DNA from: Nitrosarchaeum sp.
GTDB lineage: Archaea; Thermoproteota; Nitrososphaeria; Nitrososphaerales; Nitrosopumilaceae
Direction of reading: 5' to 3'
DNA length: 64,000 bases
Assembly: GCA_965223865.1 (NCBI GenBank)
Contig: OZ245020.1
Location: 544,001 to 608,000 of the forward strand
Part shown: positions 1 through 64,000 of the stretch, in pieces
Numbering within the stretch: the stretch's first letter is position 1
Layout of the letters: the number at the start of each line of letters is the position of its first letter
Position numbers and translations under genes: made by a program
Notes under the pieces: model-generated
Database searches by the model: none
The model's input: the letters and a program-made list of their open reading frames with translations, nothing else
Told to the model about the DNA's origin: nothing

Positions 1-1
1 A

Positions 2-556
2 GAAAGATTTGATGAAGCAATTATTTATGCTGATAAAGTTTTAGAAATAAAAAATTCTGACATCTACGCATTAAAAAATAAAATCTATGCACTTGAAAAA
101 TTAAAAAAATACCAAGAAGCAATAGATTGCTGCAAACAAATTCTTGAAATTTCTAAAGATGATATTTGGACTTTGAACAGCATAGGTTTGTCACTAAATA
201 AATTGGATAGACATGATGATGCCATCAGTTATTATGATATGGTATTAAAATTAGATGAACATGATATTACAGCACTGATGAATAAGGCTATCTCACTTGA
301 TCATTTAGAAAAAATTAAAGAATCAATAGAATATTATGACAAAGCACAGATATCAGATCCTAAATCAAAGGAAGCCTCTATTGCAAAATCAAAGGCATTT
401 CAAAAACTAGGTCTAGACGATGAGGCATTTTTAGCTGCTCAAGGAGTTCTGTTAAAGGATATGGAAAAAATCAAAATTGATGCAAAAAATAACAAATGTA
501 CAGTATTTCATCAATTCTGTGAAAATGAATTTGCATATTTAGAATCTAAAAAATAA
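2..556 (+). CDS. TPR-repeat protein (5' end outside window)
   Basis: Frame is open from base 2 (ERFDEAIIYADKVLEI...) to TAA at 556; repeated TPR-like helices (A..YYD.VL..D...ALMNKA.SL). Confidence 0.85.
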   Translation, partial: ERFDEAIIYADKVLEIKNSDIYALKNKIYALEKLKKYQEAIDCCKQILEISKDDIWTLNSIGLSLNKLDRHDDAISYYDMVLKLDEHDITALMNKAISLDHLEKIKESIEYYDKAQISDPKSKEASIAKSKAFQKLGLDDEAFLAAQGVLLKDMEKIKIDAKNNKCTVFHQFCENEFAYLESKK

Positions 557-607
557 TTTTATTGTCCAACTAAATCAATTTATAAAAGAATTTTTCAAAA
601 AAAAACA

Positions 608-1192
608 ATGTTTACTGGAATTGTTGAAGGAATAGGAAAAGTAGAAAAAATAACAAAAAATACCAAAAATAGAAGTGCAATACAAATGACGGTAAATCTT
701 GGCAAGCATTCAAAAGGATTGAAAATTGGACAGAGTGTTGCTCTAAATGGAGTTTGCCTTACTGTTACAAAATTATCAAAACCTAACTGCATTTTTGAGA
801 TGATTGAAGAAACTACCAAGAAAACTGATCTTGGTAATCTTAAACCAGGAGGAATTGTAAATATTGAACGGAGTTTAAAGGCAGGAGATAGACTTGAAGG
901 ACATTTTGTATTAGGTCATGTTGACGGAGTGGGAATAATAAAGAAAATCCAAAAGAAACCAAAAGAAGTTCAAGTTTGGTTTGAAGTTCCAAAAAGTTTA
1001 GCAAAATATGTTGTTAAAAAGGGTTCAATTGCATTTGATGGAATTAGTTTAACAGTGGTAGATGTAAAAAATAATCTTGCATCTGTTTGCTTAATTCCAC
1101 ATACAATTGAGATCACAAACTTTCAAACAAAGAAAGTAGGCGACAAAGTTAATATTGAAACTGACATTCTTGGCAAATACATTCTAAAATAA
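608..1192 (+). CDS. ribE: Riboflavin synthase (bacterial-type alpha chain)
   Basis: N-terminal MFTGIVE motif; two lumazine-binding repeats (SVALNGVCLTV / SIAFDGISLTV; VNIE). Confidence 0.95.
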   Translation: MFTGIVEGIGKVEKITKNTKNRSAIQMTVNLGKHSKGLKIGQSVALNGVCLTVTKLSKPNCIFEMIEETTKKTDLGNLKPGGIVNIERSLKAGDRLEGHFVLGHVDGVGIIKKIQKKPKEVQVWFEVPKSLAKYVVKKGSIAFDGISLTVVDVKNNLASVCLIPHTIEITNFQTKKVGDKVNIETDILGKYILK

Positions 1193-1203
1193 AATCTATA
1201 ATC

Positions 1204-1246
1204 TACTACTTCTTTAGTAATTACAATAATTTTAGTAAACTTTATA
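1204..1246 (+). promoter_or_regulatory. Two tandem TACTA-N6-TAGTA palindromes followed by the TATA box of the ribB operon
   Basis: TACTActtcttTAGTA (1204-1219) and TACAAtaatttTAGTA (1222-1237) at an 18-bp period; TTTATA at 1241-1246, about 27 nt before ATG 1273. Confidence 0.6.
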
Positions 1247-1272
1247 ATCTGTTCAAAGTCGATTTTTCATAC

Positions 1273-1938
1273 ATGTCACTTGAATCTGGTCTTCAATCAT
1301 TAAAAAGAGGAGAATTTGTATTACTATTTGATTCTGCAGGCCGAGAAAATGAAATTGATATGGTGGTGGCAGCAGAATTTGTTACACCAGAACATGTAGC
1401 TAGAATGAGACAACATGCTGGAGGTCTTTTATGTATTGCAGTGGACAATAATTTTGCAAATTCATTAGATTTAAGATACATGCACGAGATTTTGGCTAAT
1501 TCTGACATTTCAACCAAAGAAATGATTATGGGCTTGGCACCTTATGGTGATCATCCGACATTTTCAATTTCTGTAAATCACTATCAAACTTATACTGGAA
1601 TTACAGACAAGGACAGATCATTGACCATTAGGGAATTGGCCAATATTTATAATGTTGATAATCAAAAGAAAAAGTTTGTTTCATCTTTTAAAACTCCAGG
1701 ACATATTCCATTACTTATTGCATCTAAAGGATTATTAAATACTAGACAAGGTCATACTGAAATGTCAGTTTACCTTGCTCAAACTGCTAACTTGACTCCA
1801 GTTACTGCTATTTGTGAAATGATGGATGCTGAAACCTATGCCGCATTATCTATAGAAAAGGCAGAAAAATATGCAAAACAAAATGGAATTCCATTGATTG
1901 ATGGAAAAGAACTTTTAGAATACGCAAAGGTGCATTAA
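1273..1938 (+). CDS. ribB: 3,4-dihydroxy-2-butanone-4-phosphate synthase
   Basis: RENEID, TGITDKDR, FKTPGH, RQGHTE and ICEM motifs. Confidence 0.95.
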   Translation: MSLESGLQSLKRGEFVLLFDSAGRENEIDMVVAAEFVTPEHVARMRQHAGGLLCIAVDNNFANSLDLRYMHEILANSDISTKEMIMGLAPYGDHPTFSISVNHYQTYTGITDKDRSLTIRELANIYNVDNQKKKFVSSFKTPGHIPLLIASKGLLNTRQGHTEMSVYLAQTANLTPVTAICEMMDAETYAALSIEKAEKYAKQNGIPLIDGKELLEYAKVH

Positions 1939-1940
1939 CT

Positions 1941-2357
1941 TTGAATATTGCTGTAGTGGTTTCGGAATTTAATGAAGAAGTGACGTCTAGAATGCTTTTA
2001 GTAGCTCAAGAAAAAGCAAAAAAAATGAAATTAAAAATCAAACATACATGTAATGTTCCAGGTGCTTATGATATGCCTATAATTGTGGATGCGTTATTAC
2101 AAAAAAAGTATATTGACGGTGTAATCACATTAGGTGCAATCATTAAAGGACAAACAAAACACGATGAAGTAATTGCAAATTCAACTGCTCAGGCATTAAC
2201 TAATCTTTCCTTAAAATATCAAAAACCTGTCTCATTAGGAATTACTGGACCTGGAATGCAAGAAAGACATGCATATGCTAGAATACGTCCGGTAGCTGAA
2301 AGAGCAGTTGAGGCTATTGTAAAGATTTCAGATGAATTAGATCGGATTCAGAAATGA
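1941..2357 (+). CDS. ribH: 6,7-dimethyl-8-ribityllumazine synthase
   Basis: IAVVVSEFN, VPGAYDMP, LGAIIKGQTKHD motifs; TTG start. Confidence 0.95.
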   Translation: MNIAVVVSEFNEEVTSRMLLVAQEKAKKMKLKIKHTCNVPGAYDMPIIVDALLQKKYIDGVITLGAIIKGQTKHDEVIANSTAQALTNLSLKYQKPVSLGITGPGMQERHAYARIRPVAERAVEAIVKISDELDRIQK

Positions 2358-3103
2358 TTCAGATAAGCATTTTGAAAATTAATGGATATGGACCTTGGAC
2401 CCTTACTCTAGGAAGTGATAGAGAGCATGAACTACAAATGCTTCAGGCATCATTATACAAGGAGATTCAGAGATTATTTTCAGAAAATAATTGCCTAGTT
2501 TTCTTAAATAGATCTGATGAATTTTTTGTAGTCTCAAATGGTCTAGGATTAGATGAACACATAAAAATCCAAAAATCACTAGAAAAATCTTTTGATATTC
2601 GACTTTCAATATCTATTGGATATGGAGATTCCCCATTTGCAGCTAATCTAAAAGCTTATGATGGAAAAAAAAATGAAATCATTCTCAGTAAAGAACACAA
2701 TATTTTTGGTTATCTCACCAAATCTCCACTATCAGTTTCTATAATGCATCTTGATGTAGATGATCTTACATCCCAAAGAAAAACAAACTCTCCATATGAG
2801 ATTTCCTCAATAATCTTTAGTCTTTATTCAAAAATGTCAAAATATTTTATAGAAAAAAATTCTTTGACATTTTACGTGGGTGGAGATAATTTTATGGTTG
2901 TTGCAAGTGAGGAGGGAAAAAATTCAGTTAAGGAGTTTATTGAATCTGCAAAAAATGAAGATCAAATAATTTTGAATTGTGGAATTGGAAATGCTAAAAC
3001 TGCCAGAGAAGCTGTTAAACTTGCCACAAAATCTCTTGATACGATAAGAGAAATTAGAGATTCAGGTAAAGAAAAGCCTGATGTTTATGAATTATCATGT
3101 TGA
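2354..3103 (+). CDS. gch3: GTP cyclohydrolase III (archaeal)
   Basis: GYGPWTLTLGSDREHELQ, HLDVDD and YVGGDN motifs; located in the rib operon. Confidence 0.9.
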   Translation: MIQISILKINGYGPWTLTLGSDREHELQMLQASLYKEIQRLFSENNCLVFLNRSDEFFVVSNGLGLDEHIKIQKSLEKSFDIRLSISIGYGDSPFAANLKAYDGKKNEIILSKEHNIFGYLTKSPLSVSIMHLDVDDLTSQRKTNSPYEISSIIFSLYSKMSKYFIEKNSLTFYVGGDNFMVVASEEGKNSVKEFIESAKNEDQIILNCGIGNAKTAREAVKLATKSLDTIREIRDSGKEKPDVYELSC

Positions 3104-4287
3104 TAAAAAATGCAAGTATTCTGTTAGGAAAAGAATTAGACTTTATTTCAAATACTAACATAAAGATTCAAAATAATAGATTCAAACGAATTCAACCAAA
3201 AATTAGAGCTAGTTCCAAAGAAGAAATTATTGATGTTGAAGGTTTATTGATAATTCCTGGCTTTGTAAATTGTCATACTCATATTGGTGATTCCATTGGA
3301 AAAGATGTTACACTAAATACATCGGTGAATAAAAAAATTCATCCTGTTTTTGGAGCAAAATCAAAAATTCTCAATAAAACTAACAAAGAAATTCTTGGAA
3401 GCTTTATGAAAAATTCATGTAATTCTATGTTAACAAAAGGAATTACTACTTTTGTTGATTTTAGAGAGGGAGGCATAGATGGTGTATTACTTCTTAAAGA
3501 AATACTGAAAAAATCTCCAATACGCTCAATAGTTCTTGGTAGACTAGATTATTACCAAAATCCCAATGAAATACGAAAAAATATCTCCTTGCCTAAATCA
3601 AAGCTACAAAATCTTGAAGAATTACTAAAAAAATGTGATGGCCTTGGAATCAGCGGAGCCAATGAAAACAGTACATCCGTGTTAAATCAGTATTCAAAAA
3701 CATCAAAAATTAGAGCAATTCATGCCTCTGAAACTAAACAAAGCGTTTTAGCGTCAAAGAAAATGACTCGAAAATCAGAAACCATACGTGCCTTGACCCT
3801 AAAACCTCATTTTCTAATACACATGACTTATGCTTCTTTAGGAGATCTACATGCCGCATCAAAGAGAACTAGAGGCATAGTAATTTGTCCTAGAGCAAAT
3901 GCCTCTCTAGCAGAAGGAATTCCAGATATTGAATTGATGAAAAAAGCTGGTTGTACTTTAGCATTGGGCACAGACAACGTTATGGTTAATTCTCCTGATA
4001 TGTTCAGAGAAATGGATTATCTGTGGAAAGCAACTATGGCAATTCACAAAAAAAGAATCAATCCAAAAGAAATTCTAAAAATGGCTACAGTAAATGGTGG
4101 AAAACTTTTGAGAAAAGATATTGGTGTAATAGAAAATGGAAAACTTGCAGATGGTATATTTATTGAAAAACATTCACTAGACTTGGAACCTATGCATAAT
4201 CCTCATGCCTCAATTGTACATAGAGCTTCACAATCAACAATTCGTGCAGTAATGATAGGAGGCAAAATAGTTCATGGACAAATCTAA
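3097..4287 (+). CDS. Metal-dependent amidohydrolase (deaminase-like, COG0402 type) within the rib operon
   Basis: PGFVNCHTH (HxH), HASE (HxxE), LIH, LGTDN, GKLAD motifs; overlaps both neighbours. Confidence 0.85.
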   Translation: MLIKNASILLGKELDFISNTNIKIQNNRFKRIQPKIRASSKEEIIDVEGLLIIPGFVNCHTHIGDSIGKDVTLNTSVNKKIHPVFGAKSKILNKTNKEILGSFMKNSCNSMLTKGITTFVDFREGGIDGVLLLKEILKKSPIRSIVLGRLDYYQNPNEIRKNISLPKSKLQNLEELLKKCDGLGISGANENSTSVLNQYSKTSKIRAIHASETKQSVLASKKMTRKSETIRALTLKPHFLIHMTYASLGDLHAASKRTRGIVICPRANASLAEGIPDIELMKKAGCTLALGTDNVMVNSPDMFREMDYLWKATMAIHKKRINPKEILKMATVNGGKLLRKDIGVIENGKLADGIFIEKHSLDLEPMHNPHASIVHRASQSTIRAVMIGGKIVHGQI

Positions 4288-4930
4288 CTTGCACATTATT
4301 CTTAGCGCAGCCATTTCTTTAGATGGAAAAATTGCAACCTATGCTGGTGATTCAAAATTATCTTCAAAAAAAGATATTATTAGATTACACAAACTTCGTT
4401 CAAAAGTTGATGCAATTCTAATTGGAAAAAATACTGTAATTAAAGACAATCCATTACTTACTGTAAGATTTTCAAAAGGAAAAAATCCAGTTCGCGTTGT
4501 ACTTGATTCTCAGGGAAAAATTTCTGAAAAATCCAAAATCCTTCAGACATCAAATAAAATACCTACAATAATTGCTGTTTCAAAAAAAATCAGTCCAGAA
4601 AATTTAAAAAATTTAAAAAAATTTCCTGTTGATATTATTGTTTCTGGAAAAAAAACAATCAACATAAAATCTCTAATTAAAGAACTTGAAAAAAGAGGAA
4701 TTCAAACCATTCTTGTAGAAGGTGGTGGAACAATTAATTGGCAATTTATCAAAGATAATTTGTTTAATGAAATATTTCTAACTATATCTCCCTTTATTAT
4801 CGGAGGAGTTAATGCAATATCTTTGGTTCAAGGAAAAGGATTTAAAAAAATTATAAACTCACCTAAACTCAAATTAGATTCCATAAAGAGACTTGAAAAT
4901 TACCTTGTTTTACATTATATCAAAGTGTAA
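4274..4930 (+). CDS. arfC: 2,5-diamino-6-ribosylamino-pyrimidinone 5'-phosphate reductase (RibD C-terminal domain only)
   Basis: SLDGKIA, DAILIGKNTV, DNPLLTVR, LVEGGG motifs; 218 aa with no deaminase domain. Confidence 0.9.
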   Translation: MDKSNLHIILSAAISLDGKIATYAGDSKLSSKKDIIRLHKLRSKVDAILIGKNTVIKDNPLLTVRFSKGKNPVRVVLDSQGKISEKSKILQTSNKIPTIIAVSKKISPENLKNLKKFPVDIIVSGKKTINIKSLIKELEKRGIQTILVEGGGTINWQFIKDNLFNEIFLTISPFIIGGVNAISLVQGKGFKKIINSPKLKLDSIKRLENYLVLHYIKV

Positions 4931-4966
4931 GTTATTATACTTAATTTAGAATAAAACTACAAGAAA

Positions 4967-5239
4967 TTGGTAGTAAAAAAGAAATCTCTAACAAAGAAAA
5001 AAGTTGCAGCAAAAAGAAAAACTGTATCTAAGGTTACAAGAAAAAAAATGGTAACAAGTCAAAAACAAAATCAACTAAATCTAGCTTCTAACAAAAAAGC
5101 ATTTGGAGGTTATGCAATTAGTTTTGCAGGACGAAAAGAAACTATTGAACAAGTTTTTGGTAAGAAACCTATTGCACCAAGTGAAATGACCAAAAAGATC
5201 TGGACATTTGTTAAAGAAAACAGTCTTTCAAACCGTTAA
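4967..5239 (+). CDS. Small Lys-rich protein with a SWIB/MDM2-like C-terminal segment
   Basis: Lys/Arg-rich N-terminus; FGKKPIAPSEMTKKIWTFVKENSL resembles the SWIB core; TATA-like element about 30 nt upstream. Confidence 0.65.
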   Translation: MVVKKKSLTKKKVAAKRKTVSKVTRKKMVTSQKQNQLNLASNKKAFGGYAISFAGRKETIEQVFGKKPIAPSEMTKKIWTFVKENSLSNR

Positions 5240-5245
5240 AAAATC

Positions 5246-5268
5246 AGTTAACGATTTATTCGTTAACT
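5246..5268. terminator. Perfect inverted repeat (terminator hairpin or operator)
   Basis: AGTTAACGA-tttat-TCGTTAACT just after the stop at 5239, followed by a T-rich tract. Confidence 0.4.
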
Positions 5269-5331
5269 AATTTTATCTCTTTTAGCTAAATTAAAAAAAG
5301 ATATAGATATGTCACCTTTGTCGTAAGTAAT

Positions 5332-5889
5332 ATGTCAACTGCATCATTACGAAAGGATCATGATCTTATTGAAAAGGTCATTAAAGCTATGGAGTCCACA
5401 ATTGAATTATTAACTAATAATAAACAAATTCCGGAATCTATTTTATTACCTGTAATCGATTTTTCAAAAAACTTTACTGATGTATGCCATCATAGCAAAG
5501 AAGAGAACTCATTGTTTCCTGCTCTTGAACAAGCAGGAATGCCAAGAAACATGGGGCCTATTGCTATGATGTTAATGGATCATGAACGCTCAAGAGAAAT
5601 TGGAAAACATATGGAAGAATCAGCAAGAGAATATCTTTCTTCTGGAAATTCTGAAAATCTGATTAATGATATGAAACAATATGTTGAACATATTATAGAA
5701 CATTTGTGGAAAGAAAACAATAGATTATTTATGATGGCCGAAGCTCGTTTACAATACGTTTCTGAAAAAGTCGATAAAGAACTTAATGAAATTGAACAAG
5801 CTAAACTCAAGGAGACTGGAAAAACCCGAGAGCATTATGAAAAACTAGTTGAAGACTTAACAAGAGATGTTTCTGAACAAGGATCCTAA
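5332..5889 (+). CDS. Hemerythrin/HHE cation-binding domain protein
   Basis: DH...HHSKEE..LFP...DH...HLWKE metal-ligand pattern. Confidence 0.9.
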   Translation: MSTASLRKDHDLIEKVIKAMESTIELLTNNKQIPESILLPVIDFSKNFTDVCHHSKEENSLFPALEQAGMPRNMGPIAMMLMDHERSREIGKHMEESAREYLSSGNSENLINDMKQYVEHIIEHLWKENNRLFMMAEARLQYVSEKVDKELNEIEQAKLKETGKTREHYEKLVEDLTRDVSEQGS

Positions 5890-6227
5890 GTTTGCCTCAG
5901 TATTTTTGGTCAGGTATTAGGTGTAAGAAAATAAGCAAATGACGATATAGAGGTCGATTTTTGTCACTAAGATGAAAATTACATAGTATCGATATTCACT
6001 AGATCCTAAAAAATTGAGCAATTTTCCAAAATAACTGGTTGAAACTCTGGATACCTTAACATCAGATATCTGTGTTGAGATATATTTTGGAGAAGATGAA
6101 AATTTAAGTCATATGGAATTAGAAGCAGTGATTATGATAGTGAAGATGAAGAACTTGACTATGAATAATCTTCTCAAAATTCAAAATTTTGAATATTTTT
6201 AGAGACTTTTTATGGTATTGTAGAAAA

Positions 6228-7619
6228 TTATTCTACATAGTGATGATGTGTCAAATTATCATAAAATCTCACAGACTTTATGTTTACAAACTCCAGCATT
6301 CCATATCTTGATAGTTCTCTTCCAAACCCACTATGTTTAATACCACCAAATGGAATTCTTGGATCTGAAATCACTACATTATTCACACTAACAATTCCAG
6401 ATTCAATACGTCTTGACATTTTTCCTGCTTTTCCAAGATCTTTTGTCCAAATACTTGCACCCAAACCAAATTCAATATCATTTGCAAGCTTGATTGCTTC
6501 ACTCTCATTTTCAACTACGGTAATTGGAGCTACTGGACCGAATGTTTCTTCCTTTGCTATTCGCATATTTGGTTTAATGTTTGTAAGAATGGTAGGTTGA
6601 TAAAAATATCCCTCCCCATCAATTTTAGAACCTCCTAAAAGAATTTCAGCTCCTTTTTCTTTTGCATCTTCTACAATTTCAGATATGGTATCTAAGCTTT
6701 CTTTACTTGACAGCGGACCTAAATCAGTCTCTATTGATGTGGGGTCTCCTACTTTTAGTTGAGATGCTTTTTTAATAAATAATTCAATAAAGTTTTCAGC
6801 AATATTTTTTCCAACAAAAAACCTTTTTGATGCAACACAACTTTGTCCACAATTGATGAATCTTCCTTTAACTGCTCCTTCAGCTGCCTTCTCAATTATT
6901 GCATCATCAAGTACAATGAAAGGATCACTTCCTCCAAGTTCTAAAACACACTTTTTTAGATTCATAGCAGCGCGTTCACCGACCTTAGCTCCTGCATTCG
7001 TGCTTCCTGTAAAAGTTACGGCATTTACTTCAGAATCAATAAGATGATTTGCTGAATCTACACTACCTACAACTGTCTGAAATATACCATCTGGAATTCC
7101 TGCTTCTGCAAAGGCTTTTTCAATTTCTATGCCTGATTGTAAAGTGATTCTTGATGGTTTCATTACTATTACATTGCCTGCCATCAAGCATGGTGCTGCA
7201 AATCGTAAAGCTTGCCAATATGGAAAATTCCATGGCATAATTGAGCCAATAATTCCAAGTGGCTCAAAAGTCAGGAAACTTTTTCTTGCATCTGTATTTA
7301 GAACTTCATCTGAGAGAAAACTATCTCCATGATCAGCATAAAATTCTAAAGCCCATGCACATTTTTCAACTTCGCCAATTGACTCTTTAAGGGCTTTACC
7401 CATTTCATCTGTAGCTATTTTTGCCAGTTCAGTTTTGTTCTTTTTTAAATATTCAACTAAATTGTAAACATAACTCCTTCGTTTCTCATAATCCTTTTTC
7501 CACTCTGGAAATGCTCTCTTCGCTTTTCCCACCATTTGAAAAACTTGATCTCTATTCATTGCATCATATTTTGCAATTTCTTCTCCTGTTGCAGGATTTA
7601 CTGTTGCTATTTGACTCAA
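6228..7619 (-). CDS. NAD(P)-dependent aldehyde dehydrogenase (succinate-semialdehyde dehydrogenase family)
   Basis: PWNFP, FTGS, LELGGSDP, GQSC, EETFGP, PFGGIKHSG motifs. Confidence 0.93.
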   Translation of the reverse strand: MSQIATVNPATGEEIAKYDAMNRDQVFQMVGKAKRAFPEWKKDYEKRRSYVYNLVEYLKKNKTELAKIATDEMGKALKESIGEVEKCAWALEFYADHGDSFLSDEVLNTDARKSFLTFEPLGIIGSIMPWNFPYWQALRFAAPCLMAGNVIVMKPSRITLQSGIEIEKAFAEAGIPDGIFQTVVGSVDSANHLIDSEVNAVTFTGSTNAGAKVGERAAMNLKKCVLELGGSDPFIVLDDAIIEKAAEGAVKGRFINCGQSCVASKRFFVGKNIAENFIELFIKKASQLKVGDPTSIETDLGPLSSKESLDTISEIVEDAKEKGAEILLGGSKIDGEGYFYQPTILTNIKPNMRIAKEETFGPVAPITVVENESEAIKLANDIEFGLGASIWTKDLGKAGKMSRRIESGIVSVNNVVISDPRIPFGGIKHSGFGRELSRYGMLEFVNIKSVRFYDNLTHHHYVE

Positions 7620-7792
7620 GGATCAAACAAAATATTACTCCATATTTAATTTAGTACCCTCGTTTTCAACTTTTTAGAATACTTTGAAATCATTTCTACA
7701 TTTGGGTTTCTTTTAATTAGGTTACAAGTTAGTTATGGATTTCTCAGTCATAGTAATTACAACTGATTTCTAATTAACATATTTTGCAATTA

Positions 7793-8287
7793 TTATTTCA
7801 CTATAATCACAGGACATTTGGCCTTGTGAATCACATAGTTTGAAACACTTCCAAGAACCATTTCCGTAGTAGGACCTTTGCCTCTTGAACCAATAACAAT
7901 AAAATCAATTTCGTTTTTGTTTAGATTTGAAAATTTTACAATATCGTAACCTGGATTTCCTTTAAGGATTTGGCTAGAAAATTTTGTTTTATTTTTTTCA
8001 CAAATCTCTTTTGCATTATTGATAATTTTCGTTCCATATTTGAGAACTTTTTTTTGGAATCCAATTGGTCTAAGTGATGATAAAGGTTGTAATATTTCAA
8101 TGAGAGGAAGTGATGAAATATCTTTTGGAATCACATAAATTCCAACAATTTGTGAATCTGTGAATTTAGCTAGGTTTATAGCTTCTCTTAAAGCACGTAA
8201 AGAATTTCTTGATCCATCAAGTGGGACTAAAATTTTTTTAATTGATTTTTTAGAAATTTCTTTTTTTGTATGTTTTTTTCTAATCAA
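7793..8287 (-). CDS. Universal stress protein (UspA family)
   Basis: KILVPLDGS and IVIGSRG...LGSVS..V..KAKCPV motifs. Confidence 0.93.
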   Translation of the reverse strand: MIRKKHTKKEISKKSIKKILVPLDGSRNSLRALREAINLAKFTDSQIVGIYVIPKDISSLPLIEILQPLSSLRPIGFQKKVLKYGTKIINNAKEICEKNKTKFSSQILKGNPGYDIVKFSNLNKNEIDFIVIGSRGKGPTTEMVLGSVSNYVIHKAKCPVIIVK

Positions 8288-8313
8288 ATACTTTCCTCTT
8301 TAAAACATTAATG

Positions 8314-8829
8314 CTAAAATGTTTGCTGCATATCTTTTTTGATCTCATCAATTTTCTTCGAATATGCTTTCTTTGATTTATCATTCTTTTTTAAATTTAA
8401 AACATTACCACAAGACGGACACTTGAACATTCCTTCTAATGCATCCTCAAAGGTTACTCTTGGACAATCTTCATTTCCACAATGATAAAAATCGGAAGCA
8501 TTCTCATAATCCAATCGCTGTTGGAGTCTTTCGATGATTTTCTTTTTTTGGTTTTCAATAAAGTTTTCAACTTCCTCTCTTCTTGTTCTCCATCGATAAA
8601 CGAACCAACCTTTTCGTTCATCCTTAACCCTAATTCCTGTGATTAGGGATTTTCCAAAAAGATCATACAGTACCTTTCTCACCATGTTAATTCTCAATCC
8701 CGTAGAACTAGCAATTTCTTCATCAGTAGCGTCCTCTGCCTTCAAAAGTGATCTTGCTACTTTGAGGTATTCATCACCCCCAATCATGGAGGCTATTCGA
8801 ACAAAAGGATCTTCGTATTTGTCTACCAA
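8314..8829 (-). CDS. tfe: Transcription factor E alpha (TFE)
   Basis: Winged helix (TDEEIA...VRKVLYDL, GWFVYRW) plus Zn ribbon (FKCPSCG). Confidence 0.93.
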   Translation of the reverse strand: MVDKYEDPFVRIASMIGGDEYLKVARSLLKAEDATDEEIASSTGLRINMVRKVLYDLFGKSLITGIRVKDERKGWFVYRWRTRREEVENFIENQKKKIIERLQQRLDYENASDFYHCGNEDCPRVTFEDALEGMFKCPSCGNVLNLKKNDKSKKAYSKKIDEIKKDMQQTF

Positions 8830-8855
8830 CTCTAATGACTCCTAATTTTCTACTA

Positions 8856-9389
8856 TTAATCCCTTGTTTCCTCTACCTGAACATTTTTTCCTTTTTTTGC
8901 AGGTATTATCCTTCTTTTTCCACCAAAAAATTTCCTTTCAAATTGTTGTCCTCTCTGAATTCTGTCTAAAAGTATTGCTAAGGCACTAATTTCTGAATGT
9001 GGCTGACTACCAATTCCAACATTATAATCAGCTAGTTCATAAATTTCCCTTGGCACTTTTTCAGCACCTACTACAATAAGCAAATTCTCTTCTTTTTCAA
9101 TTTTTTTTTGTGTCTCATTGATATTTTCTCCGTACATTGTAAGATGAACAATTTTGTAGTTATCGTTTTTTTTCTTTTTAATAATGGATTTCCAATTATC
9201 AATAAACTCAACAACAAAATTTCCTCCCCATGTTGTGTTTATTTTTTTTAAGGTCTCTTTTATTTCTGGATTAACTTTAGTCATGAATATTTTTGATGCT
9301 CCAAAGGCACGAGAAACTAAGGCAACATGTGTTGTTACTCTATCATCTCTAATTACTCTTTGACCAATTCTTACAACCTCAATTACCAT
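8856..9389 (-). CDS. trm56: tRNA (cytidine(56)-2'-O)-methyltransferase
   Basis: [37 protein letters not shown] motifs. Confidence 0.95.
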
Positions 9390-10482
9390 ATGTAATTTCC
9401 TTTTTGAATTGAGATAATTTTTGATTTCCTATGATGTTTCTGATAAGTTTTTTGAGATTATTTACATTTTCTCCTGTTTTTGAAGAAACAGTAATTCTTT
9501 TTCTGTTATCTTTTAAGTTAAGAATTTCAATTTTTTCATCTATTTGCTCTTTTGATAATAAATCTGATTTATTGAAAGTAAAAATTATTCTATCTCTTTC
9601 AACTCCTAGATCACTTAATGTTCTCATACAACTCTTAAATTTTTTTTTCAAATCAAAAATAGAATCACTTATGTCAACTACAAGAATGATTATGTCCGTA
9701 TGAATCATTTCTTCTAATGTAGACTTGAATGCATCAATCATGTAGGCTGGAAGTTTACTGATAAATCCTACCGTGTCGGCAATCAAAAACGGTTCACGGT
9801 TTATAGTTACTCTTCTAGTAGTAGTCGAAAGAGTGGTGAATAATTCCTGGCTTTGTTCCCGTGATTCACCTGTCATTTTATTAAATAATGTGGTCTTACC
9901 AGCAGAAGTATATCCTGCAAGTGAAATTGTTTTAAATCCAAGTCTTTTTCTTCCTTGACGGTGTAATTCTCTTTGTTTTCCAGCTTTTTCTAGTTTTGAT
10001 CTAATTGTTTGCATTCTATGCTTGATATCATTATAGTAAACATCTACCTCAAATTTTCCTATCCCCATAAATCCTGGTTGTTCTCCCATGCTTGAAAGAC
10101 GAACTTTTTCTTTTGCTCTTGCCATCTCATATCTTAATTGAGCGAGTTTCACTTGGAGTTTGGATTCAGCACTAGATGCCCTACTTTCAAAGATTTCAAG
10201 AATCAATGCTTCTCTATCTAAAATTTCCCTATGAAGAATAGAAGCCAAATTGTAATTTTGACTTGGTTTTAGGATCTCATCAAAAATTATGACATCCGGT
10301 CTTAATCGCTCAGTAATTTCCTCTAATTTTTCTAAAATCCCACCACCAATTCCATATTTTGGCTTTTTGAGAAAATTTTGCTTGACCATATGTACAATTT
10401 CATATCCTGCAGCGTCACATAGTCCAGTAGCTTCTGTCACGGCATCCTCTTTATCATATGTAATTAAAATTGCAGATTTCAT
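9379..10482 (-). CDS. hflX: GTPase HflX
   Basis: [19 protein letters not shown] motifs; start refined to ATG 10482. Confidence 0.93.
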
Positions 10483-10540
10483 TCTCAATATTTTCTCAAA
10501 ATTCACTCAAGTTTAAACTTCTGCCCTTAAAATGAAAAAT

Positions 10541-11587
10541 TTAGCTAGTTTTCTTCAAAGCCTTTTCAATGTTCATATTTAAAACAATTTCCGCAATGTC
10601 ACTTGCATACTCTGCAATTCTTCGAATATTTTCAGCAATTCTTCTGATTCTGTAAATCTCTTCATCGTCTTTAAGTGATTTTAAAGCATCTCTTATCTTT
10701 TTTTCATATTTTGAAATTAAGCTAGTTTTCTTAATTGTTTTTTCTGCTTGAGCATAATCTTCTTTGAATAAAGAAAGACAAGATTCATCTAAAACTGAAA
10801 GTGAGAATTCACTCATTTCTTGAATTTTATCTATAATTTCTTTTTTAATAGGTTTTTTAAATTCTATAATGTCTTTTGCAACAAATGCTGCATGATCTCC
10901 AGTCCTTTCAATATTTTTTACAACAAGTCTATATCCCAAACAATTCCTTACATTTCTGAAACCCATTTCTTTTAACATATGTTCATTTTGAATTGCTATC
11001 TTTAATTGACGAATAATGTAAAAACCAAATCTGTCTACTTCGTCATCGGTATTGATTACTTCCTCAGCCAGATCCAAATTATTTTCCTTAACTGCAAGAA
11101 TAGCATCGCTTGTCATAGATTTTGCCAGATGAATCATTCTCTTAAATGCGCCATCTACTGACAACTCTAACAAATTCACTAAAACCTGTACTGTTATTCC
11201 TCCACTGGAATCTGAAATGATTTCAGAACCCATAAGCATTCTTTTTACAGCTTCTTTTACAGTATTACGTTGGTTTGGACTTAATCTCCCGGTTTTGGGT
11301 TTAACATTAATTGTTTTGAATCCTAAAAAATACAGTGAAATTAATTTTCTAACAATTGAAGATGCCTCTTCTTCAATATCTATCTCTACTGTAGCATCTT
11401 CTTTTTTCTGAATACGAATTTCAACTTTTGGTGGATATAATTCTAGTGTGGATGATCCTTTCCTGATCATCCTAATTTGATCACCTTGTTTTAATCCAAG
11501 ATCTGTAATCCATTGTTTTGGCAAAGAAATAATATATGATGATTTACCTGTAAATTGAATTTTCCTGGTTTCTTCTCTTTCTTCCAT
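10541..11587 (-). CDS. phoU: AbrB-PhoU phosphate uptake regulator
   Basis: N-terminal AbrB (RKIQFTGKSSYIISLPKQW) plus two PhoU repeats (DDEVDR, ERTGDHA). Confidence 0.9.
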   Translation of the reverse strand: MEEREETRKIQFTGKSSYIISLPKQWITDLGLKQGDQIRMIRKGSSTLELYPPKVEIRIQKKEDATVEIDIEEEASSIVRKLISLYFLGFKTINVKPKTGRLSPNQRNTVKEAVKRMLMGSEIISDSSGGITVQVLVNLLELSVDGAFKRMIHLAKSMTSDAILAVKENNLDLAEEVINTDDEVDRFGFYIIRQLKIAIQNEHMLKEMGFRNVRNCLGYRLVVKNIERTGDHAAFVAKDIIEFKKPIKKEIIDKIQEMSEFSLSVLDESCLSLFKEDYAQAEKTIKKTSLISKYEKKIRDALKSLKDDEEIYRIRRIAENIRRIAEYASDIAEIVLNMNIEKALKKTS

Positions 11588-11678
11588 AAACTAAAGATAA
11601 AAATACTGTCTATATAGTTTAGGTTAGAAAATATATTCTAACATTGAACTAATATTTAGAAAAGATCGGACTATTGAT

Positions 11679-12152
11679 ATGGATCACCATCTAAAGTTAA
11701 AACATACAATTGATGCATTATTTGGAAATGGAGTATCGAAATATTTACCTAAAGATATCGAAATGACTTTTTCAAAAAAGAATGGAAGGCTCAAAACTGT
11801 TTCTCATCACGGAAAATTATTATGCACATTGAGAATTGATGGTGGTCTAGCAATCAGTCCCTATTTTGCACAGATGTTATTAAAAAGCAAAAAATTCAAA
11901 GAAAATTGTTTGGAAGTAAATCAAGAGGCAGCCCCCTTTATTGAGGAAGGAAGGTCAGTATTTTGTAAACATGTTGTTTGGTGTGGCAAAAATCTTCAAA
12001 TTTCATCTGATACACCAGTATTATTCCAAGATAAAGTAATTGCAGTGGGTAAATCTGTATTATCTTCAGAAATGATTTCTGATTTTGATAGAGGATTAGC
12101 AGTTAAAATCAGAGATAGTTTAAAAAGTCGTAAAGGAGAAATATTCTCATGA
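11679..12152 (+). CDS. PUA-domain RNA-binding protein (arcTGT C-terminal-like)
   Basis: GRSVFCKHV and IAVGK...GLAVKIR PUA motifs. Confidence 0.8.
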   Translation: MDHHLKLKHTIDALFGNGVSKYLPKDIEMTFSKKNGRLKTVSHHGKLLCTLRIDGGLAISPYFAQMLLKSKKFKENCLEVNQEAAPFIEEGRSVFCKHVVWCGKNLQISSDTPVLFQDKVIAVGKSVLSSEMISDFDRGLAVKIRDSLKSRKGEIFS

Positions 12153-12490
12153 TGCGAGGCGGCAACCGTGAAATGCGAAGAATGATGGATAAAATGGGAT
12201 TAGATATGAAGGAGATCTCAAATGTCCAAGAGGTTATTATTAAGACTGACAAAAAGGAAATAATTGTTTCAAAACCCTCAGTAACTGAGATGAAAGCCAA
12301 GGACAATTCAATTTTTACAGTTACTGCGGATTCTTACGAGGAAAGAGAATTAGAAGTTCCTGTATTTTCAGAGGAAGATATCCAACTTGTTAGTCAACAA
12401 GCAGGAGTTGACGAAGAAAAGGCAAAAAATGCACTTGAGGAAGCAAAGGGCGATCTAGCACGAGCAATTTTACTTTTGACAACAGGATAA
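12149..12490 (+). CDS. nac: Nascent polypeptide-associated complex protein
   Basis: MRRMMDKMG, EVII; C-terminal UBA-like EEDIQLVSQQAGV...GDLARAIL. Confidence 0.95.
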   Translation: MMRGGNREMRRMMDKMGLDMKEISNVQEVIIKTDKKEIIVSKPSVTEMKAKDNSIFTVTADSYEERELEVPVFSEEDIQLVSQQAGVDEEKAKNALEEAKGDLARAILLLTTG

Positions 12491-12570
12491 ATGCTAGGCG
12501 ATCTGAATTTTATCAAAAATTTGTTAAAACTGAATGATTTAAGTAATGGATTTGAAGGATTAAAAATATA

Positions 12571-12906
12571 ATGAGCAGCATGGCTGAATCAAAGGTTACA
12601 GGTATTATTCAATCTCTGAGTGGACTAGAAAACGACTTGGACTCTCTTAATACCACTGTTGCCGATATGAAAAAACAGCTCTCTCTAAAAACCCAAACTG
12701 AAATTGATAAACTTCTTGAAAAAACTCGAGAAATGGCTACTAAAGAGGCTGAGATCATAATAAATGCCTCCAAGGACAAAGCTAATGCAGAATCTACAAG
12801 AATTACCCAAGAAGGAGAAACAAAATTGGCTGAAATTCAATCAAATATCGAGGCTAATTTTGATGAGGCAGTAAAGCATGTTGTGTTAACTGTTTTGAAG
12901 GCATAA
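12571..12906 (+). CDS. Coiled-coil protein resembling A/V-type ATPase subunit H/G
   Basis: 111-aa all-helical charged protein ending NFDEAVKHVVLTVL; no other atp genes nearby. Confidence 0.55.
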   Translation: MSSMAESKVTGIIQSLSGLENDLDSLNTTVADMKKQLSLKTQTEIDKLLEKTREMATKEAEIIINASKDKANAESTRITQEGETKLAEIQSNIEANFDEAVKHVVLTVLKA

Positions 12907-12960
12907 ACCTAAATCACACATTTCCTCTCTTATATTATCGAATCTTTACTAAATACTCGT

Positions 12961-13590
12961 ATTGGAATTGCAACTACTTACGGCAAACCATACTACAGAT
13001 TTGCAAATTTTCTGAAAATCCTTAATCTTTCCTTTGATTCAATTTTACCTGGGGAAATTCAGAATTATGATGGTCACCTAGTTTTAACAACCATTAAGGA
13101 AGCCCCAATTGAATGTAAAAAACCAATGCTTCATGAAGATATTTTTGAAAAACATCCTACTGTAATACGTGGATTGATGATGCAGAAACTAAATTTGGAA
13201 TTTAATCAGGAAGAATTAGTGATTGGGATTGATCCTGGACAACGAATTGGATTGTCAATATTTTATTATGACTACGAAATTGAGAGTTCATTTTACCCCT
13301 CAATAGAGGAATTAGTGACGCATATTATCCAAGTTCTAGGAGGTTTGAGGGCTAAACGCAAAATTGTCAAAGTAGGTGATGGAAACATGGATATTGCAAA
13401 AGAAATTAAAAATATGCTAAATCTGAAATTTTGTTCTTCTTTTGAATTCGAATTTGTTGATGAAAGAAAAACTAGCCTAAAAATTAAAAATTTTAATCAA
13501 AGGGGTAAACGCGACATGCTATCTGCAAAATATATTTCTCAAAGAGATGGTTATAGACACTCAATTTTGCCTCTATCAATTACTGGATAA
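12961..13590 (+). CDS. RNase H-fold (YqgF/RuvC-like) protein; start uncertain
   Basis: VIGIDPG..IG, VGDG, VDE..TS, RD..SA motifs; frame is open and protein-like upstream of ATG 13126 back to 12913. Confidence 0.65.
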   Translation: MGIATTYGKPYYRFANFLKILNLSFDSILPGEIQNYDGHLVLTTIKEAPIECKKPMLHEDIFEKHPTVIRGLMMQKLNLEFNQEELVIGIDPGQRIGLSIFYYDYEIESSFYPSIEELVTHIIQVLGGLRAKRKIVKVGDGNMDIAKEIKNMLNLKFCSSFEFEFVDERKTSLKIKNFNQRGKRDMLSAKYISQRDGYRHSILPLSITG

Positions 13591-13901
13591 GCAGATAATT
13601 TTCGTTTATGGGGTATAGAATTTCTTGAAATAATTTATCTTTTTATGACAAAATTGTTTCTTTATTTTTTTTGAAATAATTGAAATTTTTATTAGAACAT
13701 TATTACATGAATTATTATTTTACTAAAAAATTTGAATTTTTATAAAACTATACATATTTATTGAAGATTTTTCCGTTTTCATTAAAACAAATAATACTGA
13801 TCGACTTTTTTATTATAATTTTTATACAAAATTTATAAAATTCATCAAAAAATTCTCGATCCATCCTTATATACTTATGAATTATATATAAAACTACAAA
13901 G

Positions 13902-14354
13902 ATGACTTGTAAAGGAATTTGCGTTAGATACAAGGCTCAAAAGCCAGTAGGAACCGGAAGATATGCTTCTGGACAACGTCGATGCCAAATTTGTGAAATA
14001 TTCATCAAATGGGAAGGTCTTTGGTGTCCATGCTGTGGATATAGACTACGAACAAAACCACGTAATCTCAAATACAAAGCAAAACTTCGCGCAAGAGTAG
14101 AAGCTGATTCAATTGAAGCAAAAGCTATTACTGAAACCCACGAAGTTGAAACTGAGGAATTAGCAGAGATTAAAGCAAAACCTAAAACAAAAACAACTAA
14201 AACAAAAACAACTAAAACCAAAGAAAAAACTCCATGCCAACATTGTAGCAAGCTGTTTGTAAATACTGACAAACATGAAAAGCGTTGCAAGAAAAATCCA
14301 AATGCTGAAGTTAAAGCCTCTCAAAATACTGAATCAATAGCAATAAAAGCATAA
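13902..14354 (+). CDS. Cys-rich zinc-binding protein with Lys/Thr-rich linker
   Basis: CKGIC, CQIC, CPCC, a KTKTTKTKTTKTK linker, and C-terminal CQHC-x9-H-x3-C. Confidence 0.8.
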   Translation: MTCKGICVRYKAQKPVGTGRYASGQRRCQICEIFIKWEGLWCPCCGYRLRTKPRNLKYKAKLRARVEADSIEAKAITETHEVETEELAEIKAKPKTKTTKTKTTKTKEKTPCQHCSKLFVNTDKHEKRCKKNPNAEVKASQNTESIAIKA

Positions 14355-14368
14355 GATTTGTTCAAAAG

Positions 14369-14710
14369 TTGTTGAACTCTCCAAATGGGTTTTCTAAAAA
14401 AACTGTAAATTTGGAGAGTCGTAGTTTTTCTTTACGTATTCAAAAATTTGATAATGGATATTTTGTTTCTATATCTGAGGGAAATAATAAACTGGGTTCT
14501 ATGGTTATTTCATTAGCTACTGGCCCTACTCCTGTTACATCCACTATAATTCCATCCGTATATGAATCTCTTTTTCTAAAATTGACAGCTGAAAAAATTA
14601 GCACAAAAATAAGGGGCATTGCCATCGTATCTTCATTTACTCATAAAGAATTAGATTCTGATACTGCAAAGGCCTTAATGTCAGAAATCATGGAGATGAT
14701 TCAGAATTGA
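14369..14710 (+). CDS. Hypothetical protein (possible proteasome assembly chaperone-like fold)
   Basis: 113-aa beta/alpha ORF overlapping the ubiD-family gene. Confidence 0.55.
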   Translation: MLNSPNGFSKKTVNLESRSFSLRIQKFDNGYFVSISEGNNKLGSMVISLATGPTPVTSTIIPSVYESLFLKLTAEKISTKIRGIAIVSSFTHKELDSDTAKALMSEIMEMIQN

Positions 14711-16038
14711 CTGATTTAAGAAATTACTTATCACTTGTAAAAAAATTTTGTGAATTAAAAACCGTAAAAAAACCTGTTTCTACTAAATATGAAATTGCTG
14801 GAATTACAGCAAAACTCGACGGTTCTTATGCCATTTTATTTGAGAATATCAAAAAAAGTAATTTTAATCTAGTATCAAATTTAGTAGGTACAAGAAAAAG
14901 ATTTGCACTTGCGGTTAATAGTTCTGAAGATAATATACATCAGAATATAATCAAATCAATCAAACACGCAAAAAAACCCAAAGTTATCTCTTCGGGTAAA
15001 TTCATGGAAAACAAATCTAGAGATTTATCTATTCTTCCTATAGTAACTCACTTTGAAAAAGAATCAGGTCCTTTCATTACTTCTTCAATTGCATATGCAA
15101 AAAATCCAGAAACTGGAAAACAGAACTCCTCCTTTCATAGATTGATGCCTATAGATAAAACTCATTTTTCCATTAGAATGGTTGAAGGAAGACATTTGCA
15201 CAGATGTTTTGTGAATGCAAAAGAGCATGGGGAAGATCTAAAGATTGCTATAACTGTAGGTGTACATCCTGCAGTATCCATAGCAGGAGCATATCAAGCT
15301 GAATGGGGCAAGGATGAAATTGATATTGCAAATTCCATTTTAAGAAGAAACCTTACTCTCGCAAAACTTCCTTTTTCAGGATTGAATGTACCATCTGGTG
15401 CAGAAATTGTTATGGAGGGAAAAATTCTTCGTGATAAAAACCACCCTGAATGGATGGTAGAAATGCTTCAAACATATGATCATCATCGTTCTCAACCAGT
15501 CTTTGAATTAGAAAATCTTTTTTTTAGAAATAATCCTATTTATCATGATGTATTATCTGGTTTTTCAGAACATAGATTATTGATGGGAATGCCCATAGAA
15601 TCTAAATTAAACGGGGAATTGAAAAAAGCATTTTCACAAACAATTCAAGCATCAATGACTAATGGGGGTTGCAATTGGTTGCATGCTGTAGTACAGATAA
15701 AAAAGAAAACAGAGTCTGATGTAAAAAAAATTATCAAAAAAACATTTGAATCCCATCGCTCACTTAAACAAGTTACCGTTGTAGATGAGGATATAGATCC
15801 AAATAATGCCGAATCAGTTGAGTATGCTTTGGCAACAAGATTCCAAGCTGATAAAGATCTAATAATCTTGAAAAAGGTTAGAGGTTCCAGCTTGGATCCA
15901 TCTAGCGATCAAAAAAATCTAAAAACTGCAAAAATTGGCATCGACGCTACAAGATCTTTATCTAAGAGACCTGAGGGATTTGAATTAGCAAAAATTCCTA
16001 ATATTGATAAAATACAATTAAAAAATTACTTCAAATAG
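14707..16038 (+). CDS. UbiD-family prFMN-dependent decarboxylase
   Basis: VSNLVGTR, VPSGAEIVMEG, VVDEDIDP, SSLDPS, KIGIDAT motifs. Confidence 0.92.
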   Translation: MTDLRNYLSLVKKFCELKTVKKPVSTKYEIAGITAKLDGSYAILFENIKKSNFNLVSNLVGTRKRFALAVNSSEDNIHQNIIKSIKHAKKPKVISSGKFMENKSRDLSILPIVTHFEKESGPFITSSIAYAKNPETGKQNSSFHRLMPIDKTHFSIRMVEGRHLHRCFVNAKEHGEDLKIAITVGVHPAVSIAGAYQAEWGKDEIDIANSILRRNLTLAKLPFSGLNVPSGAEIVMEGKILRDKNHPEWMVEMLQTYDHHRSQPVFELENLFFRNNPIYHDVLSGFSEHRLLMGMPIESKLNGELKKAFSQTIQASMTNGGCNWLHAVVQIKKKTESDVKKIIKKTFESHRSLKQVTVVDEDIDPNNAESVEYALATRFQADKDLIILKKVRGSSLDPSSDQKNLKTAKIGIDATRSLSKRPEGFELAKIPNIDKIQLKNYFK

Positions 16039-16091
16039 AAAAAATCTCCAAAAAATGATTAAATTAATGGGATGATTTCTAAACAATTAGA

Positions 16092-16517
16092 TTGGAAAAC
16101 AAAACTGAAGATTATTTTAAACAATATCTAAAAAATGTAACAAATGAACAACTAAACCAGTTTTATGATGATGTAGAGTGGACTCCTTTTCCAGTTCTTG
16201 TGATAAAAGAGTACCAACGTAGATTTAATCAAAAAAACAAGAAAGAGGTTATTGAAAAATTAAAGATGCACGCTGAACTCGCCAAGGAAAAAACTAGAGA
16301 ATTACGTTCCAAGGCAAAAAATCGAAGTTCCAAGGTATCAAAAAAAATTCAAAATAAAAAAGAAAAATTATCTAAATCTATTAAGGACACCAATCGTTTT
16401 GCATCATCTGAAAAGAATCTTGCAATTTTAGAAAAATTAGGAGAATTAAATAAAAAAGGAATAATCACAAATAAAGAATTTCAAGATAAGAAAAAGGAAA
16501 TATTAAAACGAATTTAA
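16092..16517 (+). CDS. Basic coiled-coil protein with C-terminal SHOCT domain
   Basis: LEKLGELNKKGIITNKEFQDKKKEIL matches the SHOCT pattern. Confidence 0.75.
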   Translation: MENKTEDYFKQYLKNVTNEQLNQFYDDVEWTPFPVLVIKEYQRRFNQKNKKEVIEKLKMHAELAKEKTRELRSKAKNRSSKVSKKIQNKKEKLSKSIKDTNRFASSEKNLAILEKLGELNKKGIITNKEFQDKKKEILKRI

Positions 16518-16518
16518 A

Positions 16519-17010
16519 ATGACATCAAAGATTTCTATAAAACCAAAGAAAAGTCCAGAGGAATCTCATGCAGAAGTAATAGTTAGAATGTTTCCTTCTG
16601 ATGCTAATCCTGCAGGAAATGTATTTGGGGGAGAGATTTTAAAACATATTGATATGGTTGCAGGAATAGTTGCTCAAAGACATTCTCAATCAAATGCAGT
16701 CACGGTTAGTATGGATAGTGTAAATTTTATCAAGCCTGTCTATGTTGGTAATGTTCTAAAACTCAATGCCAGAATAAACTATGTTCATAATTCCTCAATG
16801 GAGATTGAAGTAAAAGTTGAAGCTGAAGATATTGTCACAGGAATCCGCACAATTACTGGTACCGCATTTGTTACTTTTGTTGCATTAGAAAAAAAGGGAA
16901 AACCTACAACAGTCCCTAAATTAATGCTAAAAACAGACAAAGACCGAAAAAAATTTGAAGAAGGAAAATTAAGAATGCAAGAAAGATTGAAACATCGTCA
17001 AAAACCATAA
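16519..17010 (+). CDS. Acyl-CoA thioesterase (hot-dog fold, YciA type)
   Basis: DANPAGNVFGGEILKHID, VTVSMD, TFVAL motifs. Confidence 0.93.
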   Translation: MTSKISIKPKKSPEESHAEVIVRMFPSDANPAGNVFGGEILKHIDMVAGIVAQRHSQSNAVTVSMDSVNFIKPVYVGNVLKLNARINYVHNSSMEIEVKVEAEDIVTGIRTITGTAFVTFVALEKKGKPTTVPKLMLKTDKDRKKFEEGKLRMQERLKHRQKP

Positions 17011-17061
17011 TTTTATCCTTAATAGATCAGTTTAAGAGTCACAAAAGTATTCAATAAGTCA

Positions 17062-17475
17062 ATGTCGGAAGAAGAAACAAATGAATGGGATTCCCTATGG
17101 CAAGAATATTCTAAATCTCTAGAAAACTGGAAAACACTTTTTGAACAAATTCAAAACGCAAGTAGTGATATGCAGAATAAATTTAATGAAGTTTGGGAAA
17201 AAGCAACAAAAGAATCAAGTTCGGAAACTATGAAATTATTTACAGAAAATTGGCAAAAGGCACTTGCTGATGCTGGAATGAAATCATATAAGGAATTTGG
17301 TGAATCTTGGCAAAAAACACTAAATGATTCTAGCGCCAACGCCTTCAAACAATTTGCAGAAAATTGGCAAAAAACTTTTAGTTCTTCAGGAATGGAGCAA
17401 ATGCAAGCTTATGGTGAAATAATGAAAAAATTTGCTGAAACTTGGAATTCAATGTGGCCAAAATCCCAATCTTAA
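17062..17475 (+). CDS. Trp-periodic amphipathic helical repeat protein (phasin/apolipoprotein-like)
   Basis: F-x-E-x-W-[QE]-K repeated at an exact 19-aa period (W45, W64, W83, W102). Confidence 0.75.
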   Translation: MSEEETNEWDSLWQEYSKSLENWKTLFEQIQNASSDMQNKFNEVWEKATKESSSETMKLFTENWQKALADAGMKSYKEFGESWQKTLNDSSANAFKQFAENWQKTFSSSGMEQMQAYGEIMKKFAETWNSMWPKSQS

Positions 17476-17481
17476 ACTGAA

Positions 17482-17703
17482 TTGAGAAAAAATCCTCTCA
17501 TTCTTTGTTCTTGTATTGGTTTAGAAATAATGACTTCTGTTGGTGTTACAACATATTTGTTATTTCTCAGAGAACCAATTTTGGCTCTTATTTCATCTAT
17601 TGTTTTTGCAAAAATAATCATTTTTCATTTTGTTATGGAATATTTCGACAAAAAGGTATCTTGTAATAAATTTCAAAAAAATTTTAACTGTGTGATAAAA
17701 TAA
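17482..17703 (+). CDS. Small membrane protein
   Basis: 73 aa with two hydrophobic segments; TTG start 6 nt after the previous stop. Confidence 0.5.
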   Translation: MRKNPLILCSCIGLEIMTSVGVTTYLLFLREPILALISSIVFAKIIIFHFVMEYFDKKVSCNKFQKNFNCVIK

Positions 17704-17726
17704 AACAAAGTAAATTCTATTAAATT

Positions 17727-17924
17727 TTATCTTACTGAAGCACGCTTTTTAGTAACTTTTCGCGCTGATTTAGAAGGTCTTGTGGTTTTTAGTTTGGATT
17801 TATCCGTAGTCAAACTCTTGCCCTTTTTTTGAGCTTTACGTCTTGCTGCATTTCTTGTCTCTTCTTCTTTTTGTAATTTTTCTAGTTTCTCAGAACTGAT
17901 TTTGCGTGTTTTAACCGAAGTCAT
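17727..17924 (-). CDS. Small highly basic protein
   Basis: 65 aa, very Lys/Arg rich, ATG start with AT-rich upstream region. Confidence 0.65.
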   Translation of the reverse strand: MTSVKTRKISSEKLEKLQKEEETRNAARRKAQKKGKSLTTDKSKLKTTRPSKSARKVTKKRASVR

Positions 17925-18014
17925 ATAATATAAAATAAAACAAGTGAAATTAATAAAATTTTATGGAAAAAATTTTGAAAGAATAAAAATAGCTTTTAAT
18001 CTAATAAGGCATTA

Positions 18015-18689
18015 ATGTTACAAAATCAATGCTTTATTGAATTACATATCTTTAATGATTTAGCAAGATTTGTTTGCGCTTTTAGAGAATATCCTCTTAG
18101 AGTTTTTTCTCACGATCTACATGGAACCAGAGTTTTATCTAGCAGATTATCCCTTTCAAATACTCTTCTCTTATTCTATGTCCCTATGACAAAATTTGGA
18201 AGATACATTTCTTATCAAGCATCTACTGGAAAAGAATACTGTGATGTTGTCGAATCAACTAAGAATATTTCTACATATGCACCAATTATTCATATGGAGT
18301 CCGAAATTTCACCACTTCCAATTAAATCCGAAAAAATATCTGATACGTTTCATCCCATTAGAGTAAAAGATATTGGAAGTTTAGCGAGACTTACCTATGA
18401 TCCTGAACTTCCAGATAAACCAAATCTTACATTATATGTAATTCCTCACAAAAATTCTTGGTTAATGGGGTATCTTACCTCATTAGAAATGGATAATGTT
18501 TACTATCAATTCAATTACGTTGAATTGAATTCAGAACCACTAAAACCATTTGTAAAATATAAAGGACATGAGGGAAAGGATCCAGAACTGTCTGACAACT
18601 TTGAACATGGTTTTTCTTATCTACCAATAATCAAAATAAAATCAGAACATGAAATTTTTGGATTTAATAGAACAACAAATAATCAATAA
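18015..18689 (+). CDS. Hypothetical protein with apparent two-fold internal repeat
   Basis: IELHIFNDLARF...APIIHMES versus IRVKDIGSLARL...LPIIKIKS. Confidence 0.75.
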   Translation: MLQNQCFIELHIFNDLARFVCAFREYPLRVFSHDLHGTRVLSSRLSLSNTLLLFYVPMTKFGRYISYQASTGKEYCDVVESTKNISTYAPIIHMESEISPLPIKSEKISDTFHPIRVKDIGSLARLTYDPELPDKPNLTLYVIPHKNSWLMGYLTSLEMDNVYYQFNYVELNSEPLKPFVKYKGHEGKDPELSDNFEHGFSYLPIIKIKSEHEIFGFNRTTNNQ

Positions 18690-18691
18690 AT

Positions 18692-19375
18692 TTAACTCCA
18701 TTCAGTCAGTTCTCTTATTTTCTGTCTTGAATCACTTACAAATCTCTTTAAAATTGGTATGTATATTTCAGAAGCATAAGAAATTTCAAATTCTTCATTC
18801 CCATTAATTTTCATAAAAGTAGATGCAATAACTTGGTTTTGGTTAACTTTTGGTTCATTATTTAATTTTCTTTTATTGTTGATAATCTCTAAAAAAATTG
18901 GAAGATTTTTTTTAATTTCGACATTTAATTCCTCTTTAGATCTTAATTTACCATCTGTCAATTTTGCTACAATCTCTTGATTAACATCTTTAGAGTATCT
19001 TTGTTTAGCTCGTATCATTATTTCAATTTTTGGTAATTTGTTAAATTTTTTTTGAAAATCAATTACATCTTTTATAAATTTTGGATAAGGAGGCCTATGC
19101 TCGATTTTATTTTTTTTTTCAAACCAATCTAAAAATTGTAATGCTTTTCCATCTTGTTTTGTCAAAGCTTTTTTGAGAAATTTTCCTTTATCACAATCCA
19201 TTAAAACAAACAAGCCAAAATCATTATTTGCTTCTTCAAAAATTCCATCATATACCTGTTTTACTGATTTGATAAATAAACCAAAAAAATAATTAACATA
19301 AAATGGATCCGGATCAAAATACCTAATCTGGTTTAAATTGAATATGCATTCTTCTATACTCTCTTCAACATTCAT
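18692..19375 (-). CDS. Hypothetical protein
   Basis: 227-aa ORF, ATG start, 5 nt downstream of the upstream gene. Confidence 0.75.
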   Translation of the reverse strand: MNVEESIEECIFNLNQIRYFDPDPFYVNYFFGLFIKSVKQVYDGIFEEANNDFGLFVLMDCDKGKFLKKALTKQDGKALQFLDWFEKKNKIEHRPPYPKFIKDVIDFQKKFNKLPKIEIMIRAKQRYSKDVNQEIVAKLTDGKLRSKEELNVEIKKNLPIFLEIINNKRKLNNEPKVNQNQVIASTFMKINGNEEFEISYASEIYIPILKRFVSDSRQKIRELTEWS

Positions 19376-19380
19376 TATTC

Positions 19381-19764
19381 TTAAGTAGGTTTTTCATTTC
19401 TAAATTTAGATTGTGTTTTTAATTTCATAGATAATTCTTTGAAAATTTCATTAACACTAACATCTACAAGATTTATTGTTGCATTTTCAATTACTATTTG
19501 CTTTTCAAATTTTTCTTTTATTGCAAACGAAACTGATGACCAATGAAGTATTCCCTTTAACTGTTCTTCTACCGTTGCATTTGTAGTTGGAAAGTTTGCT
19601 GGCGAAAATACAATTCCATTCGTCCATTGCATTGTAGGAATAGCTCCTCCTGAAGATCTTGTACTAAATGCAATCTGCTTTACCCAGTCATCAAATTTGT
19701 ATTCAATTACTTCATGAATTACTAATTTTTTCCAAGGTTCAATCGAAATTTCCATTTTATACAA
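19381..19764 (-). CDS. Hypothetical protein
   Basis: 127-aa ORF with globular composition. Confidence 0.75.
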   Translation of the reverse strand: MYKMEISIEPWKKLVIHEVIEYKFDDWVKQIAFSTRSSGGAIPTMQWTNGIVFSPANFPTTNATVEEQLKGILHWSSVSFAIKEKFEKQIVIENATINLVDVSVNEIFKELSMKLKTQSKFRNEKPT

Positions 19765-20313
19765 AGATTATGAACCAATTATAACCGTATTTTTTGAGCT
19801 CAAGCCTATCTCAACATCCCTTGTCTCCCAAAATCTAGATTTTATTTAATTTATTGTATTTTTGATAGAAATCTCAATTGCTTATAAAAAATGTTCCAAT
19901 CAAGTACTTATCTTTACTCTCAAATTATTTAATTTCGACATTTATTTCTCTGAATTCATACTTTCAAATAGGTAATTTAAAATTCTAATGAATAGATTTT
20001 TTATCAAATCTATTTTAAAATTAAATTTAAAATAACCGTTTATAGAATATTTTCTCGATATATCAAATACCATATAATTTGCAAATTCCAATTAAAAATT
20101 TTATTTTTTGCAGTTTGAATATTTCATTAGAATGATCTAATTTATTATGTCAAACTTTACTTGTGATTTGATTATTATATAATTGATTTCTTTACATCCT
20201 CTGTAATTTTTTCATTTTTTAAAAGTATCATGATTTTATCAAAATACTCTTCTTAAATTAAAAATCAGACAATGTTATTGCTTATTTAGTAGAAATTTAT
20301 CAGTTCTTTTTAT

Positions 20314-21375
20314 ATGAGTAAATGGGCAGATTTTGTAATTTCTGAAGTAAGTTATGATTCAAACCATTTAATTTCTAAAGCTAAGCGACACAGAGATTCT
20401 GATAATGGAATAGAGGAAGGAAAAATTGTTGATAGGCTTACTATTGCTTCAGATATAAAAAATGGTTTGTCATACATAACAATTTACAGTGGTCTTTCAT
20501 CTTGGAAACAAGGTCAAAAAATTCGAAAATTTCGGATTGGCGGACAACCTTATCTTAGAATCGATGATAATAAAGTAGAGTTAGACAATTTGGGAGATTT
20601 ACCTCAAGTATTAGATACTCCAGAACCAATTGCTGAGGAAGAAGCTACTCCAGAACCAATTGCTGAGGAAGAAGCTACTCCAGAACCAATTGCTGAGGAA
20701 GAAGCTACTCCAGAACCAATTGCTGAGGAAGAAGCTACTCCAGAACCAATTGCTGAGGAAGAAGCTACTCCAGAACCAATTGCTGAGGAAGAAGCTACTC
20801 CAGAACCAATTGCTGAGGAAGAAGCTACTCCAAAACAATTAACCCGATTAGAACAATTAGAAGAACAAATTCAAAAATTAGAATCACAGCCTGAAAAACC
20901 ACTTCCCAGTCCAAGAGGTTCACTTCCCAAAGAAGCAGCAAAAGAGCTTCCACAAGAACTAGATCTTGCTCCAGAACCAATTGCTGAGGAAGAAGCTACT
21001 CCAGAACCAATTGCTGAGGAAGAAGCTACTCCAGAACCAATTGCTGAGGAAGAAGCTACTCCAGAACAATTAACCCGATTAGAACAATTAGAAGAACAAA
21101 TTCAAAAATTAGAATCACAGCCTGAAAAACCACTTCCCAGTCCAAGAGGTTCACTTCCCAAAGAAGCAGCAAAAGAGCTTCCACAAGAACTAGATCTTGC
21201 TCCAGAACCAATTGCTGAGGAAGAAGCTACTCCAGAACAATTAGAGACTATAAGTGAATCAGAAAATGAAAATAAAAAAATCGAGACTACTGAAATTGAG
21301 CATGAAATAATTCGAACATTACGAAAACAAATTCAAAAATTAAATGAGATTGAGAACCAACTTCAAAATCTATAA
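20314..21375 (+). CDS. DUF3892-like N-terminal domain plus acidic tandem-repeat/coiled-coil tail
   Basis: N-terminus WADFVISEVSY...YLRIDDN...DNLGDLP resembles DUF3892; followed by (PEPIAEEEAT)n. Confidence 0.8.
   Translation: MSKWADFVISEVSYDSNHLISKAKRHRDSDNGIEEGKIVDRLTIASDIKNGLSYITIYSGLSSWKQGQKIRKFRIGGQPYLRIDDNKVELDNLGDLPQVLDTPEPIAEEEATPEPIAEEEATPEPIAEEEATPEPIAEEEATPEPIAEEEATPEPIAEEEATPEPIAEEEATPKQLTRLEQLEEQIQKLESQPEKPLPSPRGSLPKEAAKELPQELDLAPEPIAEEEATPEPIAEEEATPEPIAEEEATPEQLTRLEQLEEQIQKLESQPEKPLPSPRGSLPKEAAKELPQELDLAPEPIAEEEATPEQLETISESENENKKIETTEIEHEIIRTLRKQIQKLNEIENQLQNL
20620..21231 (+). repeat. Nested coding tandem repeat A7-B-A3-B-A1
   Basis: A = 30 bp CCAGAACCAATTGCTGAGGAAGAAGCTACT (11 identical copies: 20620-20829, 20971-21060, 21202-21231); B = 141 bp (20830-20970, 21061-21201) differing by about 1 nt. 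Confidence 0.97.
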
Positions 21376-21437
21376 AAATTAGAAAAACCAAATTAACAAG
21401 TAAAGTTTGTAAATCTATCAAATTATTGGAGATTTAA

Positions 21438-21803
21438 TTGAATTTGCAAAAATTAATTGTAATGATTTTGCTAGCAATTAGCATTACCGGATTAATTGGA
21501 ATTCCAATGGGTGATCCAAAATTTTTAATTCAGGCAATCAGTCTTGAATTAATTTTTCTTGTATTAACAATTCTATCTATTAAAAAAATTCGTTATATTT
21601 TGATCCCAAACATAATTATTGGAATAGTTATAATAACAGGAAATACTTTATCATCTCAGCACATTGACATAATGTTTTCTTTTACCCCTTTTGAGAATGC
21701 AGTTATTTTGATTATTGGAGGATATATTCTTCAGGTGCTACTTATCTTTTTAAGCATACTTTTCTTGATAAAAAATAATTCAATTAAAATTACTAAAAAG
21801 TAA
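21438..21803 (+). CDS. Small integral membrane protein (about 4 TM)
   Basis: Hydrophobic 121-aa ORF. Confidence 0.7.
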   Translation: MNLQKLIVMILLAISITGLIGIPMGDPKFLIQAISLELIFLVLTILSIKKIRYILIPNIIIGIVIITGNTLSSQHIDIMFSFTPFENAVILIIGGYILQVLLIFLSILFLIKNNSIKITKK

Positions 21804-21807
21804 GTTT

Positions 21808-22293
21808 CTAAATTTGGTTTGTTTGCCAAGCTTCATTGAATCGTTTAATGGCTTCTTGGTAAGCCTTAATTGAATCATCGCCGGAAGTTTTTAGAAATTT
21901 TTCCCATTGATCGTTAAATTTTTTGATAGATTCAATGTTTGTTTCCTTGAAAATATTTTCAATCATTTTTTTCTGTTGTTTGATGTATTCTGGTCCGATT
22001 TCTTCCCAAGTCTCTTCCCAACTTGAACTAACTTTTCTCAACAACTCTGTATCTGATTCAAGAGCTTTTTGACAAGCATCATGATATGTCATTAATGTAT
22101 CATTTGTGGCTTTTTGCCATTGAGCAAGAGACTCTTTCCATACGCTTAATGCAGTATTATATTCCCTCCAAGCTTTTTCAAATTCTGGTTTTGATGAAGA
22201 TCCTGATTTTTTCTTTGATTTTGCTACTGGTTTTTTTTCTTTTGATTCTTTTCTTTCTGTTTTCTTGGTAACCGTATCTTTTTTGGCAGCCAT
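21808..22293 (-). CDS. Lys-rich tail plus Trp-rich amphipathic domain; paralog of 17062-17475
   Basis: KKFNDQWEKFLKTSGDDSIKAYQEAIKRFNEAW aligns with KQFAENWQKTFSSSGMEQMQAYGEIMKKFAETW. Confidence 0.78.
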   Translation of the reverse strand: MAAKKDTVTKKTERKESKEKKPVAKSKKKSGSSSKPEFEKAWREYNTALSVWKESLAQWQKATNDTLMTYHDACQKALESDTELLRKVSSSWEETWEEIGPEYIKQQKKMIENIFKETNIESIKKFNDQWEKFLKTSGDDSIKAYQEAIKRFNEAWQTNQI

Positions 22294-22616
22294 AACTTTG
22301 TTTTAAAATAGTAGATGTTAAATCTTTCAATAATTCCAAGTATTAAAAATCTTCATTACGAATTTTCATTTAAATTTTGAAGCCTTGGTAAAATTTACCT
22401 TATGTTTTTCATCCTTATTTAGGAATAATTTATAATGATATTCACAAAGATTTCTTTTTTCTTTAAATCCAATATTTACTAACTCGAAAGATTTCATTTT
22501 GCACTCTGAAATACTACAATACACGTTCCTTTCTATTTTTATTAATTTATAAAATTTTGAAATTGTATTATTACCAATATTGCTAACTTTTTATGATTCT
22601 AGACTAACAAAAAATC

Positions 22617-22826
22617 ATGTCTGAAGATGAAAAAGGAAAACGATTCTTAGAATTAATTGATAAACAAAACAATATTCAATGGAGCATTATTTCAAAGTTA
22701 AATGCACTAGTAAAATCAGAATGGAATTCAACAAGTATCAAAAATGAACTTGAATCATTAGTTAATCAACACTCTGAAATAACAAAAGAATTGAACAGCT
22801 TGGATCAGAAAAACAGTCTTCTATAA
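22617..22826 (+). CDS. Small helical hypothetical protein
   Basis: 69-aa ATG ORF with heptad pattern and TATA-like element upstream. Confidence 0.65.
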   Translation: MSEDEKGKRFLELIDKQNNIQWSIISKLNALVKSEWNSTSIKNELESLVNQHSEITKELNSLDQKNSLL

Positions 22827-23750
22827 TGCCGAATCAATCATTAATGCTATAAATAAAACTGCCAAGTATGGACTAGAAAATTTGAATAATGTCCATGATG
22901 CCTTTTCCATTGGTTTTGCTATTACCCATACAGATAAAATTATCATTAAAGCCCCAGAAGCAATAGCAGTCCACAAATATATTGGTCCAACCATTGGATC
23001 TCCATTTTCTGTTGTTAAAAAGAATGGTACGATTGAAAATAATACCATTACAAAAGTTGAAATTGCAATAGTTCTTGCAGATGTTTTCTCAGATTGAACA
23101 GCAGTTAACATTGGAACATTAACTTTGTTATAATCTTCTTTGAAATGCAAAGTTAGAGCCCAAATATGCATTGGAATCCATATGAAAACTAATCCTGCCA
23201 TAACCAATCCCATTGTCCATAAATCCGACATTGTCACAGCAACCCAACCAATCATTGGAGGAGACCCACCACATAATCCTCCTAAAATTATATTGGTCCT
23301 TGAGTTTCGTTTAAGTGCGTACGAATACACGAGAACATTGTTTAATAAACCAAATGCGATAAAGGCCGTAGCCCAAGCGCCTTGTTCTAACGTAGTCGTA
23401 AACGAAATTCCAAATGCTAATACAAGTGATATTCCCGCCAAAGCTAATCCAAAGTTTCTTGCTTTTTCAGCTGGATAGATCCTTTTTGATGGAAGCGGTC
23501 TTCCTTTTGTTCTTTCCATGATTGCATCTATGTCTCTATCATGATAATTTGTCAAAGTATTTGCAGCTGCAGAACCTGCTGCAACGGAAAACAACATTAA
23601 GATCCATGTTGCAGGTGACACCTCAATATCATAGATATTAGCTGCAGTTAGGGTTGCCCCAAAAGCAGTAAAAACAAGTAGATACCATATCTTTGGTTTT
23701 GTTAACTCATAATAAACTGCAATACGGGATTCTGATTTTTGTTTCTGCAC
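22821..23750 (-). CDS. ctaB: Protoheme IX farnesyltransferase (heme o synthase)
   Basis: ELTKPK, DRDIDAIMERTKGRPLP, WIPMHIWAL, DYNKVNVPML motifs. Confidence 0.95.
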   Translation of the reverse strand: MQKQKSESRIAVYYELTKPKIWYLLVFTAFGATLTAANIYDIEVSPATWILMLFSVAAGSAAANTLTNYHDRDIDAIMERTKGRPLPSKRIYPAEKARNFGLALAGISLVLAFGISFTTTLEQGAWATAFIAFGLLNNVLVYSYALKRNSRTNIILGGLCGGSPPMIGWVAVTMSDLWTMGLVMAGLVFIWIPMHIWALTLHFKEDYNKVNVPMLTAVQSEKTSARTIAISTFVMVLFSIVPFFLTTENGDPMVGPIYLWTAIASGALMIILSVWVIAKPMEKASWTLFKFSSPYLAVLFIALMIDSAL

Positions 23751-23752
23751 TG

Positions 23753-24220
23753 CTAGTCACTATCCTTTGATGGCATATATGGCATTGCTTTTGCTCGTGT
23801 TTTCATCTCTATGAATGACTCTGATGATTGTATGCCATCTATTCGTCCTATGCGTTCTGAAACCATTTTGTGCATCTGATCTAGAGATCTCGCATACATA
23901 GTTACTAGAATATCAAATCTACCAGTAACTTCAGCAATCTCCCTTACACCCTCAATTTTAAAAAGTTCATCAATAACATGATCTCTTTTCTTAGTATCCA
24001 TATTTATTCCAGTCAATGCTTTTACATTGTAACCTAGCTCAGCATCATTAACAACTATTGTAAATCGCTCAATTAACTTTCGTTTAACAAGTCTTTTGAT
24101 TCGAGAATATACCACAGACGAATTTATATTGATTTTTTTTGAAAGTCTTGGAACTGAAATTGATGCATCATTTGATAATTCAGATAAAATTTGTAAATCT
24201 AAATCATCAACTTTGACCAT
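23753..24220 (-). CDS. Lrp/AsnC family transcriptional regulator
   Basis: DDLDLQILSEL HTH plus EVTGRFD effector domain. Confidence 0.92.
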   Translation of the reverse strand: MVKVDDLDLQILSELSNDASISVPRLSKKININSSVVYSRIKRLVKRKLIERFTIVVNDAELGYNVKALTGINMDTKKRDHVIDELFKIEGVREIAEVTGRFDILVTMYARSLDQMHKMVSERIGRIDGIQSSESFIEMKTRAKAMPYMPSKDSD

Positions 24221-24289
24221 TAAAATCCCTGAGACGATCTAGATTTCTGGTTCTTATAAAGTTATTATTGAAAAAATTGCAAAAAATTT

Positions 24290-25366
24290 CTAGATTTTTC
24301 CTTTTTTGTAAAGCATTTCAGCCAACAAAACAGCACCTTTAGCTGAACCCATTTTCTTGTTGTGTGAAAATAGCATATACTTTAGGCCATTATCAAATAA
24401 TTCTTCTTTTTCAACTCTACCAATAGTTGTAGTCATTCCTCCACCGATCTCTCTTTCTATTCTTGGTTGTGGTCGTGTGGGATCTTCATGAAATGCATAA
24501 TAGTCTTTTGGTGCTGAAGGCAAACCTGCTACTGATATGTCTTTGTTGTATTGATTATAGGTATCCTTTGCTAAAGTTGGATCAATCTCCTTTTCTGTTT
24601 CAACAAATACTGATTCAGTATGACCATCAATAACTGGCACACGTGTACATGTACAACTTACTCTAATGTCTGCCTCTTCAATCTTACCATCTTTTAATTT
24701 GCCCAAAATCTTTCTTGTTTCGGTTCTAACTTTATCCTCCTCCTTTGGAATGTAAGGAATTATGTTATCAGTAATTCCCATTGCAGATACACCAGTTTTT
24801 CCACCACCTGAAATAGCTTGCATTGAAGTCATCATGACTTTCTTTGCACCATATTTTTCAAGTAATGGTTTTAGTGTTATCGCAAGACCCGTTGTAGTAC
24901 AATTTGGAAGTGGTGCTACCCAACCTTTCCAATTACGATTCTTCTTTTGTGTCTCAAGAAGTTCTACTTGTTCATCATTAATACCTGGAATTAAAATCGG
25001 AACATCCTCTTCATATCTATAAGCGGAACTGGTTGAAATTACAGGAACTTCAGCTGCAACTTTAGTTTCAATATCTCTTGCAGCAACTGATTCAATTGAT
25101 GAAAACACCAAGTCTAGATGTGAAGTATCTAACTCGTCAATTTTTTTTACCGTCATATCTTTGATATATTCTGGAATCTCTCCACCAACATCCCATGCAA
25201 CAATTCCACTTTCATTTCTTATGGCGTCCAGATATTTTTTACCAGCAGTACGCTCAGATGCAGCAATTTGAGTTACCTCAAACCATGGGTGATTATGTAA
25301 AGATTGAACAAATTCTTGGCCCACAGCACCAGTTACGCCTATGATTGCTACTCTTTTCTTCTCCAT
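24290..25366 (-). CDS. asd: Aspartate-semialdehyde dehydrogenase
   Basis: GVTGAVGQ, PNCTT, QAISGGG, RVPVIDGH motifs. Confidence 0.93.
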   Translation of the reverse strand: MEKKRVAIIGVTGAVGQEFVQSLHNHPWFEVTQIAASERTAGKKYLDAIRNESGIVAWDVGGEIPEYIKDMTVKKIDELDTSHLDLVFSSIESVAARDIETKVAAEVPVISTSSAYRYEEDVPILIPGINDEQVELLETQKKNRNWKGWVAPLPNCTTTGLAITLKPLLEKYGAKKVMMTSMQAISGGGKTGVSAMGITDNIIPYIPKEEDKVRTETRKILGKLKDGKIEEADIRVSCTCTRVPVIDGHTESVFVETEKEIDPTLAKDTYNQYNKDISVAGLPSAPKDYYAFHEDPTRPQPRIEREIGGGMTTTIGRVEKEELFDNGLKYMLFSHNKKMGSAKGAVLLAEMLYKKGKI

Positions 25367-25448
25367 GTCTTATTCAATACAAATTTCAATTAATAATCGT
25401 TATTAGCATTACCAAAAGATACTATATTGCATAATCTTACTTGGAATT

Positions 25449-26531
25449 GTGAAAATAAAGGCAAAACCTTCGATCGAGGCACATAACCCAGTTATTCATG
25501 GGGGAATATTCTCAAAAAATCTCCCTTATTCTGGAATTTTGGATTTCAGTTCCAACTTGACACCATTAGGAATACCTGATCAAGTAAAAAGAACTATAAA
25601 AAATAAAATTGAAAAAATTGAAAACTATCCAGACATTAATTCTTCTGAATTACTATTATCCCTCAGAAAATATACCAAACTATCAGAATTAAACTTGATA
25701 GTTGGAAATGGAGCAATAGAAATCATATATGATTTTTGCAATGCCTTTTTATCAAAGAATACTCCGGTATTGATTCCCATTCCTACATTTGGCGAATATG
25801 AAGCAGCTTCAAAATTACATACTTCAAAAATCTCATTTTTTAAAACAATGGACTTGACAAAAAATCTAAATTTATTTATTTCAAAAATACCCAAGAATGG
25901 CTGTATCTTTATTTGTAATCCAAACAATCCTACAGGAAAATTAATTTCAAAAAAAAATTTACTTCAAATAGTTCGTAGAGCAAAAAAACAAAATTGCATA
26001 ATCTTTGTTGATGAATGCTTTATAGAATTAGTACCACAATCTAATGAATCAATAATTTCAAATGTGACAAAATTTGATAATCTAGTTGTTCTTAGATCCC
26101 TTACAAAATCCTTTGGACTTGCTGGTATTAGAATTGGATATGCTGCATCATCAAAGTATTTTATTTCTATTTTGAAAAAAATCAAAATACCTTGGAGCGT
26201 AAACTCTATGGCTCAACTTGCAGGAATATATGCATTAAAAAATAAATCTCATATTACTAAATCAAATAATATTATAAAAAAAGAATATGATTTTTTAAAA
26301 AATAAAATTACAATGATTGATGGATTTGAATGTCTTGATTCCTCTACAAATTTTATTTTAATAAAAACAAAACAAGATTCAACAAAATTACAAAAAAAAT
26401 TACTTGAAAAGCAAGTCTTCATACGAGATTGCAAAAATTTCCGTGGACTGGATAAGCATTTTATTCGAGTTGCAGTGAAATCCCATAAAGACAATCTTAG
26501 ACTTGTAAAAACATTAGAGGAAATCAAATGA
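25449..26531 (+). CDS. cobD: Threonine-phosphate decarboxylase CobD
   Basis: HGG, DFSSN, NPNNPTG, SLTKSFGLAGIRIGY, IRDCKNFRGL motifs; heads the cob cluster. Confidence 0.85.
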   Translation: MKIKAKPSIEAHNPVIHGGIFSKNLPYSGILDFSSNLTPLGIPDQVKRTIKNKIEKIENYPDINSSELLLSLRKYTKLSELNLIVGNGAIEIIYDFCNAFLSKNTPVLIPIPTFGEYEAASKLHTSKISFFKTMDLTKNLNLFISKIPKNGCIFICNPNNPTGKLISKKNLLQIVRRAKKQNCIIFVDECFIELVPQSNESIISNVTKFDNLVVLRSLTKSFGLAGIRIGYAASSKYFISILKKIKIPWSVNSMAQLAGIYALKNKSHITKSNNIIKKEYDFLKNKITMIDGFECLDSSTNFILIKTKQDSTKLQKKLLEKQVFIRDCKNFRGLDKHFIRVAVKSHKDNLRLVKTLEEIK

Positions 26532-27367
26532 AATCCTTAATGATTCAAGGTACTTCATCAGGGGCAGGTAAAACAATACTTGTTACGGCATTATGCAGGA
26601 TTTTTTCAGACAAAGGATTTTCTGTTGCACCTTTTAAATCCCAGAATATGTCAAATTATTCGTATTTAGGAAAAAATTTTGAAATATCTCGTGCCCAAGC
26701 CATTCAAGCCATAGCTGCAAGATGTGAAATCACGCCTGATCTTAATCCAATCTTACTAAAACCGCTTGGAAATTACTACAGTACGGTATATGTTCATGGA
26801 AAAAGACTTAAGAAAATGCATGCGTCAGAATATTATAAAAAATTTGTAAAAACTAAAGGATTGAATCTAGCTACAAAGTCATTTCATTATTTAAAAAAGA
26901 ATTACGATATAATAATCTTGGAAGGAGCTGGTTCTCCTGCAGAAATTAATCTCGAAAAATTTGATATCGCAAATATGAAAATGGCGGAAAAAGCAAAATC
27001 CCCTGTATTGTTGATTTCTGATATAGATAGAGGCGGGTCATTTGCGAGTATAGTTGGAACATTATCTCTCTTGGATAAACATTATCAAAAACTAGTCAAG
27101 GGTTTTGTACTTAATAAATTCAGAGGAGATGTTAATATCTTAAAGCCCGGATTTAAAAAAATTAAAGAAAAAACAAAACGTCCTATATATGGTGTAATCC
27201 CTATGATGAATTTTGATCTACCTGAAGAAGACTCTCTAAATGTAAAGGCAAAAAATATGTCATGGACAAAAAAAAATATTGATAAAATTGATTTAGAAAT
27301 TCAAAAGATTAGTAAATTGATTATTAAAAATTTGAATATAAAAGAAATTGAGAGGTTAATAGAATGA
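26528..27367 (+). CDS. cobQ: Cobyric acid synthase, synthetase domain only (279 aa)
   Basis: GTSSGAGK, PFKSQNMS, EGAGSPAEIN, DIDRGG, NKFRGD, LPEEDS motifs; ends before any GATase domain. Confidence 0.9.
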   Translation: MKSLMIQGTSSGAGKTILVTALCRIFSDKGFSVAPFKSQNMSNYSYLGKNFEISRAQAIQAIAARCEITPDLNPILLKPLGNYYSTVYVHGKRLKKMHASEYYKKFVKTKGLNLATKSFHYLKKNYDIIILEGAGSPAEINLEKFDIANMKMAEKAKSPVLLISDIDRGGSFASIVGTLSLLDKHYQKLVKGFVLNKFRGDVNILKPGFKKIKEKTKRPIYGVIPMMNFDLPEEDSLNVKAKNMSWTKKNIDKIDLEIQKISKLIIKNLNIKEIERLIE

Positions 27368-28335
27368 TAGTAGAATCAATTTTGGTTATATTTTTTACAC
27401 TCGTGTTGGATTTTTCATTAGGTGATCCAAAAAATAAATTTCATCCAACCGTTTGGATTGGTTCATTAATTGCAAAACTTACACCTCTCTCAAAAAACTC
27501 CTCAATAAATTTAGAAAAGATTGGAGGAATATTTCTTATTTTAACCTCATGTGGAATTGTTTTATCTTTATTGATCTTGTTAGAATTTGGAATTGATCTT
27601 ATCACAGTAGACTATGTTTCAACAATTATTTCTGTTTTTGTTGGAACCATTTTATTAAAGATGACTATTGCCATCAAAGGAATGGAAAGACATGCATTGG
27701 CTGTTCTTGATTGTTTAAAAAGAGGGGATATTTACTCTGCCCGAAATAATCTATCGATGATTGTTAAAAGAAATACAAAAAATTTGGACAAAAATCATGT
27801 GATTTCAGGTGCTATAGAGAGTATAAGTGAAAATACTGTAGATGGTATTACTGCACCCCTATTCTATTTTGGTTTATTTGGTCTTCCAGGCGCGTTTGTT
27901 TATAGAGTAATTAATACTGCAGATTCTATGATAGGATACAAAACAAATATTTTCAAAAATATTGGTTGGTTTGGAGCAAATTGTGACAACATTCTGAATT
28001 TCATCCCTTCAAGACTTACTGCTTTAACAATGATTCTAACTGCGATTATTCTTAAAATCAATTGGAAAGAATCATACAAAATAATGATTAGAGATGGTAA
28101 CAAAACTGAGAGCCCAAATGCAGGATACCCTATGGCAGCTGTTGCAGGTGCATTAGGTAAAAAATTCGAAAAAATTGATCACTATTCACTGGGAGATGGA
28201 GACATAATTTTTTCCGTTGAACATATTAAATCAGCAATTACCTTAATGAAAATTACTTCAATTATTTTTGTAGGAATTGTGGTAGTTCCAATTATTTTGA
28301 TCCTATCTTATTTTGGATGGTGGATTTATGCTTAA
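27364..28335 (+). CDS. cbiB: Adenosylcobinamide-phosphate synthase CbiB
   Basis: GDP...HP, ESISENTVDG, NTADSMIGY, SPNAGYPMAA motifs. Confidence 0.93.
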   Translation: MIVESILVIFFTLVLDFSLGDPKNKFHPTVWIGSLIAKLTPLSKNSSINLEKIGGIFLILTSCGIVLSLLILLEFGIDLITVDYVSTIISVFVGTILLKMTIAIKGMERHALAVLDCLKRGDIYSARNNLSMIVKRNTKNLDKNHVISGAIESISENTVDGITAPLFYFGLFGLPGAFVYRVINTADSMIGYKTNIFKNIGWFGANCDNILNFIPSRLTALTMILTAIILKINWKESYKIMIRDGNKTESPNAGYPMAAVAGALGKKFEKIDHYSLGDGDIIFSVEHIKSAITLMKITSIIFVGIVVVPIILILSYFGWWIYA

Positions 28336-29053
28336 AGAACTAGGTTCTGTATTTTCATTTTTAACAATTATACCAACAGGTAATGCAAATCTTGAAACAA
28401 TTGCAAAATACATGTATTTTTTTCCTCTTGTTGGAATTGTAATGGGGCTGATTATTGGTTCTATTGGGTTTGGCTTATCATTATTTCTAGATCCTCTGAT
28501 AGTAAGTTTGTTAGTTGTTGCATCCATCACGATTGTTACTGGAATTCATCATACTGATGGATTGGCAGATTTTGCTGATGGCTTGATGGTTAAAGGAACC
28601 AAAGAAAAAAAACTTGTGGCAATGAAGGACCTTTCAACCGGTTCTGCTGGAATTACCGCAATAGTATTGTATATTGTAGGTCTAATCATTGCTCTTTCAT
28701 TTTCTTCTGGATATCAGTTATTTGTAGCAATTTTACTAAGTGAAATTTTAGCAAAATTTTCCATGGTATTGATGGCCAGTATTGGAAGATCTGCTTCTAT
28801 GGGATCAAATTCTCCATTTGTTGAGTTGATGAAAAATCGAAAAAAACTTGTAACAGCATCTGTTATTACTTTAATTCCTCTAGTTCTGCTTGGTGGAACT
28901 TCAGGTTTAGTAATATTTGGTTTTGGAATTGCCTTGACAATTTTCATAGTAGGATTATCCACACGTAGCTTTGGTGGAATAACAGGTGATGTTTTAGGTG
29001 CAACAAATGAACTTACCAGATTAGCATCTATTCTAATTTTTGTATCGATATGA
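28328..29053 (+). CDS. cobS: Adenosylcobinamide-GDP ribazoletransferase
   Basis: FLTIIP, TGIHHTDGLADFADG, MKD, GGITGDVLGA motifs. Confidence 0.95.
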   Translation: MLKELGSVFSFLTIIPTGNANLETIAKYMYFFPLVGIVMGLIIGSIGFGLSLFLDPLIVSLLVVASITIVTGIHHTDGLADFADGLMVKGTKEKKLVAMKDLSTGSAGITAIVLYIVGLIIALSFSSGYQLFVAILLSEILAKFSMVLMASIGRSASMGSNSPFVELMKNRKKLVTASVITLIPLVLLGGTSGLVIFGFGIALTIFIVGLSTRSFGGITGDVLGATNELTRLASILIFVSI

Positions 29054-29634
29054 TTGGGATTGTTATGGCAGGTGGCAAAGGAAGTAGAATGTCTTTGCCT
29101 AAAGAAAAATTATTGCTTGAATACAAAAAACCAATCATCCTACATGTAATAGATGCACTAAAAGAATCAAAATGTTTTTCAAAAATTATCGCAATTACAA
29201 GTTCTAATTCACCTGAAACAAAAAAATTGCTTCAGCAAAATAAGATTGAATTGTTTGATTCATCAGGAGATGGTTATGTTCAAGATCTTAATCAGGTCCT
29301 AAAAAAAATAAATGATACAGTTCTAATAACTTCAGGTGACTTACCACTTTTAGATGGTGAAATAATTCAAAGACTTGTTAAAGAATACAATTCTGAAAAA
29401 ATTTGGACAAGTTTTCTTGTGACTAGGAAATTACTTAATTCATTAAAAATATCAGCAGATCATGAAGTTGATTATAAAGATCAACATTGTTGCTATACTG
29501 GTATTTCTTTAGTTAACGCAGAAAAAATATCCAATTTGGAAAAAATACCTGAAAATTTTGTTATTTTAGATGATAAGAGAATAGCCTTTAATCTAAACAC
29601 AAAAGAAGATTATGATTTACTCTGCACTACCTGA
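29050..29634 (+). CDS. cobY: Adenosylcobinamide-phosphate guanylyltransferase (CobY-like)
   Basis: MAGGKGSRM, GYVQDL, GDLPL, NLNTKED motifs; cob context. Confidence 0.88.
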   Translation: MIGIVMAGGKGSRMSLPKEKLLLEYKKPIILHVIDALKESKCFSKIIAITSSNSPETKKLLQQNKIELFDSSGDGYVQDLNQVLKKINDTVLITSGDLPLLDGEIIQRLVKEYNSEKIWTSFLVTRKLLNSLKISADHEVDYKDQHCCYTGISLVNAEKISNLEKIPENFVILDDKRIAFNLNTKEDYDLLCTT

Positions 29635-29814
29635 GATCTTGCCATTGATCTTTGCCTTTGAACCTGTAGGCTCAGCAATATTATTTCCACAGGAATTACA
29701 AGCTACTCTTTGTGAAGCATGAGAATATACAATCTGAAGCTCACCGCATTCATTGCAGTTAACTTTTTGGAATTTACTTGAGGGTTTTGGAATTTCAATA
29801 TGATCCTTTTTCAT
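29617..29814 (-). CDS. rps27e: 30S ribosomal protein S27e
   Basis: PSSKFQKVNCNECG...CNSCG...PTGSKA. Confidence 0.95.
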   Translation of the reverse strand: MKKDHIEIPKPSSKFQKVNCNECGELQIVYSHASQRVACNSCGNNIAEPTGSKAKINGKISGSAE

Positions 29815-30092
29815 GCTGCCATCAACTCAAATTTCTTAATTCTAATCCCTAGTTTATTGTATTTCTTCTTACATACAGTACAAGTCATAATAGGAGTAAC
29901 TTTCTTTGTAACTTTTGCAGGCTTGGCTAGCTTTGGGAATTTTTGTCCACCATACCCTTGTTTTCGTTCTGCATGTCTACGCTCACCTCTTGCAGAACCA
30001 CGTCTTTTTCCAGCCTTGTAAATTGAAACTTTTTGTTCAGTATGTGTCTTGCATTTTGCGCAATACTTTCTGATCGTCTTGGGTATGTTCAC
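29811..30092 (-). CDS. rpl44e: 50S ribosomal protein L44e
   Basis: PKTIRKYCAKCKTHT...GYGGQ...KVTKK...CTVC. Confidence 0.96.
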   Translation of the reverse strand: MNIPKTIRKYCAKCKTHTEQKVSIYKAGKRRGSARGERRHAERKQGYGGQKFPKLAKPAKVTKKVTPIMTCTVCKKKYNKLGIRIKKFELMAA

Positions 30093-30162
30093 AACAAAAA
30101 AACCGCTTCAACGGTAATTTAAGCATTGAATCTATAATAGGCTCAAAAGATAACTATAATTC

Positions 30163-31926
30163 GTGAATTCAACCCTTGCAGATTCTATTTCCTTATTAAA
30201 TTCAGTCGCAATTGGAGATAAGAAAGCCGATATAATTTTGCAAAATTGTTCTTTAATGTCAGTGTATACTAGAGAAATAATTCCTAAAACTCAGATTGCA
30301 ATAATAAAGGATAGAATTGCATATGTTGGCCCAGATGCAAGCCATACAATTGGACCAAAAACAATCATTATTGATGTAAAAGGAAAATTTGTTGCGCCAG
30401 GATTTGCAGATCCTCATGTGCATATAGATCAATTTGTATTACCATCAGAACTAGCAAAAAAATCTCTTTTATGTGGGGTCACAACTCTTTTTTCTGATCC
30501 AATTGACGTTGTTAGCGTAACTGGATACAAGGGATTTCAGGAATTTTTAAAACTTGGCGAAGATCTACCAATTAGAATTTTTCAAGTGGTTCCAGGTGGT
30601 CTTCCTGTAGATGGAAAATTTAGCAACAGCAAAAAGTTGTCGTTATCCCAAGAAAAAACTGCCATAAAACATCCACATGTTCTAGGATTAGGAGAAGTTT
30701 TTTCATGGACTAAGGTTACTCTTCGTGATCCAAAGACCATGAAATCATTGTCTTCTATGTTGGAAGCAGATTGCATAATCAATGGACATACAGCAGGTGC
30801 AAGTGAAAAAAAATTAAATGCATATGTCTCTTCTGGAATTTTATCTTGTCATGAACCAATCAATTTTGATCAAGTACTAGAAAGATTACGTTTAGGAATG
30901 TGGATAATGATCAGAGAGGGTTCTATTAGACGTGACTTGGGAGAAATTATTCCACGAGTTATGTCACATGGAACTTATCGTAGTCAACTGATGTTTTGTT
31001 CTGACGGACTTGATCCTCTGGATATAACAAAATATGGCCACATAGATCATTGCATAAGAGAATCAATTACTCTCGGATTAGAACCCATAGATGCAATTAC
31101 AATGGCTTCCAAAAACTGCTTTGATTATTATAACATGGGAAAAAATTTAGGAGGTATTGCTCCAGGCAAGTTAGCTGATATTCTTATTTTTGATGACTTA
31201 AAATCGATTAAACCTTCCAAAGTATTCGTAGGCGGAAAATTAGTTGTTTCAAACGGCCGAATTGTTACTACGATTAAGAAAAAATCAATTTCTCCATGGA
31301 TAAAAAATACTGTTAAACTAAAAAAATTCGCTCCAAGTGACTTTATTATTAAATCAAAAATGGACAAAGTTGATGTAAATACCATCTATATGCAAACTGA
31401 AATCATAACAAAATTGGGAGATGCAAACCTAAACGTTGAGAAAGGAGACGTTTTGACTTCTCGTGAAAAAGATGTTTGGAAGGTTGCAGCCTTTGATCGA
31501 ATTTATGGTACAAAAAAACACTCAATTGGATTTCTTGAAAACTTTGGAGCAGACATTGGCGCCTTTGCCTCAACTTGGAGCTTTCATGAAAATGATTTGA
31601 TCATAATTGGTTCAGATAATTCAGATATGGCATATGCTGCAAATACTCTCATAAAAAATCAAGGTGGATTAGTAGTTGTTAAATCTGGTAAGGTTCAAGC
31701 ATCTCTTCCTTTACAATTTGCAGGAATCATATCAACTGATTCATTTGAAAAAGTGTCTTCTAATTTTAAGAAAATTAATGACTCTATAGTTGATTCTGGT
31801 TGCAAATTCGAGAGACCTCATCTTATTCCATTATTCTTGCCATTTTTAGCTCTACCTTCTGTAAGAATTCTCTCGAATGGAATCGTTGATGTGAAAAATA
31901 GATCCTATGTCAATCCGATCAAGTAA
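30163..31926 (+). CDS. ade: Adenine deaminase family amidohydrolase
   Basis: PGFADPHVH, GHT, CHE, IREGS, GGIAPGKLAD, LPLQFAGIIS motifs. Confidence 0.88.
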   Translation: MNSTLADSISLLNSVAIGDKKADIILQNCSLMSVYTREIIPKTQIAIIKDRIAYVGPDASHTIGPKTIIIDVKGKFVAPGFADPHVHIDQFVLPSELAKKSLLCGVTTLFSDPIDVVSVTGYKGFQEFLKLGEDLPIRIFQVVPGGLPVDGKFSNSKKLSLSQEKTAIKHPHVLGLGEVFSWTKVTLRDPKTMKSLSSMLEADCIINGHTAGASEKKLNAYVSSGILSCHEPINFDQVLERLRLGMWIMIREGSIRRDLGEIIPRVMSHGTYRSQLMFCSDGLDPLDITKYGHIDHCIRESITLGLEPIDAITMASKNCFDYYNMGKNLGGIAPGKLADILIFDDLKSIKPSKVFVGGKLVVSNGRIVTTIKKKSISPWIKNTVKLKKFAPSDFIIKSKMDKVDVNTIYMQTEIITKLGDANLNVEKGDVLTSREKDVWKVAAFDRIYGTKKHSIGFLENFGADIGAFASTWSFHENDLIIIGSDNSDMAYAANTLIKNQGGLVVVKSGKVQASLPLQFAGIISTDSFEKVSSNFKKINDSIVDSGCKFERPHLIPLFLPFLALPSVRILSNGIVDVKNRSYVNPIK

Positions 31927-31970
31927 GTAATGTTAAAAAGGGGGATTTAGGGGATTGATGCTGAATCTAA

Positions 31971-33593
31971 ATGGCATCAATCCAACAAGGACCAAATGGA
32001 CCTGTTTTAGTACTAAAGGAAAGTGCTTTACAACAAAAAGGCAAAGACGCCCAACAAAATAACATAGCTGCTGCAAAACTAGTCGCAGAGTTAGTTCGAA
32101 GTAGCCTAGGACCAAGAGGCTTAGATAAAATGTTAGTTGATTCATTAGGAGATGTTACAATTACAAATGATGGCGCCACCATCTTAAAAGAAATTGATGC
32201 CCAACACCCAGCTGCAAAAATGATGGTAGAAATTTCAAAAACAGTTGATAATGAAGTAGGTGATGGCACAACTTCTTCAGTGGTCTTTGGAGGAGCTCTT
32301 TTGGCTAAAGCTGAAGAATTATTAAAAAAAGATGTTCATTCCTCTGTTACAGTTGAAGGATATCAAGCAGCCGCAGAAAAAACATTAGAAATCTATTCAG
32401 AAATGGCAAAAAAAATAAAACCTGATGATCGAGATTCACTCCTTAAAATAGCAGTCACCAGCATGCAATCAAAATTAATCTCTGAAGATAGTGATATTCT
32501 TTCCAAAGTTGTAGTTGATGCAATTCTTAAAGTGGCTACTAAAAAAGGCGAAACTTATTCCGTAGATCTTGAAAATATCAAAGTAGAAAAGAAATCTGGT
32601 GGCTCTATTCAGGATACTCAAATTATTAAAGGAATTGTTTTAGATAAAGAAATTGTTCATAGTGGAATGCCAACCAAAATAGAAAATTCAAAAATTGCAC
32701 TACTAAACTCTGCACTTGAAATTGAAAAAACTGAAATGAGTTCAGAAATTAGAATTACTGATCCTACTCAGATGCAGATGTTTTTGGAAGAAGAAAACAG
32801 AATGCTCAAAACGATGGTAGACAAACTTCATGATATTGGAACAAATGTTTTGATTTGTCAAAAAGGTATTGATGACATAGCTCAGCATTATCTAGCAAAA
32901 CATGGCATTATGGCAGTCCGTCGTATCAAAGAAAGTGATATGATTAAGCTTGGAAAAGCAACTGGCGGACGAGTCATCTCTAATTTAGATGATCTTTCAG
33001 AAAAAGACCTAGGTTCAGCAGATCTGGTCCACCAGAAGAAAGTTGAATCTGACAAATGGGTTTTCATTGAAGGTTGCAAACACCCACAATCTGTTACTCT
33101 TCTGATAAGAGGAGGTTCTCAAAGGGTGATTGATGAGGTAGATAGATCAATCCATGATGCCCTTATGGTAGTAAAAGATGTCATTGAAAAACCGGAAATA
33201 GTCGCAGGTGGTGGTGCACCAGAATCATATGCTGCATCGCAACTAAAAGATTGGGCTGATAGTTTTGATGGTAGAGAACAACTTGCAATTAAAAAATATG
33301 CAGAAGCATTAGAGACAATTCCTCTAACTATTGCTGAAAATGCAGGCATGGATCCAATAGACACTATGGCAAATCTTAGATCTAAACAAAACCAAGGTAG
33401 AAAATGGACAGGAATAGATGCCAGAAATACAAAGATTGCAGATATGTTATCCATTGATGTTGTAGAACCAATAGCAGTAAAAGAGCAAATAATCAAATCT
33501 GCAACAGAAGCAGCATGTATGATTCTTAGAATTGATGATGTAATTGCTGTATCAGGCGGTTCAGGTGGCGGTATGCCACCACCAATGGGATAA
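31971..33593 (+). CDS. Thermosome (group II chaperonin) subunit
   Basis: SLGPRGLDKM, TNDGATIL, GDGTT, ILRIDD motifs; GGM-like tail. Confidence 0.97.
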   Translation: MASIQQGPNGPVLVLKESALQQKGKDAQQNNIAAAKLVAELVRSSLGPRGLDKMLVDSLGDVTITNDGATILKEIDAQHPAAKMMVEISKTVDNEVGDGTTSSVVFGGALLAKAEELLKKDVHSSVTVEGYQAAAEKTLEIYSEMAKKIKPDDRDSLLKIAVTSMQSKLISEDSDILSKVVVDAILKVATKKGETYSVDLENIKVEKKSGGSIQDTQIIKGIVLDKEIVHSGMPTKIENSKIALLNSALEIEKTEMSSEIRITDPTQMQMFLEEENRMLKTMVDKLHDIGTNVLICQKGIDDIAQHYLAKHGIMAVRRIKESDMIKLGKATGGRVISNLDDLSEKDLGSADLVHQKKVESDKWVFIEGCKHPQSVTLLIRGGSQRVIDEVDRSIHDALMVVKDVIEKPEIVAGGGAPESYAASQLKDWADSFDGREQLAIKKYAEALETIPLTIAENAGMDPIDTMANLRSKQNQGRKWTGIDARNTKIADMLSIDVVEPIAVKEQIIKSATEAACMILRIDDVIAVSGGSGGGMPPPMG

Positions 33594-33626
33594 ATTTCTT
33601 AAGACACAATTCATTTTTCATTATTA

Positions 33627-34493
33627 TTGTATAAAATTGGAATAGATCTTGGCGGAACTAAAATAGAAGGAATTCTTTTAGATGAAAACCTCAGTACAAT
33701 ACAAAGAAAAAGAGTCCCTACACCAAAAAATGACTATCAAAAAATATTACAATCAATAAAATCCCTTGTAGATGAATTATCCCAAGATACTGATAACTTT
33801 ACCTTAGGCGTTTGCATGCCAGGAGCAATTTCAAAAAAAAGTGGATTAATTAAAAATAGCAATACTCAATCTTTAATTGGAACATCTCTAAATCAAGACC
33901 TAGAACAATTACTGAAAAAAAAAATTCCTATAGAAAATGATGCTAACTGTTTTGCAAAAGCTGAATCTACTATGGGTGCGGCAAAAGGATTTGGAATTGT
34001 TTTTGGAGTAATAATGGGAACGGGTGTAGGAGGAGGAATTGTAATTAATGGAAAGATCCATCAAGGCAGAACAAACATAGCGGGAGAATGGGGTCATCAC
34101 ACTTTACATCAAAACGGCAATGTTTGTTATTGTGGCAAAAATGGGTGTGTTGAGACCTATATCAGCGGCCCGGCATTAGAAAAACAATGGTTAGAACTAA
34201 CAGGAATATCTCAAACTGTACCTGAAATTTTACAATTTCCTGAGCATCCAAAATACCAGCAATGGAAGAATGAATTTCTTGAAAATTTTGGCTTTGGATT
34301 AGCTAATGTAATTGATATTTTAGATCCTGATGTAATAGTTCTTGGTGGTGGATTATCAAATGTTGATTTTCTTTACTTTGAGGGAAAAGATTCAGTATAT
34401 GACAAAGTTTTTTCTGATCTTGTAGAAACACCAATTCTGAAAAATAGTCTTGGTGATTCAGCAGGAGTATTTGGTGCTGCAGTATTAGAATAA
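33627..34493 (+). CDS. ROK family sugar kinase
   Basis: GIDLGGTK, ENDANC, GTGVGGG, AGEWGH, CYCGKNGCVE motifs. Confidence 0.93.
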   Translation: MYKIGIDLGGTKIEGILLDENLSTIQRKRVPTPKNDYQKILQSIKSLVDELSQDTDNFTLGVCMPGAISKKSGLIKNSNTQSLIGTSLNQDLEQLLKKKIPIENDANCFAKAESTMGAAKGFGIVFGVIMGTGVGGGIVINGKIHQGRTNIAGEWGHHTLHQNGNVCYCGKNGCVETYISGPALEKQWLELTGISQTVPEILQFPEHPKYQQWKNEFLENFGFGLANVIDILDPDVIVLGGGLSNVDFLYFEGKDSVYDKVFSDLVETPILKNSLGDSAGVFGAAVLE

Positions 34494-34553
34494 TTATTCA
34501 GGACAACCTTCATCTTTTGCCTTAACATAGGTATCAAAAACATGAAACTTCAT
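34494..34553 (-). pseudogene. 19-codon remnant resembling the fused N- and C-termini of a DUF2024-family protein
   Basis: Reads MKFHVFDTYVKAKD-EGCPE*; both halves match my recollection of DUF2024 termini. Confidence 0.55.
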
Positions 34554-34585
34554 GAAGGACAAAAATTTTTTCAATATTTATTAGA

Positions 34586-35052
34586 TTACTTTTGAAACAA
34601 CAGTGTAGAATCTACATCCGAACCAATACACATATCTGTGTATTCTTCAGGATCAAGAGAATAACATACTCTTGGTTCAAATTGAATTAGACAAGATTCT
34701 CTCTGACTGATTTTTTTACTTTGTCTGATGGATTTTTTTCCAACGTATTTTTAATGATTAAATTTTTAATTTCTGATTTTGTTGGTTCATCAGTAATAAA
34801 CATGATAATTCCCCTAAATTGAAATCCTTTCAATTCTTCTTTGTTAAAAATTGAAACAGTCGCCCAGGGATTGACTTGCATATTTTTAAAAGATTTATGT
34901 TTGAAAAAATCAAGCCAATAAATTGTATTTTCTTCTACTTTGAAGAAAATTCGAGGTGATACATTTGGAAGATTATTTCCTCCTATAGTTCCAACAACAA
35001 AAATTCCTTGAGCGTCTATGAATTTCTTTATATCTTCAGGAATTTTTACCAT
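34586..35052 (-). pseudogene. Pyridoxamine 5'-phosphate oxidase-like FMN-binding protein, frameshifted
   Basis: PNVSPR, KSFKNMQVNP, GFQFRG motifs; a -1 shift at the A7 run (34711-34717) restores ISQRESCLIQFEPRVCYSLDPEEY...FQK*. Confidence 0.75.
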
Positions 35053-35088
35053 GATTACAATGTATCATTTTTGTATTAAAGGAGTTTT

Positions 35089-35442
35089 TCAAACCCCAAA
35101 TTTGAGAATAATTTCTAATATTTTTTCAGTCAGTTCAATAATATTTGAGCCTAATTCTGTACTGACTATAATTAGTCCTGCTCCTCCAATGGGTATGGTA
35201 ACACAATAAATTTCCTCATATTTTGCCAAAGTAAAAATTGGTTCTCTGATTTCTCCTTAAGTTTTTTTTCTAGTAAACCATCTATATACAGTCTAAGATA
35301 AAACTGTCTCAGTTTCTTCTTTTGTGAGATAGTTCTTCAATCCTTTTCTTGTTTTGTTATACAATTCTCCATAGTCATACACTCCATAACGAATTGCTTT
35401 ATCAACATCTAGAATTTCATCACAAATTTTTTCATAATCCCC
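35089..35442 (-). pseudogene. Decayed roadblock/profilin-like (DUF6659-type) gene
   Basis: Reads DYEKICDEILDVDKAIRY...LS*TVYRWFTRKKT*GEIREPIFTLAKYEEI...VSTE; two in-frame stops and no start codon; similar to 61019-61417. Confidence 0.75.
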
Positions 35443-35450
35443 TTCTCTTA

Positions 35451-36974
35451 CTACTGTGGTTCAATTGTTGCAGGTGGTTTGCTAGAAATTGCATATGTAA
35501 CCCAAGTAACATCCTCAATCTCATTTGTTATTCTATTACTCATTTTTTCTAATAATTCATGGGATAATCTTGTCCAATCAGCAGTCATTGCATCAATTGA
35601 ATCAACTACTCTAATCATTACAATGTTACCGTATTTCCTTTCATCTCCTACTACTCCAACTGCTTTATCATCTCCAACCGAAGCATAGGCCTGCCATATT
35701 TTCCCATAAAGATCAGCCTCTAAAAGTTCCTCTTCTACAATCTTACTTGCTACTTTTGTAATTTGGAGCTTTGTTGGGGTTACATCCCCGATTATTCTTA
35801 CTGCTAATCCCGGTCCTGGAAAGGGATGTCTCATGAAAAGTTTTTCAGGAACATCCAACAGATTTGCAATCTTTCTTACTTCATCTTTGTATAAGTCCCT
35901 TAATGGTTCTAGGATTTTTAAATTGAGCCAATCAGGAAGACCACCAACATTATGATGTGACTTTATTACTGCAGCAGGACCTTTCGAAATTCCACTTTCA
36001 ATGACATCTGGATATAACGTTCCTTGAGCAAGCCATTTGAAAGGTCCTTTTTTTTCTGCAAACTCTGAGAATACACGAATGAATTCTTCTCCTACAATCA
36101 TTCTCTTTTTTTCAGGATCTGTTATTCCCTTTAGTTTTTCCAGAAATACTTGGGATGCATTGATTGCCGTAAAATTTACCTTGAAATTATTCTTAAACAT
36201 ATCTTCAATCTCAACTTCTTCATTTAATCTCAAAAGACCATTGTTTACAAAAACACATTTGAGCCTTTCTCCAATTGCCTTATGAATTAGCAAAGCTGCC
36301 ACTGTAGAATCTATTCCTCCACTAACACCACATAATACATTACCATCAATCTTTGAAATTTCTTTAACAGCTGATTCAATAAATCCTTCCATTGTCCAAT
36401 CTTGTTTGGTACCACAAACCTTCAACACAAAATTCTTCAAAATTTCTGTTCCTTGTTCGGTGTGAACTACTTCAGGATGAAATTGAATACCAAACACTGG
36501 TTTTTCTTCTGATGCAATTGCAGCTGCTTTTGCACTTTCAGTATGTCCAATCACTTTGAATCCTGAAGGGATCTGTTCTGCTTCATCTCCATGACTCATC
36601 CATGCTCTTACTGATTCACCAATCCCTCTAAGAAGATCTTTATCATTATCAATTGTTAGAAGAGATGATCCGTACTCTTTATTTGCTCTCTTAACTTTCC
36701 CTCCAAATTTGTTTACTATTAGTTGATGGCCATAACAAATTCCAAGTAACGGCAAATCCATCTCAAAAATTTTATTATCAGGAAGAGGAGCACCCTCACT
36801 ATAAACACTTGATGGTCCGCCTGAAAAAATAATTCCTTTAGGATTATGCTTTAGCAATTCCTCATAACTAATATCATAAGGAACAAGTTCAGCATAAACT
36901 GAAAACTCTCTAATTCTTCTGCAAATTAAGTGGCTGTACTGTGATCCAAAATCTAAAACTACAATCTTATCCAT
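35451..36974 (-). CDS. guaA: GMP synthase (glutamine-hydrolysing)
   Basis: VLDFGSQY, GICYG, QFHPEV, SGGIDS, KSHHNVGG, KPPATIE motifs. Confidence 0.97.
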   Translation of the reverse strand: MDKIVVLDFGSQYSHLICRRIREFSVYAELVPYDISYEELLKHNPKGIIFSGGPSSVYSEGAPLPDNKIFEMDLPLLGICYGHQLIVNKFGGKVKRANKEYGSSLLTIDNDKDLLRGIGESVRAWMSHGDEAEQIPSGFKVIGHTESAKAAAIASEEKPVFGIQFHPEVVHTEQGTEILKNFVLKVCGTKQDWTMEGFIESAVKEISKIDGNVLCGVSGGIDSTVAALLIHKAIGERLKCVFVNNGLLRLNEEVEIEDMFKNNFKVNFTAINASQVFLEKLKGITDPEKKRMIVGEEFIRVFSEFAEKKGPFKWLAQGTLYPDVIESGISKGPAAVIKSHHNVGGLPDWLNLKILEPLRDLYKDEVRKIANLLDVPEKLFMRHPFPGPGLAVRIIGDVTPTKLQITKVASKIVEEELLEADLYGKIWQAYASVGDDKAVGVVGDERKYGNIVMIRVVDSIDAMTADWTRLSHELLEKMSNRITNEIEDVTWVTYAISSKPPATIEPQ

Positions 36975-36978
36975 AAAA

Positions 36979-37554
36979 TCACTTTTTGATATTTTCAAGC
37001 ATACGTGCTAAGGACCAACCTGCAGTGTTAATAATCTCATTTACCCTTTCTTTTTGTCTATAGTTTCTGATTATTATTTCTCTAATGTCTGAACCAGTCT
37101 TTTTAATTATGTAATCGATAACTGATTCTTTTTGGATTTTTCCATTATTTGCGTCTATTGAATCCTTACGTTTCATTTCTCCAATAATTCTATCAATAAA
37201 GAACGATTTGAAGGGAGGTGTATCTACGTTGATCCCGACATTTTCATCAAGAATTATTGAAACCTGTTCGGGTGTGACATAAGCATTTGCAATAATTTCG
37301 TCATCAGCACCTCTTTTAATTGGAATTGAATTTTCTGTGAGTTTATTTTCAATTAAAGGTGGTCCTTTTTCAGAATTTGTTTTTTTTCTACTCAAAGTAG
37401 AAGCCTTTGTAAAACTAGATTCTTTAAGAACCAAATCTAAAATTATTAAATTCTTTTCAAGCAAATCTATTGCCTCTTGATGTTTATCAATCTGACCAAT
37501 CAGGTCATCTTTTAAGGCAACAATATCTTTGATTTGTTCCTCTGAGATTTTCAT
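36979..37554 (-). CDS. Hypothetical protein upstream of guaA
   Basis: 191-aa ORF with an N-terminal coiled coil. Confidence 0.75.
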   Translation of the reverse strand: MKISEEQIKDIVALKDDLIGQIDKHQEAIDLLEKNLIILDLVLKESSFTKASTLSRKKTNSEKGPPLIENKLTENSIPIKRGADDEIIANAYVTPEQVSIILDENVGINVDTPPFKSFFIDRIIGEMKRKDSIDANNGKIQKESVIDYIIKKTGSDIREIIIRNYRQKERVNEIINTAGWSLARMLENIKK

Positions 37555-37589
37555 ATTTTTTTGATGTTTGTATAGGTATTAAATCCATT

Positions 37590-38327
37590 CTAGGTAATTA
37601 TAGTATCAATTTCTTTAAAATCTATTTTTTTGAATCCTCTAATTGGATTAGATGTTGTAAATAATTCAGATTTTGATTTTTTTGCAAGCCATTCTAGAAG
37701 AAATTTACCCTTTTCAAGTTTTTTTAATTTTATTTTTCGTTCTGCTAACTTTGTGTTAGAAAACCTACCTATTTTATTTCCAAAATCCATTCCAAACAAA
37801 ATAATCTTCTCTGCATCAAAATAATTTGCAAGAAAAACTGCTCTGTCACCATCAGTAAACCCACCAAAATTTTGAATTTTTCCTAATGATTTTGTTTGTG
37901 TTGTTCCAATACAATTTTTAAAATTTTTAACAAAATGTAACTTCAATTTGTTGTCTCCATGTGCATGAACTACAAAAATAGTTTTGGTTTTTCCTATTTT
38001 TTTTAGTGCTTTTTCATTACCATCTAAATCCGTTACAACAATATCTGGCTTAATTCCATTTTTAATTAATGGTTCAAGGGCACTATCTGCAACAATCATT
38101 GTAGTTTTTTTAAATTTTTTTAAAAAAGGAATTGCCAAAGCTAAAGATGGCCCAGAACCAATCACAAAAACCGATTTTAAATTAATCATTTCTTTAATTT
38201 TTTGTTCTATATTAGATTCTTTTAACATTGAATCCAAAATCAATGCTGATTCCAAATCTTGTTTTTTATCGTAATTGAACTCTTTTAAAATCTCCAAATA
38301 TCTTAAATTCCAACCTGAAATCATCAT
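37590..38327 (-). CDS. mptE: 6-hydroxymethyl-7,8-dihydropterin pyrophosphokinase (MptE-like)
   Basis: VIGSGPSL, VADSA, VVTDLDG, VHAHGDN, NFGGFTDGDRA, GMDFG motifs; start refined to ATG 38327. Confidence 0.9.
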   Translation of the reverse strand: MMISGWNLRYLEILKEFNYDKKQDLESALILDSMLKESNIEQKIKEMINLKSVFVIGSGPSLALAIPFLKKFKKTTMIVADSALEPLIKNGIKPDIVVTDLDGNEKALKKIGKTKTIFVVHAHGDNKLKLHFVKNFKNCIGTTQTKSLGKIQNFGGFTDGDRAVFLANYFDAEKIILFGMDFGNKIGRFSNTKLAERKIKLKKLEKGKFLLEWLAKKSKSELFTTSNPIRGFKKIDFKEIDTIIT

Positions 38328-38361
38328 ATAACTCAAATTGGTATGGTTTTTGATAAATCCT

Positions 38362-39228
38362 ATGAATAAGATTGGAAATGTCTTTGTAGGTTCTAAAAAT
38401 CCAGTTCGTATAATGGGAATATTAAACACGAGTCCTGAATCCTTTTTAAAAAAATCAATTAAAACTTCAAAACAAAAAATTTCTGAAACAGTAAAAGAAA
38501 TGGAGATTGATGGTGCCGACTTTATTGATGTTGGAGGCATGTCTACTGCACCCTATTTGTCAACTACAGTTTCTGAAAAAATTGAATCCAAAAGAATACA
38601 AGATGCAATCAGAATCATTCAAGATATTTCAAATCTTCCAATATCTGTGGATACATGTAGAGCAAGTGTGGCAAAAAAGGCATTAGACTCTGGAGTCGAA
38701 ATAATTAATGATATTTCAGGATTAAAGTATGACCCCAACATGATTGAGGTTATTAGCAATTATAACCCATCCTTAATTTTGTGTGCATTTGATTCAAAAC
38801 CCGTTTTTGGAAATCAAATTCTCGCAACAAAAAAACTATTACAAGAGAGTTTAAAACTTGCAAAAAAAGCAAGAATTTCTACCTCTAAAATTGTTTTAGA
38901 TCCTGCCATTGGCTTTTTTCGAAAATCAGGACAAGGATCTTTTTTTACAAAGATCCAATCTGATTGGTTAGAAAGAGATCTTCATGTCATTCAAAATCTT
39001 AGATCTATTAAACAAAATTACCCTCTTCTGATCTCAATCTCCAACAAGTCATTTATTGGAAAACTATTAGAAAAAGAAGATCCTTCAGCTCGATTATTTG
39101 GATCAATAGCTGCCGAAGTTATTTCTGTTATTAATGGTGCTGATATTATTAGAACTCACAATATTACTGAAACTAAAGATGCTGTAAAGATTGCATCTAA
39201 ACTATCAAGATCACACAAAGGCTTATAA
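38362..39228 (+). CDS. folP: Dihydropteroate synthase
   Basis: MGILNTSPESF, DVGGMST, SVDT, INDISG, LDPAIGF, SNKSF, IRTHN motifs. Confidence 0.93.
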   Translation: MNKIGNVFVGSKNPVRIMGILNTSPESFLKKSIKTSKQKISETVKEMEIDGADFIDVGGMSTAPYLSTTVSEKIESKRIQDAIRIIQDISNLPISVDTCRASVAKKALDSGVEIINDISGLKYDPNMIEVISNYNPSLILCAFDSKPVFGNQILATKKLLQESLKLAKKARISTSKIVLDPAIGFFRKSGQGSFFTKIQSDWLERDLHVIQNLRSIKQNYPLLISISNKSFIGKLLEKEDPSARLFGSIAAEVISVINGADIIRTHNITETKDAVKIASKLSRSHKGL

Positions 39229-39258
39229 TCCATATTTGACTTTCTTTACAAGGTTTCA

Positions 39259-40692
39259 TTGGAATTCAAAGAGGGATTAACTTTTGATGACGTTCTCTTA
39301 GTTCCCAAATATTCTGATATTACAAGTAGATCTCAGACCGATCTAAAAACTCAACTATCCCGTAATATTTCTCTCAATATCCCTTTTGTTAGTGCTAATA
39401 TGGATACCGTTACTGAATCTGCAATGGCAGTAACCATGGCCCGTGCAGGAGGAATTGGAATTATTCACAGATTTTTAACTATTCAAGAACAAGCTAATGA
39501 GGTTCTCAAGGTAAAGAGATCTGGAAGTGTAATGATTGAAAATCCCTATTCAATCCATCAAGAAAAAACAGTTCAAGATGCAATAGACCATGCTGAGGAC
39601 AAAGAAGTATCTGGTCTTTTAGTTGTTGACTCAGACTCTAAATTGGTTGGAATTGTAACTGATAGAGATCTATTATTTGAGACCGATTCAAAAACCCTTC
39701 TTAAAGATATAATGACCAAAGATATTGTCACTGCAAAACCTGGAGTAAACCTTGATGATGCAAAATCCATTTTACACAAACATAAAATTGAGAAATTACC
39801 TATCGTTGATGAATCAGGTCTAGTCAAGGGTCTGATTACTAGTAAAGATATTACAAATATTGAAGACTATCCCTCTGCATCAAAAGATAAGAAAGGTAGA
39901 CCTCTTGTTGGTGCAGCAGTTGGTGTTAAAGGTGACTTTTTAGAAAGATCTGAATTTCTTTTAGATGCCGGAACTGATGTACTAGTTGTCGATATTGCAC
40001 ACGGACATAGCGAAAATGCAATAAGCACTGTCAAAAACATTAAGAAAGCATTTCCTGATTGTGAGTTGATTGCTGGAAATATTGCTACGGCTCAAGGTGC
40101 TGAAGATTTGATCAAGGCCGGCGTTGATGCTGTAAAAGTTGGCGTTGGTTCAGGTTCAATTTGCATTACGAGAGTAATTACAGGTTCAGGAGTTCCACAA
40201 CTAACTGCAGTAATCGATTGTGCTAGAATTGGAAAAGATCATGGCATACCAATAATATCTGATGGAGGGACGAGGACTTCTGGTGATGCAACAAAGGCTT
40301 TAGCTGCAGGCGCTTCATCTGTTATGATTGGAAGTATGCTTGGTGGAACCGATGAATCGCCTGGAACCGTACTGACTAAAAACGGAAAAAGATTCAAAGT
40401 TTATCGAGGAATGGCATCTCTTGCAGCCTCTATAGGTAGAAAATCAAAAGAAACCGGTACAATTTCTCTTGATGACGATCTTAATGACTATGTTGCAGAA
40501 GGAGTAGAAGCGATGGTTCCATACAAAGGAACTGTAACTGATATTCTTAAACAACTAACTGGCGGGGTACGGTCTGGTCTTAGTTATTGTGGATCCCACA
40601 CAATCACACAAATGCAAGATAATGCAGAATTTATCAAAATGTCTCGTGCAGGTTTTGCTGAAAGTCATCCTCATGACGTTTCGTTAATGTAA
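39259..40692 (+). CDS. guaB: IMP dehydrogenase with CBS pair
   Basis: [34 protein letters not shown] motifs. Confidence 0.97.
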
Positions 40693-40967
40693 ATTTTTAA
40701 ACTTTGGAATTCCATTAATGAATTTTTCATTAGCTTTATTTGAAATTTTATTATTATGCAAATTCTTTGTCAACCTAATTTCATATCATGAGATTTCAAT
40801 CAAGAAGACAATTAATTGTATTACTTTTCAATGTTGATAATATTGTTTTCAACTTGAGGAGCACATATGTTATTAATTAATACTTAATCTGAATCTATTC
40901 TAAAGAAATTTGTTTCTAACTAAAAATACTTCAGTCTATCATTATCTTTATCTAAAATTGTAGACTG

Positions 40968-41249
40968 TTAGACAACTACAACTTCAGGTTGTTTTCTGTT
41001 TGATTCTTGTGTAGACATTCCACCATATCCAGGATCTATCTTTTGTTTGGGGTTTAACGAAGTATCATGGTGACAAGGTTTATTGCATACCGGACAGAAT
41101 TTTCTATCTAAAACAATACATTGACAGATATGATTTTTGATATATCCTTGTGCAGCTAGATTCCATTCTCCAGTACCATTACAATACACACATAGCTTTG
41201 ATCCAAATTTGCCTAATCCTTTGCAAAAATCACAATAATCTTCTTTCAT
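40968..41249 (-). CDS. Small Cys/His-rich zinc-finger protein
   Basis: CDFCKGLG and CVYCNGTG (DnaJ-type CxxCxGxG), plus HICQC...CPVC..CHH. Confidence 0.75.
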   Translation of the reverse strand: MKEDYCDFCKGLGKFGSKLCVYCNGTGEWNLAAQGYIKNHICQCIVLDRKFCPVCNKPCHHDTSLNPKQKIDPGYGGMSTQESNRKQPEVVVV

Positions 41250-41564
41250 GTTGTTTTTTACAAATAGAGTAGAATAACTGGAAGCATTTAATTCTAGTCT
41301 ATCCGCATCAATTAGGTCTTTATTTTACAATAAATGAAGTTTCTATAAGATTAATTCAATATTTTCTTTTGTGGCTAACTCACATTGATTTTTCTTCTTC
41401 GTATGTTTTCTAATCTCTTTTCTTTGCAAGAAAACAAGTCATTTTCTAGCCTCATTTATGCTAATTTCCAATAAAATCTCAAGTAAAAGATGGGTTTTAC
41501 GGTTATTATCTGGTACAAGCCAAAATTCGCTAATCTTTTAAGCGGTATCCAAAATTATTGAATT

Positions 41565-42032
41565 GTGTTATCTAAAAGAACAATAATTGGATTAGTAGTG
41601 GGAAGCGCAATTATTGGAATCGGTGCTGTATCGTTAATTCAACATATTGGAACTATTACAGTAAATGAAAATTATTTAGTGGAAGTAGGTGATTCAACAT
41701 TCTATACAATTCCTGCTCCTGCAAACACACCCCAATCCATGAAAATTGTTGGCGATAGTTTTGATCTAAAACTAGAAAGTCCTGCAGAAGGATTACAAAT
41801 TCCAAAAACATCTTTCAAAAAGGAAAAGAAATTAGATTGGGTACATTTAGAAGATGGAGAATCAAAAATCCAGATTCAAAATACCGGCAACACTGATTTG
41901 GAAATCACAGGTGTTCTCATTCGAAGTTCTGATCCAATCTGGTTTACATTTGATATTATGGTAATTACTTCAGGAGTGGTAATCATTGGATTTAGTATGG
42001 GATTTACTATACGAAAACCAAAAGGATTCTAG
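41565..42032 (+). CDS. Membrane-anchored hypothetical protein
   Basis: N- and C-terminal TM segments around a beta-rich domain. Confidence 0.75.
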   Translation: MLSKRTIIGLVVGSAIIGIGAVSLIQHIGTITVNENYLVEVGDSTFYTIPAPANTPQSMKIVGDSFDLKLESPAEGLQIPKTSFKKEKKLDWVHLEDGESKIQIQNTGNTDLEITGVLIRSSDPIWFTFDIMVITSGVVIIGFSMGFTIRKPKGF

Positions 42033-42844
42033 TTTAACTTTGCTGCTGGATAAGAACCAAGAATTTTCATAAATAATGTCTCTTTTTTTATCTTTACAAG
42101 CATTTCTGCAATTTTAGAATTCTCAAAATGACCTTCAAAATCTACATAGAAATTATATTCCCAAGTGTTTGTTTTAGTAGGCCTTGATTCAATTTTAGTT
42201 AGATTTACTCTATAATTGTGAAAGTTCTCAATAATTTTGTATAGTGCATCTGGCTCATGTTTTATCGAAAAAATAATTGATGTCTTGTCTCTTCCTGTTT
42301 CTTTTTTTTGCTGTTTTGATAATACTAAAAATCGTGTATAATTGTTCAAATTATCTGCAATTCCATCTGCAATTATAGGCATATTGTAAATCTCAGAGGC
42401 CGTCTTGCTTGCAATACACGCAACATTATTCTTTGCAATATCTTTGATAATTTTTACACTACCCGCAGTATCATATGTGGGAACTGTTTTCATGCCATGT
42501 TTTTCAATAAACTTTTTGCATTGTCCTAAAGCTTGTGGGTGAGAATATACTACATTAATTTCTTCCAACTTTCCGTTTCCAATCAAACAATGTTCAATTC
42601 TTAGATAATATTCTCCTATTGCATTAAGCGATGTCGAATACAGTAAATCATAGCTTTCACCAACACTTCCTTCCAAAGAATTCTCTACAGGCAAAACAGA
42701 AAAATCTGTTTTGTCTCTTATTGTACTTTCTAAAACTTCAGCAAAGGTTGGAAGAGGAATTGTTTCTATTTTCTCATCAAACAATGCTCTTGATGCTGCC
42801 TCGCTATATGCACCTCGTTCGCCTTGGAACGAAACACGTTTCAT
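42029..42844 (-). CDS. pheA: Prephenate dehydratase
   Basis: FQGERGAYSE, PVENS, SHPQALGQC, NYTRF, LTKIESRP motifs. Confidence 0.96.
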   Translation of the reverse strand: MKRVSFQGERGAYSEAASRALFDEKIETIPLPTFAEVLESTIRDKTDFSVLPVENSLEGSVGESYDLLYSTSLNAIGEYYLRIEHCLIGNGKLEEINVVYSHPQALGQCKKFIEKHGMKTVPTYDTAGSVKIIKDIAKNNVACIASKTASEIYNMPIIADGIADNLNNYTRFLVLSKQQKKETGRDKTSIIFSIKHEPDALYKIIENFHNYRVNLTKIESRPTKTNTWEYNFYVDFEGHFENSKIAEMLVKIKKETLFMKILGSYPAAKLN

Positions 42845-42846
42845 CT

Positions 42847-43398
42847 CTATTCTCTCAGTTTTATAAAATCACTGTTGCCAAAATTAGTTGAAAGTTTTCT
42901 TTCATCAATCCATGAACATTCTGTACATTTAATAGCATCCCGCATTTGTACAACTTTGCCACCACACTTTCTACATTTTGTAAATAATACTCCTAAAAAT
43001 GGTTCATCCATTGCCGCATGAATTGTACCATTAAGATGATTAACTATCTTTAAAGTGACAATGTCATTTACTAGTGCAACATTCTTTTTTCTAATGTTTC
43101 TAGTAGAACATACACATTCAACTTTGGATGTTGTAGGTTTTCTATTAATATAATCAATTGATACTGCAATCATTGAGGACATTACAGCTGCTACTGTACC
43201 AATAATAATATCTCCTGCTTTTGGTATAGACAACATTTTTGGATGTTTGATATTTGCAGTGCGAGTTGCTTTGTCAATGTCTTTTTCACCAACTGCTGCT
43301 GCTCTTACCATATCCCCGTCATCAAAGGTATTATATCCTGCCTCATATTCTTCAATTGCGGCTATTTTATCGCCAGGAAAAATGCTGGTCTCATACAT
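42847..43398 (-). CDS. csl4: Exosome complex RNA-binding protein Csl4
   Basis: PGD...EEY, S1 domain, LGV...CRKCG...CTEC..ERKLS; start refined to ATG 43398. Confidence 0.9.
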   Translation of the reverse strand: MYETSIFPGDKIAAIEEYEAGYNTFDDGDMVRAAAVGEKDIDKATRTANIKHPKMLSIPKAGDIIIGTVAAVMSSMIAVSIDYINRKPTTSKVECVCSTRNIRKKNVALVNDIVTLKIVNHLNGTIHAAMDEPFLGVLFTKCRKCGGKVVQMRDAIKCTECSWIDERKLSTNFGNSDFIKLRE

Positions 43399-43487
43399 AA
43401 TGTGAATTTTGATGCTATGATTATAATTGTTTGTGGTAATATTGACACCTTGGCAAATCATATATCTAGAAAAAATAGAGGCAAACC

Positions 43488-44558
43488 ATGAGAGCATTAG
43501 TATATGATCAATATACTACAGATGATAATTTTTCGAAAATTCTTAAAATAAAGGATCTTCCTGAACCAACACCAAAACCAGATGAAGTGGTTTTCAAGGT
43601 AAAAGCAGCTGCACTAAATTATGATGATATCTGGGGAATGAGAGGAAAACCTCTAGCTATTCCATTACCTCATATCTCTGGAACTGACGCTTCCGGCGAG
43701 GTTATTGCCATTGGTGATGATGTAAAAAATATCAAAGTAGGAGATAGGATTGTTTCACATGGAAATATGTCATGTCGTGTCTGTAAAGCATGTACATCAG
43801 GTAGAGAATTTGATTGTAAAAAGAGACGAATTTGGGGGTTTGAAACAGGTCCCCTATGGGGCGGATATTGTGAGGTTACACACCTTCCAGAAGTAAACGT
43901 TGTAAAAATTCCTGATGAAGTGAGTTATGAAGATGCAGCTGCTGCATCAATGACATTATTGACTTCATGGCATATGTTAGTTGGAAGAGCAAAGATTCAA
44001 CCTGGACAGCTAGTATTGATTATGGGTGGAGGTTCAGGTGTTGGAAATTATGGTATCCAAATTGCCAAACTATTTGGTTGTACCGTAATTGCAACTGCCA
44101 GCCCAGATAAATTGGATAAATTACTTGAGTTAGGTGCAGACTATGCAGTGGATCACAGAAATGAAGATTGGTATAAAGAGGTACGTAGTATTGCAAAAAA
44201 TATCCCAAAACCCTATGGAGACATTCCAGGTGTTGATGTAATTTTTGAACACATTGGCGGCTCGCATTGGAACAAAGAACTTACCTTGTTAAAGTATGGA
44301 TCAACAGTTGTCACTACTGGAGCAACAACTGGATATAATGCAAAAACAGATTTGAGACATATTTTTTTCAAGGGAATTAATATTCTAGGCTCAACTCAAG
44401 GCACACGAGCAGAATTAGAACAAGGATTATTTTGGATGTCCCAAGGTAAAATAAAATCCATTATTGATTCTGTTTACACTTTAGAAAATGCAGCTGAAGC
44501 ACACACAAAGATGCTTACAGGAAAAGGCCTATTTGGAAAAATTTTGATGAAACCTTAA
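43488..44558 (+). CDS. Zn-dependent medium-chain dehydrogenase/reductase
   Basis: PHISGTDASG, structural Zn CRVCKAC...C, GGGSGVG, FGKILM motifs. Confidence 0.92.
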   Translation: MRALVYDQYTTDDNFSKILKIKDLPEPTPKPDEVVFKVKAAALNYDDIWGMRGKPLAIPLPHISGTDASGEVIAIGDDVKNIKVGDRIVSHGNMSCRVCKACTSGREFDCKKRRIWGFETGPLWGGYCEVTHLPEVNVVKIPDEVSYEDAAAASMTLLTSWHMLVGRAKIQPGQLVLIMGGGSGVGNYGIQIAKLFGCTVIATASPDKLDKLLELGADYAVDHRNEDWYKEVRSIAKNIPKPYGDIPGVDVIFEHIGGSHWNKELTLLKYGSTVVTTGATTGYNAKTDLRHIFFKGINILGSTQGTRAELEQGLFWMSQGKIKSIIDSVYTLENAAEAHTKMLTGKGLFGKILMKP

Positions 44559-44559
44559 T

Positions 44560-45168
44560 TTGAATACAATGAACGATCCTAAAACAGATTCTATTTTAGA
44601 TGAGGCAAATAGATTATTTCTCAAAGGTAAAATAAGAGAAGCAATATCTTATTATGACAAAATTTTAGATACAAACCTAGATCATCTCAGTTCTCTTAAT
44701 AACAAAGGATATGCCTTAAGTAAACTCAAAGATTTTGATGGGGCTATGAAATGTTATGATGCTGCATTGAAATTGGATTCTTCTGATCTTTCGGTTTTAG
44801 TAAACAAAATATCTTCTCTTCGAAAAAAAGGAGATTTAGATGAAGCATTATCTTTTTGTAATGAAATTTTGAACAATAATCCAAATTACAAAATTGCTTT
44901 ATATCATAAAGAAAGAATTTTATTTTCTCTGAAAAAATTTGATGAATCAATAATTTGTTGTGATACTATTCTTTTAGACTATCCAAATAATGGAGATGTT
45001 CTTTATGACAAGTCATGTAATCTAGTAATGCTTTCTAAAGTTGAAGAGGGACTAGTTTCTCTTGAAAAGGCAATAACTCAGGGAACTCACTATAAAATAA
45101 AGGCTAAAAAATCAAAATTTTTTGTAAAATTAATTAATGATAAAAGATTTCAGAAAATAGTTTCATAA
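44560..45168 (+). CDS. TPR-repeat protein
   Basis: Multiple TPRs (EAISYYDKIL, NNKGYAL). Confidence 0.88.
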   Translation: MNTMNDPKTDSILDEANRLFLKGKIREAISYYDKILDTNLDHLSSLNNKGYALSKLKDFDGAMKCYDAALKLDSSDLSVLVNKISSLRKKGDLDEALSFCNEILNNNPNYKIALYHKERILFSLKKFDESIICCDTILLDYPNNGDVLYDKSCNLVMLSKVEEGLVSLEKAITQGTHYKIKAKKSKFFVKLINDKRFQKIVS

Positions 45169-45170
45169 TT

Positions 45171-46166
45171 TTATAGCCAATGAGGAATCTCTAGATAACC
45201 TTCAATACTCTCATTTCTCAAAATTTTCAAAAGTGCATTTGCTTGTGGGGTTGACAAAACAGGTTTATCAAATTGGTTGTCCGTAGAAATTCGTGGGCAT
45301 GCTACTTGAATAAACGCATCAATTCCCTTTAGATTGCTTAATCTTTCATTTGTAATATCAGTTAAGGCAAATAATTGGACAGATTTTCCTTCTTTTTCAA
45401 GTTCTTTTTTAAATTTAAGCGCAAAAACTTTAGAGAGTTGGCCCTCTTTGAGACCAACAATCACGCCAAATGATTTAGCTTCTGCTGCTTTGTAAATCGC
45501 AAGAGTAGCTTTTCGCTTCAATTTCTGCGCAAAATCCGTTATTTCTCTTACCTCATTAAAATATGGATCTAGAACATATGTTGGTTTGTTTGTAGACAAT
45601 GCAATTCCTGAAGCATGAAAATTACTTTGTCCTAAAAAGACATAGGCATTAACTTCATCTTTTAATTGAATTGCTGGATAAAATTCACAACCAAATACTT
45701 GGCCGTCATTTAATTGTCCTTTACCTTTACCGATTTTTACTTGGATTCCTCCATTGGTTAAAATTTTATTAACTTTATCAACTTGATGCAAATGCTGACT
45801 ATCTGTAACTAAAGAAATTTTTCTACCCTTTAGCATTTCAACACATTTCTTTGCAACCTTGTCAAATTCAACATCATCAAATGCATCAATTAATAGTACA
45901 TTTTTTTCAAATGACTCCATGTTTATTGTGTGACCTATATTAAATTGGATTTCGGCACCAAGAACTTTTGAACCATTCGAGTTCAAATCACAAGTACCCC
46001 ACGTTGTATCTGCTAAAATATATGCAGGAATCCCAAACTTTTCTGTAATTCTCATTGCAGTGTCTTGCACTTGAGACAAAATTCCATCAGGACCATTCAG
46101 AGATACTGATGCTGGTTTTTTTGATTCAATCTCATTGAAAATACGTTCTTCATCTATTACTATCAA
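45171..46166 (-). CDS. dph2: Diphthamide biosynthesis radical-SAM-like enzyme Dph2
   Basis: WGTCD, GQVFGC, VACPRI cysteine motifs. Confidence 0.93.
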   Translation of the reverse strand: MIVIDEERIFNEIESKKPASVSLNGPDGILSQVQDTAMRITEKFGIPAYILADTTWGTCDLNSNGSKVLGAEIQFNIGHTINMESFEKNVLLIDAFDDVEFDKVAKKCVEMLKGRKISLVTDSQHLHQVDKVNKILTNGGIQVKIGKGKGQLNDGQVFGCEFYPAIQLKDEVNAYVFLGQSNFHASGIALSTNKPTYVLDPYFNEVREITDFAQKLKRKATLAIYKAAEAKSFGVIVGLKEGQLSKVFALKFKKELEKEGKSVQLFALTDITNERLSNLKGIDAFIQVACPRISTDNQFDKPVLSTPQANALLKILRNESIEGYLEIPHWL

Positions 46167-46249
46167 GTTAACTTTGAAGGTATTGATATTAATTTAAACC
46201 AACTGGGTTTTACAACAACTAAAAATGCCTGAAATTCTAACTATAAATT

Positions 46250-47578
46250 GTGAAGTCTAGGAGGACTCTTACTATTGGTTTTGATGATACTGATTCACCA
46301 AAGGGTATGTGTACAACTTTTTTAGCCTACAAGATTGTTGATGAACTAAAAAAAGAAAACTCAGAATTATCAGATTTTCCAAATCTTATCAGATTTAATC
46401 CAAATATTCCATGGAAAACACGAGGAAACGGTGCAGTCTCTATGCGTGTACTGACAAAAAATCCTTCTAAAATAAAAAACAAAATCAAAAATCTTATTGA
46501 AAAATATTCTGATATTAAAAACGGTGCTAATCCTGGTCTTGTTTTTTATGAAAATGAAACTATTCCATCTGAATTTACAGAATTTAGCAAATTAGCATTG
46601 TGGCAATTAATTAATAGAAATTATGCAAAAAAATTTGCATCAAAAAATAATCTTGAATTTTTTTACCGTGGTAATGGTCAAGGTCTGATTGGGGCAATAG
46701 CTGCTATAGGATATCATTTTGATGACTATACCTTTGAATTACTTAGTTATAGAAAAAATTCTAAATTTGGAAAAGAAAGAATAATTTCGGCTCAAAGTGT
46801 TAAGGATATGCAAGAAAAAACTTTGCCCTACACATTCAATAGTTTTGATACCAAAAAGGGTAGAATTTTGATCACACCGCATGGACCTGATCCTGTTTTT
46901 TATGGAGTAAGAGGTGAGAATATTGATTCACTGTTACTTGCTACTAAAATTTTGAAACCTAAAGAAAAGTTAGCAGGACATATGATCTTTAAATCAAATC
47001 AGGGGACAGGTGATCATCTAAAAAACGAACTTGATGTGAATAATCTCAAACCATATGCATCTGGAAAAATTACAGGATTTGTTTCAAACAACCCAAAAAT
47101 TCTAAAAGGGGGTCATGTATTTTTTTCTGTTTTGTCAAACTCAAATGAAATACCTTGCGCCGTTTACAGGCCAACAGGTATTACTTCCATCGCCCAATCT
47201 TTGATAGTAGGTGATAAAATTTGTATTGGAGGCGGAATCAAAAAGGCAACAAAGAAATATCCTAGAACCTTAAATGCAGAATTTTTAGAAATTCTTGCTC
47301 TAAAAAAGATTCTTCGAGAAACGAATCCAATTTGTAACAAATGCAATAAAAAAATGAAATCAAAGGGAAGAAACCAAAATTTTCAATGTATAAAGTGTGG
47401 CTCAAAACTCTCAAAAAAACAAATTTTGGAGATTCCAAGAAATATAAAAAAACAATTGTACATTCCTATAATTACTGCACATAGGCATCTTACAAGACCT
47501 CAACAACGACTAGGAATGATTAATAAAAATTCAAAATTTGATGAATCTTCTTCGTGGTTTTGCGTGTATGGAAATTAA
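46250..47578 (+). CDS. tiaS: tRNA(Ile2) agmatinylcytidine synthetase
   Basis: GFDDTDS..GMCTT, NPNIPWKTRGN, PHGPDPVFYGVRG, SNQGT, Zn ribbon, RHLTRP motifs. Confidence 0.95.
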   Translation: MKSRRTLTIGFDDTDSPKGMCTTFLAYKIVDELKKENSELSDFPNLIRFNPNIPWKTRGNGAVSMRVLTKNPSKIKNKIKNLIEKYSDIKNGANPGLVFYENETIPSEFTEFSKLALWQLINRNYAKKFASKNNLEFFYRGNGQGLIGAIAAIGYHFDDYTFELLSYRKNSKFGKERIISAQSVKDMQEKTLPYTFNSFDTKKGRILITPHGPDPVFYGVRGENIDSLLLATKILKPKEKLAGHMIFKSNQGTGDHLKNELDVNNLKPYASGKITGFVSNNPKILKGGHVFFSVLSNSNEIPCAVYRPTGITSIAQSLIVGDKICIGGGIKKATKKYPRTLNAEFLEILALKKILRETNPICNKCNKKMKSKGRNQNFQCIKCGSKLSKKQILEIPRNIKKQLYIPIITAHRHLTRPQQRLGMINKNSKFDESSSWFCVYGN

Positions 47579-47579
47579 A

Positions 47580-47669
47580 TAGCGGGGAGTAGATTTGAAC
47601 TACTGATTTGCGGGTTATGAGCCCGCCGGGATGACCTAGTCCTAAATAGTCTGACTTCCCCACCCCGCT
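47580..47669 (-). tRNA. Initiator tRNA-Met (CAT) with a 15-nt intron in the D-loop
   Basis: AGCGGGG acceptor stem with A1-U72, GCGGG-CTCATAA-CCCGC anticodon arm, TTCAAAT T-loop; intron 47636-47650 in a bulge-helix-bulge; TATATA 47693-47698 upstream. Confidence 0.93.
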
Positions 47670-47751
47670 GATTCAGAAATGAGGGTGGGCCGTATATACG
47701 CTTTATCAAATTCTTGAAAGTAATTAATAGGATTTTAGAAGATTTGTTTTT

Positions 47752-48846
47752 GTGGATAAAAAACTTCGAATAGCTGCAATAGCTGCTGCATTGGCTTTTT
47801 CAGCATTTATCTTAACATCTCCTTCTGATCCTTTACCTATTCCTGAACCCACGTTTTCTAAATCAGACAATGATTCTGTCTTAATATTGGCAGAAAATCT
47901 TGATTCGCCTCGTTCAATTGCCGTTTCAGAGAACAGAGTTTTTGTTACAGAAAAAGATGGATTAATTCGAGTTATTCAGGATAGCAAACTGTTAGATGAA
48001 CCACTTGCTACACTAAGAACTGCAAATGTCTTTGATGGGGGATTATTAGGAATAACACTTCATCCAAATTTTTCGGATAATCACTTTCTTTATGTATTTT
48101 TTACATATGAAGAAAATGGAAAACTATGGAACAAAATTTTACAGATAAAAGAATCTGAAAATAAATTAGTTGATGCCAAAACAATATTTGATAAAATTCC
48201 TGGCTCAACATTTACAAATGGTGGATTCTTAAAATTTGGACCAGATAAGAAATTATATGTTGGCACTGGAACTATTTCTGATTCTTCACATCTTCCTCAA
48301 GAAATAGATTCACTATCTGGAAAAATTTTGAGATTAAATGATGATGGAAGCATTCCTAAGGACAATCCCTTTTCAGATTCACCCGTATTTACTTTGGGAC
48401 ATAGGAATCCACAAGGAATGACGTGGGATAAGGAAGGAAATATGTTTCTAGCAGAACTTGGACCAGAAAAAAATGATGAAATTAACCTTCTTAAACCAGG
48501 AAAAAACTATGGTTGGCCTGAACAACAATGTTCAGGGTATGACCAATTTGAAAACTCAATAATGTGTTATGATCCAAGTATTGAACCTGCTGGAATATTG
48601 CATTATTCAGAAGATAAGATTGACTTGGAAGCCTCATTTGTTATGGCATCACTTCGAGCAACTAATCTATACCAACTAGATTTTGAGGAAGGGTTAAACT
48701 CCCAAAAAACAATCCTTAGTGGAATAGGAAGAATACGTGATGTGGCACAGGGCCCTGATGGTAGTCTTTATGTAATAACTTCTAATACGGATGGAAAAGG
48801 TTTTCCAGATAGTAATGATGATAAATTATTGAGGATAACGAAATAA
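47752..48846 (+). CDS. PQQ-dependent sugar/sorbosone dehydrogenase family protein (N-terminal anchor)
   Basis: GGLLGITLHPNF, FGPD..LY, GKILRLN, GHRNPQG, NYGWP, GRIRDV motifs. Confidence 0.92.
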   Translation: MDKKLRIAAIAAALAFSAFILTSPSDPLPIPEPTFSKSDNDSVLILAENLDSPRSIAVSENRVFVTEKDGLIRVIQDSKLLDEPLATLRTANVFDGGLLGITLHPNFSDNHFLYVFFTYEENGKLWNKILQIKESENKLVDAKTIFDKIPGSTFTNGGFLKFGPDKKLYVGTGTISDSSHLPQEIDSLSGKILRLNDDGSIPKDNPFSDSPVFTLGHRNPQGMTWDKEGNMFLAELGPEKNDEINLLKPGKNYGWPEQQCSGYDQFENSIMCYDPSIEPAGILHYSEDKIDLEASFVMASLRATNLYQLDFEEGLNSQKTILSGIGRIRDVAQGPDGSLYVITSNTDGKGFPDSNDDKLLRITK

Positions 48847-48847
48847 A

Positions 48848-50104
48848 ATGCAAGACTCATCAATCTCAAAGTTTTTTGAAAAATCAAGAAAGGAGAGATT
48901 AGATATTGTTAAAAATTTTTCAAATTTATCTGAAGAAGAATTAAAAATTTTACAAGGTAATGATGGTGGAATCTCATTTGAAAAAGCAGACAAGATGGTA
49001 GAAAATGCAATAGGAACTTTTTCTCTACCTCTGGGTATTGCCACTAATTTCAAGATTAATGGTAAAGACTACGTAATTCCCATGGTTATTGAAGAGCCTT
49101 CTGTAATTGCTGCTGCATCAAAAGGTGCCAAAATTGCTAGAATAAAGGGGGGATTTGAGATAAGTACTGACGAATCTTACAGTATAGGTCAAATCCAAGT
49201 ATTAGATGTTGATGTATCAAATGGAATTAAAAAAATTCAAGAATCCGAAAAAGAAATACTTGAACTTGCAAATTCCAAAAGTAACACCCTATCAAAAATG
49301 GGAAAAGGTGCAAAAGAAGTCTCTTGCAAAGAAATTGATACTCCTTTAGGAAAAATGTTGATTGTTGAGCTCTTAATTGATGTAGGAGATGCTATGGGTG
49401 CAAATGTCACAAACACCATGTGTGAAGGTATAGCTCCACTAATAGAAAAAATTACTGGAGGAAGAACATTACTACGTATTCTTTCTAATTATTCTACACG
49501 AAGAATAGCAAAAGCGAAAGCAGTGTTTGATAAAGATGCAGTTGGTGGAGAAGAAGTTGTTGATAATATTTTGATGGCATTTGAATTTGCCGATAATGAT
49601 GTTTACAGAGCTGTAACTCATAACAAAGGGATAATGAATGGAACAATTGCAGTTGCAAATGCAACTGGACAAGATAGTAGAGCGATAGAAGCTAGTGCCA
49701 ATGCTTACGCTGCTAGATCTGGACAGTATAGATCCTTGAGCAAATGGACTAAAGATAAAGAAGGAAATCTTGTTGGACACTTAGAATTGCCACTTTCAGT
49801 TGGTATTATAGGAGGAATAGCAAATGTTCATCCAATAGCAAAAATTTGTACAAAAATACTAGGAGTTACCTCTGCTAAAGAATTGGCAGGCGTAATGACT
49901 GCAACTGGACTGGCACAAAACTATAGTGCAATCAGAGCATTGGCCACTGAAGGAATTCAGAAAGGACATATGCGGTTGCATGCTAGGAATCTAGCTGCAG
50001 CTGCAGGCGCTAAACCTGAACAGATTGATCAAATTGTCCAAAAAATGATTGAAGAAAAGAAAATTTCTCTTGACAATGCCAAAGAATTGTTAGAGCAAAT
50101 TTAA
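48848..50104 (+). CDS. mvaA: Hydroxymethylglutaryl-CoA reductase, class II
   Basis: ENAIG, EEPSVIAA, DAMGAN, THNKG, GIQKGHMRLH motifs. Confidence 0.95.
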   Translation: MQDSSISKFFEKSRKERLDIVKNFSNLSEEELKILQGNDGGISFEKADKMVENAIGTFSLPLGIATNFKINGKDYVIPMVIEEPSVIAAASKGAKIARIKGGFEISTDESYSIGQIQVLDVDVSNGIKKIQESEKEILELANSKSNTLSKMGKGAKEVSCKEIDTPLGKMLIVELLIDVGDAMGANVTNTMCEGIAPLIEKITGGRTLLRILSNYSTRRIAKAKAVFDKDAVGGEEVVDNILMAFEFADNDVYRAVTHNKGIMNGTIAVANATGQDSRAIEASANAYAARSGQYRSLSKWTKDKEGNLVGHLELPLSVGIIGGIANVHPIAKICTKILGVTSAKELAGVMTATGLAQNYSAIRALATEGIQKGHMRLHARNLAAAAGAKPEQIDQIVQKMIEEKKISLDNAKELLEQI

Positions 50105-50142
50105 ACATCCAATTATATAGATAAAAAATGAAAACCCAAACT

Positions 50143-51120
50143 ATGTCTCAAGTAAAATTTGCAATACCAAAAGGTAGTCTAGAGGAGGCTACTTTTAAAA
50201 TACTAGAAAAATCCTGGACTAAAGTTAATAGAAAAAGTAGAACCTATCGTGTTTATCTTGATGATCCAAATATTATTGTAAAAATGCTAAGACCTCAGGA
50301 AATTCCTACCCTAGTTTCAGAAGGACTCTATGATGTTGGGATTACTGGAAAGGATTGGGTTGGAGAAACTAAAGCAGACGTTGAACCAATTTTAGATTTA
50401 GAGTATGGAAAAATCAGACTAGTGATAGCATTTCCTGACAAATATAATTACAAAAATCTTGATTCAATGATTGCAGATTACGCAAAAAAGAAAAAAATTC
50501 TACGGATCTCATCAGAATATCTTACTACAGCTGCCAAATTTTTAAAACAATGCAAATCATACAAAAAATATTTTGGAAACAAAGAACCATTGATAGTAAC
50601 TCCATGGGTTAGATTAGGTTCTAACAAAGATGTCCAAATTCATTTATCCTTTGGTGCAACAGAGGCAAAACCTCCAGAGGATGTAGATGCAATCATGGAT
50701 GTCACTGAAACAGGCACTACACTAAAGCAAAATAAATTAAAAATCATAGATGAAGTTCTAACATCTACTGCACACTTGATAGTAAACAAAAAATCTCTCA
50801 AGGATCCTAAAAAAAGAGAAAAAATATTTGATATCATTACTTTAATGCGAGGTGCAGTACATGGAAGAAAGTATCTTCATATTTACCTAAATGTAGAAGA
50901 AAAAAATCTCAAGAAATTATTATCTCAGATGCCCTCTCTGAAAACCCCTACAATCAGTCCCCTTAGCGAAGATGGATGGTATGGAGTGAATACTGTAATC
51001 AAAAAAGATGAATTTCACAAACTTATCCCGAAAATGAGAAAAATTGCACAGGGATTGGTTGTTCATGAGCCTCGTCAGATACTGGAATTAGAGGAGATAA
51101 AGCGTGATGAAGAGAATTGA
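50143..51120 (+). CDS. hisG: ATP phosphoribosyltransferase (long form)
   Basis: AIPKGSL, RPQEIP, GATE, ETGTTL, PTISPL motifs; alternative ATG at 50128. Confidence 0.95.
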   Translation: MSQVKFAIPKGSLEEATFKILEKSWTKVNRKSRTYRVYLDDPNIIVKMLRPQEIPTLVSEGLYDVGITGKDWVGETKADVEPILDLEYGKIRLVIAFPDKYNYKNLDSMIADYAKKKKILRISSEYLTTAAKFLKQCKSYKKYFGNKEPLIVTPWVRLGSNKDVQIHLSFGATEAKPPEDVDAIMDVTETGTTLKQNKLKIIDEVLTSTAHLIVNKKSLKDPKKREKIFDIITLMRGAVHGRKYLHIYLNVEEKNLKKLLSQMPSLKTPTISPLSEDGWYGVNTVIKKDEFHKLIPKMRKIAQGLVVHEPRQILELEEIKRDEEN

Positions 51121-52391
51121 TGAAGATAATACGCGTATCTGATATTGAAAACTTTGTAGACAAAGTTTCTCCAAAACAACCTCAAAAAAATAAATCTATA
51201 ATAGAACCAATCCTAAAAAATGTTAAAAAAAAAGGCGACTCTGCTATCAGAAAATACGAAAAAAAATTCAATAATGTTAACCTTACTGCATTACAAGTAA
51301 CCAAAAATGAAATCATTTCTGCATATTCTAAAACAAGTAAAGATCAAATCCAAGCAATCAAAATGGCAAAAAACAGGATTCAAAAAACTGAAACTGCGGT
51401 AAGATCAATATTAAAAAACCAAACTATTAAAACAGATGGCATAAAAATTTCAAAAAAATTTTTACCTATCAAGAGTACTGGCTGCTACATTCCAGGAGGA
51501 TTAGCAAAATATCCAAGTTCTGCAGTGATGTCTGTAATTCCTGCAAAGGTGGCTGGAGTTAAAAGAATTGTAGTTGTATCTCCTCCTGATTCTGATGGAA
51601 AAATAGATCCTCTTACAATTGTTGCAGCAGATATTTGTGGTGCAACTGAGATTTACAAGGTGGGTGGAGCTCACGCAATTGCAGCATTATCATATGGAAC
51701 AAAATCAATTTCCAAAGTTGACAAGATTGTGGGACCTGGAGGCGCATTTGTGACAAATGCAAAATCTTTGATAAGTAGTAGAACCTCAATTGATATGTTA
51801 GCTGGACCCACAGAATTAGGAATAGTTGCAGATTCTTCTGCAAATCCAAAATATGTTGCACTAGATCTTATTTCTCAATCTGAACACAGTAAGGATACTT
51901 TTTGTTATTTAATTACAAATTCTGAAAAATTAGCAAAATCCGTTAACAAAATCGTGTCGGAACTTATCCCAAAAATTAAAAGAAGTGATCTTGTTAAAAC
52001 AAGTCTTAAACAGAATGGGTTTATTGCTATTTGTAAGAATAGATCTGAAATGATTAAACTTGCAAATGAGTTGGCACCTGAACACTTACAGGTAATGACT
52101 AGAAATCCACAAAATTTATCATCTAAAATAACTTCCCCCGGATTAATTCTTTTAGGAAACGAGACTCCCTCTTCAGCCAGCGATTATCTTTTAGGTTCAA
52201 ATCATATTCTTCCAACAAATGGATTTGGAAAGACTCGAGGCTCACTTTCTGTTTTAGATTTTATCAAAACAAGTACCTATGTTACAAATTCAAAATCATC
52301 CCTGAAAAAAATCTCAAAATATCTTGATATACTTACAAATGCAGAAAATTTGCCAAATCACTATGAAGCGGTACGTGGTAGATTAGAATGA
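51120..52391 (+). CDS. hisD: Histidinol dehydrogenase
   Basis: YIPGG, KIVGPG, AGPTE, APEHL, GSNHILPT motifs. Confidence 0.96.
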   Translation: MKIIRVSDIENFVDKVSPKQPQKNKSIIEPILKNVKKKGDSAIRKYEKKFNNVNLTALQVTKNEIISAYSKTSKDQIQAIKMAKNRIQKTETAVRSILKNQTIKTDGIKISKKFLPIKSTGCYIPGGLAKYPSSAVMSVIPAKVAGVKRIVVVSPPDSDGKIDPLTIVAADICGATEIYKVGGAHAIAALSYGTKSISKVDKIVGPGGAFVTNAKSLISSRTSIDMLAGPTELGIVADSSANPKYVALDLISQSEHSKDTFCYLITNSEKLAKSVNKIVSELIPKIKRSDLVKTSLKQNGFIAICKNRSEMIKLANELAPEHLQVMTRNPQNLSSKITSPGLILLGNETPSSASDYLLGSNHILPTNGFGKTRGSLSVLDFIKTSTYVTNSKSSLKKISKYLDILTNAENLPNHYEAVRGRLE

Positions 52392-53458
52392 AAAAGAATT
52401 GGGTTGAAAAGAAGGTAAAAGAATTTTTGTTGATTGGTGGCTATAAAAAACCAGAATTACATCAAGATGTTCTAAAATTAGATTCCAATGAAAATTATGT
52501 AATACCTAAACAATTTCAATCTGATTTAATTTCTACAGCTAAAAAAAATTCTGATGTAAGAGAATATCCACTAGGAGGAGTAGAACGTCTAATTCAAATG
52601 ATTTCAAAATTTATCAAAGTTCCATCATCAATGATTGGTGTTGGAAACGGCTCTGACCAAATTCTCGATTTAATACTATCTAATTTTGCATCAAAAGAAA
52701 CCAGGGTATTAACATCGAATCCTACATTTGGTTTTTTTGAAGAAAGATGTAAATTGTATTCTATACCAATAATTACAATTCCATTTTCAAACAACATGAC
52801 TCTGGATATTCAAGAATTTCTAAAGCAATCAAAAAATGCTGATATTTTGTATTTAGATACTCCAAATAATCCAACAGGTTTTCAGTTCTCAAAACCCGAT
52901 TTAACAAAATTAGTAAAATCATTTAATGGATTGGTGATAATTGATGAAGCATATGGTGAATTTAGCGATTATTCTTTGTCAAGTATGGTAAAAACCCAAA
53001 ATAACCTAGTTGTTGTTCAGACACTCTCAAAATCTTTTGGATTGGCTGGCTTGAGACTAGGATATTTTATTGCAAATAAGGAATTTACTGCGGCATTTAA
53101 TCAAGTACTGCAATATCCATATCCATTAACCACTTTAACTATCGAATCAGGAATTCTAGGATTAGAAAAATCAGATCAAATGAAGGATGCAGCAAATACT
53201 GTTAAACTAGAAAGAAAAAGAATTATTGAAAATCTAAGAAAGTATGATGCCTTTGAAGTATTTGATTCCAAGTCCAATTTTGTACTTTTTGATGCACATG
53301 GTTCCTATCAGAGAGTATATTCAGCATTAATTGAGCAAGGAATTGCAATTAGAAAGCTCGGAAAAATAGGAAAACACGAAGGATGCTTGAGAGTTACAAT
53401 AGGAACCAAAGAAATGAACTCAAAATTTTTACTTGCAATTCGTGATTTGTTAGGATGA
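52388..53458 (+). CDS. hisC: Histidinol-phosphate aminotransferase
   Basis: LDSNEN, GNGSD, PNNPTG, DEAY, TLSKSFGLAGLRLG motifs. Confidence 0.95.
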   Translation: MKKNWVEKKVKEFLLIGGYKKPELHQDVLKLDSNENYVIPKQFQSDLISTAKKNSDVREYPLGGVERLIQMISKFIKVPSSMIGVGNGSDQILDLILSNFASKETRVLTSNPTFGFFEERCKLYSIPIITIPFSNNMTLDIQEFLKQSKNADILYLDTPNNPTGFQFSKPDLTKLVKSFNGLVIIDEAYGEFSDYSLSSMVKTQNNLVVVQTLSKSFGLAGLRLGYFIANKEFTAAFNQVLQYPYPLTTLTIESGILGLEKSDQMKDAANTVKLERKRIIENLRKYDAFEVFDSKSNFVLFDAHGSYQRVYSALIEQGIAIRKLGKIGKHEGCLRVTIGTKEMNSKFLLAIRDLLG

Positions 53459-54426
53459 CTTTAACAAAACAATCCGATGGAATTTACATAGATGATACTA
53501 TTTTAGAAAATCTAATAAAATGTGATGCAATAATATTTGATTGTGATGGAGTATTAATTGATATTACAAAATCATATGATCTTACAATAAATAAAACAAC
53601 TCAATATATTTTAGAACATTTTGCAGACATTACTAATGGAATTACAATTGATTCAAAAATAATTGATGGATTCAAATCTACAGGTGGATTCAATGATGAA
53701 GTTGATGTCACATATGCTGCAATCATTTCAATTGTGGCTGCAAATAAACTAGGAGAAGATCAACATGATTTTATTTTTGAAGTCATTAAAAATGCAGATG
53801 TTTCTGGAATTACATCTGTTGAAAAATTTCTTGATAATGCTGATATTGAAGAAATTAAGGAAAAACTATCCTATCCTGGAACTCATCACAATAATCCATT
53901 ATACAAAATATTTGATCAGATTTTTTACGGACCGGAACTCTACAAAAAACTATTCGGTCAGCCTTCTCAGTTTTCTGAACTGGGTTTAATTGAAAATGAT
54001 ATTGTACTTTTTAATGGTTTACTTGCAAATAAGTTCAAAAAGAAATTTTCATCAAATATTTCAATAGTTACCGGCAGGGGAAAAGAATCTGTAAAATATT
54101 CTTTAAAGAATTTGCTAAATGAATTTAATTTGAAAAATTCGGTATTTTTAGAAGACGAATCACGAGATTTAGCAAAACCAAATCCAGCATCCTTACTTCG
54201 CTCTATTAATGGAATGAATTGTAGTAATGTCATCTACGTGGGTGATTCAATGGAAGATTTCATTATGGCAAAAAAGGTCACAGAAAAAGGTCACAACACC
54301 ATATTTTGTGGTATAATAGGAACAAGTAAGAATCCTCAAAAAAAAATAGAATTATTTGAACGAAATGATGCTAAATTAATTCTAGATTCTATTAAATTAC
54401 TTCCGAAGGTATTAAATTTAGAATAA
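53455..54426 (+). CDS. HAD-superfamily hydrolase, putative histidinol-phosphate phosphatase
   Basis: FDCDGVL, GGFND, VTGR, KPNP, YVGDS..D motifs; located between hisC and hisB. Confidence 0.8.
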
Positions 54427-54452
54427 AACAAGTTACATCTCCTGTGAGAAAT

Positions 54453-55040
54453 ATGAAAACAAGAAAAAGTTCGATTAATCGTGCCACTAAAGAGACAAGT
54501 GTTTTGGTCTCTGTCAATCTAGATGGAAGTGGAAAAACAAGCATATCGACTGGAATAAACTTCCTTGATCATCTGATTACCTCATTTGGAAAACATGGAA
54601 TGATGGACCTTAAGGTCAATGCCCAATCAAATGACAAAATTGAACATCACCTAATTGAAGACACTGCAATTACAATAGGATTGGCAATAGACAAAGCTTT
54701 GGGAAATAGAAGTGGAATCACAAGATTCAGCTATGCATCTGTTCCAATGGATGAGTCTTTGGCAGAGGCATCTATTGATCTCGTAAAACGACCTTTTTGG
54801 AAAATAGCATTATCAATCAAACGAAGTAAAATTGAAGACATGTCAAAAGAAGATTTGGAACACTTTTTCCATTCCCTACTTCAGAATCTTAATAGCTGTA
54901 TTCATCTTACTGTAAAGTATGGAGAAAATGATCATCACAAAGTAGAGGCTGCGATAAAATCTCTTGCAGTAGCATTTAGATCAGCTTCTTCATATGACAA
55001 AAAACAAAAAGGAATTCCAAGTACAAAAGGTTCAATGTAA
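54453..55040 (+). CDS. hisB: Imidazoleglycerol-phosphate dehydratase (monofunctional)
   Basis: [29 protein letters not shown] motifs. Confidence 0.96.
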
Positions 55041-55648
55041 TGGTTAAAGTAGCAATCTTTGATTATGGGGCTGGAAATATTTTCAGCCTAAAAAATTCTT
55101 TTGAGAAAGCAGGAGCTACAACAGATGTAATTACAAATTTTGATAAACCTAATGAATATGCTGGATTACTTCTCCCAGGTGTGGGTAATTTTGATCCAGC
55201 TATCAAAAGTATCAATCAAATCTCAAAAACAGGATTCCAAGATTTTGTAAATAATACAACTCCTGTTTTAGGAATTTGTCTTGGAATGGAAATGTTTTTT
55301 GAAAAAAGCGAAGAGGGTAAGGAAAAAGGTCTAAACGTAATTGATGGTGAAGTGATTGTTCTACCCCCATCTATGAAAGTGCCTCATATGGGCTGGAATG
55401 ATTTGGAGATAAAAAAACCTGGTAAAATTTTAGAAGGAGTTGATAATGGTTCATGGGTTTATTTTGTTCATTCATACAGGGCTAAACCAAACTCAAATGA
55501 TGTAATCACTGCAGAATCTGATTATGGCATCAAAGTTCCTGCCGTAGTTGAACAAGACAATTATTTTGGTACCCAATTTCATCCAGAAAAATCTGGTTCT
55601 GTTGGCAAAATAATGATAAAGAACTTTCTAAATGTGTGTAAAAAATGA
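55040..55648 (+). CDS. hisH: Imidazole glycerol phosphate synthase glutaminase subunit
   Basis: DYGAGN, PGVG, GICLG, PHMGWN, QFHPEKS motifs. Confidence 0.96.
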   Translation: MVKVAIFDYGAGNIFSLKNSFEKAGATTDVITNFDKPNEYAGLLLPGVGNFDPAIKSINQISKTGFQDFVNNTTPVLGICLGMEMFFEKSEEGKEKGLNVIDGEVIVLPPSMKVPHMGWNDLEIKKPGKILEGVDNGSWVYFVHSYRAKPNSNDVITAESDYGIKVPAVVEQDNYFGTQFHPEKSGSVGKIMIKNFLNVCKK

Positions 55649-56352
55649 AAATCATTCCTGCAATTGATCTAATGGCTGGACAAGTAGTTCGACTTTACAA
55701 GGGTGATCCAAAACAAAAAACAGTTTATAGTGACAATCCTGTTGATATTGCAAAAAAATGGGAATCGAATGGTGCTGATATGTTGCATATAGTAGATCTG
55801 GATGCTACTTTGGGAATTGGTTCAAATCTTTCTGTAATAAAAAAAATCTTAGAACAAATATCCATTCCTGTTGAGGTAGCTGGTGGTCTAAGAAGTGAAT
55901 CTCTAATAATGGATATGGCAAAAACCTCAAAACGAATAGTTATTGGAACTTTAGCCTTTAAGGACAAAGAATTATTAAAAAAAATTTTTTCGTCTTTAGG
56001 ACCTGAAAAAATTGTAATTTCAGTTGATCATAAAGATGGAAAAATTGTAATACATGGTTGGCAGGATGAAACCGAAATTAAATTAATTAATTCTATCAAA
56101 GAATTTCTTGAGATCGGATTTACTGAATTTTTACTTACAAATGTAAGTCGTGATGGAACTATGAAAGGGCCAGATTTAGAATTTCTAGAACAATCATGCA
56201 AATTAGAAAATGCTAATGTCATTGCTAGTGGTGGCATTTCAAATGTTGGAGATGTTATAGATGTAAAGAAGAAAAATGCATTTGGAGTTATCCTTGGAAA
56301 AGCACTTTATGAAAATAAGATTTCAATTGAGGAGGCAAAAAAATATTCATGA
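55645..56352 (+). CDS. hisA: ProFAR isomerase
   Basis: [28 protein letters not shown] motifs. Confidence 0.96.
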
Positions 56353-57152
56353 CTCTAACAAAACGAATAATCCCATGTCTTGATGTAAAAAATGGCCGAG
56401 TTGTTAAAGGTCTTCATTTTGAATCAATAAAGGATGCTGGAGATCCAGTTGAACTTGCTGAAAAGTATAGCAACGAAGGTGCAGACGAACTTGTTTTTTT
56501 AGATATTACGGCATCTGATGAACAAAGAGAAACCATAAAAGATCTAGTCCGAAAAGTCGCATCTGTCATTAACATTCCATTTACAGTTGGAGGCGGCGTA
56601 AAATCTTTAGAAGATGCAAGAAATATTCTTCTTAATGGTGCTGATAAAGTCGGAATCAACACTGGTGCTATAAAAAATCCTAAAGTAATTACTGAATTAA
56701 TGGAACTATTTGGTCGTCAATGTGTTGTAATAGCAATAGATGCCAAAAGAAATTACAACGTAAAAGAGGAACAAAATATTTTTTCAGAGAATGGTAAGAA
56801 ATTCTGGTTTGAAGTTTTTATTTATGGTGGAAAACAGGGAACAGGCATTGATGCCATAAATTGGGCCAAGCAAGCAGAAAAGCTAGGAGCAGGAGAGATA
56901 CTTCTTACCAGCATCGATAAAGATGGTACAAAAGACGGCTACGATATACTGCTTACAAAAAATATCGTCAACTCTGTTTCTATTCCAGTAATTGCCTCTG
57001 GTGGTTGTGGAAAACCAGATGATATAATTGATGTATTTAAGGAATCGAATGTTGATGCAGCTCTTGCAGCATCAATATTTCATTATGAATCTCATGGAGT
57101 AAATGGTGTAAAAAAATATCTTAAAGATAAAGAAATCCCTGTAAGATTATAA
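56349..57152 (+). CDS. hisF: Imidazole glycerol phosphate synthase cyclase subunit
   Basis: [36 protein letters not shown] motifs. Confidence 0.97.
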
Positions 57153-57174
57153 AGCATGATCCTAAACCATTCTC

Positions 57175-57504
57175 ATGGAAAGATCAATTAATGATATAGA
57201 TTTTGAAAAAAGTGGTGGTCTGGTTCCAGTAATAGTTCAGGATGCAAACACTAAAGATGTTTTGACATTAGCTTATTCAAATAAAGAATCATTGGAGCTT
57301 GCGAAGAAAACAGGAAACTCTTGGTTTTGGAGTCGTTCTAGAAACAAACTCTGGATGAAAGGAGAAGAATCAGGCAATACACAAAAGATTAAAGATATTT
57401 TGGTTGATTGTGACTCTGATGCAATTATTTATTTGGTTGAACCATCAGGACCTGCTTGTCATTTAGGTGAACGAGTATGTTTTCATAATATTTTGGAAAA
57501 ATAA
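57175..57504 (+). CDS. hisI: Phosphoribosyl-AMP cyclohydrolase (monofunctional)
   Basis: SRSR..LWMKGEESG, DCDSD, ACH...CF motifs; 109 aa with no HisE domain. Confidence 0.95.
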   Translation: MERSINDIDFEKSGGLVPVIVQDANTKDVLTLAYSNKESLELAKKTGNSWFWSRSRNKLWMKGEESGNTQKIKDILVDCDSDAIIYLVEPSGPACHLGERVCFHNILEK

Positions 57505-57505
57505 A

Positions 57506-58084
57506 TCAACATACTGGTTGATAATTTTCTTCATCTCCAGGCAGGATGTCTCCTGTTATTCTGAATTGAATATCTGAATAATCTGTTCCTCTAAAAACAA
57601 CTCTCCAGTTTCCAATAAGGTCATCTACAGTACAAAACCCATTATTTTTTGAAAGCTTAGGTTCTAAATAATAATTAAAATCAGATCTTTTTGCGCCATC
57701 AAATGGGATTGTCAGATAAACAGATTGATGTGTCACGTTTAATGGTCTAAGAAATGCAACTTGTCCTTTTTCATCTTTATTTAATCCACCAATAACAAGA
57801 AAAATCTTTTCTCCTAAAACATATTCACTACGATCAATTTGAAATGGCCCAGAAGTGATCCATTCTCTTGGTTTAGGTGAATATTCATTTTCCAAATTAA
57901 TTTTCTCAATTTCATCTAGTTTTTTCTGAATTTCTGGCAATGACTCTTCTTCAAATCTTAATTCCTTGTCTAAGACATCTTCAAGTTCTATACTTCTAGG
58001 TTCTTGATTCGTAGCAAAAAATACTGCAATTATTATTACCACAACTCCAATTCCTATGGGTACAGAAATTTTTCCCTTGTTCAC
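57506..58084 (-). CDS. Membrane-anchored hypothetical protein
   Basis: N-terminal TM helix followed by a beta-rich soluble domain. Confidence 0.75.
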   Translation of the reverse strand: MNKGKISVPIGIGVVVIIIAVFFATNQEPRSIELEDVLDKELRFEEESLPEIQKKLDEIEKINLENEYSPKPREWITSGPFQIDRSEYVLGEKIFLVIGGLNKDEKGQVAFLRPLNVTHQSVYLTIPFDGAKRSDFNYYLEPKLSKNNGFCTVDDLIGNWRVVFRGTDYSDIQFRITGDILPGDEENYQPVC

Positions 58085-58303
58085 AGATCTCTTCTTCTAA
58101 AAATCTCTAAAAACCTTGCTCAAAATTGAAATTTTCATAAATTGATTCTTTTTAATTGATTTTTTCCAAAAATACAATTTTTCTGTATATTTTTTCTGGA
58201 TTGGAACAAAAATATTCATTATATTTTTTATCTCTTAAAATTAAGTATTACTTAACTTGATATTAGGATTTTTTATGTATGCTAACAAAGGAGAAAATTA
58301 ATC

Positions 58304-59518
58304 TTGGCTAGAATATCATTACGGTGTAGGGAATGCAAAAAGGACTACAAATCTACTTTCAAGTATATCTGCGATGATTGTTTTGGCCCTTTAGATGTAA
58401 AGTATGATTTTCCTTCGGTTTCAAAGGATACATTTACCAACCGTGAAAAAACCTATTGGAGATATTTTGAGCTACTTCCAATAGAACAGAAATCAAATAT
58501 TGTTAGTATTGATGCTGGAATGACTCCTCTTACAAAAGCAGAAAATCTTGGTGAGCAATTAGGACTAAAAAATCTCTATATCAAAAATGATTCTGTAAAT
58601 CCCACATTTTCATTTAAAGACAGACCTGCAGGAATTGCAGTATCTAAAGCAAAAGAGTTTGGAATGTCTGCAGTAGGTTGTGCATCCACTGGTAATTTAG
58701 CATCAGCAACTGCAGCTCATGCTGCAAAAGGTGGATTTCCATGTCATATATTTGCTCCAAGTGATATTGAAATGGCAAAGATTGCACAAGCATTGTCTTA
58801 TGGTGCAAACTATATCGCTGTTGATGGTACATATGATGATGCAAACAGAATAGCAGCACAAATTGGAGATAGTAAAGGAATTGGTATTGTAAATATTAAC
58901 ATGCGTTCTTACTATGTTGAAGGTTCTAAAACTTTAGCATATGAAGTAGCCGAACAACTTGACTGGCAAGTACCTGATCAATTAATAGTTCCAGTTGGTA
59001 GTGGTGCAATGCTAAATGCAATTTGCAAGGGATTTGAAGAATTACAACACATTTCATTACTTGATGATGTTTCCAATATGCACATGATTGCAGCACAACC
59101 ACATGGATGCGCCCCTATTGTTGATGCATATAAGAAAAATAGTAGTGAGGTAATTCCAGTTGAAAACCCTGATACCATAGCAAAAAGCTTGGCAATTGGT
59201 GATCCTGGAGATGGTAGATATGTTTTGAAACGATTAAAACAATACAATGGACTTGCTGAAGAATCAAACAACAAGGAAATTCTTGATGCAATTTTGCTAC
59301 TTGCAAAGACTGAAGGAATATTTACAGAGCCTGCAGGTGGTGTTTCAGTTGCTGTTCTCCAAAAAATGGTTGAACAAGGTAAGATTGATTCAGATGATAA
59401 AGTGGTGTGTTATGTTACTGGTAATGGCCTCAAAGCAACTGAGGCAATAATGCAAGTTTTAGAAAAACCAACAGTAATGAAGGCAGATGTTGGAGAAATA
59501 TCGGCGGTAGTAAACTAA
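58304..59518 (+). CDS. thrC: Threonine synthase-like PLP enzyme with N-terminal Zn ribbon
   Basis: CREC/CDDC, NPTFSFKDR, ASTGN, PVGSG, EPAGG, TGNGLK motifs; GGAG ribosome-binding site upstream of TTG. Confidence 0.85.
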   Translation: MARISLRCRECKKDYKSTFKYICDDCFGPLDVKYDFPSVSKDTFTNREKTYWRYFELLPIEQKSNIVSIDAGMTPLTKAENLGEQLGLKNLYIKNDSVNPTFSFKDRPAGIAVSKAKEFGMSAVGCASTGNLASATAAHAAKGGFPCHIFAPSDIEMAKIAQALSYGANYIAVDGTYDDANRIAAQIGDSKGIGIVNINMRSYYVEGSKTLAYEVAEQLDWQVPDQLIVPVGSGAMLNAICKGFEELQHISLLDDVSNMHMIAAQPHGCAPIVDAYKKNSSEVIPVENPDTIAKSLAIGDPGDGRYVLKRLKQYNGLAEESNNKEILDAILLLAKTEGIFTEPAGGVSVAVLQKMVEQGKIDSDDKVVCYVTGNGLKATEAIMQVLEKPTVMKADVGEISAVVN

Positions 59519-60858
59519 TGGCAAAAATTACATTTACAATTCCTTCTGTTTTAAACCAAGGTGGAGGAGAAAAAAAAACAGAGATTTTAGCAGAATCTCT
59601 AACTGACGCATTTGCAAAAATCTCTGAGTCTATGGGTGATGATTTTAAGCGAAGGGTCTTAGAAGGTGATGGAACCCCACGTTCACTAATAAACATCTAC
59701 ATCAATGGAAAGAATGCAAAATTTTCCGGTGGAATGGAAACTACTCTAAAAGATGGTGATGAAGTGTACATACTGCCTGCAGTAGCTGGTGGTTCTGAAG
59801 AATTATCCTCAAAAGAACTTGACAGATTTTCAAGACAAGTTATGCTAGAGGAGATTGGTTATCAAGGACAGCTCAAATTAAAAAATGCCAAAGTCTGTGT
59901 TGTTGGAACCGGGGGTCTAGGAAACCCAATAACCTCAAGACTTGCTGCAATGGGTGTTGGTACTTTGAGAATTGTTGATAGAGATGTAATAGAATTATCT
60001 AACTTGCATAGGCAGACAATGTTTGATGAAGATGATGTAGGCCAAGTTAAAGTTGAAGTTGCTGCAAAAAAACTGCAAAAACTAAATCCTGACTGCAAGA
60101 TTGAAGCCTTGGCTGTTTCTGTCAATGATTATACTGCACTTGAAGTAGTTGAAGGGTGTGATGTTGTGATTGATGCACTTGACAGTGTTAATGCGCGATA
60201 TGCATTAAACAATGCATGTGTCAAATTTGGAATTCCATTTGTAACAGGTGCAGCAGTTGGAGTTTCAGGGCAAGCATTTACAGTTTTACCAAGACAAAGT
60301 GCATGCTACTTTTGCATGTTTCCAGAACTAAACGAAGACACAATGCCAACATGTAGCATTGAAGGAGTTCATCCATCAATTCTTTCCCTTGTAGGTGGAA
60401 TTGAGGTTGCAGAAGCTGTTAAAATCATAATTGGAAAAAAACCTAGTCTTTCAGAGAGGATACTTCATATTGATCTAGAAAATCTTGACTTTAACAGTAC
60501 TAGAACATTTAGAGCAGAAGAATGCCCAATTTGTGGAACAGGGAAACTCAAAGTTGTTCCAAAAGAAGAATTGATCCTAGAAGAACTATGCGGAAGAAAT
60601 AGAGGAAAGAGAACTTATTCTATAACTCCAACTGAAACATTTGATCTTGAAGTTGATGCTGTAACCAATACAGGAAAAGAAATGGGATTCACAGTTGAAA
60701 ATCAAGGTGAACTTGGACTGTCCTTGCGAACAAATGAAATGTCTGTCAATTTTATGAAAAAAGGATCCGCTGTAATTGTTGGACCAAAAGATGAGCAAGA
60801 GGCAATTTCATTATATTATGAAATTTTAGGCAAAAAACCAATTGAATCTGCAACCTAG
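59518..60858 (+). CDS. Ubiquitin-like (MoaD/ThiS/SAMP) domain fused to a ThiF/MoeB E1-like adenylyltransferase
   Basis: Ubl ending ILPAVAGG (59518-59793), then RFSRQ, GTGGLG, SNLHRQ, CYFC, PTC, CPIC motifs. Confidence 0.92.
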   Translation: MAKITFTIPSVLNQGGGEKKTEILAESLTDAFAKISESMGDDFKRRVLEGDGTPRSLINIYINGKNAKFSGGMETTLKDGDEVYILPAVAGGSEELSSKELDRFSRQVMLEEIGYQGQLKLKNAKVCVVGTGGLGNPITSRLAAMGVGTLRIVDRDVIELSNLHRQTMFDEDDVGQVKVEVAAKKLQKLNPDCKIEALAVSVNDYTALEVVEGCDVVIDALDSVNARYALNNACVKFGIPFVTGAAVGVSGQAFTVLPRQSACYFCMFPELNEDTMPTCSIEGVHPSILSLVGGIEVAEAVKIIIGKKPSLSERILHIDLENLDFNSTRTFRAEECPICGTGKLKVVPKEELILEELCGRNRGKRTYSITPTETFDLEVDAVTNTGKEMGFTVENQGELGLSLRTNEMSVNFMKKGSAVIVGPKDEQEAISLYYEILGKKPIESAT

Positions 60859-61018
60859 ATTCATTGATGAAATAAAATCTGGATAAAAAGTACAAACTAG
60901 TTTGTTTTAGTTATTTTATAATTTTTTGGATACCTCCAACAATAACCAGAAAATAATTTTATCTTTTACCTTGATCCGATATTTTTAATTTAAACTTAAT
61001 ATCATAACTTAATGAAAG

Positions 61019-61417
61019 TTGTTAGAACAAGGAACTCCTTACTACAAGTTGTACGATTCGATAGTTAATTTAGATTCAAAAATAAGATTTGTGACAATCA
61101 TAGATTCAAATGGTAGATTAATTTTAGGTGGCCAAAAAGATGGAATACAAAATTACTTGATTCCAGAGGATCAAAAAAAATCCCTCAAATCTGCAAGCAA
61201 AATGTGGGAGATTCGTAATCAATTTGTTGATTTTCTCGGTAAAGGAAAATACGCAATGGCAGAATATGAGAAAGTAAAACGATACACTTTCCCCTTAGAT
61301 AATACTAATTTGTTATATATCACTACTGAACCAGAACTAGAGCATAATTTCTTTATTAAGCAAATATTCAAATTATTAAATTATTACAAAATTAAATCAG
61401 ATTCAATTAAACAATAA
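61019..61417 (+). CDS. Roadblock/profilin-like sensor protein (DUF6659 type)
   Basis: LDSKIRFVTIIDSNG...LGKGKYAMAEYEKV...ITTEP. Confidence 0.75.
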   Translation: MLEQGTPYYKLYDSIVNLDSKIRFVTIIDSNGRLILGGQKDGIQNYLIPEDQKKSLKSASKMWEIRNQFVDFLGKGKYAMAEYEKVKRYTFPLDNTNLLYITTEPELEHNFFIKQIFKLLNYYKIKSDSIKQ

Positions 61418-61592
61418 CAAGCGAATTATTTTCAATATTACCAATAAATAAAAAAATCAAAAACTCTTTGTTAATTTTTTTTCAAATAATTACCGTCAAT
61501 TCGTAAATATTTTTAATAAAATCAAATTAAATGAAAATATTGTAGTTTATTTCTAAAAAATGCTATATAGTTGAATTTGATTAATTTGACAG

Positions 61593-62444
61593 ATGGAGGT
61601 TGTTGATAACTCTATAGTGGAACCTATTGAATTACGAATGATAAGACAATCAAAATTTCCAGTCCGATACAAACTCCCAAAAAATACTGCAGAATTTACA
61701 AATCTCAAATCAAGCATTAATGAGCATGGACTTTTACAGCCAATTGTAATTAGACCTCTAGAACATGGATTTGAAATAGTTGCAGGGCACAGAAGATTTG
61801 CAGCATGCAAATCATTACGTTGGAGGTTTATTCCCTGTAAAATACGCGACTTTTCTGATAAACAAGCATACGAAATTCAGCTAACTGAAAATATCCAAAG
61901 AAAATCAATGGACCCAATTGAAGAGGCTGAAGCTTATCAAAAATATGTAAATGAATTTGGTTGGGGAGGTGTAAGTGATCTTGCCAAAAAAATTGGAAAA
62001 AGTGAAGAATATGTCTCCCACAGAATGCAGCTACTTAAACTTCCAGCAAATATGAGAGAGAAAATTGCTCAAAATGACCTGAGCGTAAGCCAGGCTTTAG
62101 AACTTACAAATGTAGATGCTTCTCTGAAAAATGAATTTGTCGATGAAATTGTCAACAATAAACTAACTGTAAAACAAATTCGAACTATGAAGAAAAATTT
62201 TACTCCTTCACCAGATCCTTACACACCAAGAAAAAACAATGATTCAAAATCAATTAATTTGATAAAGAAAAGCAATCTGGCCTTAAAAGTAACCCTTTCT
62301 AGACTAGACGATCTTATTGAAGATGCTCATGGAATTAATAATAAACAGAAAGTCGAATTAATAGAGTTCTTGATGAGTCTTAGATTAAAAACTCATTCTA
62401 TGATTGATGATACCATCAAATTCAAAAAGAAATACTCAAAATAA
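61593..62444 (+). CDS. ParB/Spo0J-family protein
   Basis: SINEHGLLQPIVIRP, IVAGHRR, ENIQR, HTH LAKKIGKSEEYVSHR. Confidence 0.92.
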   Translation: MEVVDNSIVEPIELRMIRQSKFPVRYKLPKNTAEFTNLKSSINEHGLLQPIVIRPLEHGFEIVAGHRRFAACKSLRWRFIPCKIRDFSDKQAYEIQLTENIQRKSMDPIEEAEAYQKYVNEFGWGGVSDLAKKIGKSEEYVSHRMQLLKLPANMREKIAQNDLSVSQALELTNVDASLKNEFVDEIVNNKLTVKQIRTMKKNFTPSPDPYTPRKNNDSKSINLIKKSNLALKVTLSRLDDLIEDAHGINNKQKVELIEFLMSLRLKTHSMIDDTIKFKKKYSK

Positions 62445-62451
62445 TATTCTA

Positions 62452-62991
62452 TCAAGTACCAAGAAACGGTGGAACCCATTCCTTGAGAAAGGTTTTGTAT
62501 TCTTTTTCTGTATATGTAAGAGCATAAAGTGATGCTTCTGTTTGTGGAACAAAATCATACACTTCATATGTCTGAATAATATCTCCAAACAAATTTCTGT
62601 AAATATCATTTTCTTCATCAGCCATGTCATTAGACAAAAAAGATTTCACTGTAATCCAATCATATCCTCCCCTTGTCCTTCCAGAAAACAAAACAAATGG
62701 TGCATCATTAAGATATTTCTTTAGACCAGCTAATCGCTTGGGAAGTGCTTGTGAAGTTCTAAACGTTACAAGATCTACTCTAATAACTCTATGAGGGAGT
62801 TTTTTTGCATCTACAGTAATGGTGTATCCCTTGATAATTTTTTCTTCTTCTAATCTTGAAATTCGTGATTCTATCTCTTCTTCAGTTAAATTATAATTAA
62901 ATCCCTTTAAAAAATCCCAAATTTCAAATGTACTCTGTTTTGAATTCTGGGATAGAGTTGAAATTATCAACTCATCAATTTTATCTATCAT
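62452..62991 (-). CDS. Lrp/AsnC family transcriptional regulator
   Basis: IDKIDELIISTL...RISRLEEEKIIKGYT HTH; GGYD effector domain. Confidence 0.85.
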   Translation of the reverse strand: MIDKIDELIISTLSQNSKQSTFEIWDFLKGFNYNLTEEEIESRISRLEEEKIIKGYTITVDAKKLPHRVIRVDLVTFRTSQALPKRLAGLKKYLNDAPFVLFSGRTRGGYDWITVKSFLSNDMADEENDIYRNLFGDIIQTYEVYDFVPQTEASLYALTYTEKEYKTFLKEWVPPFLGT

Positions 62992-63116
62992 TTGATATAC
63001 TAGTCTAATTCCACTATTTAATGATCATTACTAATCAGTAATTAGGGCTAAAACCCATTTTGTTTTGAAATAAATTATAATTTATTTTAATACAAGTTTT
63101 TACCTTTTTTACTACC

Positions 63117-64000
63117 ATGAGTGCGATTTTACCTGAAAATATTGGTTTTTTTGTCTTAATTGGAGTTGGTCTAATTATGGCATTATCTGTTTTACTTTTG
63201 GTTAAAGCTGAAACAAAATGGTTAGGTACTAGAAAAACATCTGAATGGTTCTATACTGCCGGCAGAACCATCAAAACTGGTTTAATTGCATCCTCTATTG
63301 TATCTGCCTGGACTTGGGCTGCCACTTTATTACAATCTTCTACTGTAACTTATGAATTTGGTTTAGCTGGTTCTTTTTGGTATGCTGCAGGAGCAAGTAT
63401 TCAAGTAATTTTGTTTTCAATTCTTGCAATTGAATTAAAACGAAAAGCTCCAATGACGCATACTTTCCCAGAAATGATTAATGTTCGATTTGGAAAACAA
63501 TCACACAAAGTTTTCTTATTTTTTGCACTTATGACAAATACAATTGTTACTGCAATGTTAGTTTTAGGAGGAGCTGCAGTCATTAATTCTCTTACAGGTG
63601 TTGACATTACTCTAGCTGCCTTTTTAATTCCTGTAGGAATTATTATTTACACAATATTTGGTGGACTAAAAGCAACATTTTTTGCTGAATATCTAAACGC
63701 TGCTTTAATTTTTGTTGTAGTTTTAGTTTTTGTAACAGTAATCTATTTTCTCACTCCTGAAATTGGTGGTATATCAGGCATGTATGAAAAGCTAGCCGCA
63801 GCTTCTATCCTAAAACCAGTCGAAGGCAATGCATTTGGAACTTACCTGACTTTGGCATCTGTTGGTGCATTGATATTTGGTATTATCAATATAGTTGGAA
63901 ACTTTGGAACTATATTCGTTGATCAGTCCTACTGGCAGAGAGCAATTGCTGCAAGACCAAAAGCCGCTACTGGTGGCTTTATCATGGGTGGATTGGCATG
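63117..64000 (+). CDS. dur3: Urea active transporter (DUR3-type sodium:solute symporter), runs off the window end
   Basis: Manual translation: SEWFYTAGRTIKTGLIASSIVSAWTWAATLLQSS, WYAAGASIQ, KRKAP..HT, GGLKATF, GNFGTIFVDQSYWQRAIAA; absent from the ORF track because it has no stop in the window. Confidence 0.92.
   Translation, partial: MSAILPENIGFFVLIGVGLIMALSVLLLVKAETKWLGTRKTSEWFYTAGRTIKTGLIASSIVSAWTWAATLLQSSTVTYEFGLAGSFWYAAGASIQVILFSILAIELKRKAPMTHTFPEMINVRFGKQSHKVFLFFALMTNTIVTAMLVLGGAAVINSLTGVDITLAAFLIPVGIIIYTIFGGLKATFFAEYLNAALIFVVVLVFVTVIYFLTPEIGGISGMYEKLAAASILKPVEGNAFGTYLTLASVGALIFGIINIVGNFGTIFVDQSYWQRAIAARPKAATGGFIMGGLA

Follow-up and report, generated by a model that had tools for sequence, protein, structure and literature searches.

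A COG0402-type amidohydrolase of the riboflavin operon as the probable pyrimidine deaminase of the archaeal riboflavin and F420 route

Results

Gene map of the riboflavin cluster

The window analysed here is a stretch of 64,000 nt from the ammonia-oxidising archaeon Nitrosarchaeum sp. (Nitrosopumilaceae), positions 544,001-608,000 of the forward strand of contig OZ245020.1 (assembly GCA_965223865.1). The ORF list and domain search place in it a riboflavin cluster in the order ribE / ribB-ribH-arfA-amh-arfC, in which ribE lies upstream of operator-like sites. The features are as follows.

608..1192, + strand: ribE, bacterial-type riboflavin synthase (PF00677, E 3.4e-48; NF006767, 227.6 bits, cut-off 155)
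1203..1238, no strand: two abutting TTAC-N10-GTAA sites in the ribE-ribB spacer, one exact and one with 1 mismatch
1273..1938, + strand: ribB (PF00926, E 1.3e-57; TIGR00506, 215 bits, cut-off 177)
1941..2357, + strand: ribH, lumazine synthase (PF00885, E 2.1e-33; TIGR00114, 127.8 bits, cut-off 84.6)
2354..3103, + strand: arfA, GTP cyclohydrolase III (PF05165, E 1.8e-47, 162 bits, cut-off 21.3)
3097..4287, + strand: amh, NF005552-family amidohydrolase, predicted 2,5-diamino-6-(5-phosphoribitylamino)pyrimidin-4(3H)-one deaminase (ATG start, 396 aa)
4274..4930, + strand: arfC, stand-alone pyrimidine reductase, RibD C-terminal domain only (PF01872, E 2.4e-52; TIGR01508, 204.9 bits, cut-off 186.45)

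The genes ribH and arfA overlap by 4 nt. The overlaps of amh with gch3 (here arfA) upstream and with the reductase gene downstream, both part of the original prediction, are confirmed and amount to 7 nt (amh ATG at 3097, arfA stop codon at 3101-3103) and 14 nt (arfC ATG at 4274, amh stop at 4285-4287), respectively. The same prediction held that the RibD homolog of the operon has the reductase domain only, which agrees with the match of arfC to PF01872 and its score above the cut-off of TIGR01508, the archaeal reductase model. It also held that the operon contains no creatininase-family gene; the ORF list and domain search bear this out, and one such gene sits elsewhere in the genome.

The tandem pair of TTAC-N10-GTAA sites lies 35 nt before the ribB start. 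An operator consensus for thaumarchaeal RbkR has been published together with the occurrence of "two adjacent sites" (Rodionova et al., 2017; PMC5397151), and the sites in the ribE-ribB spacer fit this consensus and can be regarded as putative operators. Over the whole window the motif is not above chance (39 found vs 30.2 expected). What carries weight is solely that the pair stands in tandem before ribB and that the site there is conserved, 55 of 67 related loci having an exact copy some 50 nt ahead of ribB.

Family, motifs and fold of amh

The amh product is a member of NF005552 (PRK07213, "chlorohydrolase"), which it matches with 314.4 bits against a curated cut-off of 294. The alignment covers the full length (residues 1-387 on profile positions 2-377 of 382), the next-best NCBIfam model reaches just 122.6 bits, and a six-frame search of the genome with NF005552 returned amh as the single match (314.5 bits). 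Its Pfam matches are PF01979 and PF07969 only; neither the creatininase domain PF02633 nor PF00383, the zinc-binding domain of cytidine/deoxycytidylate deaminases, is matched, and the ArfB model NF033501 is not among the NCBIfam matches listed. Matches to the family at E <= 1e-50 were obtained in 4/4 archaeal and 0/10 bacterial control genomes.

The catalytic set consists of H60-x-H62 after strand 1, H209-A-S-E212 after strand 5, H242 after strand 6 and D293 after strand 8, and these motifs align with those of solved deaminases. The HxH, HxxE and D ligands of COG0402 deaminases that had been claimed for this protein are thus present, with H242 in addition, and in an alignment of 49 diverse family members H209 is nearly invariant and the other five residues (H60, H62, E212, H242, D293) fully so. 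The family carries a further signature of D65, K88, E124, R266, N294 and R376. An AlphaFold (AF2) model (pLDDT 96.1, pTM 0.94) predicts a (beta/alpha)8 barrel with a composite beta-sandwich, close to solved COG0402 members. The Foldseek matches listed for this model (probability 1.00, TMq 0.70-0.88, identity 14-22%) comprise MTA/adenosine, isocytosine/8-oxoguanine and guanine deaminases, triazine dechlorinases and TM0936, with HutF and HutI lower down, and no deformylase is among them. By sequence, the best PDB match has an E value of 2.9e-18 over part of the length only, and the PDB sequence search found no solved structure for any member of the family.

In a search of 201 genomes with the profile A1 (49 rows), the orthologs of amh and a set of longer paralogs both scored 150-225 bits, and for this reason the two were told apart by the length of the open frame, the start of the profile match and the residues of the signature. 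The longer paralogs have open frames of 403-457 aa, differ at D65, K88, E124, R266, N294 and R376, and resemble solved MTA/adenosine-type deaminases. A FastTree phylogeny of 41 rows, rooted for drawing only, is consistent with one short-form group as against the long paralogs.

Co-occurrence with riboflavin genes

Among the 201 genomes, all Thermoproteota and the related ones not independent of each other, the short form of amh was recognised in 78: a listed frame or the signature identified 72, and for six (all f10) it was deduced; in several reductase-negative genomes the hits lay below those listed and the form is left unassigned. A stand-alone ArfC-type reductase is present in 78/78 amh-positive genomes. 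The ArfA-positive genomes (71) all fall among these 78, and in f3 (2/8) and f22 (4/7) the genomes that have ArfA are exactly those that have amh. RibA was found in 0/201 genomes, and the bifunctional RibD model was passed by 0/201. The only PF00383 protein found in the present genome is a ComEB-like dCMP deaminase of 187 aa. ArfA was not detected in seven of the amh-positive genomes. RibB is also missing in the five of these that were re-searched, and in three of the seven (G002, G116 and G087) a creatininase was also not found.

Gene neighbourhood across the Thermoproteota

The order ribB-ribH-arfA-amh-arfC is kept in 26/26 Nitrosopumilaceae loci, and arfC directly follows amh in 80/80 further loci of Nitrosopumilaceae and close kin found with the 16-row alignment A2, although kin loci are not independent in this sample, which is drawn from the Thermoproteota. 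Farther away, in other families of the Thermoproteota, rib genes adjoin amh in 21 of 29 short-form loci, and these 21 span eight families (f2, f36, f18, f33, f26, f30, f3 and f17). When all 34 loci outside the Nitrosopumilaceae are counted, rib or F420 (cofG/cofH) genes stand beside amh in 21, and the 13 with no rib neighbour comprise 8 of the 29 and 5/5 loci for which the view extends to +/-1.5 kb only. Synteny with gch3/arfC, which the original prediction had put forward as a check, holds near home, and linkage to rib genes recurs at most farther loci; families f12, f22 and f10 showed no rib-linked amh locus at all. The longer paralogs have rib neighbours in 0/5 loci (0/4, plus one viewed to +/-1.5 kb).

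Some of these neighbourhoods extend to F420 genes. At three loci of f2 and f36 (L117, L119 and L120), two radical-SAM genes come after amh-arfC, and the second of them has a C-terminal domain of the CofH/MqnC type. At a locus of f33 (L122), arfC-amh has a CofH equivalog (508.8 bits) as its convergent neighbour. At these loci amh thus stands next to both the reductase and the enzyme that would use the deaminated product.

The creatininase family and the deformylase step

The only creatininase-family gene of this genome (G000:C1:163777-164424, outside the rib operon) encodes a protein that scores 43.5 bits with the ArfB model (cut-off 180) and is not an ArfB equivalog, so the assignment of the deformylase step in this genome is a presumptive one. 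A creatininase-family gene is present in 71/71 ArfA-positive genomes, this one included, and is likely to be their deformylase; in S. meliloti, deformylase activity is described as proven for an enzyme of the creatininase family that does not belong to the strict ArfB group (PMC9478397). In G119 the creatininase-family gene adjoins arfA, with amh-arfC on another contig, and M. jannaschii has a true ArfB plus an amh-family (NF005552) match at E <= 1e-50. Since a creatininase-family gene accompanies ArfA in every case, the deaminase reading of amh is favoured over the deformylase reading.

Discussion

We regard it as quite probable that amh encodes a COG0402-type amidohydrolase that deaminates 2,5-diamino-6-(5-phospho-D-ribitylamino)pyrimidin-4(3H)-one in the archaeal riboflavin/F420 route. 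The deaminase step was the one preferred by the original prediction, and it draws support from the order of the genes, from the fold and from the way amh occurs together with ArfC. With regard to activity and substrate, we infer that the protein, a presumed mononuclear-metal (beta/alpha)8 amidohydrolase of the COG0402 deaminase type, would hydrolyse the 2-amino group of this compound, which is the product of its neighbour ArfC, to yield 5-amino-6-(5-phospho-D-ribitylamino)uracil and ammonia. Once dephosphorylated, the former would supply both lumazine synthase for riboflavin and, for the chromophore of F420, CofH/CofG. If the protein works as the solved COG0402 enzymes do, H60, H62, H209 and D293 would coordinate a metal that activates water, and protons would be shuttled by E212 and H242. 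The ribityl-phosphate substrate might be bound by family-specific polar residues near the catalytic motifs, namely HxHxxD65, CPR266, GTDN294, K88, E124 and R376.

It could be argued that amh instead stands in for ArfB in the GTP cyclohydrolase III route, as a formamide hydrolase that removes the formyl group of the ArfA product, and that the deaminase is another protein. The overlap of amh with arfA, the recurrence of arfA-amh adjacency in f18 and f30, and the poor ArfB score of the sole creatininase-family protein of this genome all speak for such a role. We nevertheless think it very unlikely, and this alternative, which the original prediction had also entertained, is weakened by our results. 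The HxxE motif and the beta6 His form the deaminase set, and the structural matches listed are deaminases, dechlorinases, an iminohydrolase and an imidazolonepropionase. Moreover, every ArfA-positive genome already has a creatininase-family gene, of a family in which the S. meliloti enzyme shows that deformylation is not confined to strict ArfB proteins; M. jannaschii combines a true ArfB with a strong amh-family member; and amh persists in the seven genomes with no detectable ArfA, three of them also without a detectable creatininase, although what these seven say for deamination as against deformylation is indirect. Assigning amh to deformylation would leave deamination with no candidate, because a RibD-type enzyme occurs in 0/201 genomes.

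A role in general salvage, in which amh would be a nucleoside or base deaminase (MTA/SAH/5'-deoxyadenosine, guanine or cytosine) merely riding in the operon, is suggested by database names such as "cytosine deaminase" and "chlorohydrolase", by the nearest solved structures, which are MTA/adenosine deaminases, and by a paper on sponge-associated Thaumarchaeota that reads COG0402 as a cytosine deaminase in creatinine breakdown (PMC7848895). However, amh is just 14-22% identical to the solved enzymes, and the proteins that do resemble these, the longer paralogs, differ at all six signature positions and have no rib neighbours, whereas the short form tracks ArfC in 78/78 genomes and recurs inside rib or cofGH clusters; we consider a salvage role very unlikely. 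We give hardly any credence to the view that, where a lineage lacks ArfA and ArfB, amh carries out both reactions or some ring chemistry upstream of them. It derives from G002 (100% complete) and G116, in which amh-arfC is followed by two radical-SAM genes of CofG/CofH-like type and ArfA, RibA, creatininase and RibB were not found. But a missing match is not a missing enzyme, the structural relatives listed offer no precedent, and a new cyclohydrolase is the simpler reading. For Bathyarchaeia such as these two in particular, it is highly improbable that amh adds ring-opening or deformylating chemistry, such that amh and ArfC alone would lead from a GTP-derived compound to the CofH substrate. 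The sole alternative to a multi-job amh in G002 and G116 is a wholly new kind of GTP cyclohydrolase.

The preferred reading, that amh is the pyrimidine deaminase, can be compared with several known systems. The COG0402 deaminases (guanine, 8-oxoguanine/isocytosine, MTA/SAH, TM0936, AtzA/TrzN) have the fold (TMq 0.80-0.88) and the catalytic motifs (HxH, HxxE, His, Asp) in common with amh. Guanine and 8-oxoguanine deaminases remove the 2-amino group from a 2-amino-4-oxopyrimidine ring. The solved enzymes are, however, longer (430-490 aa vs about 350-415 aa in the amh family), and the HxHxxM, CPE and GTDG of solved MTA deaminases stand against HxHxxD, CPR and GTDN in the amh family. The reaction proposed for amh is that of the RibD N-terminal domain and of fungal Rib2, both of the cytidine-deaminase fold (PF00383), and the substrate order would resemble that of Rib2, with reduction before deamination (as stated in PMC5397151), but there is no homology between these proteins and amh. 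The creatininase-family formamide hydrolases ArfB and BrbF belong to the same pathway, where their reaction comes one or two steps before that of amh, and genes of this type are sometimes found in the amh cluster, as at L141, where a creatininase-family gene and amh share one rib cluster; yet their fold and family (PF02633 vs PF01979) are different. If the proposal is true, a TIM-barrel amidohydrolase would replace the zinc cytidine-deaminase-fold domain of bacteria, fungi and plants, as in bacterial RibD and fungal Rib2, a clean non-homologous replacement within a universal vitamin pathway.

The idea of such a deaminase is already in print. A candidate archaeal pyrimidine deaminase, "PyrD", was proposed by Osterman, Overbeek and Rodionov in 2010, as cited by Rodionova et al. 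(2017; PMC5397151), who place it in RbkR regulons (15 in Table 1) and state that it "remains to be tested"; MJ0699 and HVO_2483 appear among the predictions of Pfeiffer et al. (2021; PMC8305020). PyrD was proposed from clustering and co-occurrence with riboflavin genes, and the same type of evidence is reproduced here for amh. In the portions of text of these two papers on which we draw, the protein family is left unnamed, and a tentative tie between amh and MJ0699 comes from the matches (E <= 1e-50) that the family has in the genomes of M. jannaschii and H. volcanii. The name MJ0699 came up neither in a cluster look-up of 10 representatives nor in homolog searches, one of them started from the Bathyarchaeia ortholog. 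The assignment of the amh family as the probable archaeal riboflavin deaminase is a well supported rediscovery. The claim that the archaeal deaminase is poorly defined stands in so far as the literature searched yielded no enzyme assay or mutant for any member of the amh family; it does not stand in so far as a candidate had been published. If a phosphatase is set aside, deamination is the only step left in the pyrimidine branch of archaeal riboflavin/F420 synthesis for which we found no assayed enzyme.

The practical value of this assignment lies in annotation, as proteins of the amh type are named "chlorohydrolase", "cytosine deaminase" or "amidohydrolase family protein" in databases. The work on sponge-associated Thaumarchaeota (PMC7848895) interprets a COG0402 gene together with a creatininase-family gene as creatinine catabolism. 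Since amh is the only NF005552-type protein found in the present genome and lies inside the rib operon, that interpretation is probably wrong for both amh and the creatininase-family gene of this genome.

Organization of the riboflavin gene cluster

In this part of the analysis, comparative evidence supports well the original prediction's preferred assignment of the amidohydrolase amh to the deaminase step of archaeal riboflavin synthesis, as a predicted activity. The window is from a Nitrosopumilaceae genome and has a GC content of about 31%, and its closest proteins in homolog searches carry the names Nitrosarchaeum and Nitrosopumilus. Six genes, all on the + strand, lie between positions 608 and 4930:

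608-1192, +, ribE, bacterial-type riboflavin synthase (RibE, PF00677)
1273-1938, +, ribB, identified by Pfam/NCBIfam matches
1941-2357, +, ribH, identified by Pfam/NCBIfam matches
2354-3103, +, arfA, GTP cyclohydrolase III
3097-4287, +, amh, amidohydrolase
4274-4930, +, arfC, RibD C-terminal reductase domain only, over the cut-off of the archaeal reductase model TIGR01508

The gene amh is real; its first 7 nt are also the last of arfA and its last 14 nt the first of arfC, in keeping with the predicted overlaps on both sides. The RibD homolog of the operon, arfC, was likewise correctly read as having the reductase (RibD_C-type) domain only. The riboflavin synthase itself differs among lineages, the Nitrosopumilaceae having the bacterial-type RibE (PF00677, window 608-1192) in contrast to the archaeal RibC of Thermoprotei-type clusters; RibC was found between ribB and ribH at L121:6382-6846 and L141:6978-7445 (TIGR01506, 193-213 bits).

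Family, fold and signature of amh

The amh protein matches Pfam Amidohydro_1 (E 3.2e-35) and scores 314.4 bits against NF005552/PRK07213 'chlorohydrolase' (curated cut-off 294), the next-best NCBIfam model reaching 122.6 bits. Among 1.84 billion cluster representatives, 176 proteins matched at E <= 1e-30. When 49 diverse members are aligned, no variation is seen at H60, H62, D65, G115, E212, H242, C264, D293, or R376 and almost none at H209. As aligned, this residue set is the HxH, HxxE, His, and Asp set of COG0402 deaminases. AlphaFold models the protein with high confidence (pLDDT 96.1, pTM 0.94), and the Foldseek matches listed against PDB comprise MTA/adenosine deaminases, isocytosine/8-oxoguanine deaminase, atrazine/triazine dechlorinases, TM0936, and guanine deaminases, with HutF and HutI lower (among the matches listed, TMq 0.70-0.88, identity 14-22%). 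A PDB sequence search found no solved structure within the family, the best match being of partial length (E 2.9e-18). The solved MTA deaminases that were aligned with amh carry HxHxxM, CPE, and GTDG where the amh family, in contrast, carries HxHxxD, CPR, and GTDN.

We compared the short-form, amh-type proteins with five longer paralogs of the same phylum. The catalytic residues are always present in the short form, with D65, K88, E124, and N294 in every row and R266 and R376 in nearly every row, whereas the paralogs have M or F at D65, a gap or T at K88, a gap or G at E124, G or a gap at N294, V, I, or T at R266, and S, A, or K at R376.

A 392-aa member with 31% identity to amh, P0249, is entered in EukProt under the glaucophyte alga Cyanophora paradoxa and may be contamination or a genuine eukaryotic copy. 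The window holds another amidohydrolase (30163-31926, +; 587 aa), which is adenine-deaminase-like (380 bits, NCBIfam cut-off 472.5). The remaining superfamily genes of the genome encode urease alpha and a dihydropyrimidinase/dihydroorotase-like protein.

Co-occurrence and gene neighborhood

The same 201 Thermoproteota genomes, including the source genome, were used in every co-occurrence search; they include kin and are not independent, and form was assigned among the matches listed, by criteria set after the first family search matches had been seen. Short-form amh was recognized in 78/201 genomes, 72 of them by a listed open frame of <= ~430 aa, a profile match start in the first 9 positions, or a checked signature, and six (f10 genomes) inferred from a single match with an E-value range as in kin. 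ArfA (PF05165) was found in 71/201 genomes, all 71 of them among the 78, and the reductase part of TIGR00326 in 86/201, including 78/78 amh-positive genomes; of the eight matches to that part where short-form amh was missing, five were weak or fragmentary. RibA (PF00925) was found in 0/201, the creatininase family (PF02633) in 152/201, and bifunctional RibD (TIGR00326, over cut-off) in 0/201. The families f3 (2/8) and f22 (4/7), in which ArfA and short-form amh occur in exactly the same genomes, are the most independent part of this evidence.

Two of the other three genomes, G165 and G183 of family f11, have an ArfC-type reductase, no short-form amh, and each a cytidine-deaminase-type match of 170-185 aa to the RibD N-terminal part; these small proteins may represent a different solution to the deamination step.

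The order ribB-ribH-arfA-amh-arfC occurs in 26/26 Nitrosopumilaceae loci. Among 80 further loci the full ribE-ribB-ribH-arfA-amh-arfC is found in 66 and shorter versions in 13, arfA being undetected in 1/80, and amh is followed by arfC in all 80. Both sets consist of close kin and weigh little more than one observation. For other Thermoproteota families we fetched ~17 kb around 29 short-form matches and four longer paralogs. Rib genes adjoin the short form at 21/29 loci (f2, f36, f18, f33, f26, f30, f3, and f17) and the longer paralogs at 0/4. The linkage takes the form ribB-ribC-ribH-arfA-amh in f18, and amh-arfC or arfC-amh in f2, f36, f33, and f26. At L141 the order is arfC-arfA-ribB-ribC-ribH-amh, and a creatininase-family gene lies convergent to it. 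No rib neighbor was found within 8 kb at eight short-form loci (f12, f22, and one f30) or within the 1.5 kb seen at five more (four f10, one f17); apart from the divergent f17 locus, all of these unlinked loci retain the family signature.

ArfA-less genomes and the F420 precursor

The proposed mechanism of amh would be a standard COG0402 deamination acting on the ArfC product, and the dephosphorylated product of that reaction would be 5-amino-6-ribitylaminouracil, which CofH uses as its substrate. Two radical-SAM genes come after amh-arfC at the annotated f2 and f36 loci (L117, L119, and L120), the distal one bearing a CofH/MqnC C-terminal domain, and a CofH equivalog (508.8 bits) is convergent with and adjoins arfC-amh at the f33 locus L122. 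ArfA was undetected in seven amh-positive genomes. Five of these, with amh and arfC, were searched again: G002 (L117), G116 (L118), and G028 (L120), which are Bathyarchaeia by homolog search, G161 (L119), and G087 (L129). Searches of these five found no ArfA even at E <= 1, no RibA, and no RibB, and the PF02633 search no creatininase-family gene in G002, G116, or G087. It seems that these five make only the F420 chromophore precursor.

Deaminase or deformylase

RibD-type deaminase orthologs are described as apparently missing in Archaea by Rodionova et al. (2017, PMC5397151), where a 'PyrD' candidate, put forward in 2010 on the grounds of clustering and co-occurrence, is said to remain 'to be tested'. 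HVO_2483 and MJ0699 are given as the PyrD prediction in Pfeiffer et al. (2021, PMC8305020). Judging by NF005552 matches in the M. jannaschii and H. volcanii control genomes, the PyrD candidate would be the NF005552 family. On that identification, amh is an unremarkable representative of a family put forward earlier for the deamination step, which leaves little new in assigning it. We found no assay or characterized enzyme for the family in open-access papers and bioRxiv.

The alternative, that amh deformylates the ArfA product, gains some room from the sole creatininase-family gene of the genome (G000:C1:163777-164424; L001:1462-2184), whose protein falls short of the ArfB equivalog model (43.5 bits against a cut-off of 180; best models MftE and creatininase). 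Thaumarchaeota literature reads its family as creatinine amidohydrolase (PMC7848895). The gene lies directly against a purU-like gene for formyl-THF deformylase, and its product is itself likely to deformylate the ArfA product. In S. meliloti a creatininase-family enzyme outside the ArfB group is reported to be proven to deformylate that substrate (PMC9478397). All ArfA-positive families sampled have a creatininase-family gene, which is limited within f3 to the two ArfA-positive genomes, and in G119 lies beside arfA with amh-arfC on a separate contig. ArfB was characterized in M. jannaschii, whose control genome matches both the ArfB model and NF005552 (E <= 1e-50) and has no PF00383 deaminase. 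Because of the creatininase-family distribution, the M. jannaschii matches, and the ArfA-less amh genomes taken together, the deaminase step appears much the better fit for amh.

Putative regulation and downstream genes

Two TTAC-N10-GTAA sites abut in the ribE-ribB spacer (1203-1238), 35 nt ahead of the ribB start; one is exact, the other has one mismatch, and a TATA-like TTTATAA lies just downstream of them. The pair is a candidate RbkR operator that fits the thaumarchaeal consensus and the account of 'two adjacent sites' given by Rodionova (2017, PMC5397151). Of 67 related loci, 55 have an exact site ~50 nt 5′ of ribB and 17 have two exact sites. Since operator-like sites precede ribB and are conserved in related loci, amh is probably within an RbkR-controlled unit, ribB-ribH-arfA-amh-arfC; ribE, lying upstream of the sites, may therefore be transcribed separately. 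Directly 3′ of arfC is a lysine-rich 90-aa ORF (4967-5239, +), whose SWIB-domain match is weak and below the cut-off (E 0.0016). It is followed by the gene for a hemerythrin-domain protein of 185 aa (5332-5889, +).
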